From: Eledone cirrhosa | Lineage: Eukaryota | Assembly (NCBI GenBank): GCA_964016885.1 | Contig: OZ024740.1 | Span: forward strand, 400,148,001 to 400,212,000 | Length of the DNA stretch: 64,000 nt | Reading direction: 5' to 3' | In this document: positions 1 to 64,000 of the stretch, in pieces | Numbering within the stretch: position 1 is the first letter of the stretch | Layout: each line of letters begins with the position of its first letter | Notes under the pieces: model-generated | Databases searched by the model: none | Told to the model about the DNA's origin: nothing | Seen by the model: only the letters and a program-made list of their open reading frames with translations | Position numbers and translations under genes: made by a program

Positions 1-780
1 GTTATTGTACAGCTCGTCTTGGAATGTTATTTCATTTATCGACCTCTAGGTGATGAAAGATAAAGTTGACTTTGGCATTAGTTTAATTCTGAACAAATAT
101 CGAGAGGCATTCTATCCGATCTCTTTAACATTACACCAAAACATATTAACAGAAACAGACCACATAAAATACAAAAAAAGTCTCTGGATACCCCCACCCC
201 CCCAAAAAAAATCCCGGATAAACATACTGCACCCGTTTATTTCTCCGTAAATAATAACTATCTACTTGAATGGACGATGATGTTCAAATCCTGATTTGAA
301 AAACTTCACTACCTGGTGCTATTAAGTTAGACATGGTTTGAGCAAATACTGGCCGAATCCTGTCAAAGTTATTAAAGTTATCCACCGCTCTAACGGCTCT
401 TCTAACTTGCTATGTTCGGTGTATTAACAGTTGTATATTAATTTTATTTTATTCATCTGCTTTTACTTATATATGGATATACAGTATACTTATGTGTTAA
501 AGTAAGAGGATATTTAAGTGTGTAATCCATAAAATATATACATATACATGTGCGGAAATTTAGAGCGTTCTAAATGAGGCGCAACGTCGTAGAACGGTCC
601 GCTTGCATTATGAAAATGTATTTAGTTATTAATGAAAGTATATAAGGTTTAATTTCTACCTGTAGATTCTATACATTTTCTCTTTCTTTACTCTCTTTGG
701 TTACACATGTTCCCATTTAATGAACATATATATATTGGATATTCTACCTCCCTAATTAAGAAAAATCGTATGTATATATC

Positions 781-822
<42 letters not shown>

Positions 823-1067
823 GAATATATATATATATATATATATACATATATATGTATATATATATATATGTATATATATATATGTATGTGTGTGTGT
901 GTGCGTGTGTGCGTGTGTGTGTAGGTATGTATGTTTGCAAGTAGGGGTAATTTTTCTAAATGTATTCATTCAAATATGCTCTTAAATTACTGAGCCTTAC
1001 ATACACATTTATGTACGCATGTACATACACATGTATGTATGTATATATGTATATATATATATATATA

Positions 1068-1115
<48 letters not shown>

Positions 1116-1139
1116 CATATTATATATATCTATATCATA

Positions 1140-1176
<37 letters not shown>

Positions 1177-1243
1177 TATATATATATCTATATCATATAT
1201 ATGTATATATATATATATACATATTATATATATCTATATCATA

Positions 1244-1306
<63 letters not shown>

Positions 1307-1321
1307 TATATATACATATAC

Positions 1322-1459
1322 ATTCATTTTAAGACTGAATAGTGAGTCTTGTTACTCTGGAGTTTCGCCAGTTTACCACAAGGTCATCAGATGACCCTGT
1401 AATAAACTGGCGAAACTCCAGAGTAACAAGACTCACTATTTACTCTTAATTAAATGAAT
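1322..1459. repeat. ~68-bp-arm inverted repeat next to (TA)n, centred on a hammerhead core
   Basis: gagtcttgttactctggagtttcgccagttta...ggtcatc mirrors gatgacc...taaactggcgaaactccagagtaacaagactc. The minus strand reads CTGATGA-cc..gg-cGAAActccagagTA; the 5' strand of stem I is lost at the fold-back. Confidence 0.85.
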
Positions 1460-1701
1460 ATTAAAACTCTACTCTGGTATTTAGTACACCTTTCTCTCAG
1501 CCGTCAACCTCGTGTAAATATTTAAATATGTATGTTAGTATGAATGTAAGCATGAATTTATCTTTATTATTTGCGCTTTATACAGGAGAGGTTACTGCTT
1601 TTTAATTTACATACATACGTACTCACACACACACAAATACGCACACACCCATTTATATATATATATATATATGTATGAATATATATATATATATATATAT
1701 A

Positions 1702-1737
<36 letters not shown>

Positions 1738-1756
1738 TATATATATATATATATGA

Positions 1757-1846
<90 letters not shown>

Positions 1847-2138
1847 CTGTGTGTGTATGCATGTGTATGCGTGTGTGTGTGTATGTCTCTGCGTTGATGA
1901 GTGTATGTATGAGTCTGTGAGAGTAGAGTACATATGTGCACAGAATAAATTTTGCTTGACGAAACAGGAAATTATGAACCAAACATGGTTTTCCTCTCCG
2001 TGTCCCCATGTTCATCTAGCGTGGGAATCGTTATTAGCGTGGGAGAAGCCATTAAAAAAATTCCGACATCTTGAACATTTTTTCCTAAAAAATGCAAGTT
2101 ACAAATAACTAGAGAAAATGCATTTTCTCACGGAAAAA

Positions 2139-2332
2139 ATACTTTAAACAAGAATTACAATAGCATATATAAACATATTAAAAATAATACTTTAAACAAG
2201 AATTACAATAGCATATATAAACATATTAAAAATAATACTTTAAACAAGAATTACAATAGCATATATAAACATATTAAAAATAATACTTTAAACAAGAATT
2301 ACAATAGCATATATAAACATATTAAAAATAAT
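2139..2332 (+). repeat. 48-bp tandem repeat x4
   Basis: aatactttaaacaagaattacaatagcatatataaacatattaaaaat repeated four times. Confidence 0.95.
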
Positions 2333-4779
2333 TTCATAATTTACAGGATATTACAAATTCAGAAATTAGCTTCAATTATTAAAGAACAAAATTTATGATT
2401 TTTTTTCACGGTTAAGATCATTAGCTTTCCAAACAACTTAGGTGACTTACTGTTAAATAGATACCATGCGATCTATATGTCCAAACAGAATGAGTGTCTA
2501 TTTGTTTCACAAATATCTCTGTATTATACAGAGTGAATTTGAGACAATAGAAGCAACCAGTGGAATAGATATTTATAGTCAAAATTAGACAGTAAAATGT
2601 AAAGAAACTACTAATTGTTTGAGTCGGCATATAGTGAATAAAAATAGTTGATAAAGTGGAATAAGTTAATGAGTCGCTAGAAAAAGAAGAGAATTACCGG
2701 TGGGTGCTTTATCGGAGGAGTAAGAATTTACTATCAATACAAAGTTATATATAGAGTCTAGTGCATGACACATGACTGCTCCTATCAAATAATTACGGAC
2801 ATGAGAATAGATGATAGAGTAGAATTCTTTAGTGTTATTAAACCAAACATTCCAAATTTAGGCGAACATTAAATACGTAAACTTATCAAAAATATTTGAG
2901 ATTCCATGATTTCTGACATCAAACATGTTATAGAACAATACTATATTTGTCTCCAAAAGACTCAGTAATACAACCAAATCTGTTCTCCAGAACGCTGTAG
3001 AATTTAATAGCTATTTTCCTCCAAAATTGGGGGTTTTGAGATTTATGTTATAGTGCTCGCTAGATACATTTTGCTGTTACAAAGAATACTTTGGGGGTTA
3101 AACATAGTAACACGTTTTAGGTAAGTGACTGTAAGATCGGTTTGTGGTTGTGAATTAATACACTTACATAATACATATAGACGTGAAGAGTTTCTGCTAT
3201 GCAGAATCCGATCTTTCGATGGGAAAAAAAGTTAATGGTAATACAATGAATGCTCTGAGGCAAGAGTTCGTCAGCATATAGATTTAGAGTCAGATGATTT
3301 CAGATCAGAGTTTAAACTAATCTAAGTAAAGTTAATTTCTTAAATAAATCCTTAGAATTAGGTAGTAATCAATACTTTCCATATAGTAAAACTAACGAGA
3401 AATTCAGTATATTAACATAAATCTCACGTTATTTTAGTTAGTTAATAACATTAATCACATATCCAGCTTATTACTTGAAACAATGCTACTCGTTATTATA
3501 AGGATTCATTAAAAGACAGTATCTTCAAAGATGGAATATATTACATAAAGAACAAGGCTAATATTCTTACATGTAAATGTATACAACGTTGGATGTTTTG
3601 GTGCAATTTGCCTATAGTTTAGACTTTCGGTCCAATGTTTCCAGGATATTCCTAATTGATACAAATACGAGTTTTCCAATATACAATAGATAGAATAAGT
3701 TCTTGGCTGAAGTAGGCATTAAAACAAGTTTAACCCTCACGCAGAACCAACGTTGCGCAATATGTAATAAGCTTGGACATATCCATTACAAATACAATTC
3801 ATCTGATGGGCTTCTACACAGTTTTCGTCCTCAAAATTTCATAACGAAAATACAAAGAATAATATTAACAGTTATAAGATTGGGTGTACTCTTATAGGAC
3901 ATGTCCTCTCCATTATTGTTTCCAGAATATACAATCTCTGTTTCACGGAGATGTCAAATTTCCTATTACAGCTTTCGATTTTCAACACAGCATCAAATTG
4001 CTGATTGCTTGCAGTCCTTTCTATCGCTGTTTAGTGAAGAATTTCCAACTACCAACATATCTGCATATATTTTCTACATAATAGATTTGCTATACCCCGA
4101 AAGGTGATCATATATAAAGTTATTCATCAATACAAAAACACCATCAACAGTATCTTCTTCCGTGGTCCACGTAGGCCTTTTGGGTAGGATACAGAAGAAA
4201 TTTATGAAAATATCACATATGTTTGTATGTGATGATGAACAAATGAATGTATAGCGCATTTTCAGACGTTTCTTTGGTAACCAATCAAATTTCGATGTAT
4301 AATTGACTTATAATATTTCGATGTGTTTGCGAATATCTTTGTTGCCTTTACGCTTCCAGTCCTTAAGCTATCGTAAACACGGGATTCAGATTCTTCAGAT
4401 TTGAATAAATACATACAAATTATATATTAGATACGTTATACAAATCTCTATACATAAACGATAATAAATCCATACATACAAAATTTAATGAAAGCTGCGT
4501 TGTCCCTTGCAGGAATTGGAAATTTGCAGGTCAGGAAGTAGGGAGTAGACGCAAGTGTTACTCTTAGTCACAACGCAATGGGTGTTTTGTCTGGAAGGAA
4601 ATAGTTTCCTTTTGATATTACAGCAAGATATAAATGTGTTGACTGATATGTGGCGAGCGTATGTGAGGGATGACAATGTGACAGGTGGCGTGGCTGAGAT
4701 GGGGCAATAGCAGAAGAAGGAATAGACAGGTATATGTAATAGAAGGGTGTATATAGAAATGTTATATCTATAGAAAAAT

Positions 4780-5425
4780 AGAAGTTATGATTTAAGATGT
4801 TCTCAAGGATGAAACTAAACTGGAAGCCCTTTTAAATGTTATATCAAAGTGAGTGGGGTTCCATTAAAGCAGGCGAAGAAGTTCACTTATCTCGGGGTTG
4901 TGTTAATGAATGATGGAAGGCAGAAGGCCCCGGTGATGCTCGGCGAAACCATCCGTTGGTAAACGGCCAATTTCTCCGATGTAGACAAAACTGGAGGTGG
5001 TGCAGCGGAAGGAGTCCCTAACTCGGAAGGCCTGACCGTGGGAACATGTGAGAGTTGAGGTGTCAGTGAGGAAGTTGCATATGTGGTAGCGGCGTCGGGA
5101 GGAGTGGGGGCCGGCGAAGGAGTTGGGAAGAAGAAAGGAACTGTGGTTGAGGAGATTCCGAAGGTAGCGTACACGATTGAAGGAGGGGTGGGAGTTGGTG
5201 GGTCCTGCAGGAGAGGGCGGAAGAGACGAAGGATCGTCATCTGGAGAGTAAATGTAGAGGGGTGCCAGTGAGTAGGTTGGTGGTGGTTGCAGAATGGGGT
5301 AGGTTGGGTTGGGTGGGGGGCCTCGATGCGCGGGCGTGGTTGCGGTCGACGTCACGGACACGAGTGTTGGCGGCTTGAATGAAAGTGGGTGGGGGCGGAG
5401 CATCACCGAGGTAACAGTCAAGCTA
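4780..5425 (-). mobile_element. Penelope-like element fragment (Cys linker + GIY-YIG endonuclease), degenerate
   Basis: ORF 4903..5421 ends ...RRRYHICNF...RDSFRCTTSSFVYIGEIGRLPTDGFAEHHR, matching the YIGETGR.L..RF.EH motif. Confidence 0.8.
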
Positions 5426-5472
5426 TATAATTAAGTTAGAAATGGCCTGGGCCAATACTAGCCGAAACTTAT

Positions 5473-5544
<72 letters not shown>

Positions 5545-5546
<2 letters not shown>

Positions 5547-5770
5547 TCTCTAGCGATCGACTTTCGTCAAATCGGACCGAGGAAACAATGTTTCCGTTGG
5601 TCTTTCCAATTGCTAGTACTATCTATCGGTCGCAACTCCAGGTAGAAGGAGCAAAGTGAAATAAAGTGCCTTGCTCAAGGACATAACGCATCGCCTGGTC
5701 CAGGAATCGAACTCACAACCTCATGATTGCGAATCCAATTCCCTAACCACTCAGCCACACGCCTTCACTA
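5545..5770 (-). mobile_element. tRNA-derived SINE, family B
   Basis: Minus strand gtggctgagtggttagg (A box) ... gagttcgattcc (B box) ... cttgagcaaggcactttatttc. Related copies at ~13470-13770 (+), ~22030-22200 (-) and ~32280-32435 (-). Confidence 0.75.
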
Positions 5771-6593
5771 TATATATATATAGAAGTTATGATTTGAGAT
5801 TTAAGATGTTCTCAAGGATGAAACTAAACTGGAAGCCCTTTTAAATGTTATATCAATGTTATATCAAAGTGAGTGGGGTTCCATTGAAGCAGGCGAAGAA
5901 GTTCACTTATCTCGGGGTTGTGTTAATGAATGATGGAAGGCAGAAGGCCCCGGTGATGCTCGGCGAAACCATCCGTTGGTAAACGGCCATTCGGAAATTG
6001 CGTTTCGCTAATTTCTACCCGCCGAAATGCGATTCTCGCTGAATTTATATTTGTCTGTATATATATATATATATATATTTTTAGATAATTCTATTGACTG
6101 ATTAATTGCTTAAGTTTATTTTAAAAACTACTCGGTCGAGAGCTTAATTCGATTTGTGCTGTTTTTGCAATTTTTGCATCGACTACACATACTGAATTCA
6201 TTTGCCAAATTTGGGGTTTTCTCCCCTGTAGAGTTACACATGTGCTTTCAAAACACTGTGAGATTCAAAACGCTGGCGCAGAACAAAATACCTGTTGAGA
6301 AAGTGATATCCTTGTTCGATCATTATACCAAAATCTTATTTTTTTAAGCAGACAGTATTATTGCTTTAGGTGTCGCAGAAACCCTGTACTGGGTAAATAT
6401 TTCATTCATATTTTGTTTGACCCGTTTAGCTTGCTTCGTTTTTTTGGCTTGGGTGGTCAGTTTGTATGGCCTTTATAACACATGTTTATTGCTCTGGTCT
6501 CTTTTGGTCCATGGAGCGCTTGCCAACACAATTCGGAAATTGCGTTTCGCTAATTTCTACCCGCCGAAATGCGATTCTCGCTGAATTTATATT

Positions 6594-6660
<67 letters not shown>

Positions 6661-6807
6661 ATGTATATATGTATATGTATTTATATGTGCGTGTGTGTGT
6701 GTGTTATGCGTCTCTGTGGGTGTACGTGTGTTTTATTATCTAAGTGCATACATATTTGTTTATATTTATTTTTAACTATGTATATATATATATGTGTGTG
6801 TGTGTAT

Positions 6808-6881
<74 letters not shown>

Positions 6882-9212
6882 TGGGGTAGGAATTATGTAA
6901 GGTCAGTTATGTAGCTTAGCAAGATATCAATCAAGTTAATTGTTATACTTGGCTGCATAATAATTAGAGTAGCTTTGTATAAAGTTTCAAATTGTTGGAA
7001 AATATAAATGGTATATCAAAATTAAATTCAATTTCGAAAATACAATTTACAATTTATTTTCATTCTGAATTTAGTCCTTGTACTGTTGCCATGCTTGTGC
7101 AACGCCTTCTAAAGTCTTATTGAAGAAATCGAGCCCAGAATATTTTCAACCACTTTAACTGTGGCTGTGATGTTTGCCAAAACCACGTAACATTTGTTCG
7201 CTCCTCTTTATATATACACATATATATATATTAATAATTTGACGAAATCCCAATACCGCAAGGTGCCTCACGCAATGTTTCCACTCACCTATAGATTTGA
7301 GACTAAGTGTACATCTGACAAACTATTATGATTTTATCCTGGGGTTATAACACACATTTATATTTGTACAATATTTTATGGAATGAATCGTCATTCCAGT
7401 TTGAAATCAACAAATTTTGATAAAATATACACAGATGAATGCTAGAATTCAGGACACTTGTCATTTCAATAATAAATAGAATACCTTATTACTAAATGAG
7501 GATGCATGAACGTATTTGAAAATTCGAGAATCTACATGTCATTAGTAAACTATTATACATATTTACCTCGACTTGCACCTTTTCAGTTACTACATTATGA
7601 GTTGATGTTACTACATCTGTTTATGATGTTGCAGTAGATTTTTTCTTTGCAGCGTCACTACCCCTATTCCAAAGTAATCTTTAACCTTCAAAATATCTAG
7701 GGTTTATTCAGATATTTTTTATAAGATATTTCAGAATACTTTTTGTGGATTAAGGTAGACCTGTAATTGATTATTTTGTTTCGTTTACAGTTCTACATAA
7801 TTCTTTTGGTTCTTGCTTGACAGCAAAACTTTAACTTTGAATGAATTAGAATACATGATTTTAAAACGAATTTTGCTGAAGTCGTAGATAGTAGATAAAT
7901 AAATATTATTATTCTTTAATAAGAATAGTGATTTTGATGTAATGATTTTTAGAAAAGTAGTTTAAGTTTCTAATACAAATATCTGACATCACATAGTGTT
8001 TTGTCTTTTCTTGTGGGTTTTAACGCAGCTAGAAAAATACTAAGATTTTTGTTATTGTAAAGCACTCAGTTTATTAGATCTGCAGCTTTTTCGCTTAACA
8101 ACCCGCATCATTTAGGGAAGTTTGAAAAAAAATGTCATATATTCCCATTGAAATAAGCGTGTGTAGTTAGTACTTTCCGAAACGGGGTGTTGATCGACAT
8201 GTGGATGTATGTATGAATGTCTATGGGTGATCTGGCATATATGAGTATAAATGTGCGTGTACATATGTGTACATGTGTGAGGATTTCTAAATGTCAAAAA
8301 AAGTTTGTACGAGTGTTTATGCAATAAATCTAATGCTAATTACATCTAAACGTGACCTGTTGCGTCTGTTGAATGTAAACACAGCTAACTGTCTAACTTA
8401 TCCTCACAATCCTGTTGATATACACCTTAACTCATTCACTCTTGTGGTGCAAGAAAGAAAAAATAGCTCAACATAATTGTTTCTCTCAACATAATGAAAG
8501 ACTGACAGACATAGTAGAATAAAATAGGAAACTGGTTGAGAAAATGTTTTAGAATTATGGAAAGATAAACAAGATGAAAGATAGAACGATACAGATAGAT
8601 AGACAGGTAGATAGATAGAGGGACATGGAAAGGGATACAGAGAAAGGGGGAGATAGAGGGGAGAGAGAGAGAATGAGTTGAAAAAACGAGTGAGAGATAT
8701 TGATGGATGGAGATATTTAAACAGAAAAGAAAATATAGCAAATCTGATAAATAAGAAGGATGCCACCCAGAACAAAGGAAAGAGACAGAAGAAAGAAATA
8801 GAACAAAATGAAAAACAGAAGAAAAAAATGTCACACAGAAGGAAGGAAAGTTTAAAAAATGACATGTAGCAAATAAATAACCAGTCAAAGAGGGAACATG
8901 GATCAGAAAGAGGGGGAGGGGCGATAGGGGAAAGAGAAATATTGAGAAAGTCGAAGAAAGAGAGAAGCGTTTTGACCTGAAGACGAACAGAAAGAAAGAC
9001 ATAAAAATATGATAGACAGAGAGGAAGAGTGAACGAGGCAAAGAGAGATAGAGATGGTAGAAGAGAAAGGTGAGAAAAAAAGAAGTAGCAGTAGAGTAAA
9101 TATGAACGAAAGCATAAATAAGATATGAAAAAAGAAAGTATGTATTCTGTTGGAATGGTGTTGATTTCAACGGTGTCACAGTTGTTCTTACAACGGAACA
9201 ACCTGCACCTGA

Positions 9213-9391
9213 AATTGTTTCTACTTTTGGCACAAGGCCATCAATTATCCAGTGCATTACTGGTACTTTATTTTATCGACCCCGTAAGGATGAAAGACAA
9301 AGTTAACCTCGGCAGGATTTGAACTCAGAATGGAAGGGCCGTAACTCTATACGTCAAAGCATGGCCTCCGACCCTCTACCGATACTGCTAA
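9213..9391 (-). mobile_element. tRNA-derived SINE, family A
   Basis: Minus strand gcagtatcggtagagggtcgga...gagttcaaatcc...ctttcatccttacggggtcgataaaataaagtaccag...gccttgtgccaaaagtagaaacaatt; many copies in the window. Confidence 0.85.
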
Positions 9392-9668
9392 ACCTGAAAT
9401 TAACGCGGGATTAGACTAATACTACCTTTAGTCGAAAATATCCACCACATAACTTATTATAGTCTGGCGCTAATTTTATCGATCTCTATTTGTCGAAACC
9501 CTACTTACTGGACATACCTGGACACAACACACACACACACATACACATATATATAGTAGACAGTCAGAGCCCAACGACTGAACTCTGGCCGTTTCCGCAG
9601 CAACTATTTCGCCGCCTGGCCCCGACTCTCTTCTACATTCCTGATATATATATATATATATATATATA

Positions 9669-9800
9669 TAGGAACCAGTAAGACCCCGAGCTCAGCCGTC
9701 GGGGTCTTACTGGTTCCTATTACCCACTCTACTACCCCAAGTATTGAGTACTTTGGTGCGTTATGGTCCCCCTGGTTCCTTACCACATTTCCTTCGTTAT
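9669..9800 (+). mobile_element. (TA)n-flanked micro-element (3' remnant of a hammerhead + tail) with a short inverted arm
   Basis: ataggaaccagtaagaccccga / tcggggtcttactggttcctat hairpin; near-identical to 57972-58230 on the opposite strand. Confidence 0.8.
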
Positions 9801-9810
9801 ATATATATAC

Positions 9811-9933
<123 letters not shown>

Positions 9934-10441
9934 TACACATTTTGAATCGGACTTTTAAAATGCCAGCATACGAATAACACGTTATCTTGGCTCGCCTTAG
10001 TTTCCTCAACTTTTCTTTTGACAAAGGGATTTTATCCCGAATTATGAAGGACTAATTAAAAGGTTCCACGTTAACACTCTAGCAACTGTAGTATCATTAT
10101 CCTTAAATGTTATTTCTTTATTTGGTTTGCTGTAACTCGTTAAAAACATTAATGTCAACAGTGTGTAAAGTGATTCAAGCCAGCTACAACACCCTCCTAT
10201 ATATAAAATATTTTTCCCTAGAAGGGTGGAAATAGACCGCAGTTAATAATGGTACTCAGTGCATTAAGGAGAGAAGGTACACAATAAGAACTATCACTTA
10301 TTCGTTCGGTTTAAATCACAAGGAGAGGACTTTCCTGATGATTTTAACCCCGAACGGATCTTTGCTGAACCTGCAGAAGTAATTTCCACATTGTGATTTG
10401 TGATTGTAGAGTGAATATGTATTTATTGTGTGAATATGTAT

Positions 10442-10502
<61 letters not shown>

Positions 10503-10549
10503 GTGTGAGGGGGGGGGGTTATGTGTGTGCGTGTGTGTGTGCGTGCGCT

Positions 10550-11150
10550 TATGAATGCACTCATCCTGGGATAGGAAATGTTCAAGGAAGCCAACTGGAT
10601 CTGCCTCAAACAATGTCCCCGCGATGTGATCAGGTTGGTGCGCTTTTGATCAGGTGTCAGAAGACGTGACACCCACTGAGTAGAAACCTTCTTCATGCGA
10701 AGTTCATTGTGCAGAATATTCTCGACTCCGACTCAGGATATGCTAATAGCATTGGTTATTTGATTTATAGTCAATCGCCTGTCATCCATCACCATGTGGT
10801 AAACACAATTATTGTTATTATTTTCGGTGGTGGTATTTGCAGGACGTCCAAAGACCTTGGGTCATCTTCAAGAGTTCTCTTTCCCGTCCTAAATTCAGCT
10901 GCCCTCTTTTGCACTGTTGATAAAGCTGGAGTGTCACCTCCTAATCTGCTGGCACTTCATACCTCAATGCCAAATTTTGTCCATTTTCAAAAAAAGTCGC
11001 TACTAGTTACTTCTGAAATCTTTAGATCTTAATTACCTGTGAAGAACAATATAGTTAATAATAAGAGTTGAAATTATTGCATGCAAGATGTTCCAGCTCT
11101 CGCATCACTCCTTCATAGTCAGACTATGAATGTTTCAGGCCAACCTCGTA
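10550..11150 (-). mobile_element. mariner/Tc1 transposon, 5' half, degenerate
   Basis: TIR-like TA|cgaggttggcctgaaacattc at 11150; ATG at 10984 (MDKIWH); MKKVSTQWVSRLLTPDQKRT (WVPRLL motif); FEADPVGFLEHFLSQDEC (first catalytic D). Confidence 0.85.
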
Positions 11151-11423
11151 CTAAAATTCCAATTAATAAGAAGTAATTGAATATGGCATGTATTGGCGAA
11201 TGACTCAGCTTTTTAGTAGACGAAGCAGAGTTTAATCGTAACTGCAAAATCTGAAAATGGCTTTTCATGAATGAACATCGAGTGGTTTGTCCTGTTAGGA
11301 GATTGACTGGAGTAAAACACACAGGGACACCAGCTGCATTCGTCATAGTATAGTAAAATGTAAAATAGATCCTAGATGTAGTGAGCCAAGTAATATTGAT
11401 TAATCAAAATATTTACATTAGTG

Positions 11424-11490
<67 letters not shown>

Positions 11491-11571
11491 TTATATGTAT
11501 GTATGTATTTATATATATATATATATGTGTGTGTATCACTAACGGAAGCATTTTAATTAATTAATATTAAT

Positions 11572-11604
<33 letters not shown>

Positions 11605-12219
11605 AAATAGATAGCTAGATAGATAAATAGATAGATAGAGAGATAAATAGATAGATACATTTCTTTATTAGCCACAAGGGCACAAAAGAAGGGGACAAAC
11701 ACAAATGGGGAGTTTAGATAAATAGATAGATAGATAGTCAGATTGGTGTATAGTTGATGATAAAACAAAAGGTGTCCAAGAATAAAAGAACAAGAATAAA
11801 CTAGAATAGAAGTACAAAACAAGTGGCAACAGAATGAAAACATGAATGAAAGGGAAACAAAATATTACACATAATAAAGTAATAAAATAAAATAACAAGG
11901 TGAAAAAATCTTGAATGAATCAAATGTTAAAAATCTAATGAAGACAAACAAGAAAGATAAACAATAATAGCAAGAAAAAACATAAAGATCTAAGAAGACG
12001 AACGGCAACAATAACGTCAGAGATTATTACCAAGAAACAGGGCGGAAGTGCCACGTTTAGCAGCCAAGCCGAAAGGCGACGGCACGGCTTCCCTTGTGTT
12101 ATTGTTGTTCTTGGCTGTAATATAAACCCTTCTGTTCCATGACTTTAAATAAAACTAAAATAACTACATAAACAACAACTACAATAACAATTTCAAAAAG
12201 AAAAAAAAAAGAAATCGCA

Positions 12220-12450
12220 CCCACCACTACACCACCACCACTACCACCACCACTACATCACCACTACCACCACTACCACCACTACACCACCACCACTACC
12301 ACCACTATCACCACTACCACCACTACCACCACCACCACTACCACCACCACCACCACCGCTACCACTACTGCTACCACCACCACTACGCCACCACCCCCAC
12401 TACCACCACCACCACCACCACCACACCGTCACACCACCAACACCACCACC
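12220..12450 (+). repeat. (CAC/CTA)n degenerate trinucleotide tract
   Basis: Direct reading. Confidence 0.9.
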
Positions 12451-12840
12451 GATATAACTATTACTAATACCACATTAGGCTCCACTATGTAGTTTTATAG
12501 TTAACATCAACTTCAACTTTTATCGTCACCCCAAACCAACGGGGCACGGAGCCTATATGTGGGTGTAGGACATGCAAGAAATAGCAGCCAAATTCCATCA
12601 AATTAGACCATTCTTTTCATATTAAAATTGTAAGGACACATTTGTTAAAATTGTTCTAATAAGAATGTGTAGAGGTGGTCAAATACGGAAGGCATTTGGT
12701 CATATATTTAATCATTCAGAACTGATCAGAATTTAAAGCACAACCTATACGCCATGTCTTCTGCAACAATATATAATCCAAATACCACCACAACGAAAAC
12801 CATCATTATCATTAAAACATCTTTCCTTCAATGCCACCAA

Positions 12841-13006
12841 CGTCGGACGCCGTGATTTACATCATAGAGTTACACCCCTTTACGGTCTGAGTTCAAATCC
12901 CGCCGAGGTTAACTTTGACTTTCATCCTTACGGGGCCGATAAAATAAAGTACCAGTAATAGACTAGGATAATTGCTGGCCTTGTGCCCCAAATAGAAACA
13001 ATTATT
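12841..13006 (+). mobile_element. SINE family A
   Basis: gagttcaaatcccgccgaggttaactttgactttcatccttacgggg...tagaaacaattatt. Confidence 0.85.
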
Positions 13007-13275
13007 TATAAGGTCACCACCACCACGACCATCACCACCGTCACCATACATCCAATATTACTCTGTCTATCATCAAAACCAATGTAACACACACATACAA
13101 CCACAGCAACAACAACAACACCACCAACAACAACTATTACTACTATCACCACCACCATGAAATAAACCATCATCCCCACACCCACTTCGACTATTTCCGT
13201 TATATTTAACCCCTACCCACTACTACTGCCACTACCACCACCCGACCCAGAAGAACAAAAAGTACTTTTCTACTG

Positions 13276-13456
<181 letters not shown>

Positions 13457-14029
13457 CAAATATTACGAAATAAATGGTTCATGTGTTTGGCTTATGATCG
13501 TAAGGTTCTGATTTCGATTCCTGGTTGAATCTTTGAGCAAGGCACTTTATTTCCCGTTACTCAGTGGACCTCCATTGGAAGAAACGCATTGTACATGGAA
13601 TTCAAAGAGTCAATCATGTCCCACATTCTCACGCTGCATCTTCACGAGAACTACATTAGGGTACACGTGACTGTGGAATGCTCAGCCACATGCATATTCA
13701 TTTCCTGTGCAGACAACTGGGACAGGCATCGTCGCAACCAGCGGAGATCCATGAAAGGCACACTGCTATAATATCTAATATGAAATCGTCCATCACAAAC
13801 ATCAGCAACAGAAGCAGTAGGATCACCACCACGTTCACCAACTGTACCGCAACAACCAACAACTGCACAACTATCACCACCACCACCAACAACAAAGCCA
13901 CTATTAACGCCACCACCACCACCACCACCGCAACGACTAAAAGAAGCAATGCAACCATCACCACCAACAACAATAAACCCCCCACTAACGCCATCACCCC
14001 CACCATCACCACCATCATCAACACCAGGT

Positions 14030-14920
14030 CTGCCCTCAATAGTGTTTAAGAAACTTGTGAAACATTTTAGCAAGAGCATCTTCAAGCTCTTAACTAGCAA
14101 ATACATTTTTGACAAAGATGCCTTAACGCAGCCCTAGCAATAAGCAGATTTAAGGAGAAAATTAATAATAGCCCTAGAGCACCAAAGCCCCCCCCCCCCC
14201 CCCCCCAAAAAAAAAAAAAAAACAGAGCCCGAAAAACAATTTGGTTAAGGTTTCGCTCTCCCCCGAACCTCAAGACCAACATCAGCAGAATATTCCTAGC
14301 TCTAGTAGACACATTCTTCCCATCTAGCCACCTTATTCAACGGACACAACGTTAAAGCCGGTTTTAGCTCAATGTTCACCTTTAAATCCATTATATCCAG
14401 TAAACCATGACTACACAACCTAGCTGGATGCTGAAGTAGGATAAAAAATGCATGCTCTCAAGAGAGCGCATGTAAGACAGAGGACATATAAAAAATGCAT
14501 GCTCTCCAAAGAGCGCATGTAAGACAGAGGACACATAAAAAATGCATGCTCTCCAGAGAGCGCATGTAAGACAGAGGACATATCAAAAATGCATGCTTTC
14601 TAGAGAGCGCGTGTAAGACAGATGTCATATTCTATGAGGCAAAAATGAATTTGTCAAACCCAGACCATACCACCAATCTCTAGCTATACTTCAGTTTTAT
14701 TGAACGACCGTTTAAACAACGCTACAATAACCATGCGGTGTCATTCTGGAAACAGGAAAAAAGAACATGACTAACCTCTCCAGTCATGTATGGTAGCCGA
14801 AAGACGATTTTACTGATTACAATATCAGCTGTAAGACAGCGGAAAGATGTCAATCCTACGTCAATGTTTCTAAGAGGTGGGTGCTCTACAACATCGAGAG
14901 GTGGCTTATATGGAAACATT
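14030..14920 (+). mobile_element. Penelope-like element fragment (RT thumb to GIY-YIG), degenerate, with an internal 47-bp x4 amplification
   Basis: Translates to RARKTIWLRFRSPPNLKTNISRIFLALVDTFFPSSH (cf. RNIIWFNPP...KTNIG..FL.L.DKHFP) and FIERPFKQRYNNHAVSF. Confidence 0.75.
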
Positions 14921-14966
14921 CAATGGATGGGAGTGGAAACTATGAATGGAATATATATTAAGAATC

Positions 14967-15013
<47 letters not shown>

Positions 15014-15035
15014 CTAAAACATATGTATATATATA

Positions 15036-15810
15036 CGAGATGTGTCAGAAAATTAACATGACTGGGATAGGGATTAGTTAGCAGGCTGCATCACCGTGTG
15101 ATGGGCGCAGAGAAACAACCCAACCTGAAGTTTCTATCTGGCTGGGGAATACTCAATCATCACCGGTGATGTGCCACGGATCTTGGAGAATGACTCGGAG
15201 ACCAAGCGTCTGAGCCTTTAGTGAATGTGTCAGGAGTTGTCGAGGCCGAAAGAAGGAAGACAGTCGAAGTCCAAAATCAAACTCTTGTTGATCGCATTCT
15301 TCGATGTGATGGGCACAATTCATATAGATTTTGAGCCACAGGACCAGACGATCAACGAGCATGTCTACAGAGAGATCCTGTGGCGTTTTTTGTGACAGGA
15401 GAAATCGCGACAGGAGAGGACAGGGTTGTGAATGGAGAATACGTGGATAATTCAACTCGACAACGTGCCGGCTCATGTTGCCTTGAGCATCCGGCAGTTC
15501 CTGACCAAGAAAAAATTTGCATTGTTGGAGTAACCTCCCTATACACCCGGCCTGGCTCCGCGTGATTTCTTTTCCCTAAGCTCAAGAGGGTCATCATGGG
15601 GACCCGTTTTCCGGATGTGGAAGCCATGAAGGGGTCCGTAACGAAGGATTCGAGGAGAATTCCAGGTGAATCATACCAGGAACATATGGAGGCATGGCGG
15701 AGAAGGATGGGGAAGTGCGTTAGACATGAGATGTTTATTTCGCAAGCGAAAACGTATAGTTTGAAATATTTTTGGCGACCCCAGTCCAGCTTCTTTTCTG
15801 ACACACCTCG
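15036..15810 (+). mobile_element. Internally deleted mariner transposon with both TIRs and TA target-site duplication
   Basis: TA|cgagatgtgtcagaaaattaacatgactggg ... cccagtccagcttcttttctgacacacctcg|TA; relics IITGD, SKIKLLLIAFFD, DNVPAH, PPYTPGLAPRDF (YSPDLAP motif). Confidence 0.9.
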
Positions 15811-16530
15811 TAGAAATATATATATTCGGATCTAGCTGTCGAAACAGCCGGAGCTCAGCCGTCAGTGTCCTGACTCTTTTCCTATATATATATATATATC
15901 TCATTTATATTTATACTCGGATTCTTTTCCTAGAGTGCTTAAACTATCTGTGACTAATCCCGGTTTTTTTCATAAAAACTGTGATAATTATTGCTATTTT
16001 GCTGAACTCCTTTGTAGAGTTTTTTTCAGAATGTATTTGACTGCTATTTCTTGTAAATAAACATTCACTTCCATCCTGACGTCACTAGCCCCGTTTTTTC
16101 CTCATGTGCTTTTTCATAAATACACATGAAGGCGAACTAGCCAGTTTTAGAATTCCCTTTTTCGGATTATACTACTGTGAGAGCCCTGGTTTCTGTTGAG
16201 CTCTGCTGATGAATGAAATCCAACCGTGACCATCTCCACTGAAAGTTTTCATGAAATAGTCTTTTAAGACTATACAGAGCATTTGATGTTATTCCAAATT
16301 GAAGGATAAGTGTTTCAAACTGTATTTTATCATGAGTTAAAGGTCTATAGATTTTTCCCTGGATTTTACTAAATTCTGTGGATGAATTTATATCCTGATT
16401 CTCTTTTGAGATGAGTTTGAGTTATTTTTCCTAAATCTTTCGTTAACTACTTTTCCCATCTTGACGTTATAGTCGCATATATGTTATAGAATGCCGTTAG
16501 CTTCTTGCTAAAACAATCTCTATACCTCTC

Positions 16531-16652
<122 letters not shown>

Positions 16653-17082
16653 ACGGAAAAAACGTTTTTTCCGTTCATTGCCAGAGAACGTCTCTATGAA
16701 CCACCTAAGAGAACATTAGTCTACGACCTCTTTTATACCATAAACGTGGTTCTGTCTTTGCGCGTAATTGTTTTTCACCGCTCCAAATAATGACGTATTA
16801 TATTCGTTTTTTCCCGTTCTTTGCCAGGGAACGTTTCCACGAACCAAAGTATCGTCTTCCTGTCTTCCTCCGGCTGCAACGTTTTTTGAAATATTCACTT
16901 CTGCGTTCACAGATTGACTTTGTTAGTTTCAGAAGATCCCGTTAAGGGTGAAAGCAGCGATTCTTTGCTTAAACTTTAATCTGTTATTTTAATAAATATT
17001 TGCTCTACGGTTCTTATATATTTGATATATATTTATCCTTATCGAGCCCTCTTTGGATTTTAGTCTTCACATTTATTATTAT

Positions 17083-17116
<34 letters not shown>

Positions 17117-17251
17117 AAAGAGTCAGGATACTGACGGCTGAGCTCCGGCTGTTTCGACAGCTAGATCCGAATATATATATTTCTACGAGGTGTGTCTGAA
17201 AAGAAGCTGGACTGGGGTCGCCAAAAATATTTCAAACTATACGTTTTCGCT

Positions 17252-17417
17252 TTTGGCACAAGGCCAGCAATTAACCAGTTCATTACTCGTACTTTATTTT
17301 ATCGACCCGGTAAGGATGAAAGGCAAAGTTAACCTCGACGGGATTTGAACTCAGACCGTAAAGGGACGTAACTATGCTGGAAAGCATGGCGTGCGACCCT
17401 CCACCGATACTGCCAAT
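17252..17417 (-). mobile_element. SINE family A (3' end clipped)
   Basis: Matches the other family A copies. Confidence 0.85.
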
Positions 17418-17661
17418 TAATCACCCTAGTAATATATAGTAATAATAATAAATGTGAAGACTAAAATCCAAAGTTGGCTCGATAAGGATAAATATATATC
17501 AAATGTATAAGAACCATAGAGCTTCAGAAGATCCCATTAAAGGTGAAAGCAGCGATTCTTTGCTTAAACTTTAATCTGTTATTTTAATATATATATATTT
17601 ATATATACGTATATATATATTTGTTTTGCACTCGTACAGGTCCGTATATATGGGACCAATA

Positions 17662-17698
17662 CGAGCTGAAGATCCGTTAGGTGAAACAATTGTTCTCG
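17662..17698 (+). ncRNA. Minimal type I hammerhead ribozyme motif
   Basis: cgag CTGAAGA tcc gtta ggt GAAA caattg TT ctcg. Stem I is cgag/ctcg; stem III is palindromic (aacaattgtt). Confidence 0.7.
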
Positions 17699-17861
17699 GC
17701 ATGGTGAACTAACTGTTGTGTTACCACTTCTACCTCACTCGTCCCATGGACTGAGTGCTCTACCACTACGGATATTACCTTCCAGTGTTCTACCTTTCTC
17801 TCTTTCTCTCTCTCTATATATATACCTGAATATGCATATATATAAGTTTATATATATATAT

Positions 17862-18658
17862 AAGTCGTGTCATCCGCCTCATACAAAACACAACCTCCCA
17901 TACTGCCTAACCAGAAGAATTTGTACCATTGTAGAAAATATGAATACCAGCAACAAACGCCTAACAGAACTGAGAGAAGTTTTGCTCAAACAAAAATAAC
18001 CATCTCTACTTATAGAAAATGGCACACAGTGGGCTTTAAAAATACCTAAAGAACAACTTAGGACAACCCAAGGAAGAAGAAACCAAGAACTGGTCATACC
18101 ATTTATATTGACACATAACCCATGTCACCAGAATATCTTCAACACTGCCAAAGTAAACCTACCGATCATTGCTCAAAGTAATGAATTAAAAGGTTTAATC
18201 ACAGACCGATCTTTGACTCTTAGTAAAAGACAGCCGAAAAATTTGAACAAAAGCAAAGTTTGACCTTAACAACAAAGACCAATTATTCACTGTATCTAAA
18301 TGCAATGATAGTCGATGTGGCACATGTCAATCCATACACACTGGTCAAGACAAAAACTGGAAAAATATTCCCAAATGCAAATATGAACTGCAAAAGCAGA
18401 AATCTAATTTACTGCATTAAATGCCCGAATTGTGAAGAACTATATGTCTGTCAAACTGGAAATGCACTATCGGAACGTGCACGACTGCACCGACAGAAAA
18501 TCATCGACTCAAATGTCCGTCAGATACCCCTGAGTAACCATCTAGCAACATGTGGCCAGAAAATATTTATAATATTTCCATTCTACAAATTACACAGCCC
18601 AATCAAGAGAAGAATTAAAGAAAAGAATTTTATTGATAAATTCTAACCCAAGTTAAAT
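17862..18658 (+). mobile_element. Penelope-like (Neptune-type) element fragment, RT C-terminus + GIY-YIG, frameshifted
   Basis: SCHPPHTKHNLPYCLTRRICTIV; NCKSRNLIYCIKCPNCEELYVCQTGNALSERARLHRQ...KEKNFIDKF; begins directly at a (TA)n tract. Confidence 0.9.
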
Positions 18659-18667
18659 GAACAATAA

Positions 18668-18997
18668 TAATGGTTTCTTATATAGGCACAAGGCCAGCAA
18701 TTTTTTTTTGGGGGGAAAGTCGATAAAATCGATTTCAGTACGTGACTGGTACTTTATTTTATCGACCCCGTAAGGATGAAAGGCAAAATTAACCTCGGCG
18801 GGCGATAATAATAATTGTTTCTACTTTAGGCACAAGGCCAGCAAATACCCAGTTCATTACTGGTACTTTATTTTATCGACCCCGTAAGGATGAAAGGCAA
18901 AGTCAACCTCGGCGGGATTTGAACTCAGATCATAAAGGGACGTAACTATGCTGGAAAGCATGGCGTCCGACCCTAAACCGATACTGCTAATCCACCC
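18668..18997 (-). mobile_element. Two tandem SINE family A copies (partial + full)
   Basis: tttatcgaccccgtaaggatgaaaggcaaa occurs twice. Confidence 0.85.
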
Positions 18998-19793
18998 CGG
19001 CGATAATAATAATAAAAGTGATATTGATGGTGATGATTACTGAAGATTTTTTATAAATCCCTAGAAAATGCTATTTTCATCATTTCTAAAAATAGCAAAA
19101 CAATTGATGCTTTGGATAGGGTCAAATAGAAGTCGTTAGACATGCTCAACCAACCGTAACGCCTAAACCAATAAGCTTTAGTAATCTAGTGAAACTACAC
19201 ACAGATTGGTCGAAATACAGTTTGCAAAACTTAGCATTCTGTAGCCTCTTTTTACTGTATATAAGGCACAGAATTTACCCATCTCATTACAGTTGAAAAT
19301 TGCAAACTTGACTGTCACCACTGAATATGAACCTGAAGATTGCGAAAGCATGAAAGTACTTAACATTTAATATTCTACCATACTATTTCATTATAATATC
19401 ATTATAATTTTAAAGGATTGTAAATTATAGGAGTAAATCAGACAAAGTTGGAATTCCTTTTATTAATATAAGTTTATATATATATATATAGACTATATAT
19501 GTATGTATATAATATATATCCCCCACTCACTAGCATCTCTCTACATAATTAAATACAAAAAGCAAAACCAGTGAGATATCTATCGACTTTTATATTATTT
19601 TACTATCTTGATATTAGTTTGGTGCCTCATGTCCTTATATTTTCTCACATTGCGTGCGTCTTCATGTACACACACACACACATATATATAAACACACACA
19701 CGTACATTATATTTATATATATATATATGTATAGATAGATACATATATGTAATTTCACACACACTTCCATCCATCGTCACATATATTCCCCAC

Positions 19794-19897
<104 letters not shown>

Positions 19898-19904
19898 ATG
19901 TGTG

Positions 19905-19982
<78 letters not shown>

Positions 19983-20352
19983 CACGCGTGTATGTGTGTG
20001 TGTGTGTGACTGTGTCTGCGTCTTGCATCGTTGGGCGTAAATATGTATATGGCTACTTGCGTGCGTGCGAATGTGTTTAATTATCCATGATGAGGCAGTA
20101 GCAACTTCCTGTGACAAATAACAACTTGTTGAATTTGAGTTCGGCCCATAACGGCGAGTTCACTCTCCAAACATGTTCTTGGCCATTCTCCTTCTCAATC
20201 CTGATTTAAGTGATGCCATGTAGGTAGATCTTAACAATTACTTGGATCATTGAATTTCATAATACAAATGATGAACAGTTCCAGAGAGCGCGAAGTCGCC
20301 AAAAACCGGAGATAATTAGGAAGTCAAATGCATAAAAAAAAATAACAAATAC

Positions 20353-20448
<96 letters not shown>

Positions 20449-20506
20449 AACACAGATACATATATGACTTTATGTATATATATTGTGTTTCTGAGTCGCT
20501 GTCCTC

Positions 20507-21645
20507 CTTCTTCTTCTTCTTCTTCTTCTTCTTCTTCTTCTTCTTCTTCTTCTTCTTCTTCTTCTTCTTCTTCTTCTTCTTTTTTGGTCCGATATTTCTG
20601 AGAACAGAGTACCCAAGCGCGCTTTTCAATTAATATGGCTGGATCCCCAAGTCACACCAGCCGATGGATGTTCAAGATCTACCCCTGGATTTCCTGCTGG
20701 TTGGTTTTGCCTATAAAATCTGTCCAGCGATTTTTTTCTGAGACATTGTAACCACATGCACATGATCTCTCAATTCGGAGAAGTAGCGGATCTACCCGTA
20801 GTGAATTTCTGATCTCCGAGCTACGCACAGTGTCGAGTAACGTTATTAAAAAGACCCTTCGGAGGAACTCCTCTTTAACCGCTTGAATTCGCGATCGTAT
20901 TCTTTCGGTCATTACCCAAGATTGATGGCCATACATAAGGGTTGGCACAAAAATAAAATTGAAAATAGTCAGTTTGGCTTTTACATCTACGTTCCTTCTT
21001 CTGATTACGACTGCTGGAGCTGGCACATTACTGCCTCACCTCATGTGCATTTAATTCAGCCTCCTGCCTTGTATCACTCGTGAACACAGCCCAAAGATAC
21101 TTGAACTTCTCCACCTGCTTCAGTGGAACTACATTCACATGTATAGTGCAATGCGCAGGCTTCCTTCAGAGGACGAGTGTCTCAGTTTTCACAGTACTGA
21201 TTTTCATTGTAGCCATGCAGCACTCGGCATCAAACCTATTTAGTTCAAATCGGAGATCACCTTCTCTCAAGTAAAGTAACACCATGTCGTCTGCAAATTG
21301 CAGCCGATTTTACACCCGGCAGTCGTGATACCACTTCCAACCCGGTTGCGCATGTCAATCCTGTTTATGAAAATAATGAACAGAAAAGGTGACAGTATGC
21401 ATCCTTGACAGTGTCCGACTCCCACATTGAATGGTTTCGATTTAGCACAATTTAACCTGACACAAATACTTGGGAATTCGCATAAAAACATCAGGACAAC
21501 AAAAAGCTGACCATCGATCCCATACTCCTGCAGAACCTTCCAAGGCAGGTCCCGAGGAACGCTGTCATATGCCTTTTTGAGATCTACAAAACAAGAATAT
21601 ACCTCTTGACAATACTCCCACGATTTCTCGAAGAGAAAAGATAAC
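20507..21645 (-). mobile_element. RTE-clade LINE, 5'-truncated, RT domain to (GAA)n tail
   Basis: EKSWEYCQEVYSCFVDLKKAYDSVPR, GHCQGCILSPFLF, FADDMV (frameshifted), FVPTLMYGHQSWVMTERIRSRIQA; (AAG)n tail at 20507-20580. Confidence 0.9.
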
Positions 21646-23258
21646 AACTAAAACATTTTCAACGATAAAACAATTTAATTATCTCATATAGCTACTTGGT
21701 AAATCAGTCTTAAGTTCGTATACCGGTAATGAAATTGAACTATATTAGATAATCTAATGAAAGACAAATCTTTATTGTGACACGGCAGATATACAAGAAA
21801 ACGGTAGTATCATTCAGAACTCCATACTAATTTAGTAGAGTATAATAAATATCTTATTTTGTAATGACAATGAAAACTGAATATTTCGTTTAGAAGACTC
21901 CTCAACGTGATGAAACAATACCTTAAAATATCTCTAAGTAAAAACCTCAGTTCCATAGTCACTACAAATTATATATGTATCGACAGTCGATCGACAAGAT
22001 CCCAGGTCTCATTTGCTTAACGAGTGGGGGTTGGAATTCGTCAAATCGGACCGAGGAAACAATGTTTTTGTTGGTCTTTCAAATTGTTAATACTATCTGT
22101 CGGTCGCAAATCTAGGCAGAAGGAGCAATGTGAAATAAAGTCTCTTGCTCAGACATAACGAATCGTTCGATTGCGAATCCTATTATCTTACCATTCAGCC
22201 ATAAAGTTGTGCGTTAAGCAAACGAAGTATAGATAAAATTATATCTGACAATACGTTGCAGTTTTCTTCTAGCATTGTGTAAAGAGTGGAAAACACAGTT
22301 TTACTGTTTTATTTTCTAGGTTATATCTGTATATATATAATATAAACCGAGACTGTGTAAATGTGTTAAACAATTTACAAATGTTTAGTATATAGACATG
22401 TGAACATACCAAATGATTTTTTAACTTAGTTAAACACCCGATCACTCATAGTAATATACTAAAATAGATATACTAATTTTCATATTGTTAGCGCATGAAT
22501 TAGTAGTTAATTAAGTTATATATTTAATTGTGCGTTAAGCAGCTAAAATATAAAGGAATAGACATTATTCCAGGCGTTACCAGCAATATTATAAATTTAG
22601 CAAAATAGTTGCCGTAAGATTAATTCTAAAACGAACATCGAAGTCAAGTCAATTTCGCTTTCATTAGTTTACATTTCTGTGGTGAAATATATTCATAGGC
22701 AAAACCAATACATCATAAAGAAGAGAAAACATTGTTTGTCTGATAACACGGTCTTTATGTCTTCACAAGAATATGGTATTTTATACATATGAAATAAAGA
22801 AGAACAACAAACATCAGCTACTATAACTATAAAAAATATGAATAAACACTTTGTTTGCTTACATTTGTTTATTTCTTCTATTTTGAGAGAAGAAATATAT
22901 ATAACTAAGCGTTGTAAGAGAAACAGACCAGCCTACAGCGCTCAACTAACTTTCCCACCTTTTAAAAAATATACTTTCCACCATAATTTTTTTATTGGGA
23001 TAAAGATAAATGTTGCTGCTGCTGCTGGATTTCAGTCATCTGGAACAACAAATAAACTGACTTCCGTTCAACTATGATTCATAATGAAGACAGCTTCTAA
23101 ACGTTCTATACGTTATATGGATGAAAGACGTCTTACGGTGTTAAAGAATTTCTTAACATCAACACGCCCTTCATAAATGTATATATATATATATATAGAG
23201 AGAGAGAGAAGGAGGGGGAGAAAGAGAGTGAGAGAAAAAGAGAGGGAGAGAGAAAGAG

Positions 23259-23356
<98 letters not shown>

Positions 23357-24320
23357 TAGATAGATAGATATATTCTTTCGATACTCATCCACCACTGACT
23401 GAATTTTTTGTTATCATTTCGTTATTTTATACGTTTTAACCGACATATACTTACTTTAAATGCCACCGACTCGTATCACCCTCAACCATCAAGCAAAATT
23501 ATTGTTTCTTTTTTATTTGATTATATAGGCAAAGGTAAAGATATGAAATAACAATAGTATGGACCCTGATTGTTTGGTGCAGATAATAACAATATCAATA
23601 TAAACGGACATCATCAACTGAAGAAAATTTCGAACAAAGAAAATCCACTAGGACATTATATCCGTGACAAGGGTGGTAATATGGCAGATTTTAGTAGAGC
23701 GTCAGACAAAATGCGTTCCCGCACTTAGTTACGTCCCTTTATATTTTATTTCATTTCGTATTGCGTTCTACTTCCGATGAACGATAAAATAATCATTAAG
23801 CAAGTATTGAGCTCGGCAAGATTCCTTGCCAGGGCTTATGGTAGAAACCAAGCAAAAAATAACAACACAGGAAAACAAGAAAATGAAATGATGGTATATT
23901 AGGTTAACGCTTGATAGAATTGGAAAATAATCTTAACGTTTAGAATTCTAGTCCTTCATTGGAAGATAGACAGCGAGAGAAATGTAGAAAAAGAATGATA
24001 GAAAAAAGACAACAAAGAAAGTGTAGATAAAGCACGTGTTTTGTTAGTCAACCAAATATATATATTTATATGCATTTGCAAACAAACACTGGATATTTTG
24101 ATTAAAAGGTCAATATTTAAGTGAACATATGTGGAGAAATAAGTTTAAAAACTGTCTCATTGCATACAGGAATTTTGTTCTTTCAATCAATGAAATTTAT
24201 AATTGTGTTTAACTACATGTATGGATACTTTTAGTTATTTTACTTCAGTTAACTTACGTTGCATGTTTGGGCTGAATTGTGGCCAAACAATAACTTGATT
24301 TCATCTTTTGTGGCCGTGCA

Positions 24321-24512
24321 TAATAATTGTTTCTACTTGTTGCACAAGGCCAGCAATTACCCCAGTGTATTACTGGCACTTTATTTTATCGACCCCGTAA
24401 GGATGAAAGGCAAAGTTAACCTCGGCGTGATTTGAACTCAGACCATAAAGGGCCGTAGCTCTTTGCTGCAAAGCATGGCGTCCGACTCTCTACCGATACT
24501 GCCAATCCACCG
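24321..24512 (-). mobile_element. SINE family A, full length
   Basis: A and B boxes plus body as in the other copies. Confidence 0.85.
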
Positions 24513-27500
24513 CCTTGCATAATAATACAGATAATATGAAAAAAACCCAAACTTTGGTAATATGTCCCACTTATTTGGACCGAAATATATGGCACTGAGA
24601 ATATGCAGTTTACTATATATTTACTAATTGTATGCCTTAGATAATATATGATTGACATGCAATGTTGAGCTCAAAACTTGCAGTGGACAAAGCTCACGCA
24701 GGAAGAAAGAGGTGTTGTTACAACAGCAAAACAACATTAATAACAGTAATATCAACAAAAATTCAGCAACAGTAATAACATGAACAGTACTAGCAAAAAT
24801 AATGTAATATAAAATAAATGAAAACAGGAAGAATATGAGAGACCGGTGCCGTTAGTAAAACATCATGGCTACATTGTTAAATTTGTGTTGGAATAACAGA
24901 GCAAGAAGCCAAACTATGGCAGAGAAACACAAGAAAGTTAAGTGACAATTATTTGTTTAAGTAATAATAACGATGGTAGCTTATTTCCTGTCATAAATTC
25001 TTTGTAACTGTATTTATCTATTGTACTTCTAGTCACAGTTGTTTTCCTTTTGGTTACAAGCAATCAAATCTACATTCTTTGGAACATCGTGTTGTTTAAA
25101 TTAGAAATATCTTTAAACGCAATATTTTATGTAAAATGTCGTACAAACGATCCCCATCATCACTTTCAATTTTTTATTGTTTTCACCAGCAGAGTGATTA
25201 TTAGAAATATAAAGAGTAATGTCCATTGTATGAGAATCAGATCAAATACTCGGAAAAACATGTTTCATTCCATGTGATAAAAACGAAATCCTAAGGTAAA
25301 TTTTAACGGATTATCGAATGTATGCAATGGGGGATGGAAACTAGTAATGCATATGACAATTATTTTGAGACACTTCAATATACTCAATGACTAATTATGT
25401 GCATGCATATTTTCCATTCGCTAATTTACCGAGGTAAAAGCACGAGTTCAATGAATTGGGTGTAATTTTCAAGTCGATTATATTATGTAAGTCCAATTCG
25501 TGGTTGAGCAATTTTACTTTACTTGTACCTATATGTGGAATTGAATTTAATATTATCATGGCCGTATCACCTACAATTACTGGTCTGGTTCGTGAAGGTT
25601 GTTTCAGAGCTAAACAACAACATATATATCATATGCTCACATAGATATTCAAATATATTTATTATTGTCACATTGATATAAATATATTTATCTAGCTATG
25701 AGCATCTAAATTTAAATGCTCAAGTAAAGTTTTGAGAGAGATGGAATGGACTTAACTCAATCATTTTAGACGGCTATTATTCCAGTTGTCCGATCAACAG
25801 AACAGCCTGCACATGAAATTACCTTTCAAATGACTGCGCATTCGACAGACAAGTGTGCCCTTAATGAAATTCTTAGCTTGGTTCAGCTTGATAAACTACG
25901 ACTCGACTGGCCCACCGAATTATTAATACAGTCCATACGACAAACTTCCACACAGTTTAAGGTTATAAACTTTCACACCCAAGGTCGACCCAAGACTATG
26001 GAAAACTAAGCTTGCCCATGATGTATCGATCTTGGAACCTCTGATTGTGAAGTAAACTTCTTAAGCCAAGTTGTGTCCACCATAGAGAAAGAAAATGACG
26101 CTACGTATAAAACGACAGAGTGTATTTTATAGTATAAAACCTTTCAGTTAATTCAGTATTTTCATGCTTTCAGAAGACATTAGCATTCGCCCCTAGTCAG
26201 CAAATTGTTCCAATGTTCTAGCATTCCTATCTTTGTTTTTATTTGCCTTTGGCATAGTTTAATACTAGCGTGGTACTCTTGTGTTATGAACATTTCTAGA
26301 CTGTTGCCGTGGTTCTTGTTGCAGCTGTTATTACTACTCAAGATAATTTAGTTTGTAATGCTGTAATTTTTAATGGTAGAAATGCTGCTCTTTTCAGTGT
26401 TGCATTTAGTGTAATTGTTTTTGTTCTTGTTAGTCTTATTTCTATTTTAGATGTTGTTAGTGTTGTAGTTACTACTATTGTAGGAATTCTGTAGATACCA
26501 ACATCGTTATAGTTGCTACTACTTCTGTTTTAGTTGTTGTTGTAGCATAGTGTGATTGTTTTTAGAAATTATCTTTATCTCCTTTATCACTACTATCTGC
26601 TTTGGTTGTTTCTGATGAAGTTATTGTTGCTGCTGTTATTTCTAATGATGTGGTTACTGCTGCTCTTCTTTCTGACGATGTCGTTGTTTTTGTTATTGTC
26701 GTTACTGTTATTTCTGCAGCTGTCCAGTATGCTGCTATTGTTTTTAATGTCACAATCTATATTTTTAGTTCGTATTTTTGATATTATTCTTGTTGACACT
26801 TATTGTTGTTTCTGCAGCTGTTTGGTGGTCATTTGTTTGTTGTTGTTACTGTTTTTGTTACTGTTGTTGTTGTTGTTGTTGCTGCTGCTACATATGCTGG
26901 GTGATGTAAGGTTCGTTGGTAATATTATTGTTATTGTTATGGTTAATGTTATGATAGCTGTTGAGAAGAATGATTACGTTTCTTTTAATAGAAGAATTCT
27001 ATCTTGCCTAAAACATGTGCGGTGTGATTTGTGAGGCAATTTTGAATATGTATTATTTCTTTATGTGAGTATGTGTTTCTATATATATGTATGTGCGTGC
27101 ATATGTGTGTTTGTGCGTGTCAGAGGTGTTGGTATAATGTGGTTGTATAACAAACTTTGACATTCACTTCCGGTTAATTATTTATCTAATGATAAAGCTT
27201 CTGGGTCTATTAGTAGGACTTGTATTAACTTTCGTCTGACTTTATCTTTGATTATATGCATGATTGGCTGGCCAGCAGTTTCATGAAAGTCTTAGCTATC
27301 CAACATCGCTGAGTATTAAACAAATACATATATATTGACCTATCTGAGATCTATATTGTTTAGCATCTGCTCAAAATTATACACGTACCGTCACCATGAA
27401 TTATGTTCCGACCGATGGAACTACTGGTCGATTCAGGGTCACAGTCTTTGATAAATTATTCAAATACTATCTTCGAAGAATAATGACGAAACAAAACAAA

Positions 27501-27761
27501 ACAAAACCTACGTGTATAGAATGAAATATATGATATCTAAGTCTTTCAAAAAGTGACAGAGGGGCCAGTTAGATCTGGAAACGAAACAGACATATAGAAC
27601 GTGACGCACCGAGGGGGTCTTCGCTTTAATACTCCAAGGAAAGTGTTTGACTACTTTGTTAGATATTGTGATCCTGGATGGATCAGCATTACCGGTGGTA
27701 TCGCTCGAAATTGTGCATCCATATTGACGGCCGATGACCATGGGGTATTGAACGTGTCACC

Positions 27762-27823
<62 letters not shown>

Positions 27824-27832
<9 letters not shown>

Positions 27833-28507
27833 CGTTTAAATCGCAAGGGGTCAGATTCGCTAAGGTGAAAAGAATACTAACTATAGACGATTCTGGTCCC
27901 TTGTGATTTGAACGCATATATGTATATGTCTGTGTTCGTTTTTCTTTTATATTCAATTATAATATACGGCTGGCAAATATCTCTTTCTTAGAGCTATTTT
28001 GTTGTAAGAGACTATTTTGAGTTACTAACTCAATATATACCTTTGATATAATTCGGCTTCGTTAACTTGTTGAGCTATTTCAAATGTCGAATAAACCTGG
28101 CTCCTATTTTTAGTGGTGTAAGTTTGTGAGACACCATGTGCGCTATAAATATATATATAGCACAATATTCAGTTTCTTGATTTACTTAGAAGTGTCTAGG
28201 ATACTAATTTATCACCCACTGATGAGCATAAATTGGTAATTCTATTCACAATTGATTCTGCGAAACAACACCAAGTTGTCTGGGTGATTGGTAGTTACCA
28301 CAATTCCGGTTTGTATTTATTTTCTTGATTTTTTTTCTTAAATTGAGACAGGCAGACCTAATTGTCTATAGTTAGTATTCTTTTCACCTTAGCGAATCAG
28401 GTCCCTTGCGATTTGAACGCATATATGTATATATCTGTGTTCGTTTTTCTTTTATATTCAATTATAATATACGACTCGGAAATATCTCTTTCTTAGAGCT
28501 ATTTTGT

Positions 28508-28512
<5 letters not shown>
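27824..28512 (+). mobile_element. ORF-less hammerhead element: ~505-bp unit in partial tandem with a 5' inverted arm, flanked by (TA)n
   Basis: ~27893-28004 repeats at ~28400-28510; 27828-27885 is the inverse of ~28362-28422; hammerhead at 28211-28288. Confidence 0.75.
28211..28288 (+). ncRNA. Type I hammerhead ribozyme, canonical core
   Basis: atcaccca CTGATGA gca-..aattg..caatt..-tgc GAAA caac accaa gttg TC tgggtgat. 8-bp stem I, G10.1-C11.1 pair, GUC cleavage after 28280. Confidence 0.9.
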
Positions 28513-28556
<44 letters not shown>

Positions 28557-28559
28557 ATA

Positions 28560-29270
28560 ATGTATGGTGGGTCATGTGCTTTCTTTGTAGTGTGTGCGGG
28601 TCATGGCAGTGTAATAAGTGTGAGCTACAGAGAGCCGAGGGAGGGGAAGGGAAGAGTAAAATATAATATAATAAACGAGATAAAACTTGTTTAAAAACAG
28701 TATAGGTTGTGTGAAGGTAGAGGTGTAGTAATATGTGTATGAGAGTTAATGCTCGAATTAAAATTAGGGTTAGCGTTAGAGTTAGAGTCAGGATTATTGT
28801 TAGTGTAGTTACCGTGATCGTTCACGTGGCTAAGGTCTACGAGACTTATTGCTAGGTTGTTATGGATCAGTTGATAGTGAGCGCTTTCAGATTAATAATC
28901 CTTCATCAGACTAGATTATTCCTGAGTTGGCAAATCCATCACCTTTCTGAGTTTATGTATAGGTGTTTCTACGTGTTCAGGTAACTCCAACAGTTTAGAG
29001 TAGACAACCGTTTCCTAATAAATTGTGCCTTCGCTATTCGTATGTCTACCGTGCCTTTTTGATCCGCGAGTATTTTTGCGGCTATGCTCCTTCTACGTAT
29101 TTCTCTGTGTTGAAACACTGCGCTCGCAGGCGTAGCCTTTTGAAAATATTTCACGAAACGACAATTACAGAACCGAATACAGGAACAAATAGTTTTAAGT
29201 CATCCGCAAAGAAGCTATGATTTAAGTTAGTGTTTCTGGCCTCCTGTAAACCAATTGCGTATCCATCATA
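28560..29270 (-). mobile_element. Penelope-like element 3' end (GIY-YIG C-terminus + hammerhead pLTR)
   Basis: ORF 28969..29154 ...SAVFQH...KILADQKGTVDIRIAKAQFIRKRLSTLN (cf. SAV..H / E...I....P.LN), followed by a hammerhead. Confidence 0.65.
28875..28913 (-). ncRNA. Minimal type I hammerhead motif in a Penelope pLTR
   Basis: Minus strand tagt CTGATGA aggattattaatct GAAA gcgc TC acta; palindromic stem III (agcgct). Confidence 0.75.
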
Positions 29271-29291
29271 TTTCCTCAGCATATATGTATG

Positions 29292-29420
<129 letters not shown>

Positions 29421-30258
29421 ATTTATGTATGCATGTGTGTCAAAATAACTATGCTACAAAATAACTATGATACACGAACACACATTATTTAATATATAAT
29501 TTGAACTGGAATTTTTAAGACTTTCAAGATGTCAATGTATTTCAGTGTCTAAGTATTGACAGTGTGTATATGTTGCACATATGTGCATTTACAGCAGGAA
29601 AGTTTATATCTGTGAGTATTTCCTTTTCCGCATCCCACACACATCTCTTCAAATCTGGTTTATCAATTTTCTTATAAAATCCGCTCACATGATGTGCTCC
29701 TTGCATTTCTTTGACTCCCCTATCTCTCTCTCTCTCTCGCTCCCTCGCTCTCTCTCTTTCTTGCACGCTCTCTCTCTCTCTCTCCATCTCTCTCTCTATA
29801 TCTATCTATCTATCACGTTCACTCTCACTATATAACTTTGATAACTTTGATAGTGTTTGGCCACTATTGGCCCAGGCCATGTCTAACTTAATAGCACCAC
29901 CTAGCAATAGCACCAAAACACACGCACGCACTATTACACCCTAGAAAGACTATCAAAAAGGCTCCAATCACACACAAAATATCTATAGTTACTGAAATTT
30001 ATTTAAAATTTTTTAAAGTGATAAATTTTAACTTCGTCTCTAGGCTTTCATAAATTTTAACGTTTTCCCAACAATAATTGTATGCTACTGTCTACAGTTT
30101 TCGTTCTTTCCTCTTCTAGAACATGTAAGGTTTTTATCTATTTCTATTTGATCCATTCCGAGAAGTTATCCTAACAGGTATGGAATATATTGTTAGTCTA
30201 ACGGAATGATTGTAAATTAATTAAATGCTTTATCTAAAATCCTTATTAATATGTATGT

Positions 30259-30726
30259 ATATATATTTGAAAAAAGGAAAAGAATGACTTCACTTGTTCT
30301 AAACAATTTAATTTTATAATATTATAATTTCCCAATTTGGTTTTGTAGATCTAGTAAGTTCTTTGTTAACTTCCGTGGGGAGAATTTTTTAAAGAATCCT
30401 GGTTAACTTTCCTGGAGAACTTTCTTTTAGCCGAATCAACTATCTTAAATTTATAACTCCACCCTCAGCCCAGACACACCCAAATCTTTTACATATAGAG
30501 TCACATATCACAACACAACCTGAGATCAGTTTGACAATCGCCACCGAAGAATGCGAGAAAGTTCTCCAGGAAAGTTAACCAGGAATCTTTAAAAAAATCT
30601 CCCCACGGAAGTTAACAAAGAACTTACTAGATCTACAAAACCAAATTGGGAAATTATAATATTATAAAATTAAATTGTTTAGAACAACAAGTGAAGTCAT
30701 TCTTTTCCTTTTTTTCAAATATATAT
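30259..30726. repeat. ~165-bp inverted repeat, probable Penelope pLTR pair
   Basis: 30259-30425 is the near-perfect inverse of 30556-30726; degenerate core ccgaaga...gaaagttaac at the junction; TA tracts at both ends. Confidence 0.85.
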
Positions 30727-30752
30727 AACTCTACCAAACATTTCACACATAT

Positions 30753-30813
<61 letters not shown>

Positions 30814-31989
30814 CCGAAATTGGATAATACATCACAAACACGTTCATAGTCGCAAAGGTACAGGCACACTCACAAAAGCCTACACGTGTTCATGCACTCA
30901 CTTACGTATGTATTATTTATCCATACACATATATATTCAGAGCTATGTATCATCATATGTACGTATATATTTAAAGGCCTCTACACATACTGATATAGCT
31001 CACATTTGTATGCTTGCCATGTGAATATATTTCTAAGTATGTGTTTACATGAATTTTAACGTGTGTGTATGTGCCAATTTTAATGTACGCATTTATGTTT
31101 GAGTATATATATATATATATATATATGTATATGTGACGGCATATTATCATGTTTATTTGCGTGCGTGCTTATGCGCATGTGTCCATCTGTGTACGATTAT
31201 TGCCCGTTTTGATAAATGTGAAATTACATCCGTTTTTTAATGACCCAAGACATATATTCAAGTGTTCAATCAGTGACTCTCAGAGTTACCCTACAAGTGA
31301 TTAACTGACTTGCCATCACCTCTAAAGCTACTAAAGCCACTGCACTCTGAACAGCTGTCCAGACAAGTTGCACCAGTCATATAAATAAACAACAAAGAAT
31401 AACATACTCAACAATCTTTTTGACATTTCTTTGTGTCATATCAGGCATTGAATATGTGATTTAAGTGCTAATTCTATCAACAAAGAACTTCACATCTGTG
31501 TTTTACCCTTTTAATTAAATGAACACACAGACACACACACAAAGAAACACCGACACACACATGCACGCATGCTCACACTAATACTCACATAAATTAACGT
31601 GAATGTACTTCCGTCTGTTTTTACAATGAGTTTTCAACTGTGATGCCTGGTCCTTGATTTAGAGGTTTTTACAGACACATATACTTTAGAATTAATCATC
31701 AAACTGAATCAATTCCATTTATATGATTGTAGTATATTCTGTCTGCTGTTAGAACTGTGTATCGTGGTACAACATTGTTTTGATGATGACTTTTTGACAT
31801 GAGTTCATTCCTTGAATTCAAACAAAATGAGAGGGCGCATAATTGCAACTATTGTCATTGCAGATATTCTCTTGCATTCTACTCTTTCTTTTTCCATCCC
31901 TATTACTCTTTTACTCTTTTACCTGTTCCAGCCATCCGGCAGAGGCCATGTTAGGGCACCGCCCTTGTTGCTACACATTCGATCTCCAG

Positions 31990-32205
31990 CCTCTGTTGAC
32001 TGGAGTTTGTTGCTGCTGCCCTTAGGTTACCCTCGTAACGTGCTGTGGGCTCATCCGGGATCCTGGATAGCAGTGTGTCAAGATGTTTCTTGAAAACATC
32101 CACGTCCACACCATGCATATCTCTCAAATTACTTGACAGCTTGTAGAAGAGTTGATGGTTATGGTTATGTTTATGGTTATAGTTAAAGATCCCCATCGGC
32201 TGCAA
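31990..32205 (-). mobile_element. CR1-like LINE 3' coding end
   Basis: QLFYKLSSNLRDMHGVDVDVFKKHLDTLLSRIPDEP...RAAATNS (cf. .N.LP.......FK..LD..L..IPDEP). Confidence 0.7.
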
Positions 32206-32639
32206 ATGAACATGATTTTTGCACTTAGAAAGTTACCCTCTGAGGCATAAGCTCGAGCAAGATGCTTTCTTAGAAGACCAGTAGTGGCCCATGTATGCCA
32301 GCTGAGTGAACTGGACCAACGAGAAATAACGTGCCTTACTCAAGGACACAACACACCACTAGATCCCGGAATTTACCGCAAAACCTCAAAATTGTGAACC
32401 AAGCGCTCTAAACACTTAAACCACTTACCTTCACATATTTTGTAAATATTCTTTATATTTCTATATTTTTCTCGTTCTCTTCGCATGTATCTCTTCCCTC
32501 CATATTACGTCCCGTCTCGGCCAATGCATGCCTCGTTGTTGTTTTACTCTAATTCTTTTTTTTTCTAGATTTCTTCATATTAAAAGCAAACTGGCTTTTC
32601 TGGTTCCTAACAGAAAGTAGATTCTTAGTGATACACTTT

Positions 32640-33180
32640 TCATTATATTATAGATATGCTTTCGCTACTGATGGTGACTTGTATTATTGATGTTCTTTCG
32701 CCAGTGATAGTGAGGTCTGGCATTTGTTTAAGTTGTGTGCTATCCATACTGAAGTTTTCCCGGCATGTAGAGTGGTTGTGTTTTGATACTGTTGTTCAAG
32801 AAAACAAGGGTGGCATGAATTTTGAGGTTTTTGTTCATGGAGCTAGTGTAGATTTTGCTGGAGGTGTCTAGGCTAAATGCAGATAGAGGTTGGGTGCAGA
32901 ATATTAGTGAGAAAGGAAGGATAGTATCATTTGTGTAAACTGGGGGTTGTCGGATATGATGGCAAGTAGATTGATGATATATTGAAGGAAGGGTGTGAAA
33001 GACAAACCCGAAACTTGAGGAACACAATAATTGATTGTATCTGGGTCAGATAGAGCCTCATCAAAGTAGGCCTTAATTGCGTGATCTGATAAGAAGCCAT
33101 TGAGCTACGACGGGAAAATTCGTCAAGATAACTCGTATAAAATTGTTCCAAACCACGTTCTGAGGTTGAGGGCAACAACA
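32640..33180 (-). mobile_element. Degenerate Penelope-like fragment (thumb/linker)
   Basis: LSHPS..., LIFCTQPLSAFSLD (cf. YHP...IF..PPL.AFRR), followed by a Cys-linker relic. Confidence 0.45.
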
Positions 33181-34874
33181 CTCTTCCTTAAATATATGAG
33201 AGGAGATTTCCAATAGACCAGCCTTTATGAAAATCATACTAGTGCTTTCTAAAAAAGGAAAAAGAAAGATTCAAATCTAGAGTGTTGTTAATTAGCTGCT
33301 TTTATCATCTTTGAAATATTATCAGTATATATGATAGGAAGATAGTGAGGTCACTATTCATACGATTAGACCACACTGTAGAGTTTACCCAGAGATAAGG
33401 ACATAACACTACATACAAAAGGTAAAGAACAAAAGAGAGTGATGGAGAGAGAGGGACAGAGAAATTAAAGTAGAGGTCAGGATGCGGGCTAGATCTGGGG
33501 TGCATTGTTTGTGTGTAATGAAGTGGACACTATCAAAATCTTTGTGTGTAAGTATGTATGCACGCTGACGAAATGATGGAACGGAAAGGGTAGTTTTGAA
33601 GCAGATTTACTTATTGTGTACAGTGTGGAGTGAGATGCACAAACAGCAGCGAATGGGAAGTCTGTCTTAGAGATAATACTGTTTACAGAAACATATTTAA
33701 GAAACGAAGGAAAAGAAGGTTTACCAAAGTTATTAGAGACCTTTTCTGCAGAGAAAAAAAGAAGCGTCCAGATTGGAAAATAAGAACATTTGCGGGCAGT
33801 GCAAAGCATGGCTGCATCCGTCACGTTTTGCATGATAGACTTGCAAGAATTTCTGTGCTCGGTAAAGACTGTAGAGCTAGCAGTTGTGGGTAATTTTCTC
33901 CAAGCTTTGTAGGGCCTTACTTCTTGGCTAGACTGCAACAGCACAGTTATGATTATGTGAACTTTAGAGAGACATGTACATGAAAATGTTTTCAGACACC
34001 CCCTGGTGGGTTATGAGTGAAACACATATGCTGCTAGATAAATCAGGCACAGAACGTACGTAGCACTGACCAATCAAATGACAGCGGTTATGGGGTTTTG
34101 AAGAGGGGGACGTTGCTTATTATGTGGATGTGTGGTATGCCGCAATAAGGTAGTGGTCGTATGATCCTGTAGACACAGAGCCGGTTATGGTTTGGTAGGA
34201 GTTGGTTTCAAAGCTGAGAAAGATGTCATAATTGTTTGGAATATTTATGCCTCAGCTTGTGACGTGAGAACGGGATAAATCTAGTTGACGGAGAGAGTTG
34301 AGGATTGCGACGGTTTCTGTTTTGACGGCAGGAGTATGGGAAGAGTTTGAAAGACAAGAGTAATTGTGAGCTTTGAAGTCATAGAAGACTGTGACTTAAA
34401 AAAAGGGTGAAGTGAGATAAATATCCTAAATACCGTGAGAGGTAGAGTCGAAGACAGGGGGAGTTCGGCCAGAGGTGGGGGGAATACATACATTTGAAAG
34501 AGTGAATAAATTTGACTTTGAACTAGAATAGCTGGAAATCTTTAGTGTAGATGTCTGAATACAGCCGATTTCTTCCAGAGGAGAGGGAGAAAGAGATATA
34601 GAGGAAGTATCAATGCCAGTATCGGATGGCTATTTTTGTATCGACCTCGAAAGTATTAAAGGCAAAGTTGGCCTCCATAACTCAGATCGAATACATAAAA
34701 TATCGTCTGATATTCTGACGTTTTAACGACTCTGCCAATATACAATAGAAAATAGTAACCTAAGTAACTATTACAGAACAGCTGAACTCCCACTGTTATC
34801 GCCTCCATATCTCTCGCCCTCCTCATCTCTCCGTATGGTGAGCAAATGGAGTCCCACGTGCTGGATCACCACAG

Positions 34875-35075
34875 CCCCGGCAGACAGAATGGACAAGGCG
34901 TTTCCCTGGAGGATGGTAAGGGAGATGCGCTGGAAGAGCCATTCTGACTCGCGAGACTCATACCTGCAGCTGACCAGCTCAGCGTGAGTGAGTAGGGATG
35001 TAGCCCTAGGGCCAAGGGCAGCAGAAGTCTCCACTGCCAAGGACACAACCGCGAACCTGTCGGAGAGCACCGGTC
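34875..35075 (-). mobile_element. CRE-like (restriction-like endonuclease) non-LTR retrotransposon C-terminus
   Basis: LAVETSAALGPRATSLL...RESEWLFQRISLTILQGNALSIL (cf. P.A.ET.G.LGP.A / QR.S..I.RGNA). Confidence 0.75.
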
Positions 35076-36237
35076 GCAGTAGCAACACCAGCAACAACAA
35101 CAAGAACAAGAAGAAGCTGCATAATGTTTGAAGTTTCGCATAGTTGACTATGGTAAATAGCGCTTGCATGGTAAGGGAATATTTAAGATTAATTTCACAA
35201 AGAGAAGATAAAAAGTTTGTTATGCATGAGGTCTCACCAAAGAAATCCACCGAGCAAGGCCGCCACTTTTCTTGGGTGGGTGAGAATCTATAGATGATTA
35301 GAATGATGTTAATTCTTGGTAATTATTTTATTAATCCAGATAAAAGCAAATTCGACCCAGTCGGTATTTCAATTCAGAATGTAAAAAGACATAACTAAAT
35401 ACAGCATGTATTTTGTTTGACATTTTACCGATCTAATTAACATGTACAGTATGCCATGACTATTACTATTGTGATATCATAATCCAAGTTTAACATCATT
35501 CTATACTACATAAGGTTACTTGCAAAAAAAGCTATCTAACAACTCTTTAATCTGGCAATATTAATAAAGACATTACTTCGCCGAAAACCAAAACATAACT
35601 AGAGTTGTCACCCCACAACCAAGATCAAATTAATTTTCCTGACATGTTTCACATTCTATTTTTAATTAATCTTAATTATGAGACATTTCCGTCGCCTTTC
35701 TTGACTAGAATTAATCATTGAGCTAATAATTGTTTCTCCTTGTTACAGAAGTAATGATATTTAATTAAAACTGCTAGGCTTACTACATTAAGATGTTTCA
35801 AAGAACCTTACCATTTGGTCGTCGCACAGAACACGTCTTCCCCACGTCCTTATATAAACAAAATACTGAGCTGAAAAGCGTTTGGAGTACTTTCTCATGA
35901 ACCATGAGATAAACTCTATTGAATGTATTTTGATGAAATTCTGGAAAAGTCAAAGACTAAAAGATTAAAGATTACTTCGGTAATCTTAACCGGCTCCCTG
36001 AACTTTGAGTTCAAATTCCGACCAGTAGCTCTGTTTATAAAACGTTTTTTTTTCCATTTCAGGTAGACGCGCGCCACCATCCACTTTTCTAAAAAAACAA
36101 AACATACACAAAACGCCAGCAACAACAGTTTTGCAAGAGATGTTAACATGAATGGACCTATTATTTTTATCTAAAGACATTTTTTCCAATTCCATCCCGC
36201 CCGTCCCCTTAATCTATTTTATTTCTCATTCTTTCTT

Positions 36238-36350
36238 CTGATGAAGGACTAGCGTCCGAAACGTTAATACCCTCTTCCTGCTATATCAAGCGTTAACCTA
36301 ATATATACCTTCCATATACTGTACCGATTGTGTTGTTATTTCTGTTTACC

Positions 36351-36355
<5 letters not shown>
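36238..36355 (+). ncRNA. Hammerhead core + tail (stem I not intact), next to a (CA)n/(TA)n tract
   Basis: CTGATGA a ggac tagc gtcc GAAA cgtt; a diverged homolog with the tail tatcaagcgttaacctaatata lies on the minus strand at ~23860-23965. Confidence 0.65.
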
Positions 36356-36448
<93 letters not shown>

Positions 36449-39400
36449 AAAGATATATATATATAGGGAGGAAGAGAGATACACATATACATTCATATAC
36501 ATATATATGCATGTATGTACGTACGTATGTAGTATGTATGTGTGTGTGTATATATATATATGTATGTATATATGTATATATGTATATATGTGTGCATGTA
36601 TGTATGTATGTATGTATGAGCGTATATATATTTAATTCCTTATCTTCAGTATCTCCCACTTTATTTGTGTTCTACCTATTCTTTCTGTCTTTCTTTTCGT
36701 CTTCCATTATCTTTTATATCAACTGTTCCTCTTTATATCCCAACCAATTCACTCAAAATAATCAAATTTTACATCGGATTCAGCTGTCCTTGTAATATAA
36801 AACATAGTCTTATAGCTTTATATTGCGATTGTTCTTCCCATTGACATTATGCTTACCAAGGCATTCGGCGTTTTTCAAAATGATAAACTAAAGAAAAAAA
36901 TGAAAGGAAAAGATGAATAATGACGTTAATCGCAATTGGATAAAACCCTTACCATATAACGGGCAATTAGATCTGAAAGAGAGCGCCTCGCTTTCACTAA
37001 AAACAGGAATGTTTGCCACGCAGTCTTTCAGTTTTGCCCACCTACGTCGAAACGCATAGAAAATATAGTCAATTGTTGTAGTGGTTGTTTATATTGTTGG
37101 AGTGGTGAGGTGGGTAAATATAAATTTGTGCATGACTTCTTAGTTTGCTGGTATGTAACTATAATGTTGTTTGAAATTGAAAAATAATTCTTTATGACTG
37201 TACGAAGTACCATTTCTAGGATTCTGGTATATACAACTAACCTTGTTGTTAACCCTACCCGCTTCACTGAGTAACTATTCAAATTTCTCTTTTATTCTCT
37301 TTTATATCCCCTTATATCATATTTATAAACATAATTCAACGAGGCAAATGGTCTCATAAAGCTACTGCTTATCTCTGTATTTCCAAATGTTACCAAAGAA
37401 AAACAAATATCAGCCTGAATAGGATATAGTTATTTCACAAAATATCTGTCGTATAAAGTCATCAGCCTTATTCTCTAACTATGTAAAGTGATACATGGAG
37501 ACAGGGGCATACAAAAAGGCATATAAACTGAAACTGGAATTAAATGATTGCCTATAAATCTTTCGTGGCGATGACAGGGGGTGGGGCACCCAACTCAATA
37601 TGGCCATTTATATACAAAAGGAATATGATTAAGGAAAGGCACCTCGAACGCCTGCTGCATAAAAACAAAACAAAATGCAAAAACAAGTAGCAAAATGATC
37701 AGTTGCATATTTGATATAGTGAGTCTAAAAATGTTAAGTAAAATCACACACTTAGTGCCCAGGAAACGATTACTTTAATGACTAACTCTAGCAAACAAAG
37801 GCAAGAATGACAGTCACTATATTTAAATTAAATAAGATTAATTACATATAAAATGCAGTAACGTTTATCTAATATGTTCGAATGCCCTTTACTATTTGTT
37901 TTTCACGCACCAGACGTCCCTGGGTATTTTTTTCCCGCTCATTCTTTTAGGTCATCACGACACTCATTAGTGTTCATTCACTAAAAATCGCATCTTCTTT
38001 CAGGTCATTCTAAGATGTTGCATTATTAGTTAGTCTATACTGCGCTGATGAAGGCCAGAAAGCGTTGCCATCGAATTGGTAAAGATAAAACTGATCCCCT
38101 TGAATATTTATATATAATTAATTTTGATAAAGTTAAATTCCGAGGTTGTCTCTGCCGTCTCTTTTCACCATAGCTAGTAATTATGATTATGATGGTTTCT
38201 CACGATGTAATTTCATTTAATAATACTTGGCATTGTACAATCGTGATGTTCTCCTGCCCTCCCACTTGCCTATTTCGTCTTTAAAAAACGATCATTATTA
38301 ATGGTTTTGTATAAAGATTAATATTTCTAGTATTCCAGGAGATAAGATAACTTTTAATAAAATTTAATACAGATTTATTAGGTTTTTATTCACGAGAAAA
38401 AATCTTTCTGTAAAACCATTTTTGTTTCTTTCTTCTTCTTCGCCCACTTATTCCTGAGGGGGGCAGAGTCCTCTAATACTCCCTCCAGCGGTTCCTGTCA
38501 GAAGCAACCGTCTCCAACAGATTCGGCTTTTGTTTTTCATTGAATGTCTTAATTACTTTAGGGTGTTGGGGATTGTCTGTACGGCACAAGTTTGGGTTCT
38601 GCGACTTTTGGAAAATCGTAAAAGGTTCTTCGAAATAAATTTGGGAACCCTTGTACTAAACTATTGTTGCTCTTTTAATGCATATCGATTATATTTTAAT
38701 AGTAAATAAAGCACGTATTGTTTTATCGTTAGTACAATGTATAGAGTTGTTTTAAAATTAATTCAGAAACAGCTTTGAGCGGAGACATGACCCACCTTCA
38801 TCAGTAGCATAAACGAAATTCTTGATTTTGACATCTGTTAATGTAAACCCTTTTACTATAACCTCTCAAAATGAGAGCAGCTGCCTTGCTAGTTTTCTGT
38901 CATAACATTTGAACCTAGGATGCCTAACTAGCCGCCAGATATGTCAGTCGGCTGTTAGAATTAATGAGATTGAAGGCGCGCCGAAGCAGCGGTGACGACA
39001 GCAAGCAATTATAGCTATCATTTCATTACATCAGTTAACCAGCTCCTATTTTTTTCGAGTTCTATTATCAAATCGTAATCTGTTCGTGGTTTCGTTCTGT
39101 GAAAGCACCTACAAAAATATTTTCCGCTCACTTTCACTAATGCCTTTCCTTTGGTAATTATATAGTTTAGATGTTTTTGCGGCAATGACTAGATGTACAA
39201 CATTAACTTATTACAACGCACATGACCAGACACAACTTCTATAAACGAAAATTCATACACACATATACATACACGCATAGACATGTATGAGTGTATGTGT
39301 ATGTATATGTATTTGACTGTGTGTGTGTGTGTATGTGAAAGTAGATTTATGGATTAAATCAGGAAAATGTTCTGTTTATTTGCCTCATCATCTGAACTTG

Positions 39401-39585
39401 TTATGACGAACTAATTGATATTTAATGCGATTACACTTACAGACATAATAACCTTTTTCTGTAATGCACAATACGCGCATACCTACACACACACACACAC
39501 ACACACCAATACACTATATATATATGTGTATGTGTGTGTGTGTATTATATATATATATATTATATAACATATATATTATAAATAC

Positions 39586-39637
<52 letters not shown>

Positions 39638-39642
39638 ACGTT

Positions 39643-39729
<87 letters not shown>

Positions 39730-39793
39730 ACGTTTATATATATATATATATATATAAACACGTTTATATATAATATATATATATATATACACG

Positions 39794-39828
<35 letters not shown>

Positions 39829-39932
39829 TAATTATACTTAATTAAAATTTCTCACGAATATACATAACATCTCAACGAAAAGAGATCGTTAAGATATCTT
39901 ATTCAGAGCAGTAAACATATATAGAATATCTA

Positions 39933-40253
<321 letters not shown>

Positions 40254-40290
40254 CGTAAAATAAGAAAATTAACTTACTTACTTAAATTTC

Positions 40291-40372
40291 ACTCGCAACT
40301 AATTAGTTTCTGAAAGGGATTAAACGTACTATCCGAAGAGAGCACGGAGAAGCCTTTCGTCATCAGGGAAGT
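40291..40372 (-). ncRNA. Type I hammerhead motif (copy 1)
   Basis: acttcc CTGATGA c gaaagg...cctttc a GAAA ctaattag TT gcgagt; one mismatch in stem I. Confidence 0.75.
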
Positions 40373-40811
40373 CTATTCTCAGCTAAGTTCCCAGGCAATA
40401 CGTGGACACAGGGAACTTATACAAAAATAATTCAGTGGATGGAAAAGGCAAAGCGAGGACTAATTCCAAGCCATTGATAAAATCACTGCCTACTGCGTCG
40501 GTGGCAAATTCAAAAGAATCAATCACGTGACATCGAGGTCAATCAGTGGATAGTGGTTTGTTAGTAAGACAGCAGCCGCAACGTTACTATAGCAGCAGTT
40601 TTGGCCATTTTTGCTCGACAAATAATTTTGGAGATAATTATAAAGAATTAGTATATCTAGTAACATATATATACACAGATGCATACTTATGTTAGCAAAT
40701 ATATAGGTTTTGTCTTAGTAACTATGTGGTTCAATGCATGGGGTAGCAGAACAATAATATGAGAGACGTAAAATAAGAAAATTATAAAATTAACTTACTT
40801 ACTTAAATTTC

Positions 40812-40893
40812 ACTCCCAACTAATTAGTTTCTGAAAGGGATTAAACGTTCTATCCGAAGAAAGCACAGAGAAGCCTTTCGTCATCAGGGAAGT
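40812..40893 (-). ncRNA. Type I hammerhead motif (copy 2)
   Basis: acttcc CTGATGA c gaaagg...cctttc a GAAA ctaattag TT gggagt; 6-bp stem I; palindromic stem III (aactaattagtt). Confidence 0.8.
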
Positions 40894-40955
40894 CTATTCT
40901 CAGCTAAGTTTCCAGCAATACGTGGGCACAGGGAACTTATATATATACTATATAT

Positions 40956-41204
40956 AGAGTTATAAACTCAAACAGTCTTTTACAATTAAATAGCTCAAAG
41001 AAAGAGATATTTCTGAGCCGTGAAATACAAATTAATATATGATAAACACTAATACAAGTATATAAGTGTTTGTATTGCAAATGACCAAGTTAGCTAGATT
41101 GAAAAATACTAATTTAATTAGTATTTTTCAATCTAGGTAACTTGGTCATATGCAATACAAACACTTATATACTTGTATTAGTGTTTATCATATATTAATT
41201 TGTA
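40956..41204 (-). mobile_element. Diverged relative of the 27.8-28.5 kb element with a ~90-bp fold-back
   Basis: Minus strand acggctcagaaatatctctttctttgagctatttaattgtaaaagactgtttgagtt versus acggctggcaaatatctctttcttagagctattttgttgtaagagactattttgagtt at 27966; hairpin 41025-41204. Confidence 0.7.
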
Positions 41205-42112
41205 TATATATGTACATTGATATTAAATAAATGGAAACTATATTTATAAAACCTTATTTATTCTATTATATATATTTCAAGGGCACCAAAATGTTGGTAC
41301 GCTGTCATCAGATAAAATACAAAATGTTTTATAAATATTTGACATAACCAAGGATAATATACCTTAACGGTTCAAGTTATCCCTGGAAAGTGAAGGGAAG
41401 TGAAAAAAACAGATATTTAAAATTATTAATATGAGTATGCAAATGAGGTTTATGTAAAAGGACTGAAAAAAACGTTATTTTAGACGCTATGGAAAATTTA
41501 AATAATTATGATAAGTTATGGTATGCGTAGGAAGGAAGAAAAAGGAATAACGTTAATTTAGGGGGAAAAGATTTGTTACCTATATTATGAGTTATAATAT
41601 TGTATATATAATCAATTAGATTATATGAAGAATTATGTTTGTAAGTATTTTTATCTTATTACATTAGGATAGGTTATATGTATATAAATATCTATATATA
41701 TTTTAATAAGTTGCATATGTATTGATTGTTTATATATCACATATGAGGATGTTGAAATTGTATTTTCAAGTTGTGAGAGTAGAATAATTTCTGGATTCAA
41801 AAATGTTGTTCACCATTGAGAATGTTTTCAGAATGTTGTTAATTTAACGAAGCTATATATTATCAAACAAAAAATCGTTATGTTTTCACGATTGATAAGA
41901 GTGTTTATGTTTTCACGATTGAGAAAGGAAAAATAACTCCAATTTTGTTTGTTAACCATTAAAATTAGAGAAAAAAACTTATTATTATACTCCAGAAATA
42001 CTGTTGAGTGCTCTAAATCAATTATAAACATTTATATTTGTTGAATTACCAACAAATTGAATATCCCTTCTGCTTATATATATATGTATGTATATATATA
42101 TATATATATATA

Positions 42113-42165
<53 letters not shown>

Positions 42166-42194
42166 ATATTTATGTATGTATGTATATATACATA

Positions 42195-42432
42195 CTCTGA
42201 GCCGGTGTTACAGTAAATCCAGAGTTCTGGTGTTTCTCCAGTGCATACAATAGTCCACTACGATGATAAAAAGATAGTGAGCCCCTGTATGGATACACTG
42301 GAAGAGGAAGACCAAGGTTAACATATGTTGATGCTCTAAGGACAGACACTGGTCTGTTGGAGACGCAGGACATAGCAGTGATAATGAGGGACAGAGACCG
42401 CTGGAGAGAACTCGTCCATGGATCTCGGGAAT
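42195..42432 (+). mobile_element. RTE-like LINE 3' coding end
   Basis: EPLYGYTGRGRPRLTYVDALRTDTGLLETQDIAVIMRDRDRWRELV (RGRP / DR..WR motifs). Confidence 0.8.
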
Positions 42433-42453
42433 TTTACCTGCCCTAGATAGATA

Positions 42454-42550
<97 letters not shown>

Positions 42551-42729
42551 CATTTTCGCTCTACATGGCTGAATACAATAAATGTAATGTGAGGTTTTCG
42601 AATATCGATAATATTATTCGATTCGTTTGCAATTATGCAAACAAGCCTCATTTTTAAAACCATGTCAGTAGAATGAGCCCCTCATTCTTGCTCTTGTGTT
42701 GGCATGTAAACAGAGTTTTTCGAATATTA

Positions 42730-43025
42730 ATAATTGTTTCTACTTTTGGTACAAGGCAAGTAATTTCCCAGTGTATTACTGGTACTTTATTTTATCGAGC
42801 CCGTAAGGATGAAAGGCAAAGTTAACCTCGGCGGGATTTGAACTCAGACCATAAAGGGACCAAAGCATGGTGTCCAACTCTCTACCGATACTACCAATCC
42901 ATAATAATTATTTCTACTTTAGGCACAAGGCCAGCAAATATCCAGTACATTACTGGTACTTTATTTTATCGAGCCCGTAAGGATGAAAGGCAAAGTTAAC
43001 CTCGGCGGGATTTGAACTCAGACTG
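42730..43025 (-). mobile_element. Two tandem SINE family A copies
   Basis: tttatcgagcccgtaaggatgaaaggcaaagttaacctcggcgggatttgaactcagac occurs twice. Confidence 0.85.
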
Positions 43026-43212
43026 TAATAATGATATCCGATTCGTTTGCAATTATGCAAACAAGCCTCATTTTTAAAGCCATGTCAGTGGCTAATATGC
43101 AGTCTGACTGATCAGCCAGTCTGCTAACATGCAAATCAGGCCGATCAGTCACTGTATATTTTAGAAAGTATCATATATTGTCACTAGCTCTGACAGTTGG
43201 CAGGTATACAGT

Positions 43213-43261
43213 GAACTGTACTGATGAAGGGTATACCCAGAAACATTAGTGTCTGCAGTTC
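43213..43261 (+). ncRNA. Type I hammerhead ribozyme motif
   Basis: gaactgta CTGATGA a ggg tata ccc a GAAA ca ttag tg TC tgcagttc; 8-bp stem I; GUC cleavage after 43253. Confidence 0.85.
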
Positions 43262-43983
43262 TGTTTACATGCCAACGCAAGAGCAAGAATGAGGAGCTCA
43301 TTCTACTGGCATGGCTTTAAAAATGAGGCTTGTTTGCATAATTCCCAACGAATCGAATATTATTATTAATATTCGAAAAGTTCAGATTACATTTATTGTA
43401 TTCAGCCATGTAGAGCGAAATTTTCTTTTTTTTTAATATGGCAAAGCCGTCTATTGATCGCTTGTATACAGGAAATTGACTGGCCAGTCTCCTGATATGC
43501 AAATCTGGCTGATCAGTGGATCTACAAATAATTTATTTCTAGGACATAATTACATAAATGTTCAGCTTGTATGTACAAATGACACGAGGTATTAAATGTA
43601 TGAGTAACTTTGGAAAGGTTACAATTTACATGAAAATATATAGGGTTAGCATCCAGGATCCTGTAATACAAAATTGAACTTCATATTGTTGCAACATGAC
43701 TGGGAAATGCTTTGTGTATGTGTGTGAGTGTGTAAATTATAAAGAATTACAGAGAGGACGAACGATCTCAGCAATATATAAGGTGATACACACACACAAA
43801 CTTACAAACAATACACAACATCTCACATATTTCCCCTTTTCTATTCTTTGTTTTTTAATCTATTTAATATTGTACTCTCCTGATGACAGACTAACATCCA
43901 ATACGTCGAACAGTTTTCTCTCTTTCATCTAAAGCATAAATCTAATAACACTAATTGTTTTGTATCTCTGTGTATTGTCATTT

Positions 43984-44056
<73 letters not shown>

Positions 44057-44074
44057 ATATATTTATATATATAT

Positions 44075-44516
44075 TGTTATACTTTGGGAGGGTCATGATG
44101 CCAAAAAAAAAACAAAAAAACACACACGCACCAGTTGGTTTTCATTTCAATTTATTATAAATTTCCGGTTGGTCGGTTCGATAACCGGAAGGTTGTTTAT
44201 ATATTATCAAAGCTTTTACGTCACACATACTGTGACCTCCTCAGTGACTAGGTTTTTATTTTGTGTGTCTCTCCTTTGTTCTGTCCTACAGAACACAACA
44301 CACAACACCAAGATGGTGTAGGACAGAACAAAAGAGAGACACAGAAAATAATAACCTAGTCACTGAGGAAGTCACAGTATGTGTGACGAAAGAGCTTTGA
44401 CAATATATAAACAACCTTCTGGTTATCGAACCAACCGAAAATTTATAATAAATTGAAGTGAAAACCAACTGGTGTGTGTGTTTTAATTGGCAGCATCAGC
44501 CGCCTAAAGTATAACA
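44075..44516. repeat. ~200-bp-arm inverted repeat with a hammerhead motif in each arm
   Basis: 44075-44290 is the inverse of 44317-44516; + arm 44359-44401 gtca CTGAGGA a gtcaca gtatg tgtgac GAAA gagc TT tgac. Confidence 0.8.
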
Positions 44517-44645
44517 ACATCTGTTTCAACACACGTTTTCAGAAATCTCGCAAAACATATTTAAAAACGAACGTTTATACATAACAAAGAGTTCAGATCT
44601 AGCTGTCGAAACGGCCGGAGATCAGCCGTCGGGTTCCTGACTCCC

Positions 44646-44711
<66 letters not shown>

Positions 44712-44752
44712 TATGTGTGAATGTATGCGTGTACAGAGAGAGAGATTGAGAG

Positions 44753-44811
<59 letters not shown>

Positions 44812-44884
44812 TGTGTGTGTGTGAGTGAGATAGTTAAAATCCTAACCGCGGCGCCAAGCTGAAACCACTTGGCGCCGCGGTCAG

Positions 44885-44931
<47 letters not shown>

Positions 44932-45039
44932 AAAAAAAAAATGCCTGTGCCGTGAAGCTTTTATAGTGAGCAAAGGCACTGCACAAAGCCAGTCCCACTC
45001 TCTTAACCAAGATGATATTTACCAAAAAGAAGAACAAGT

Positions 45040-45429
45040 CAACATCATTGGATACCATCAGAGTTGCAGGTGTTATATCAGAGTCTTCCTTCTCCTAGAA
45101 TTCTGCCTTGACAAAGGCTAAGGGGTCATCTCTCCCGGTGATTTTGGATGGCCATTGACTCTTAAGAGCTCCTTTGCCCTTTGACAAGTTTTGTTTTTAG
45201 TCCTGCAGGATGTCCAAAGTCACCCTCCTCACCAAGAAACCTTGGTGGGGTTGCCAGTTTAGTCACCAACGACCCGACCATGAGACAGGTTGTACTGGGA
45301 TACATGTTACCAGTAGCACCAACTGGTGACCTGGCTGGACTAAAAAGTCACACTCGTTCAGCGCATCGATAGGGGTTCTCCTACATGGATATAAAGTAGT
45401 GGCCGTACTCGAAAACGAGTTGGCAGCCA

Positions 45430-45431
<2 letters not shown>
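45040..45431 (-). mobile_element. Probable RTE-clade LINE 5' UTR
   Basis: GC-richer structured block; minus strand ggcagaattctaggagaaggaagactctgat resembles a motif I recall from RTE 5' UTRs. Confidence 0.4.
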
Positions 45432-45512
<81 letters not shown>

Positions 45513-47457
45513 TATATATATACATATATATATATACATATATATATACACACAGACACACACATATATATATGTATACAGATATATACATATAGACATA
45601 CACGTGGCTTAATATGGCTGACTAGTACTTGTTCAACACTTGAAGAACGAATAACAAAATCAGTTACAGTAGCATATCAAATTCAGAAGCAAATGAGATA
45701 GAGACAACAAATAGATAGACAGAGGAAGAGAAACATAAAGGGAGAGAGAAATTTTTTTACTATTCAGGATTATGTATTCACACAGTGTCATATTGTACAC
45801 CTTCCTCTAGTTTCTTTCACTTTATACCTTTTATGTTTATTTATAATAAATATTCTTATTAGTACAAAAGCAGAAATTTACTCACGACGCTTATCTCTAA
45901 TAATACACAGAATAAATGCAATTCAGCTTACCATATGTCACTGCGTTCAATGCTTGCAGAACGCTATTATTGCAGTATAACGCACACGCACAAAACCGCA
46001 AACCAGCCCCCCACCACACACATACACACACATACACACACAAACACACACACGCATACACATAGACACATGCAATCACACATAAACATACACACACAAT
46101 AAAACGAAAATGTATGTACACTGATATGATACATGCATACAAACATGCAACCGTACAGGCATACAGATATACAGACATACATATATAAAACATTTTATAA
46201 TTCAATAAAATACAACGCAACATATTTTAATGTACAATTTACCTCAAAGCGGAGGCTTCAATTGCAATACTAACAAGGCAATTCTGTTATCATACTCGAA
46301 ACAAGGTAAAAATTTAACTTCAGAATTTGAATAATTTTCCATTTACAATCTAGCTTCAAAAGATATTGATATTGAAATGAGCACGATAAAATAACTAATA
46401 AATAACGAAATGAGTGAATAAATTTAATGAACAAATACCTTATCAAAATGAGCAACCATTTTCATTTGATAAATGTTAATGGTGAAAGAAGTAAATAACA
46501 ACTTCTAATGGTTTATTTGAAATTTCTCCGAAGCTTTATAACCAAAATAAATAAAGTAATGATTTATAAATCAAATATCACAGCTAGTTAAGTTGAACGT
46601 GAAAAGATCGGCTTACAAATAAAAACAGCTAAATGTACTCCAGCTAGTAATAACTTGCTAACATCTATAGATGATTTCATAATCCATTCTTGTTTATGGT
46701 GTCCTTATGAATATCACTATATTCAGTGAAGCAAGAGCTCATTTGTGTGAGCGCATAAAGCTAAACAGTAAATTTCGAATATTTGCAAAGCAATACTGAC
46801 TTGTGTCAAGGGAGGTAATCAATCGCTGCTGTAACTACACGCTGCTAATTGAAGCGGTAAAAATGCAGTTTCAATGAGGAACGCCATATTGGAACGATTC
46901 ATACAATGAATTGCAAACTCTTCTTCAAGCAGTGAACACTATTTCTTTTCACTGAATATGAATAGAGTTAATGTGAAGGAATAAACTTTTACTGCCAACA
47001 TAATCGGATGTGTCTGAAAGGATTTCTACATCGGTGGACAGTCAGTTTTAACAAATGAAGTTGTTTTGTACCTTGCCATTGAAAGCAATTATTTGAAATA
47101 GTGTTTGAGACGCAATCTATATGTGTTTAAGAGTCATTCTCTATAAATGAAACGAAAAAGGTTCATTGGTCGATGTGAGTTGATCGTAAATAGAGAAATA
47201 GAAATCGGTGTTTAGTGTATAGTGGTGAAGTTCGGAAACGGATAAGGTGCAAACTGTTTAGTACATTACTTCTTTTATAGGAACTAAAATGAGATTTCCT
47301 TCATGTTTTTATGAAAATTAAGTGTTAATCTAGGAATGTATTGCAGAAAGGATAGTTATTCGTATTTAGCAGAATAGTTTTCTTTTTATCAGTAATATTA
47401 CTTTCTATCGGCAATAATAATGTTTGCAATTAAAAATGATAAATGGAATATATATAT

Positions 47458-47512
<55 letters not shown>

Positions 47513-48369
47513 TGGATAGATATAGAGAGAAACATGAGGTAAGAGGGAAAGAAAGAGAAAGTTAATAGTAGTGAGAAAGTGTTGGACAGAGAGGTGAAGA
47601 TATTGCAATATTGGTCTATAACTGAACATAAATAACTGAATATTAAAAACTTACAAAGATATTCATATGAACGTGCGCGCACACACACACACACACACAT
47701 GTAAGTATGTTGGTATGTATACATGCATGCATTTATGTTTGTACGATATATATATGTTAGCGGAGATAGAGACCGATTGCGATAAAGTAAGGCTATATAT
47801 AGATATAAATACGGCTGACTACAAAATAATGAAGTCTATCATATCATAAACCTCATGAGATTATATTCCAGTGCCCATGTAAAACACAGGCATATAAGCA
47901 TATTTTCGTAACACCTGTAATATATGAAATGTACCGTTATCCTAGAAGATTGGCCCTCAAGTTGTTTAATCAATGGATCAGCCTGCATTCACCAGATAAT
48001 TGTATACATAGCGTAATTCTCAGAAAGATTCAGCATGACACAGTGTACGATTAGGTTGGCCTTTTGAATTATATGTACACTCTATACAAAGGGCTTCCAA
48101 ACAGTTTTTGTCTACTTAATGTCATTCAAAATGTTTTGACAGAGCCGAAGCTATGTTAAAATCACACTTGTTCACGATGTTTGAGATTAGTATTTTATTG
48201 TTGCGAAGCGAACGTCTAAACAATTCTGACATGCTGCCCCACAAACACACTCTTATATAGTCAACTAATCAACCGAATGCTCATAAATGTATGTGCAAAC
48301 GACGAGAAGTAATAACGATGCTAGCAGAGCGATATGTTGAAAAAGAATACTGTTATCATTATTATTACG

Positions 48370-48512
48370 TGAGTTCAAATCCTGTCGAGGTTAGCTTTGC
48401 CTTTCATCCTTACTTCGTACGATAAAATAAAGTACAAGTAACGCACTGGAGTTGATTTAATCGTCCCCCTCCCAAATTTCTGGCCTTGTGCCTATAGTAG
48501 AAACAATGATTA
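48370..48512 (+). mobile_element. SINE family A, 5'-truncated
   Basis: gagttcaaatcctgtcgaggttagctttgcctttcatcc...gtagaaacaat. Confidence 0.8.
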
Positions 48513-49149
48513 TTAGAATAAACGACTTGCTTAGACGTGAGTTAAAAAGGAATATTATAGGAAAAGTTAAAATAAACACAGTTCAGTTTCCTTGTCGGGA
48601 TATGAAGCAGTGTCCTTTCAGCTGTTTGTCTTGTATTTTATGATTAGCACCATATATATGAAATAAAGTGTGTTAAAAAACATCGAAAAACTTAAAACAT
48701 CTAAGTAATTAGGAGGAAAATATCTAAAGGTGTCTAAAATCTAAAAGAAATATTAAGGAAATCAGATAATGCTAATTAATTTAAATTTTTGGTCAGCACA
48801 CAGTACAGACTTCAGAGGATATGATCCTTAAAGCAAAATGTTTAAAGTAAATAGCAGATTTTGGACTTATCGAACAATATTAGGCAAACATTATATTCTT
48901 TTGGTATGACTAAGTGTACTCCTATGATCAAAGGCGTTCCAGTATTGACCACCCTGACTTTTTAGGGGTATCTAGTGTTTTATTTTTTCCTTTTAATAAG
49001 GTAGAATGCAATATGACAGCTGCAACTTATTGCAGTTAAAGCGGCCACTTACAGATCCCTTCTTTGGAGCATGACAGTAAATATGTTGTTGTTGCAGCAG
49101 CAGCAGTATTAGAGAGTATGATGTTTTAAAAATTTATTTTGTACAAGGT

Positions 49150-49760
49150 TTACCTTCTACAAACAATTTGTCATTCAGACCCAATGCTCCAACTATAACT
49201 GGAATAGTGATGGCTTTCATAACCAACATTTTTTGAATTCCTGTTTCAAGGTCTTTGTATTTTGAACTTTTTTTGAAATATCTTAAAACGTACATTACAT
49301 AGAGCAGTCCGGTCTATTGGCTTCGATTGACCTGTCAGTATGTATTGTGTAATTCTTGCAGTATTATGGCATTACCAAATTCTGTCACCGGATCTGAATG
49401 GTGTTGATACCAGTTTTTTGTTGTTTCTTATCATAGCATTTACATATTTTCCAGTGGATGAACTACCCCACTCTGTAATGTCTGTATTTGTACTCAGATG
49501 GTGATAATGTAGTGCAGACATATATTAGGTGATCCACTGTTCGAGTATTTCTGTTCCAGAACCAGCATTTTGAATCATTATTTTTTTTACCAATATGCTT
49601 GCCTGATAATTTTTTATGGCAAGGCTAGGTCTTGTGCAGCAAGTATAAAACCTGTTTCGGCTCTCATTCCTGAACTGCACATCCGCTGCAAGGTGGATGT
49701 AATTACCGATATAACCGACCATATCATGAAGATAGCTGGCTGTCTTCTATCTGGTAAGTT
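49150..49760 (-). mobile_element. R4/Dong-like RLE retrotransposon C-terminal fragment, degenerate
   Basis: SSGMRAETGFILAAQDL, KNYQASIL, KNWYQHHSDPVTE, HTDRSIEANRPD, SKYKDLETGIQKMLVMKAITIPVIVGALG. Confidence 0.85.
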
Positions 49761-49956
49761 TGGCAAAGGAAATAATGTGGTGAACACGGTTCAAAAGATT
49801 AATGACAGTGCTTTTCATCTCAGTATATTCTCTCATCAACTCCTTCAAGTTGCACAACGAAGGTGACGGTAGAAAAAAACAAAACATTCTACTTATGCAA
49901 AATCAGTGCGACTGACACATTTGGTGTGGCTAAATGGTTCGCATTAAATCGGCAGT

Positions 49957-50139
49957 GGATTGGCAGTATCGGTAGAGGGTCGGACGCCATGCTTTAACGC
50001 ATAGAGTTACGGCCCTTGTCATTCTGAGTTCAAATTCCACTGAGGTTAACTTTGCCTTTCATCCTTACGGGGTCGATAAAATAAAGTACCAGTAATGCAC
50101 TGGATAATTGCTGGCCTTGTGCCAAAAGTAGAAACAATT
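49957..50139 (+). mobile_element. SINE family A, full length
   Basis: ggattggcagtatcggtagagggtcggacgcc...gagttcaaattcc...gtagaaacaatt; older degenerate copies follow at ~50395-50625. Confidence 0.85.
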
Positions 50140-52062
50140 AAATATGCAGCTACATGATGGCAGCAACAACTGGGAAAAGGTGCTTATTTTGGTGATAGGC
50201 TAATCAATTGGGCTCTATGTTAGGGCTCCTTTTTTGTTATTTAGTTATTATCTATACAAGTTTTCTTTCGTAATTATTATCTGTTTATTAATATGCCTTT
50301 ATTGATTCTTCTTCTTCCCAGACTTTTACTCGATGTAAATTCCTCGCCTTTTTATTGTCATCAACGTTTTGGACCTGCATGGCTACTATTATTCCGGGAT
50401 CGATAAAATAAAGTACCAACGAAGTACTTGGACCGATATAAATGACGCACCCCTTACCCAAATTGCTGGTCTTGTGTCAATGCTAGAAAGAATTATTCAA
50501 ATCCCGCTTAAATCAACTTCAGGGCAATAAAAGAAAGCACTAGTAACGCATTGGGAACGATTTAATCAACTTTTCCCCTTCCCTTCAAATTGCCGGCCTT
50601 GTACCAAAGGTAGAAACAATTATTATTAATCGCAGCACTATCATGTGGCTATAATATTGATAGGTTGATTAAAAGAGTTATTTAAGTCGTTGACAAATTG
50701 CTCTCGTATGGCTTCCTGTTTCCCCCACATTCCAGCCTACTCTACTCCTATTCCTTCTTCAGTTCCTTCCCTGCATATCGCTCCCTCACTCTACTACAAC
50801 ACACTCATGTACATGCTAGGATATTCTCCAGTCTCTCCACTCTATCTCTCCTTCTCAACAGCATCCTTTCGTCGCTTCTATTTCTATGTTTTTCCTTCAT
50901 CCATATCTACCTTGTATCTCTCTACAGCAACATCTCTCTGTCTCTACCATTTGATTGTTCCTTCCGATATTTTTCATGTTTTTTTTTTTAGTGTTTCATT
51001 CTCTATATCTCTCTCTCTATAGTCTCTCTGTTTCTTTCTCTGTATATATGTTTTGTTCTTTTCCTGTCTTCCCTTTTTGTGCTCTTTCTACATATCATTC
51101 TTTATTTTTCTTCTCTCTTCCTTGCTTTATCCTCCTTCCCAAACATGTTCCTTCTGTCATTGTCTCGTTTTATATCTAATTTCTTTCCTCTTTCCTCTTT
51201 CTCTCATTTTCTCTTACATATTCATATATTTTCTCAGATTTCCTTGTTTCTGGAACTGTCTCTTCTTTGTAAGAATCCATTGCCTCCTCTTCGACTCTTT
51301 CTCCCTCACACCACATCAACAATATCTCACCCCTTCCCAAGATGACGACGCCAACCATGACTGCCACGACGGTGGTGACAACGACGACCTCAACACCACG
51401 TCATAAAATAAGCCCCCCCCCCCAACACACAACCATCATATCTTTTATTGTTTGTATTGGTCCCAGTATTTTGAAAAACAAATTCTCCCGTGATATATTT
51501 AGGCAAAGTAATGTGCTGTAATAATTGCTGTTTGTCAAGTGAGCTAGCCAATGTGACAACGGATTGTTGTTTAAATGACAGTAAAGTCTGGGGTGGTGAC
51601 AGGAAGGGAGTGAGGGGTTTGAGCCGATCTCCGCGGCAGCAGAGCTGGAGGTCAGCCGTCTTGACCGTTATGAAGGATCAGCAATTAATCAGAAAGACTT
51701 GCTTGGATTGAAACCACCTCGCTTTTACAAGCTTAATTGATGCTAGGTAGGTGTGGGCGAATAGATGACAAGCTTACGTTGGGTTAGTTCGTTTGATAGT
51801 CAGAAGGTTTTACTGTTTTGAGGTCTAGTGCGCAAGAATTGTCAATTGTATGACGTATTCCGGCATAAAAATGACACTACAATGCAACCACATTCTAATA
51901 ATAATAACCATAATAATGATATGACTGATTTATCCATAGGACGGTCTAATGAAAATAAAAGTAAAAATATACACTAGAAAAATGAAAGTAAACGGAATAT
52001 AAAAATAAGTATGAGAAAATAAAATAAAACAGAAGAGAAGAGACAATATGATTCGGCACAAA

Positions 52063-52099
<37 letters not shown>

Positions 52100-52100
<1 letters not shown>

Positions 52101-52569
52101 AAATACGTATTTAAGAAAGCCACAACAATGCAGAGGGAAATCTCGAGGTAGGAAGTGAAAGATAGATAGGAAAAACAGGTGAAAGTGAAAATTGAGAGAG
52201 ACAAAGATGAAAACAAAACAAAGGTAGAAGGGTTACCGTAGTAGAGATTTAATCCCAATATTTCGGGCTCACGCCCATCAACGGGGGAAAGTTCCAAAAG
52301 GGGGGGAACAGGCATTCCTGTCTTAACGACATCACAACTTTCTCCGCTTGGCCTGTTCCCCCCCCCCCTTTTGGAACTTTCCCCCGTTGATGGGCGTGAG
52401 CCCGAAATATTGGGATTAAATCTCTACTACGGTAACCCTTCTACCTTTGTTTTGTTTTCATCTTTGTCTCTCTCAATTTTCACTTTCACCTGTTTTTCCT
52501 ATCTATCTTTCACTTCCTACCTCGAGATTTCCCTCTGCATTGTTGTGGCTTTCTTAAATACGTATTTTA
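52100..52569. repeat. ~215-bp essentially perfect inverted repeat between two (TA)n tracts
   Basis: ORFs 51974..52315(-) and 52371..52691(+) share an identical ~65-aa translation; degenerate hammerhead tcccccgttgat gggc gtga gccc GAAA tatt ggga in each arm. Confidence 0.9.
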
Positions 52570-52606
52570 CACATTTCACAATGCTTCAAGCAAACTTTAA
52601 CACCCT

Positions 52607-52685
<79 letters not shown>

Positions 52686-53149
52686 TTGTGAGTATAGAAA
52701 AAATCCGTAGGTGTGAAAAAAGAAAAACGATAAAAGTACTCAATCAGGGATGAGAGCTGATATATTATATTATATAATATTTATATTATATTATATTATT
52801 TATGTATGTTCATATACGGAACACTAGCGCCACCTAATGATTCAAGGCCTAGCTCCAGGTTGCAAGAGGACTAAAAATTGTGACATTATCTTCAGCCACT
52901 TAGACGAGTTTGAAGATATCGTTAAAGCTATAGTCCGCTAAAACGCTAGTTTACGGAAAACGTATTATAATAAAGGGAAATAACTCAAACATATAAATTT
53001 GAAATAGCAAAAGAGTTGTACACTTGTCGTATCGTGCACGATAACAGATGTATGATATTATGTGGTGATATGTAATACAGAGATGATCATATTTATTAAG
53101 GTAAGGAGTAGAATAGTATAGACGGTGTAATATATTATGTAAGTTTGGA

Positions 53150-53268
53150 AAAAGAAAAAAGAAAAAAGAAAAAAGAAAAAAGAAAAAAGAAAAAAGAAAA
53201 AAGAAAAAAGAAAAAAGAAAAAAGAAAAAAGAAAAAAGAAAAAAGAAAAAAGAAAAAAGAAAAAAGAA
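53150..53268 (+). repeat. (GAAAAAA)n heptamer repeat
   Basis: Direct reading. Confidence 0.95.
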
Positions 53269-53344
53269 AAGATATTAAGAAAGATATCCTATTTGTATAG
53301 CAAATGTATGAGATAAAAATTACTGCAAAGAGTATACGCGATGT

Positions 53345-53640
53345 AAATCCAAGCTGCTCTTGTAGAATTAAAGAGAACTGCCCTCTTTAAGAGAAATGTA
53401 ATATAAAATCCGTTGTGTATGAGGCAGAGATTAGACACAACACCACTGAAAATTCTAAATTCAGCAAAAGATATGTTGGTATGATGCAAGATTGTTTTAA
53501 GCAGCCATTTTAGTCGCATTTCCATTCCTTCAGGAATCCTGATATGAGAACCAGCATGGCCTTGGCAAAGAATATGGAAATTAAAGGAGAAAGCTGTCCG
53601 ACATAAGATTATTTGGAAGGTAGCTGAAAGATCCACATTC
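53345..53640 (+). mobile_element. Penelope-like GIY-YIG fragment
   Basis: NCPL*EKCNIKSVVYEAEI...KRYVGMMQDCFKQPF*SHFHSFRN...IWKLKEK...IIWKV. Confidence 0.8.
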
Positions 53641-53653
53641 TAAACTATTCTAC

Positions 53654-53727
<74 letters not shown>

Positions 53728-54148
53728 TAAGATAGAAATTAGACCCCGAAAACGAATGGTTTTAGCCCTGAAACTGCTTGCGCATCTGGTCAAATGTCTG
53801 CCTCATTTATACTAACCCTGCACACCTCCATGCATAAAGTACAACTCTCAATTGTGAACTTCCACGGTCCTCGTATCGCAGACACACGCAAATACTCCCC
53901 TATCGCTCTCTCTCTCGCTCTCTCTCTCTCTATATATATATATGTGTGCGTGTGTGTATGTGTGTGTGTGTGTATGAGAGATGCACACTCTCTCACACAC
54001 TCGCTCTCTCTTCTCTCTCTCTCTCTGTATATATATATATATATATATGTGTGTGTGCGTGTGTGTGTGTATGAGAGATGCACACTCTCTCACACACTCG
54101 CTCTCTCTTCTCCCCCTCTCTCTCTCTCTCTCTACATATATATATATA

Positions 54149-54337
54149 TGGATTGGCAGTATCGGTAGAGGGTATGACGCCTTGCTTTCCAGAAGAGAGT
54201 TACGTCCCTTCACAGTTTGGGTTCAAATCCCGCCGAGATTAACTTTGCCTTTCATCCTTACGGGATCGATAAAATAAAGTACCAGTAATGCGCTGGGATA
54301 ATTATTGGCCTTCTGCCAAAAGTAGAAACAATTATTA
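54149..54337 (+). mobile_element. SINE family A, full length
   Basis: A box tggcagtatcggtag; B box gggttcaaatccc. Confidence 0.85.
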
Positions 54338-55734
54338 TATATGTGTGTGTGTGTGTGATCCACACGAAAATCCCTATTTCTAAGAATTATGTTGCTGTCC
54401 GTGCTCCGTTTATTGTTTAAAAAAACATATATAATAAATTTATTACCATATGTTTACCTATTCATTCATCTTTACATTTCATTGCTCTTCCAACTCCTAT
54501 GACCGAAATTTCTACGTAGTATATGAGTAATACCATTAATTCATTTCGATTAAAATAATAAAGTCTACAATAAGGGGATAATCCACATTTTAAAAAAACA
54601 AGAGGATTACCTCCTTCGTGGCTCTTGTTTTATATGACATTATTTCTAAAATTGATATTCTGCTAGAACGTGAACTTTCTAGTTTTTCCTTACAACATCT
54701 ATTAGATTCATAAAACATTCCTCTTCAATGTTAGAAACTACGTTTCATAATTTCTCAAACTGTTAGAATAATACCCGGAACCACATGGGTATTAAAGAGA
54801 GAGAGAGAGAGAGATAGAAAGAGAGAGAGAGAGAGAGAGAGTGTGTGTATCAGAGAGAGAGAGAGAATCAGAGAGCAAAGGAGAGTGAGTGAGAGGGAGA
54901 GAGGGAAAGCAGGAGTATAAAGATCAGATATAGAGCGAGAGAAGTGTATTTTTATTCTAGCAATCAGTAATTACATTTGGTCTAAATGTGCTTCAGACTT
55001 ATATTTCAACATATTTCGTAATATTATAAAGTAGTGCAAGTAAGGAGAGAATAAAAAGTTATGAGGGTCCTTCAGATAACATTTAAAAAATGCAAATGCA
55101 ATAAATAGCCACAATCAATCATTGCCTTAAGAACAGCAATAAGCTTAAGAAGCAATTTGCTAATGTTATTCGAATTTCCTGCCCCCAAAGAAGACGACTA
55201 AAATCTGCTACGATTATTATCTCGAGGGAAAGAGGCTCTTATCGTTATTAGAAATGGTAGACGTCTGTTGAGAATCACAGATGTCCGGATTCATAGGGTA
55301 TCGGACTACCAACCGAACATTTGACAGTTTTAATTCCCTCACTAGTACTGCTCTGTAACCATGGCCAGTATATGTTTCCATGGTTAAAATCTAGGCACAG
55401 CTTTCTGTTGGAGGCATTTGATTCATGGAATAATGAACGAAAATTTCACTTCCCATAGAATCCACTGGAAATAGGGTAGATTCCTCAATATCACCCAAAT
55501 GTCATTCACAATTCGATTATGACAGAAGACGGTTACATAGCAATAAAAATTGTGTTTCTGTTTACAATATTTCTTTTAGTAGATTCGTATACTTCGACAG
55601 ATATGAATTGGAAAGCCCGAATAAATATTTAAATTCAAACAACACGATTATTTTAATCTTTAAATATGGGATTTTGGAATAAGTTGTTACTTTCTTTAAA
55701 AAACATATATGAAAATACTGATTCTTATTCCCTG

Positions 55735-56325
55735 ATAGCGGTGCCAATGATCTCAATGCGTTTGGTGTCCAGCACCACTACGGTGACGTCCTCAGCATAT
55801 ACTGAAATGGATCTCCCGCATCCCAGTTTCAACGGGACGCCATTCAACGTCTCCAACTTGTATAGTAGTGTATTGAGAGACAGTACTTACATCAGGGACG
55901 TGAAGGGACAAACTTGCCGGACTAAGAACAGTCCTTGGGAGTTGACAATTAACTTTGACCATAGAGCAGATTTCGTTGTACATTGCACCGATCTATCCAC
56001 TGAACACATCCACCAGGTATCGGTGGTCGACGCTATACAAAGCTTTCGATTTATCTAAGTTGATCAAGGCCCCTGCCGTGTTAAGTTCCTTAGCCCCCTC
56101 CTCTTTATGCTGTATTGCATGAGGTGACGTTTGTCATGGATGGATCTGTCCGGGGTGGCGCAGTTCTCGCTTCTCTTGCCAACCTACCGACGGCAAGCGC
56201 CTCGTCGCTAACACCTTGGCCAACATTTAAACTCTGCATTTAGCAGAGTTATGGGCCTAACATTCTAAATATAATTCTTCTTGTTCGAGTCATTTCTTAG
56301 CAGCGCTACCACACCTCGGGTATGA
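55735..56325 (-). mobile_element. Tx1/L1-clade LINE RT fragment, degenerate
   Basis: RGVVALLR, RPITLLNAEFK, GALINLDKSKALYSVDHRYL, YAEDVTVVV. Confidence 0.85.
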
Positions 56326-57765
56326 GAAGACATGTACGACTAGACAAAGAAGGATTATTGCAGGTAGCATCAGGGACACCTCTATCTTCACCAATCTCTG
56401 GCCACAGTACTACGGTACGAGAATAAGTTCGTCGCTTCTGAGGAGAGCTGCGGAATTCGGTTTTACTCCTGCATGGGCAAATAAAACATCCACCGACCCA
56501 AATCCTTTGCATCGAGTCATATGGGTTATGCATGCCCATCACCACCCAAGGCATTTGGGATTTGAGCATTACTGGTCCACTACACTCCAACCGGCGTGAT
56601 TTAGCTGGAAACCCATCAGGTCGGATGTATGTTTGAGGCTCATCCTGTGACCCCCCCTTTCCACCATCCTCCTTGTCTGCCTTAACACTTCCTCTTTGAT
56701 AATTAATTTTTCTACATAATAATAAAAATAATAACATAATATTAACATAATTATAATACTAATAATGATTACTTTCTAAAACAATTTAAACCAATTTAGT
56801 AATGATTTCAGCAAAAGACAGATGATGTCTGAATTGAAATCATCTTTCTCCTATCTTTCTATTTTTTAATCAATCATTGTCGAACAATGATGATGATGAT
56901 GATGATGATGATGAAGAAGAAGCAGATGATGATGGTGATGGTGATGATAATTACTATAATGATGATGTTGTTGTGGAGGAGAAGAAGGATCTAAATAAAT
57001 AAATAAATAGCAGTACCAGTCACAATAATACTTTAATTGAAAGAAGTTATTTTCTTTTGTGGAAACTAATTGCATGAGAAACTCTTGGAAACATTCGCAA
57101 CACAGTGGTAATGTAATATTCTTTGATGTTGCTACCTTATTTATTGTGTCTAATTGATGTAGCTGTTATTCGTGTTGTTGCTGTTGTTTTCTTTTAAATT
57201 AGCGGCGTTGTTATTATATTAAAATCAGCATTTAGAAATATATTTCAAAGCGGAAAATTTTATTGGATTAAGGTGATAATTAATTTCATTATCACCTGTG
57301 TTTTTTACGGATTATTTTTATTTGCATATTGATTGTTGTTGCTGGTATTGTTACTGTTGTTTGCGTTGCTGTGCCGTATTTAATGTTTTCTTAATGTAAG
57401 TCCTGTATAACAAATAAACAAGTCATTGTTATTGTCATTGCTATTGCTGTTGTCGTTGTTATCGCTGTGGTTGTCTCAGTGTTCCTGTTGCTATAATCGC
57501 CATTATTCTCGCCGTCAATATCATTATAGTCAACAGCGTTCATTATAATCGAAATTATTATTGATATTATCAAACTTCGAAGCATAAGCCACATATAGCA
57601 TCGGCTCCAGTGTTTTTTAAGGTATTCTAACCTTTATTTTTACATTCTCTATACTTTTATTTAATTTTTTAAATTAATAGAAGTTTAGGTACGTCTGCTT
57701 GCTTTCGGCAGGTAGAATATTTTCTGTCGAAAGACACCCATGCGGGGGATTTAAATTTTATTTGA

Positions 57766-57810
<45 letters not shown>

Positions 57811-57899
57811 TCCTATTGTATAAAACATTCATGGAAACGTCACCACACTTCTACGAAATTGTATATATATATAATATATATATATATACATATATATAT

Positions 57900-57971
<72 letters not shown>

Positions 57972-57974
<3 letters not shown>

Positions 57975-58230
57975 ACGAAGGAAATGTGGTAAGGAACCAG
58001 GTGGACCATAACGCACCAAAGTACTCGATACTTAGGGTAGTAGAGTGGGTAATAGGAACAAGTAAGACCCCGACGGCTGAGCTCAAGCCGTTTCGACGGC
58101 TAATTCTGGACTAACAAGTAAGACCCCGATGGCTGAGCTCAAGCCATTTCGACGGCTAATTCTGGACTAGAGTCCAGAATTAGCCGTCGAAACGGCTTGA
58201 GCTCAGCCGTCGGGGTCTTACTTGTTCCTA
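57972..58230 (-). mobile_element. (TA)n-flanked hammerhead-half micro-element with a 56-bp tandem duplication and an inverted arm
   Basis: 58057-58112 repeats at 58113-58168 and is inverted at 58171-58230; GAAAcggct tgagctc agccgTC ggggtct; same family as 9669-9800. Confidence 0.85.
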
Positions 58231-58314
58231 TATATATACATATATATATATATATACATATAATATTAATTCAAAATATTAACCAAATAGATATTCTTGT
58301 GATCAATTATATTT

Positions 58315-58375
58315 TATTATACATATTTCAGAGGTACTGAATTAAGTTCAACAGTACGTCCTCATCAGATAAAAT
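58315..58375 (-). ncRNA. Hammerhead-like motif, weak stem I
   Basis: Minus strand tat CTGATGA ggac gtactg..cagtac ctct GAAA tatg TA; a homolog lies at ~41268-41325 (-). Confidence 0.5.
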
Positions 58376-59150
58376 AAAATGATACATGACATACCCTGAC
58401 ATGGTAGATGGCTAAGATTTAATCAAGGTAGTGATTAACTTATGATAAAACTCAATATTTATACCCTAATATTGAGAACATGAGAAAACGTAATACAAAC
58501 AATAGAGAGAGTGTGAGTAATATATTTTTAGAAATACATGGCATCAATATAACAGTTATAGAATTTTTTATTTTTAAAAACTACTAGAGAAAGAGGAGGG
58601 AAAGGAAAGCATATAGGAAGAAACAGCTGATGTGATAACTTATTTAGTATTTAGCTTGAGAAGACAGATGAACGATGATTGAAGAGAGAGAGAGAGACAA
58701 AGGGGAGTAATTTATGTTCAAGTTTCTACACACACAGATTCTTATATAGTATAGTTGGCGGTTAATTTTCAAAATATTTAATTTATGTTATTTCAGGGTA
58801 AAGAATCACATTTTAGGTTTTAAAAGTTAATAGGTATTTGTATTAATATTATAATATAATTATGTTAAATTTCTAAAATTCAAATGTTATGAAAACAAAT
58901 TTAAAGGATTTACGAAACCCGAGAAAGAAAGAATATATATATATATAATGTTTTATATCCTCACGAAGGTAATCTTTACCAAAATTACTTATAATATTGA
59001 CAACAGTTTCTATAATATAATTTTTAAGATATTTATAGTTATAACTACTAAAGAATTTATTGTTAAATAGTTTGAGTGCCTAAAGTATCAAACGGCCTTA
59101 TAATTAAACTTAAAGAAGTCAGAATTTTCAACTATATATATGTATTGATC

Positions 59151-59333
59151 ATAATTGTTTCTACTTTTGGCACAAGGCCAGAAATTATCCCAATGCATTA
59201 CTGGTACTTTATTTTATCGACCCCGTAAGGATGAAAGGCAAAGTTAACCTCGACGGGATTTGAACTCAGACCCTAAAGGGACGAAACTATGCTGGAAAGC
59301 ATGGCGTCCGACCCTCTACCGATACTGCCAATT
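59151..59333 (-). mobile_element. SINE family A, full length
   Basis: Matches the other copies. Confidence 0.85.
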
Positions 59334-59497
59334 CTTATAATATATAATTGATCACAAGAATATCTATTTTGTTAATATTTTGAATTAATATTAATAACTC
59401 TGGAAAATATTTTTTTTCTATAGAGTGCTTCCAATCTATTGTAAAACTCATTCTTTGATGTATTCATTGAATCTTGTTTAACTATTAAATATATATA

Positions 59498-59577
<80 letters not shown>

Positions 59578-59874
59578 CAGATTCTACGTCGACTGTCTAC
59601 AGGCAGCCGGCAAGGAAAGTAAACAAATCGAAAACCCGATTTATGAGATAAAAAATGAACAAAAAAACATTTTTGTCGATGGCAAAAAACATTAATAGCA
59701 GTAACAACAACAACAGCCAAAACAACTGCAGTTACAACCACAGCAGCAAAACTAATGATGGCACCAGCGCCAACAACAACAACGTGAACAACGACAGCAC
59801 TAACAGCAACAAGGAAACAAGGGAAAAACAGCAACAACAACATCACCAATAAGAACATCAACAACGTTTGGTCG

Positions 59875-60415
59875 AAGCATGGAAATTGATCAAAAGAAAG
59901 AAAACCTGGACCAACCTAACCGTCCCTGTCGTGGTGATGGAGGCAATACAAAGGAGAACTTTGATTTTTAGATGTATTTCAGTGCAAATTCGCAAAGGGG
60001 AATTGGCACCGCAATCTGAAGTGGCGGCCGTACTAAAATGCATCAGAAAAGATATTGAGTACACACAGTTGGGCACATTCTCGGGGCTTTTCAAAACAGA
60101 GGCCCTTGTCATTAAACACTCGGTGTAGAACTGATCGCCTTTTTCTGCACCCGTCCCACATGAGCAGAAGAACTATAAAGGTTCCCTTTCCCATGACTCC
60201 ACCAGGACTGGTGGCTCCTAGGATGCGTGATCCAAATTCTGAGATTCTTCTTCAAATCAAACCGGACGATCTCAAAAATATCCCGGACCAACATGGTCAC
60301 GATCAGGGCAGCCACTCTCACTCTTAAATGGGCCGAGAGGAAGCTGTCCCTGAAAGGTCGGGGAGAGGTGGCGAACGCTTACATCTATTTCCACCTGACC
60401 GTCCTGCCTTGCTCA
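59875..60415 (+). mobile_element. Tx1/L1-clade LINE relic (probable ORF1 start joined to post-RT region)
   Basis: TLKWAERKLSLKGRGEVANAYIYFHLTVLPC (W..R.LSL.GR motif); the ORF1 assignment of 59868..60128 is weaker. Confidence 0.65.
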
Positions 60416-60606
60416 TGTTCGTGCATCATGATCATGATCATGATGATGATCATCATCATCATAATCACCACTACCACCACCACAACAACCAACATCATCA
60501 TTATCATCATTGTTTTTGTTATGGATATTTGTTCTGCTGGGTTTTCTAAACTCAAAATCATTTCACTTTTGGCATGTTTCCTTTCCTTCCATTCTCCGTT
60601 TCTATT

Positions 60607-60654
<48 letters not shown>

Positions 60655-60884
60655 GCTAATTATTCCTCTTACTCATTACACTCACATATACACCCCACAT
60701 ACACAGACACACATATACAGACAAACACACACACACATATACAGTATATATATATATGCATTTGCTTGTGATTACTTTGTATACATGTATTTCGCTAACT
60801 CTGTAACCGTCATTACGTCTTAACTATTGATCGCTCCAACTATTTCTCTTTCTTCTATTTTATTTATCTAATCACTGCTCTTCG

Positions 60885-61580
60885 TCTCTAACCCTTCCTT
60901 CTCTAACTCTTCCTTCTCTAACTCTTCCTTCTCTAACTCTTCCTTCTCTAACCCTTCCTTCTCTAACCTTTCATTCTCTAACCCTTCTCTAACCCTTCTC
61001 TAACTCTTCCTCTCTAACTCTTCCTCTCTAACCCTTTCTTCTACAACCCTTCTGTAACCCTTCTCTAACCCTTCCTTCTCTAACCGTTCTCTAACCCTTC
61101 TCTAACCCTTCTCTAACTCTTCCTCTCTAACCCTTCCTTCTCCAACCCTTCTCTAACCCTTCCTTCTCTAACCCTTCTCTAACCCTTCTCTAACCCTTCT
61201 CTAACCCATCTCTAACCCTTCCATCTCTAACCCTTCTCTAACCCTTCTCTAACCCTTCTCTAACCCTTCTCTAACCCTTCCTTCTCTAACCCTTCTCTAA
61301 CCCTTCCTTCTCTAACCCTTCTCTAACCCTTCTCTAACTCTTCCTCTCTAACCCTTCCTTCTCTAATCTTTCTCTAACCCTTCTCTAACCCTTCCTTCTC
61401 TAACCCTTCTCTAACCCTTCTCTAACCCTTCCTTCTCTAACCCTTCCTCTCTAACCCTTCCTCTCTAACCCTTCCTTCTCTAACCCTTCTCTATCACTTC
61501 TCTAACCCTTCTCTAACCCTTCTCTAATCCTTCTCTAACCCTTCTCTAATCCTTCTCTAACCCTTCTCTAATCCTTCCTG
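60885..61580 (+). repeat. Minisatellite of 11/15-bp units ctctaaccctt(cctt)
   Basis: Direct reading; most units contain TAACCC. Confidence 0.95.
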
Positions 61581-61742
61581 CTCTACCTTGTTCTATCTGA
61601 TTTAATTTAAAACTTACTTATTAGTCTAAAAATCATGAGCCTCAGCATCAGCATTATCATCATCACCAACATCATCCAACTCACCGTCGTTGTCGTTGTA
61701 TTCATCATCATCATCATCGACAAGATCATCGTCATGATCATG

Positions 61743-61867
61743 TCATGGCCGTGGTCATAGTCATGGCCGTGGTCATAGTCATGGCCGTGGTCATAGTCAT
61801 GGCCGTGGTCATAGTCATGGCCGTGGTCATAGTCATGGCCGTGGTCATAGTTATGGCCGTGGTCATA
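61743..61867 (+). repeat. 18-bp tandem repeat, ~7 copies
   Basis: tcatggccgtggtcatag. Confidence 0.95.
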
Positions 61868-61954
61868 TTAACATTCGTCGTCGCCATCAAGGTTATCGTC
61901 ATCATCAACGCTATCTTCGTCTTCCCCGAAATCATTAGCAACATCATTATCTAA

Positions 61955-62222
61955 TACGGGGTCGATAACATAAAGTACCAGTAATACACTGGGTAATTGC
62001 TGGCCTTGTGCCAAAAGTAGAAACAATTATCTAACACGGATTGGCAGTATCGGTAGAGGTTCGGACGCCATGCTTTGACGCATAGAGTTACGGCCCTTGC
62101 CATTCTGAGTTCAAATCCCGCCGAGGTTAACTTTGCCTTTCATCCTTACGGGTTCTATAAAATAAAGTACCAGTAATACACTGGATAATTGCTGGCCTTG
62201 TGCCAAAAGTAGAAACAATTAT
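61955..62222 (+). mobile_element. SINE family A, 3' half followed by a full copy
   Basis: ggggtcgataa..gtaccagtaatacactgg..gtagaaacaatt occurs twice. Confidence 0.85.
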
Positions 62223-62294
62223 CTAACACGAGGATGATGATATGATCCCCACCACTATCCCTCCCCCATCATCATCATCAGCAGCAGAAGCAAG

Positions 62295-62325
<31 letters not shown>

Positions 62326-62396
62326 AACATGCAAGGACAATAACACCATCAATAACAACAATCTGCAGCAAGAATAACAACTACAAATAAAACAAG

Positions 62397-64000
62397 AACA
62401 ACTACCACAATAGCCACCACCATAGCCACCACCACACGACCTGACCATACTACCTCCCATACAACAACAACAGGGAAACAACTACCACAATAGCCACCAC
62501 CATAACCACCACCACACGACCTGACCATACTACCTCCCATACAACAACAACAGGGAAACAACTACCACAATAGCCACCACCATAACCACCACCACACGAC
62601 CTGACCATACTACCTCCCATACAACAACAACAGGGAAACAACTACCACCATAGCCACCACCATAGCCACCGCCACACGACCTGACCATACTACCTCCCAT
62701 ACAACAACAACAGGGAAACAACTACCACAATAGCCACCACCATAGCCAACACCACACGACCTGACCATACTACCTCCCATACAACAACAACAGGGAAACA
62801 ACTACCACAATAGCCACCACCATAGCGACCACCACACGACCTGACCATACTACCTCCCATACAACAACAACAGGGAAACAACTACCACAATAGCCACCAC
62901 CATAACCACCACCACACGACCTGACCATACTACCTCCCATACAACAACAATAGGGAAACAACTACCACAATAGCCACCACCATAGCCACCACCACACGAC
63001 CTGACCATACTACCTCCCATACAACAACAACAGGGAAACAACTACGACAATAGCCACTACCATAACCACCACCACACGACCTGACCATACTACCTCCCAT
63101 ACAACAACAACAGGGAAACAACTACCACAATAGCCACCACCATAGCCACCACCACACGACCTGACCATACTACCTCCCATACAACAACAACAGGGAAACA
63201 ACTACCACAATAGCCACCACCATAGCCACCACCACACGACCTGACCATACTACCTCCCATACAACAACAACAGGGAAACAACTACCACAATAGCCACCAC
63301 CATAGCCACCACCACACGACCTGACCATACTACCTCCCATACAACAACAACAGGGAAACAACTACCACAATAGCCACCACCATAACCACCACCACACGAC
63401 ATCACCATACTACCTCCCATACAACAACAACAGGGAAACAACTACGACAATAGCCACCACCATAGCCACCACCACACGACCTGACCATGCTACCTCCCAT
63501 ACAACAACAACAGGGAAACAACTACCACAATAGCCACTACCATAACCACCACCACACGACCTGACCATACTACCTCCCATACAACAACAACAGGGAAACA
63601 ACTACCACAATATCCACCACCATAGCCACCACCACACGACCTGACCATACTACCTCCCATACAACAACAACAGGGAAACAACTACCACAATAGCCACCAC
63701 CATAGCCACCACCACACGACCTGACCATACTACCTCCCATACAACAACAACAGGGAAACAACTACCACAATAGCCACCACCATAGCCACCACCACACGAC
63801 CTGACCATACTACCTCCCATACAACAACAACAGGGAAACAACTACCACAATAGCCACCACCATAACCACCACCACACGACCTCACCATACTACCTCCCAT
63901 ACAACAACAACAGGGAAACAACTACGACAATAGCCACCACCATAGCCACCACCACACGACCTGACCATACTACCTCCCATACAACAACTACAGGGAAACA
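62397..64000 (+). repeat. 80-bp tandem satellite, ~20 near-identical copies, runs off the window end
   Basis: aacaactaccacaatagccaccaccatagccaccaccacacgacctgaccatactacctcccatacaacaacaacaggga; ORF track shows an 80-bp period. Confidence 0.97.

Follow-up and report, generated by a model that had tools for sequence, protein, structure and literature searches.

A dispersed, non-coding 505-nt repeat of Eledone cirrhosa with a type I hammerhead motif and Penelope-type insertion ends

A repeat that encodes no protein, carries a hammerhead ribozyme motif and partly repeats itself at its end raises the question of what kind of element it is and on what template it is copied. Such a repeat is found in the stretch of DNA analysed here, 64,000 nucleotides of contig OZ024740.1 from Eledone cirrhosa (hereafter the window). 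The repeat is 505 nt long and protein-free, carries a type I hammerhead motif, has Penelope-type ends and occurs among repeated copies. The interpretation that we favour on balance is that of a non-autonomous Penelope-like element (PLE), or non-LTR retrozyme, which would move by way of a probably circular RNA and a borrowed enzyme that primes on both sides of one cut.

The full unit lies at 27888..28392 on the plus strand (u1-505 in the family A numbering) and has a GC content of 32.5%. As the original prediction had described, it is an ORF-less unit of ~505 bp; the longest ATG ORF in a unit dimer has only 23 codons. The unit is followed by a second unit start (u1-118, 28393..28510, plus strand), the end of a tailed (T-type) arm that is 45 nt short of u163. 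The direct repeat 27888-28005/28393-28510 is therefore 118 nt long, with 94% identity at a distance of 505 nt and with the ribozyme outside it, in agreement with the ~110 bp of redundancy predicted. On the other side is an inverted short-end (S-type) arm (27825..27892, minus strand), which consists of ~u473-505 and then u1-40 and is ~40 nt shorter than usual; in alignment, 27818-27892 matches 28360-28434 over 75 nt at 92%. The two arms meet head-to-head at 27888..27892, where they overlap by ~5 nt. The whole is bordered by (TA)n tracts at 27767..27824, the likely target site, and at 28513..28553. Both the 5' inverted arm and the (TA)n on both sides had been noted before.

Three further landmarks were located on the plus strand of the unit. 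The first is the family's short 3' end site (S, u76-79) at 27963..27966, which is read through in the window copy. It is followed by a ~84-nt tail (27967..28050) that closes with the tailed 3' end site (T) at 28050 (u163). Motifs that we label TATA-like and initiator-like by their consensus lie 26 nt apart at 28143..28174; a promoter function is presumed, and the initiator-like motif is also present in the related family B described below. The outer ends of the window copy, u40 and u118, are thus ~40-45 nt short of the family's usual ends at u76-79 and u163, and the 118-nt redundancy is a peculiarity of this copy in which both outer ends fall short of the family sites. In other copies the internal TA run of the unit (28144-28158 in the window, u257-271) is often expanded or broken by other insertions (loci L113, L118 and L124), which suggests that the element seeds new targets.

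A motif scan of both strands of the 64-kb window identified three hammerhead-like motifs. That in the unit, at 28211..28288 (plus strand), has stems I, II and III of 8, 3 and 5 bp and a predicted cut between 28280 and 28281. Stem I (28211-28218/28281-28288) consists of 8/8 Watson-Crick pairs, the core comprises CTGATGA (28219-28225), GAAA (28262-28265) and GTC (28278-28280), and stem III is an A-T pair plus 4 bp enclosing a 5-nt loop. With an open stem I, three stems and an NUH site, the motif has type I topology, and the canonical core, 8-bp stem I, stem III and GUC site that had been claimed were all located. Stem II, described as extended in the original prediction, is weaker, with three contiguous pairs, an internal loop and five further pairs. 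Neither was the hammerhead the predicted minimum in two-dimensional folding: its energy was -19.7 kcal/mol vs -20.3 kcal/mol for the minimum (0.6 higher; z -0.73 vs shuffles). The predicted minimum-energy fold is a rival hairpin, in which the core and a part of the stem II insert form pairs, and the hammerhead fold made up ~10% of the predicted ensemble in the window copy and <2% in 4/4 other copies. The stems are long enough for the cleavage as a monomer that the original prediction expected, but the rival hairpin is predicted to include the core.

An Rfam scan of the whole window returned 129 matches, nearly all microsatellite artefacts, and no hammerhead. When a 201-nt excerpt was used, RAGATH-1-hammerhead was matched below threshold (23.1 bits vs a gathering score of 56.3, E 0.063). 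This weak alignment also covers a small hairpin at 28190-28210, just upstream of stem I, which is a possible tertiary-contact partner. A plant LTR retrozyme, with a type III hammerhead in LTRs, a PBS, a PPT and a 4-bp TSD, was considered and rejected, the topology being type I and the structure head-to-head instead of LTR-flanked.

The unit belongs to a dispersed family, as predicted, with hundreds to thousands of copies in the 3.0 Gb host genome. A search with the unit gave 2852 first-look candidates, 40 of which were scored. The ribozyme region gave 1566 candidates, and the region was present at 93-100% in 40/40 of those scored, so that the hammerhead is not confined to the window copy. A 19-nt tail motif had 486 exact genome matches (reversed control, 0); a family A motif taken from the window copy had only 10, because of a private base. 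This large repeat family was missed by Rfam.

The diverged relative reported near 40956-41204 is real, with 73% identity over u16-164, and belongs to a sister family, family B. The copy is a head-to-head pair without ribozyme (40945..41205; tailed arm 40945-41114 on the minus strand, short arm 41116-41205 on the plus strand) and holds just the 3' end of the unit; family B itself has a hammerhead-homologous region. Units of family B are 498-560 nt long and 63% alike to family A over the whole unit, and two family B motifs had 591 and 2201 exact genome matches. Family B is the younger of the two, with an arm-to-arm difference of 1.7% vs 4.6% in family A. Several subfamilies with 498-560-nt units have evolved separately. 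A third relative (L099:5495-5903), found by chance, is 69% identical to family A; it shares the two 3' ends, and its core is decayed.

Variation in the ribozyme was assessed in 114 anchored regions, of which 109 were parsed into stems and core; the anchor missed the U3:A8 subfamily and one row was mis-parsed. Stem I occurred in four fully paired versions (30, 39, 5 and 2 of the 109 copies) and 7/8 of its pairs change on both sides, while stem III shows an A-T to G-C swap within family A. Compensatory changes, proposed as a check in the original prediction, were thus found in stems I and III, in subfamilies that are related and so represent few independent events. Since the stems covary, the fold is kept, and the ribozyme appears from these alignments to be under selection, at least as a structure.

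The core gave a different picture in the two families. CTGATGA was retained in 41/44 family A copies and the canonical core in only 10/61 parsed family B copies, the other 51/61 having U4C-, U4A- or A6C-type variants or, in one subfamily, U3:A8; another hammerhead motif scan missed the divergent cores. According to the available text of PMC3088659, U3:A8 core covariation is active, and A6C and U4C are weak but active. Family B may therefore have spread with possibly slower ribozymes, and cleavage is possibly unneeded, because only 10/61 of its cores are canonical although it is the younger family. The at least eight core variants in separately amplified family B subfamilies form a natural series in which ribozyme activity can be set against mobility. 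Family B subfamilies (L164, L213, L197, L172 and L229) were also observed to contain a 37-nt duplication inside the stem III region.

The ends of the insertions were mapped in genome order in 91 family A loci, from the first 100 tail-motif matches listed, and in 82 family B loci (chromosome C1 plus two), from the first 100 motif matches listed. Overlapping duplicate loci, two family B loci (L209 and L181), family B arms of <85% identity and unclassified 3' ends were dropped before arms were counted, and target duplications inside TA tracts were left unscored. The arms have two fixed 3' ends ~84 nt apart, short (u76-79; 53/133 classified family A arms) and tailed (u163; 80/133), and their 5' ends are scattered. 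TA-rich DNA was present at 108/133 family A outer ends. Loose (TA)n ends at 28050 were also found in 40, 42 and 33 contigs of three runs from one public sample, the contigs being of unspecified kind and perhaps not independent. The circularly permuted ends for which a test had been proposed were not seen across copies: only the 5' ends are random, and the two fixed 3' sites rule out free circular permutation.

The arms are paired according to a strict rule. Family A yielded 56 head-to-head pairs, and all 39 that could be classified joined a short and a tailed end (39/39, with no tail+tail pair). Among 58 pairs in family B, 48 were classifiable, giving 43 short+tail, four tail+tail and one short+short. 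Tail+tail pairs are expected at one third if ends are independent (p 1.4e-7 in A and 7e-5 in B). Because the two tail-motif scans under-sample short+short pairs, family B was scanned a second time with a motif common to both arm types; this sample (25 loci, four repeating the first) contained 13 pairs, nine short+tail, none short+short, none tail+tail and four unclassified. Family A loci picked by similarity contained 39 pairs, with 20 short+tail and two tail+tail. In one copy (L291) a 92-nt piece (~u450-505 plus u1-42) is repeated head to tail several times, which suggests local slippage or a series of template jumps.

In these insertions the 3' ends are fixed and the 5' truncation is random, partial tandems and an adjacent inverted copy occur, and the target is (TA)n. 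The combination of inverted arm, tail and (TA)n target is the signature of a PLE, which the original prediction had missed, and we regard the element as very probably a non-autonomous PLE. Inverted arms and TA targets are superficially also those of a MITE, and the Rfam score was below threshold, so that a DNA-level repeat (a satellite monomer, a MITE or a Helitron-like element) with a chance hammerhead motif was considered; the fixed 3' ends with random 5' truncation, the compensatory stem changes and the difference in arm length between copies make this extremely improbable.

How the inverted pair forms was addressed by comparing the two arms of each insertion. The partner arm was closer than the median other arm in 25/25 (A) and 28/28 (B) pairs tested, and was the single closest arm in only 5/25 and 5/28, which indicates from sequence likeness that paired arms come from one subfamily. 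In 67/82 pairs one arm reached >20 nt beyond the other, the short-end arm being further upstream in 40/82 and the tailed arm in 27/82. Either arm could be longer by >100 nt (31 and 16 pairs), and arm lengths were uncorrelated over the 82 pairs. The inner ends were near-equal (within 20 nt) in 15/82 pairs, where ~6 are expected, and the arms overlapped at the junction by 1-18 nt in alignment in 48/82.

These data bear on a model in which a single cDNA folds back and copies itself, after which the endonuclease trims one end to leave a one-sided tail. In the available text of PMC3846280 snap-back was proposed for PLEs from junction palindromes, and in that of PMC8557442 the tail is attributed to EN resolution; the junction overlaps and the near-equal inner ends would agree with this. 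The arms are not nested, either may be the longer and their lengths are uncorrelated, which speaks against simple snap-back and favours priming on RNA by each DNA end. As a general explanation snap-back is thus improbable, and it may lie behind the near-equal minority (15/82). The overlaps and near-equal inner ends also fit two antisense cDNAs that anneal at self-complementary spots.

Twin priming on one RNA is, in our view, likely. The closeness of partner arms supports a single template, and the small number of pairs in which the partner is the closest arm of all speaks against it. PLE biochemistry suggests how it could begin: a PLE RT-GIY-YIG protein supplied in trans would cut both strands of a (TA)n tract. 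According to the available text of PMC11167929, the PLE tail results from two internal starts of reverse transcription, with cleavage and extension of both strands. The two DNA ends would prime, one each, on the same RNA at the two fixed internal sites ~84 nt apart that are seen in the insertions. The two cDNAs would then be joined at short self-complementary overlaps, so that the resulting head-to-head pair carries a tail at one end only.

To identify the template, the passage of arms through the predicted cleavage site was counted. Family A arms met the site 83 times, crossing it in 65 and stopping at -8..+5 in four (4.1 expected); for family B there were 106 encounters, 81 crossings and two stops within 5 nt (3.9 expected). 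Stops 6-40 nt downstream of the cut numbered 23 in family B vs 12.4 expected, and 14 in family A vs 10.3. The initiator-like motif was passed in 46/49 family B encounters. Two apparent pile-ups of 5' ends were rejected. A cluster at the cleavage site in the family A loci picked by similarity was absent from the genome-order sample, and one near b380 in family B was an artefact of the subfamily duplication in stem III, for which family B was mapped with five references. Arms longer than one unit were found in 30/133 (A) and 31/135 (B) and reached 2.4 units, the longest accepted arm being 1310 nt; 3/133 family A and 11/135 family B arms crossed the cleavage site at least twice, and the window copy holds one ribozyme.

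As arms pass the cleavage site with no pile-up and reach 2.4 units, the template is either a circle, a multimer left uncut, or monomers between which the RT jumps, and a cleaved linear monomer is not the usual one. The circular or multimeric template of the original prediction thus stands on the arms longer than a unit. The argument originally given for it, the offset of the redundancy from the cleavage site in the window copy alone, is no proof, because the inner 5' end is a random truncation at the inversion.

The main alternative accepts the same non-autonomous PLE and twin priming, but a read-through transcript or a linear multimer that was never cut serves as template, or the RT jumps between monomers. 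The ribozyme would be mostly idle at integration, possibly restrained by the rival hairpin until protein binds. Arms that cross the cleavage site freely fit uncut RNA as well as a circle, and the variant cores of 51/61 family B copies and the predicted rival hairpin agree with it. From the available text of PMC11167929, unprocessed RNA serves as the principal substrate in vitro, insertion is normal with ribozyme mutants and protein assists the ribozyme; in that of bioRxiv 2026.07.22.740005, 8/9 Xenopus retrozyme dimers were uncleaved in vitro. The covarying stems speak against an idle ribozyme, in that the fold is kept, as does the passage of the initiator-like motif in 46/49 family B encounters against an uncut template. 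No long tandem array or donor was found among the mapped A and B loci, where the longest arm was 1310 nt; if copying were linear, random 5' truncation would be expected to leave shorter donors after every round.

Comparison of tandem units was less decisive. By a crude pairwise test tandem units differed more than paired arms (3.0% vs 2.0%; 15 loci, p 0.01), as a linear multimer donor predicts. A site-matched test of three copies did not repeat this: the upstream tandem unit was not the odd one out in either family A (33/37/22, 1325 sites) or family B (25/35/26, 2082 sites), and so showed no excess of differences. The site-matched test is given more weight, and a young multimer donor passes both. 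Taken together, an uncut template appears rather unlikely, and a circle rather than an uncut multimer is the template that we prefer with modest confidence.

According to the available text of PMC7229834, retrozymes accumulate as circles. In the present family a multi-unit copy would be transcribed, and the hammerhead would excise a monomer that is closed into a circle. Each cDNA, as the insertions show, ends at a random point and runs through the ribozyme site, sometimes for more than one round, and arms longer than a unit would regenerate multi-unit donors. In its most specific form, which we put forward tentatively as somewhat less than an even chance, a ribozyme-made 500-nt circle would be copied by a PLE RT-endonuclease dimer that primes from the two ends of one double-strand cut, each end at its own one of two fixed sites 84 nt apart, and copying would roll past the ribozyme. 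If true, such a circle/dimer rule would account for the PLE tail, for the head-to-head inversion and for how tandem copies are renewed.

The genome was examined for a source of the enzyme. Two young autonomous families, PLE-1 and PLE-2, have intact 775-codon RT + GIY-YIG (RT-EN) frames (L091:1862-4189, L348-L355; window 18227-18646), PLE-1 having been reached from a GIY-YIG-like fragment of the window and PLE-2 from a locus fragment. PLE-1 had 144 scored matches at 98-100% and has two 3' ends of its own, 49 nt apart, in (TA)n. Its terminal region was not clearly above shuffles in comparison with A and B (z -0.9 to 2.9, with 2.9 in one of four comparisons), and that of PLE-2 scored 37-40 vs 31-33 +/- 5, where the control, A vs B, scored 240 vs 39. 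These comparisons, by alignment score, covered the two intact autonomous families only, other PLE families not having been recovered whole. Naiad-like and other PLE fragments were present in loci, and window 4890-5351, used as a query, had no match other than itself at E 1e-20. PLE-1 and PLE-2 each have an upstream ORF that overlaps, and have in common the T-TTT-TTA slippery site (11/11 loci), which is not new, a frameshifted ORF1 being given already in the legend to Fig. 1 of PMC8557442. The hammerhead core of PLE-2 has U3:A8.

The copies could instead be merely 5'-truncated pLTR remnants of an autonomous PLE that was not found in the searches, with no family of their own; colinearity with a coding element's pLTR only was the alternative named in the original prediction. 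PLE insertions are heavily 5'-truncated according to the available text of PMC8557442, and the comparison covered only two autonomous families of a genome that also contains Naiad-like and other fragments. Among frames of at least 150 codons in 90 loci, none with RT-EN was colinear with the unit. The arms circle the ORF-less 505-nt unit from its 3' end back into the tail and onward, and the subfamilies of 498-560 nt have evolved separately. As the unit is closed, this explanation is largely refuted and is very improbable.

The element is of a kind already known, the non-autonomous PLE or non-LTR retrozyme; the family is new to Rfam annotation. The repeat is non-coding, a few hundred bp long and of GC <45% (32.5%), with one type I hammerhead per unit. 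In the available text on animal non-LTR retrozymes (Cervera and de la Pena 2020, PMC7229834; Li, Clavereau and Pollet 2026, bioRxiv 10.64898/2026.07.22.740005) the unit is likewise non-coding and low in GC and has a single canonical type I hammerhead; copies range from monomer to multimer, and autonomous PLEs occur alongside. Unit sizes are 150-450 bp in the former and 51-972 in the latter, compared with 505 nt here. Retrozymes are described as tandem arrays, whereas the present copies are mostly dispersed sub-unit arms in head-to-head pairs with fixed tailed and short ends. In the text available, the word 'inverted' is absent from PMC7229834 and confined to the references of bioRxiv 10.64898/2026.07.22.740005, from which 'tail' is absent. 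Circles have been demonstrated for animal retrozymes, whereas for the present family they are predicted.

EN+ PLEs, as far as described in the available text of PMC3846280, PMC8557442 and PMC11167929, resemble the present family in several respects. They form partial tandems next to a 5'-truncated copy in inverted orientation, insert at (TA)n, mostly carry the tail on one side only, use two internal start sites and have a hammerhead that lies upstream of their 3' ends. In contrast to these, the present family has no ORF, a tail of ~84 nt (80 in B) rather than 30-40, no homologous coding partner found, and a canonical ribozyme with long stems where theirs is minimal. Non-autonomous Chlamys PLEs such as MRC1 (available text of PMC8557442) are similar as non-coding, pLTR-forming, multicopy units moved in trans. 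They share 3' sequence with an autonomous family and lie head-to-tail, whereas here no similarity to a partner was seen and the hammerhead is canonical.

The mechanism of inverted one-tailed PLE insertions and the enzyme that moves animal retrozyme circles are stated to be open in the available text of PMC8557442, PMC7229834 and PMC11167929. A search of titles and abstract beginnings returned no such family and no count of short+tail pairs, a weak result, as most subscription journals and repeat databases lay outside the search. Hundreds of short natural insertions with countable ends provide a record for testing PLE and retrozyme integration, and the counts already separate models by strict short+tail pairing, non-nested arms and the lack of a stop at the ribozyme. 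As one genome provides both intact PLE families and a template of 505 nt whose two start sites are mapped, circle and linear templates can be tested against each other. Were the circle/dimer rule true, the insertions would be evidence for the use of PLE machinery by animal retrozyme circles with no need of pLTR sequence identity.

Other repeats were observed in the window and the loci. Adjoining the family B copy, window 40248-40941 forms a further unit, in which a direct repeat of 182 nt has a spacing of 513 nt; its minus strand has a core-like motif near 40880, and family B copies in L160 and L170 are flanked by similar sequence. A second hammerhead-like motif at 58318-58368 (minus strand) has an 8-bp AU-rich stem I, adjoins a 185-nt hairpin and a 51-nt inverted repeat (58052-58231, 58267-59387), and has counterparts in L183 and L214. 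PLE-like geometry, with direct and inverted repeat units, was seen at 16925-17594, 30258-30727, 42554-43420 and 4769-5989, with spacings of 595, 420, 174 and 1002 and inverted arms of 161-172 nt. An unrelated tandem hammerhead repeat in L220 has two motifs 655 nt apart, and window 62237-63976 is an 80-nt tandem satellite of ~20 units with 97-98% identity.

What the first reader, a model, noticed from the sequence alone, without database searches (positions are those of the whole stretch)
43091..43520. Third ORF-less unit (~368 bp): hammerhead plus octamer motifs
Seen: gccagtct..ATGCAAAT..gatcagt at 43116-43149 and again at 43483-43517 (octamers at 43129 and 43497) brackets the hammerhead at 43213-43261. 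A weaker third copy lies at 43091-43115. Established: ATGCAAAT is the POU/Oct site of snRNA-type promoters. Inference: a unit carrying its own promoter element ~120 nt upstream of the cleavage site could drive transcription of the next tandem unit.
Basis: partly seen in the sequence, partly recalled or inferred. Interest (0 to 1): 0.7.

Follow-up and report, generated by a model that had tools for sequence, protein, structure and literature searches.

The report
Retrozyme with built-in snRNA-type promoter
This is one copy of an abundant ~435-base jumping repeat in an animal genome that holds a predicted self-cutting hammerhead RNA and, just ahead of it, a stretch matching the start signals of the host's own small nuclear RNA genes, which likely lets these protein-free repeats drive their own transcription, as was reported for a newt repeat.

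Summary
The motifs and the hammerhead fold are real, but the unit is not 368 bp. Genomic tandems repeat every ~437 bp, and the 35-bp match is an internal 33-bp sub-repeat present three times in a row. Insertions end ~140 and ~175 nt after the cleavage site, at (TA)n, with inverted 5' arms: the layout of Penelope-type elements. This is a non-LTR retrozyme, roughly 10,000 insertions. The promoter inference gains independent support. A matrix built only from host U1/U2/U4/U5 upstream DNA ranks the site 16 nt behind the octamer 2nd of 127,922 window positions. Host U6, U6atac and U3 genes carry the octamer or a near match 71-78 nt before their start; here it lies 73 nt before the predicted start A43202, 52 nt ahead of cleavage. 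Other hammerhead families in this genome keep the same octamer spacing (12 of 80 hits, 0.14 expected). Transcription, polymerase, cleavage and circles are untested, and no autonomous partner was found. The design is known from newt satellite 2, and this scan noted it before on other DNA of this genome.

The parts
42455..42549 (.). (CA)n(TA)n microsatellite next to the 3' end of the left arm; likely the insertion target
42550..42714 (-). Inverted, 5'-truncated arm of the same element (matches 43260-43420 at 92.5%)
42704..43089 (-). Second inverted, truncated arm (pieces 42704-42734 and 43026-43089), split by a later insertion
42728..43027 (+). Two tandem copies of an unrelated dispersed repeat (SINE-like; label inferred) inserted into the second arm
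   Evidence: about ten further copies in the window; family D8
43091..43523 (+). One full period of the retrozyme (433 bp here), circularly permuted relative to the usual insertion ends
43091..43114 (+). 33-bp sub-repeat B, partial; its octamer is degenerate in the family (ATGCAGAT) and one base shorter in this copy
43115..43147 (+). 33-bp sub-repeat C with octamer 43129-43136; the 14-nt stretch around it matches the host U6/U6atac/U3 upstream motif
   Evidence: 11.0 bits, rank 11 of 127,974; copies median 12.6
43141..43180 (+). Match to the host U1/U2/U4/U5 proximal element (core TCAGT 43145-43149) with AT-rich spacer and TATA-like word 43174-43178
   Evidence: 14.25 bits, rank 2 of 127,922
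43202..43202 (+). Predicted transcription start (A after C), 57 nt behind the TCAGT core; inferred, not observed
   Evidence: spacing of host snRNA genes
43197..43275 (+). Type I hammerhead with extended stem I; core 43221-43227 and 43240-43243; stem III 43243-43252; predicted cleavage after C43253
43389..43402 (+). First cluster of insertion 3' ends in genomic copies
43418..43441 (+). T-run (43421-43434; first run of four T after the predicted start) and second cluster of insertion 3' ends, about 34 nt behind the first
43483..43515 (+). 33-bp sub-repeat A with octamer 43497-43504; in tandems it is followed directly by B and C

Best explanation
The region is one period of a ~435-bp non-coding, hammerhead-bearing repeat family (a non-LTR retrozyme) that likely carries its own snRNA-type promoter and is likely copied by Penelope-type retrotransposon enzymes. 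Shown: period, copy structure, (TA)n-flanked ends, inverted arms, the promoter-like words and their spacing. Inferred: the block octamer (-73), TCAGT (-57), TATA-like (-28) starts transcription at about A43202, at the 5' edge of the ribozyme; the polymerase, more likely Pol II than Pol III, reads through the T-run and the next unit's promoter; two hammerheads, possibly acting as a dimer, cut out a unit-length RNA that contains the promoter sequence; the RNA is likely circularised and folds into a highly paired shape; a Penelope-type RT/GIY-YIG enzyme primes at (TA)n on two AT-rich sites 34 nt apart and copies round the template, giving partial tandems and inverted arms.
For: Architecture: 82 of 122 arms over 40 nt end in two clusters, and 73 of those 82 have a microsatellite within 40 nt, against 6 of the other 40; partial tandem, inverted 5' copy and a 30-40 bp tail are the Penelope layout (PMC8557442, passages). 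Single template: arms of one locus agree at diagnostic sites in 297 of 348 (same arm) and 397 of 443 (other arm) comparisons, against 41,916 of 78,718 between loci; 29 of 38 arms over 435 nt start before the predicted start or wrap twice (these loci were selected for length). A natural 441-nt monomer folded as a circle has z -8.3 against 60 shuffles. Promoter: rank 2 of 127,922; rank 1-29 when any one snRNA family is left out; 2 of 1000 unit shuffles reach the score; 64 copies score a median 13.6 bits against 11.3 median for left-out real promoters. Octamer or near match at -76 to -78 in three U6 genes and U6atac, and at -71 to -74 in U3. In 1.2 Mb of unselected DNA, 12 of 80 hammerhead hits have an exact sense octamer at -140 to -90, 1 antisense, 0 in an equal downstream band, 0.14 expected; these belong to this family and to families B/C and D, which share no BLAST similarity with it behind the promoter yet keep TCA(G/C) at +16 (B, D) and a TATA-like word at about +41 to +45. 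GIY-YIG elements are abundant (10,597 first-look candidates).
Against: No transcript, start site, cleavage or circle was observed. Arm 5' ends show no peak at the predicted start (1 arm within 3 nt of it; the peak of six arms lies 30 nt upstream, in a hairpin loop). No host-type 3' box (copies median 5.5 bits, rank 139; window copy 2.4; real boxes median about 12.6). The host's U1/U2/U4/U5 genes lack a nearby octamer (0 of 15 score above 6.4 bits at -82 to -66) and U6 lacks TCAGT, so no tested host gene has exactly this mix. The element lacks the rest of the U6 motif (7.3 and 9.4 bits against 12.7-18.9). The matrix scores held-out U12 only 6.1 and U3 below 3. Within the family, promoter words are not more conserved than average. 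The predicted fold that mispairs the hammerhead core is 6.2 kcal/mol more stable than the hammerhead fold, stem II begins with an A.A mismatch, and 12 copies show no covariation beyond shuffles. No autonomous element sharing sequence was found in 30 GIY-YIG loci. 14 of 18 hammerhead clusters have no octamer in the band.
Confidence: 0.6

Rival explanations
1. Same element and promoter, but the polymerase is Pol III (U6-like upstream promoter), making a ~220-nt RNA that stops at the T-run; the promoter is carried along only through occasional read-through or other transcripts.
For: The octamer motif is shared with U6, U6atac and U3 and not with U1/U2/U4/U5; TATA-like word near -30; first T4 lies 219 nt after the predicted start, where the larger cluster of arms ends; families B and C are free of T4 for 272 to over 300 nt; 3 of 4 unselected loci hold only sequence behind the cleavage site; U6 and U6atac copies are joined to such elements.
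Against: Strong match to the Pol II class element; the U6-specific bases behind the octamer are missing; many arms cross the T-run and the promoter; 34% of random 219-nt stretches lack T4 anyway and one family D copy has T4 at +77; newt satellite transcripts appear to be made by Pol II (PMC6765202, PMC2220036, passages).
Confidence: 0.23
2. The octamer block is only RNA structure: an imperfect palindrome made by inverted and tandem duplication that folds into a rod in the circular RNA; its likeness to promoters is chance, and transcription comes from flanking host promoters.
For: The three sub-repeats and their flanks form one long hairpin; sub-repeat number varies from two to six or more; the middle copy has lost the octamer; promoter words are not specially conserved within the family.
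Against: Families without the triplet keep the octamer at the same distance and orientation; 18 of 95 exact octamers in 1.2 Mb are followed by a hammerhead core within 60-150 nt; the proximal-element match is on the sense strand only (best minus-strand site 2.5 bits).
Confidence: 0.09
3. The unit is the terminal repeat (pLTR) of an autonomous Penelope-like element, left behind as 5'-truncated copies, and not an independent non-coding family.
For: Same insertion architecture; vertebrate retrozymes are related to pLTRs (bioRxiv 10.64898/2026.07.22.740005, abstract and results read).
Against: Tandems join unit to unit with no coding DNA; the longest stop-free frames listed for 29 loci showed no RT reading into the unit (judged by eye); 3' regions of 30 GIY-YIG loci share no sequence with it (30 of 10,597 candidates seen).
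Confidence: 0.06
4. One reading: a 368-bp unit whose ends are marked by the 35-bp octamer motif.
For: Two copies 368 apart bracket the hammerhead in this window.
Against: Period about 437; three consecutive sub-repeats; insertion ends lie elsewhere.
Confidence: 0.01

Closest known systems
Non-LTR retrozymes of animals (Cervera and de la Pena 2020, PMC7229834, parts 2-4 of 6 read; Li, Clavereau and Pollet 2026, bioRxiv 10.64898/2026.07.22.740005, abstract and first part of results read)
   Same: Short non-coding tandem unit within the 150-450 bp range, low GC, one type I hammerhead per unit, thousands of copies, predicted highly paired circle, co-existence with Penelope-like elements.
   Different: Neither main text describes an internal promoter ('promoter' occurs only for T7 in the first; 'promoter', 'octamer', 'snRNA' 0 times in the second; supplements not seen). 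Here most insertions are short, with inverted arms at (TA)n and no target-site duplication seen.
Newt satellite 2 (Coats, Zhang and Epstein 1994; paper not held; title and a citing sentence seen in PMC2220036)
   Same: Hammerhead tandem repeat with an internal snRNA-type promoter. That it has an octamer plus proximal element, and a start about 47 nt before the cleavage site, is recalled and comes from no call.
   Different: Unrelated host and sequence; here the module is triplicated, has a TATA-like word and resembles the host's U3/U6 class as well as U1/U2; shared by several families. Function was shown in newt and is untested here.
Penelope-like elements and their pLTRs (Craig et al. 2021, PMC8557442, passages read)
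   Same: Partial tandems, inverted 5'-truncated copy, 30-40 bp tail, microsatellite targets, hammerhead near the 3' end.
   Different: No ORF; no partner element with shared ends found in 30 loci.
Schistosome hammerhead satellite/SINE (as summarised in PMC6765202 and PMC2220036, passages; original not held)
   Same: Promoter followed by a hammerhead in each tandem unit; the upstream unit transcribes the next.
   Different: That promoter is described as Pol III; the words here match the host's snRNA upstream elements.

Membership tests
Non-LTR retrozyme | Short (150-450 bp) low-GC repeat, often in tandem | tested here: met
   Period about 437, partial tandems up to 2.4 units
Non-LTR retrozyme | Type I hammerhead in each unit | tested here: met
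   Core, three stems, GUC site; 94.8% of cells paired in 12 copies, intact core in 51 of 75 segments. Caveats: A.A at the base of stem II, competing fold, no Rfam hit
Non-LTR retrozyme | Non-coding; no LTR arrangement | tested here: met
   Unit-to-unit junctions with no central region; no protein-like frame in the unit. PBS and PPT were not searched for separately
Non-LTR retrozyme | Self-cleavage in vitro | not testable with these tools
   Bench assay needed
Non-LTR retrozyme | Expressed as linear and circular monomers | not testable with these tools
   No RNA run to lay; indirect signs only
Non-autonomous Penelope-type element | Partial tandem, inverted 5' arm, 30-40 bp tail, microsatellite target | tested here: met
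   PMC8557442
Non-autonomous Penelope-type element | Autonomous partner with shared 3' end | tested here: inconclusive
   None in 30 of 10,597 GIY-YIG candidates
Host Pol II snRNA promoter (U1/U2/U4/U5) | Proximal element with TCAGT core 55-58 nt before the start | tested here: met
   Rank 2 of 127,922; the start itself is predicted
Host Pol II snRNA promoter (U1/U2/U4/U5) | 3' box behind the RNA | tested here: not met
   Median 5.5 bits in 94 copies, 2.4 in the window copy
Host snRNA promoters (both classes) | Distal TTACCTCCC-type word near -260, seen in many U1, U2, U3, U6 and U12 genes | tested here: not met
   No match inside the unit
Host U6/U6atac/U3-class promoter | Octamer-like 14-nt motif at -71 to -78 and TATA near -30 | tested here: met
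   -73; 11.0 bits, copies median 12.6; TATA-like at -28 to -30
Host U6/U6atac promoter | Full 24-nt element including the bases behind the octamer | tested here: not met
   7.3 and 9.4 bits against 12.7-18.9 for left-out genes; only four training sites
snRNA-type promoter | Drives accurate initiation; bound by SNAPc and a POU factor | not testable with these tools
   Bench or transcriptome data needed

The most novel reading that the evidence does not exclude
A distinct class of invertebrate retrozymes, at least four lineages in one genome, has kept a host small-RNA promoter cassette of fixed geometry (octamer, proximal word at +16, TATA near +43, start near +73 at the edge of the ribozyme) while the rest of the sequence diverged beyond recognition. 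The cassette joins the host's Pol II and U6/U3-class words, is triplicated in this family, and doubles as the rod that stabilises the circular RNA, so these elements are self-promoted snRNA mimics that ride Penelope enzymes, the design known from newts being general across animals.
Probability: 0.45. Interest if true: 0.7.

Novelty: new member of a known kind. Interest (0 to 1): 0.5.

Why it matters
Animal retrozymes are reported to be transcribed at high levels in all tissues examined, but the two papers read do not say what drives this. The finding gives an exact, cheap test: a predicted start base, three promoter words to mutate, and several natural families for comparison. If it holds, the newt satellite 2 design extends to a distant animal group, and the cassette also helps define an undescribed invertebrate snRNA promoter grammar. 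The element class itself is known, which caps the score.

Tried and rejected
368-bp unit: rejected. Rfam scan: no hit. Sequencing runs: no RNA holder listed; this says nothing on expression. Two runs of one sample and unknown kind, possibly the source of the assembly, were laid: 7,215 and 7,380 contigs, no variant at 10% or more in either octamer or the TCAGT core, but with about 20 polymorphic sites in 430 that is unremarkable. Arm 5' ends as a genomic 5' RACE: no peak at the predicted start; a few arms begin or end at the cleavage site (2 start exactly there, 1 ends there), too few to count. 3' box: first matrix had three mis-anchored sites, redone, not supported. U6 locus L085 first looked like a promoter with a distal octamer; it is a chimeric retrocopy and was left out of the U6 matrix, as were L077 and L084 and 12 further U6 hits without promoter words. 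L124 (U4) was left out of the Pol II matrix for lacking the core; 15 non-redundant promoters were used. Autonomous partner: not found. Structure count was mis-registered and is void; one search replaces it. Window family at 41203-41697 has the best octamer-type site, but antisense to its hammerhead in the loci where both were called, so it is not counted as support. Metagenome scan: 6 hits, none a relative of the unit. Literature searches that found no report of this cassette in an invertebrate retrozyme; most subscription papers and old scans are outside the library. Searches used 'octopus' and 'cephalopod' on a recalled guess of the taxon; no call identified the organism.

Full report
Observation. 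The octamers at 43129 and 43497, the 35-nt match 368 bp apart (86%) and the weaker copy at 43091 are in the sequence. A type I hammerhead can be drawn at 43213-43261, with stem I extending to 43197/43275 and cleavage predicted after C43253. Rfam reports nothing at gathering thresholds. Below, q counts from 43091.

The unit. The window lies in a 3.0-Gb animal genome. A search with 43091-43520 gave 3,487 first-look candidates, of which 40 were scored. In tandems the query resumes at q1 four bases after q430. Twelve hammerhead-to-hammerhead intervals have a median of about 437 bp (387-445). The motif is a 33-bp sub-repeat that occurs three times in a row across the junction (A, B, C), two to six or more times in some copies. 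The 368-bp unit is therefore wrong. In 1.2 Mb sampled by coordinates, mostly from the largest contigs and including 200 kb beside the window, 4 loci hold the family: about 10,000 insertions if extrapolated (rough; some 3,000-26,000). Three of the four are 3' fragments without promoter or ribozyme. Segments differ from each other by about 7-8% at non-diagnostic sites, so the sampled copies are not recent.

Insertion structure. Of 122 arms over 40 nt from 64 loci, 82 end at q299-312 or q328-351, and 73 of these have a microsatellite within 40 nt, against 6 of the other 40. Inverted, 5'-truncated arms are common. Partial tandems, an inverted 5' copy and a 30-40 bp tail are the layout of Penelope-like elements (PMC8557442, passages). 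The window's own insertion runs from (TA)n at 42503-42549 through two inverted arms, one split by a SINE-like pair, to one forward period ending at 43523. Arms of one locus share diagnostic bases far more often than arms of different loci (85-90% against 53%), and 29 of 38 arms longer than a unit begin before the predicted start or wrap twice. This fits copying round one circular or multimeric RNA; the loci were chosen for length, so the share is not a genome figure. A natural 441-nt monomer folds as a circle with z -8.3. GIY-YIG elements are plentiful, but 30 loci showed no shared ends.

The ribozyme. The catalytic core is intact in 51 of 75 segments. In 12 copies 94.8% of cells pair, with no covariation beyond shuffles. 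Two caveats: the base of stem II is A.A, and a fold that pairs the core with the stem III loop is 6.2 kcal/mol more stable in ViennaRNA, which ignores tertiary contacts. The same A.A occurs in metagenome hits that look like hammerheads by eye. Stem III with its loop is self-complementary with two G-U pairs (read from the sequence), which would allow dimer cleavage as described for amphibian hammerheads (PMC7229834). Activity is untested.

The promoter test. I fetched the host's U1, U2, U4, U5, U6, U6atac, U3 and U12 genes. U1/U2/U4/U5 share a TCAGT-type core 55-58 nt before the start and a TATA-like word near -31. A matrix from 15 non-redundant promoters, trained without the element, scores 43141-43180 at 14.25 bits, rank 2 of 127,922 window positions; rank 5 without the most similar gene, 1-29 without any one family; 2 of 1000 shuffles of the unit reach it; 1 of 187,242 positions in other loci does; 64 copies score a median 13.6. 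The spacing predicts a start at A43202, 52 nt before cleavage and at the edge of the distal stem I. These Pol II genes have no octamer nearby (one reversed copy at -399 in 15). Three U6 genes and U6atac have the octamer or a one-base variant at -76 to -78, and U3 a looser variant at -71 to -74; the element's is at -73. Against: no 3' box, no distal word, the U6 bases behind the octamer are missing, held-out U12 scores only 6.1, and arm 5' ends do not pile up at the predicted start.

Comparison across families. Two earlier notes of this scan on other DNA of the genome (unchecked AI notes) reported a similar cassette in divergent families, after I had reached the promoter reading. I tested this. 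Among 80 hammerhead hits in the 1.2 Mb, 12 have an exact sense octamer at -140 to -90 from the cleavage site, 1 an antisense one, 0 have one in an equal downstream band, and 0.14 are expected. They fall in 4 of 18 clusters: this family, B/C (related to each other) and two D clusters (related to each other). Behind the promoter this family shares no BLAST hit with them. B and D have TCA(G/C) exactly 16 nt behind the octamer, all have a TATA-like word at about 41-45, and CAG or TAG falls near 72-73. A fifth single locus has the octamer further upstream with CCAGC at +16 (L356). Of 77 octamers not followed by a hammerhead core, 4 have the +16 word. Retention of these words and their spacing while the rest diverged is the strongest evidence for function. 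Hits are copies, not independent events: the count of lineages is three to four.

Mechanism. Shown: structure, period, ends, words, spacing. Inferred: internal promoter, start, read-through, double cleavage, circle, Penelope-type copying. Pol II is favoured because unit-length RNA must cross the T-run and because newt satellite transcripts appear to be Pol II products; Pol III remains open because the octamer motif belongs to the host's U6/U3 class and the first T4 coincides with an end cluster. The triplet also folds into a long hairpin, so it may serve both as promoter DNA and as RNA structure.

Known and new. It is a member of the non-LTR retrozymes by every sequence feature tested (PMC7229834, parts 2-4 read; bioRxiv 10.64898/2026.07.22.740005, abstract and part of results read). 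An internal snRNA-type promoter is known for newt satellite 2 (title and citing sentence only; details recalled). Nine searches found no report for an invertebrate retrozyme; supplements were not read and older papers are missing. Verdict: real feature, wrong boundaries, well-supported but untested promoter; new member of a known kind; interest 0.5.

Noticed in passing
L161 (about 1150-1620) and L085 (991-1606): U6atac and U6 copies are joined head-to-head to hammerhead elements (this family in L161, the 41.2-41.7 kb family in L085), in L161 with microsatellites outside both ends; likely made by the same enzyme switching templates.
   Followed up: partly
window 41203-41697: A second hammerhead family (core on the minus strand at 41275-41311; 3,008 first-look candidates) has the best U6/U3-class octamer site of the window at 41437, but antisense to its ribozyme; the site scores 12-20 bits in all 25 loci fetched. 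Unexplained.
   Followed up: partly
window 40244-40941: A third hammerhead family on the minus strand in a 521-bp partial tandem, with a long stem II loop and palindromic stem III; no promoter match.
   Followed up: partly
window 16274 (+), 28280 (+), 58318 (-), 44363-44391 (+): Further hammerhead candidates of other families, without octamer or proximal-element match upstream.
   Followed up: no
L163, L166, L174, L182, L183, L187 (1800-2550, oriented to the ORF): A GIY-YIG element family whose 3' region carries the host snRNA distal word, a hammerhead-like fold with a variant first core strand (read by eye), and two 3' ends about 33 nt apart, each at (TA)n.
   Followed up: no
U3 loci L223-L231; U6 loci L071-L073; U6atac L157: The host has two snRNA promoter classes; U3 groups with U6/U6atac by its upstream motif and lacks the U1/U2-type 3' box, which may mean Pol III transcription of U3.
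   Followed up: partly
window 43091-43523: The forward arm is almost exactly one period long and ends at an atypical place without a microsatellite; could reflect one full round on a circular template, or a later deletion.
   Followed up: no
window 43360-43380 and copies: The SINE-like repeat, and other repeats, have inserted at the same AT-rich palindrome of the unit in several loci (L001, L003, L015, L022, L025, L151).
   Followed up: no
window 43171-43173: Six arms begin within these three bases, the loop of an 8-bp hairpin overlapping the TATA-like word; likely a truncation hot spot, but a second RNA start is not excluded.
   Followed up: partly
L356 (10-kb sample): Single copy of a further hammerhead family with a GUC site, octamer about 155 nt upstream and CCAGC at +16.
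   Followed up: no
window 62397-64000: An 80-bp tandem array of at least 20 copies, 97% matches, running off the window end.
   Followed up: no
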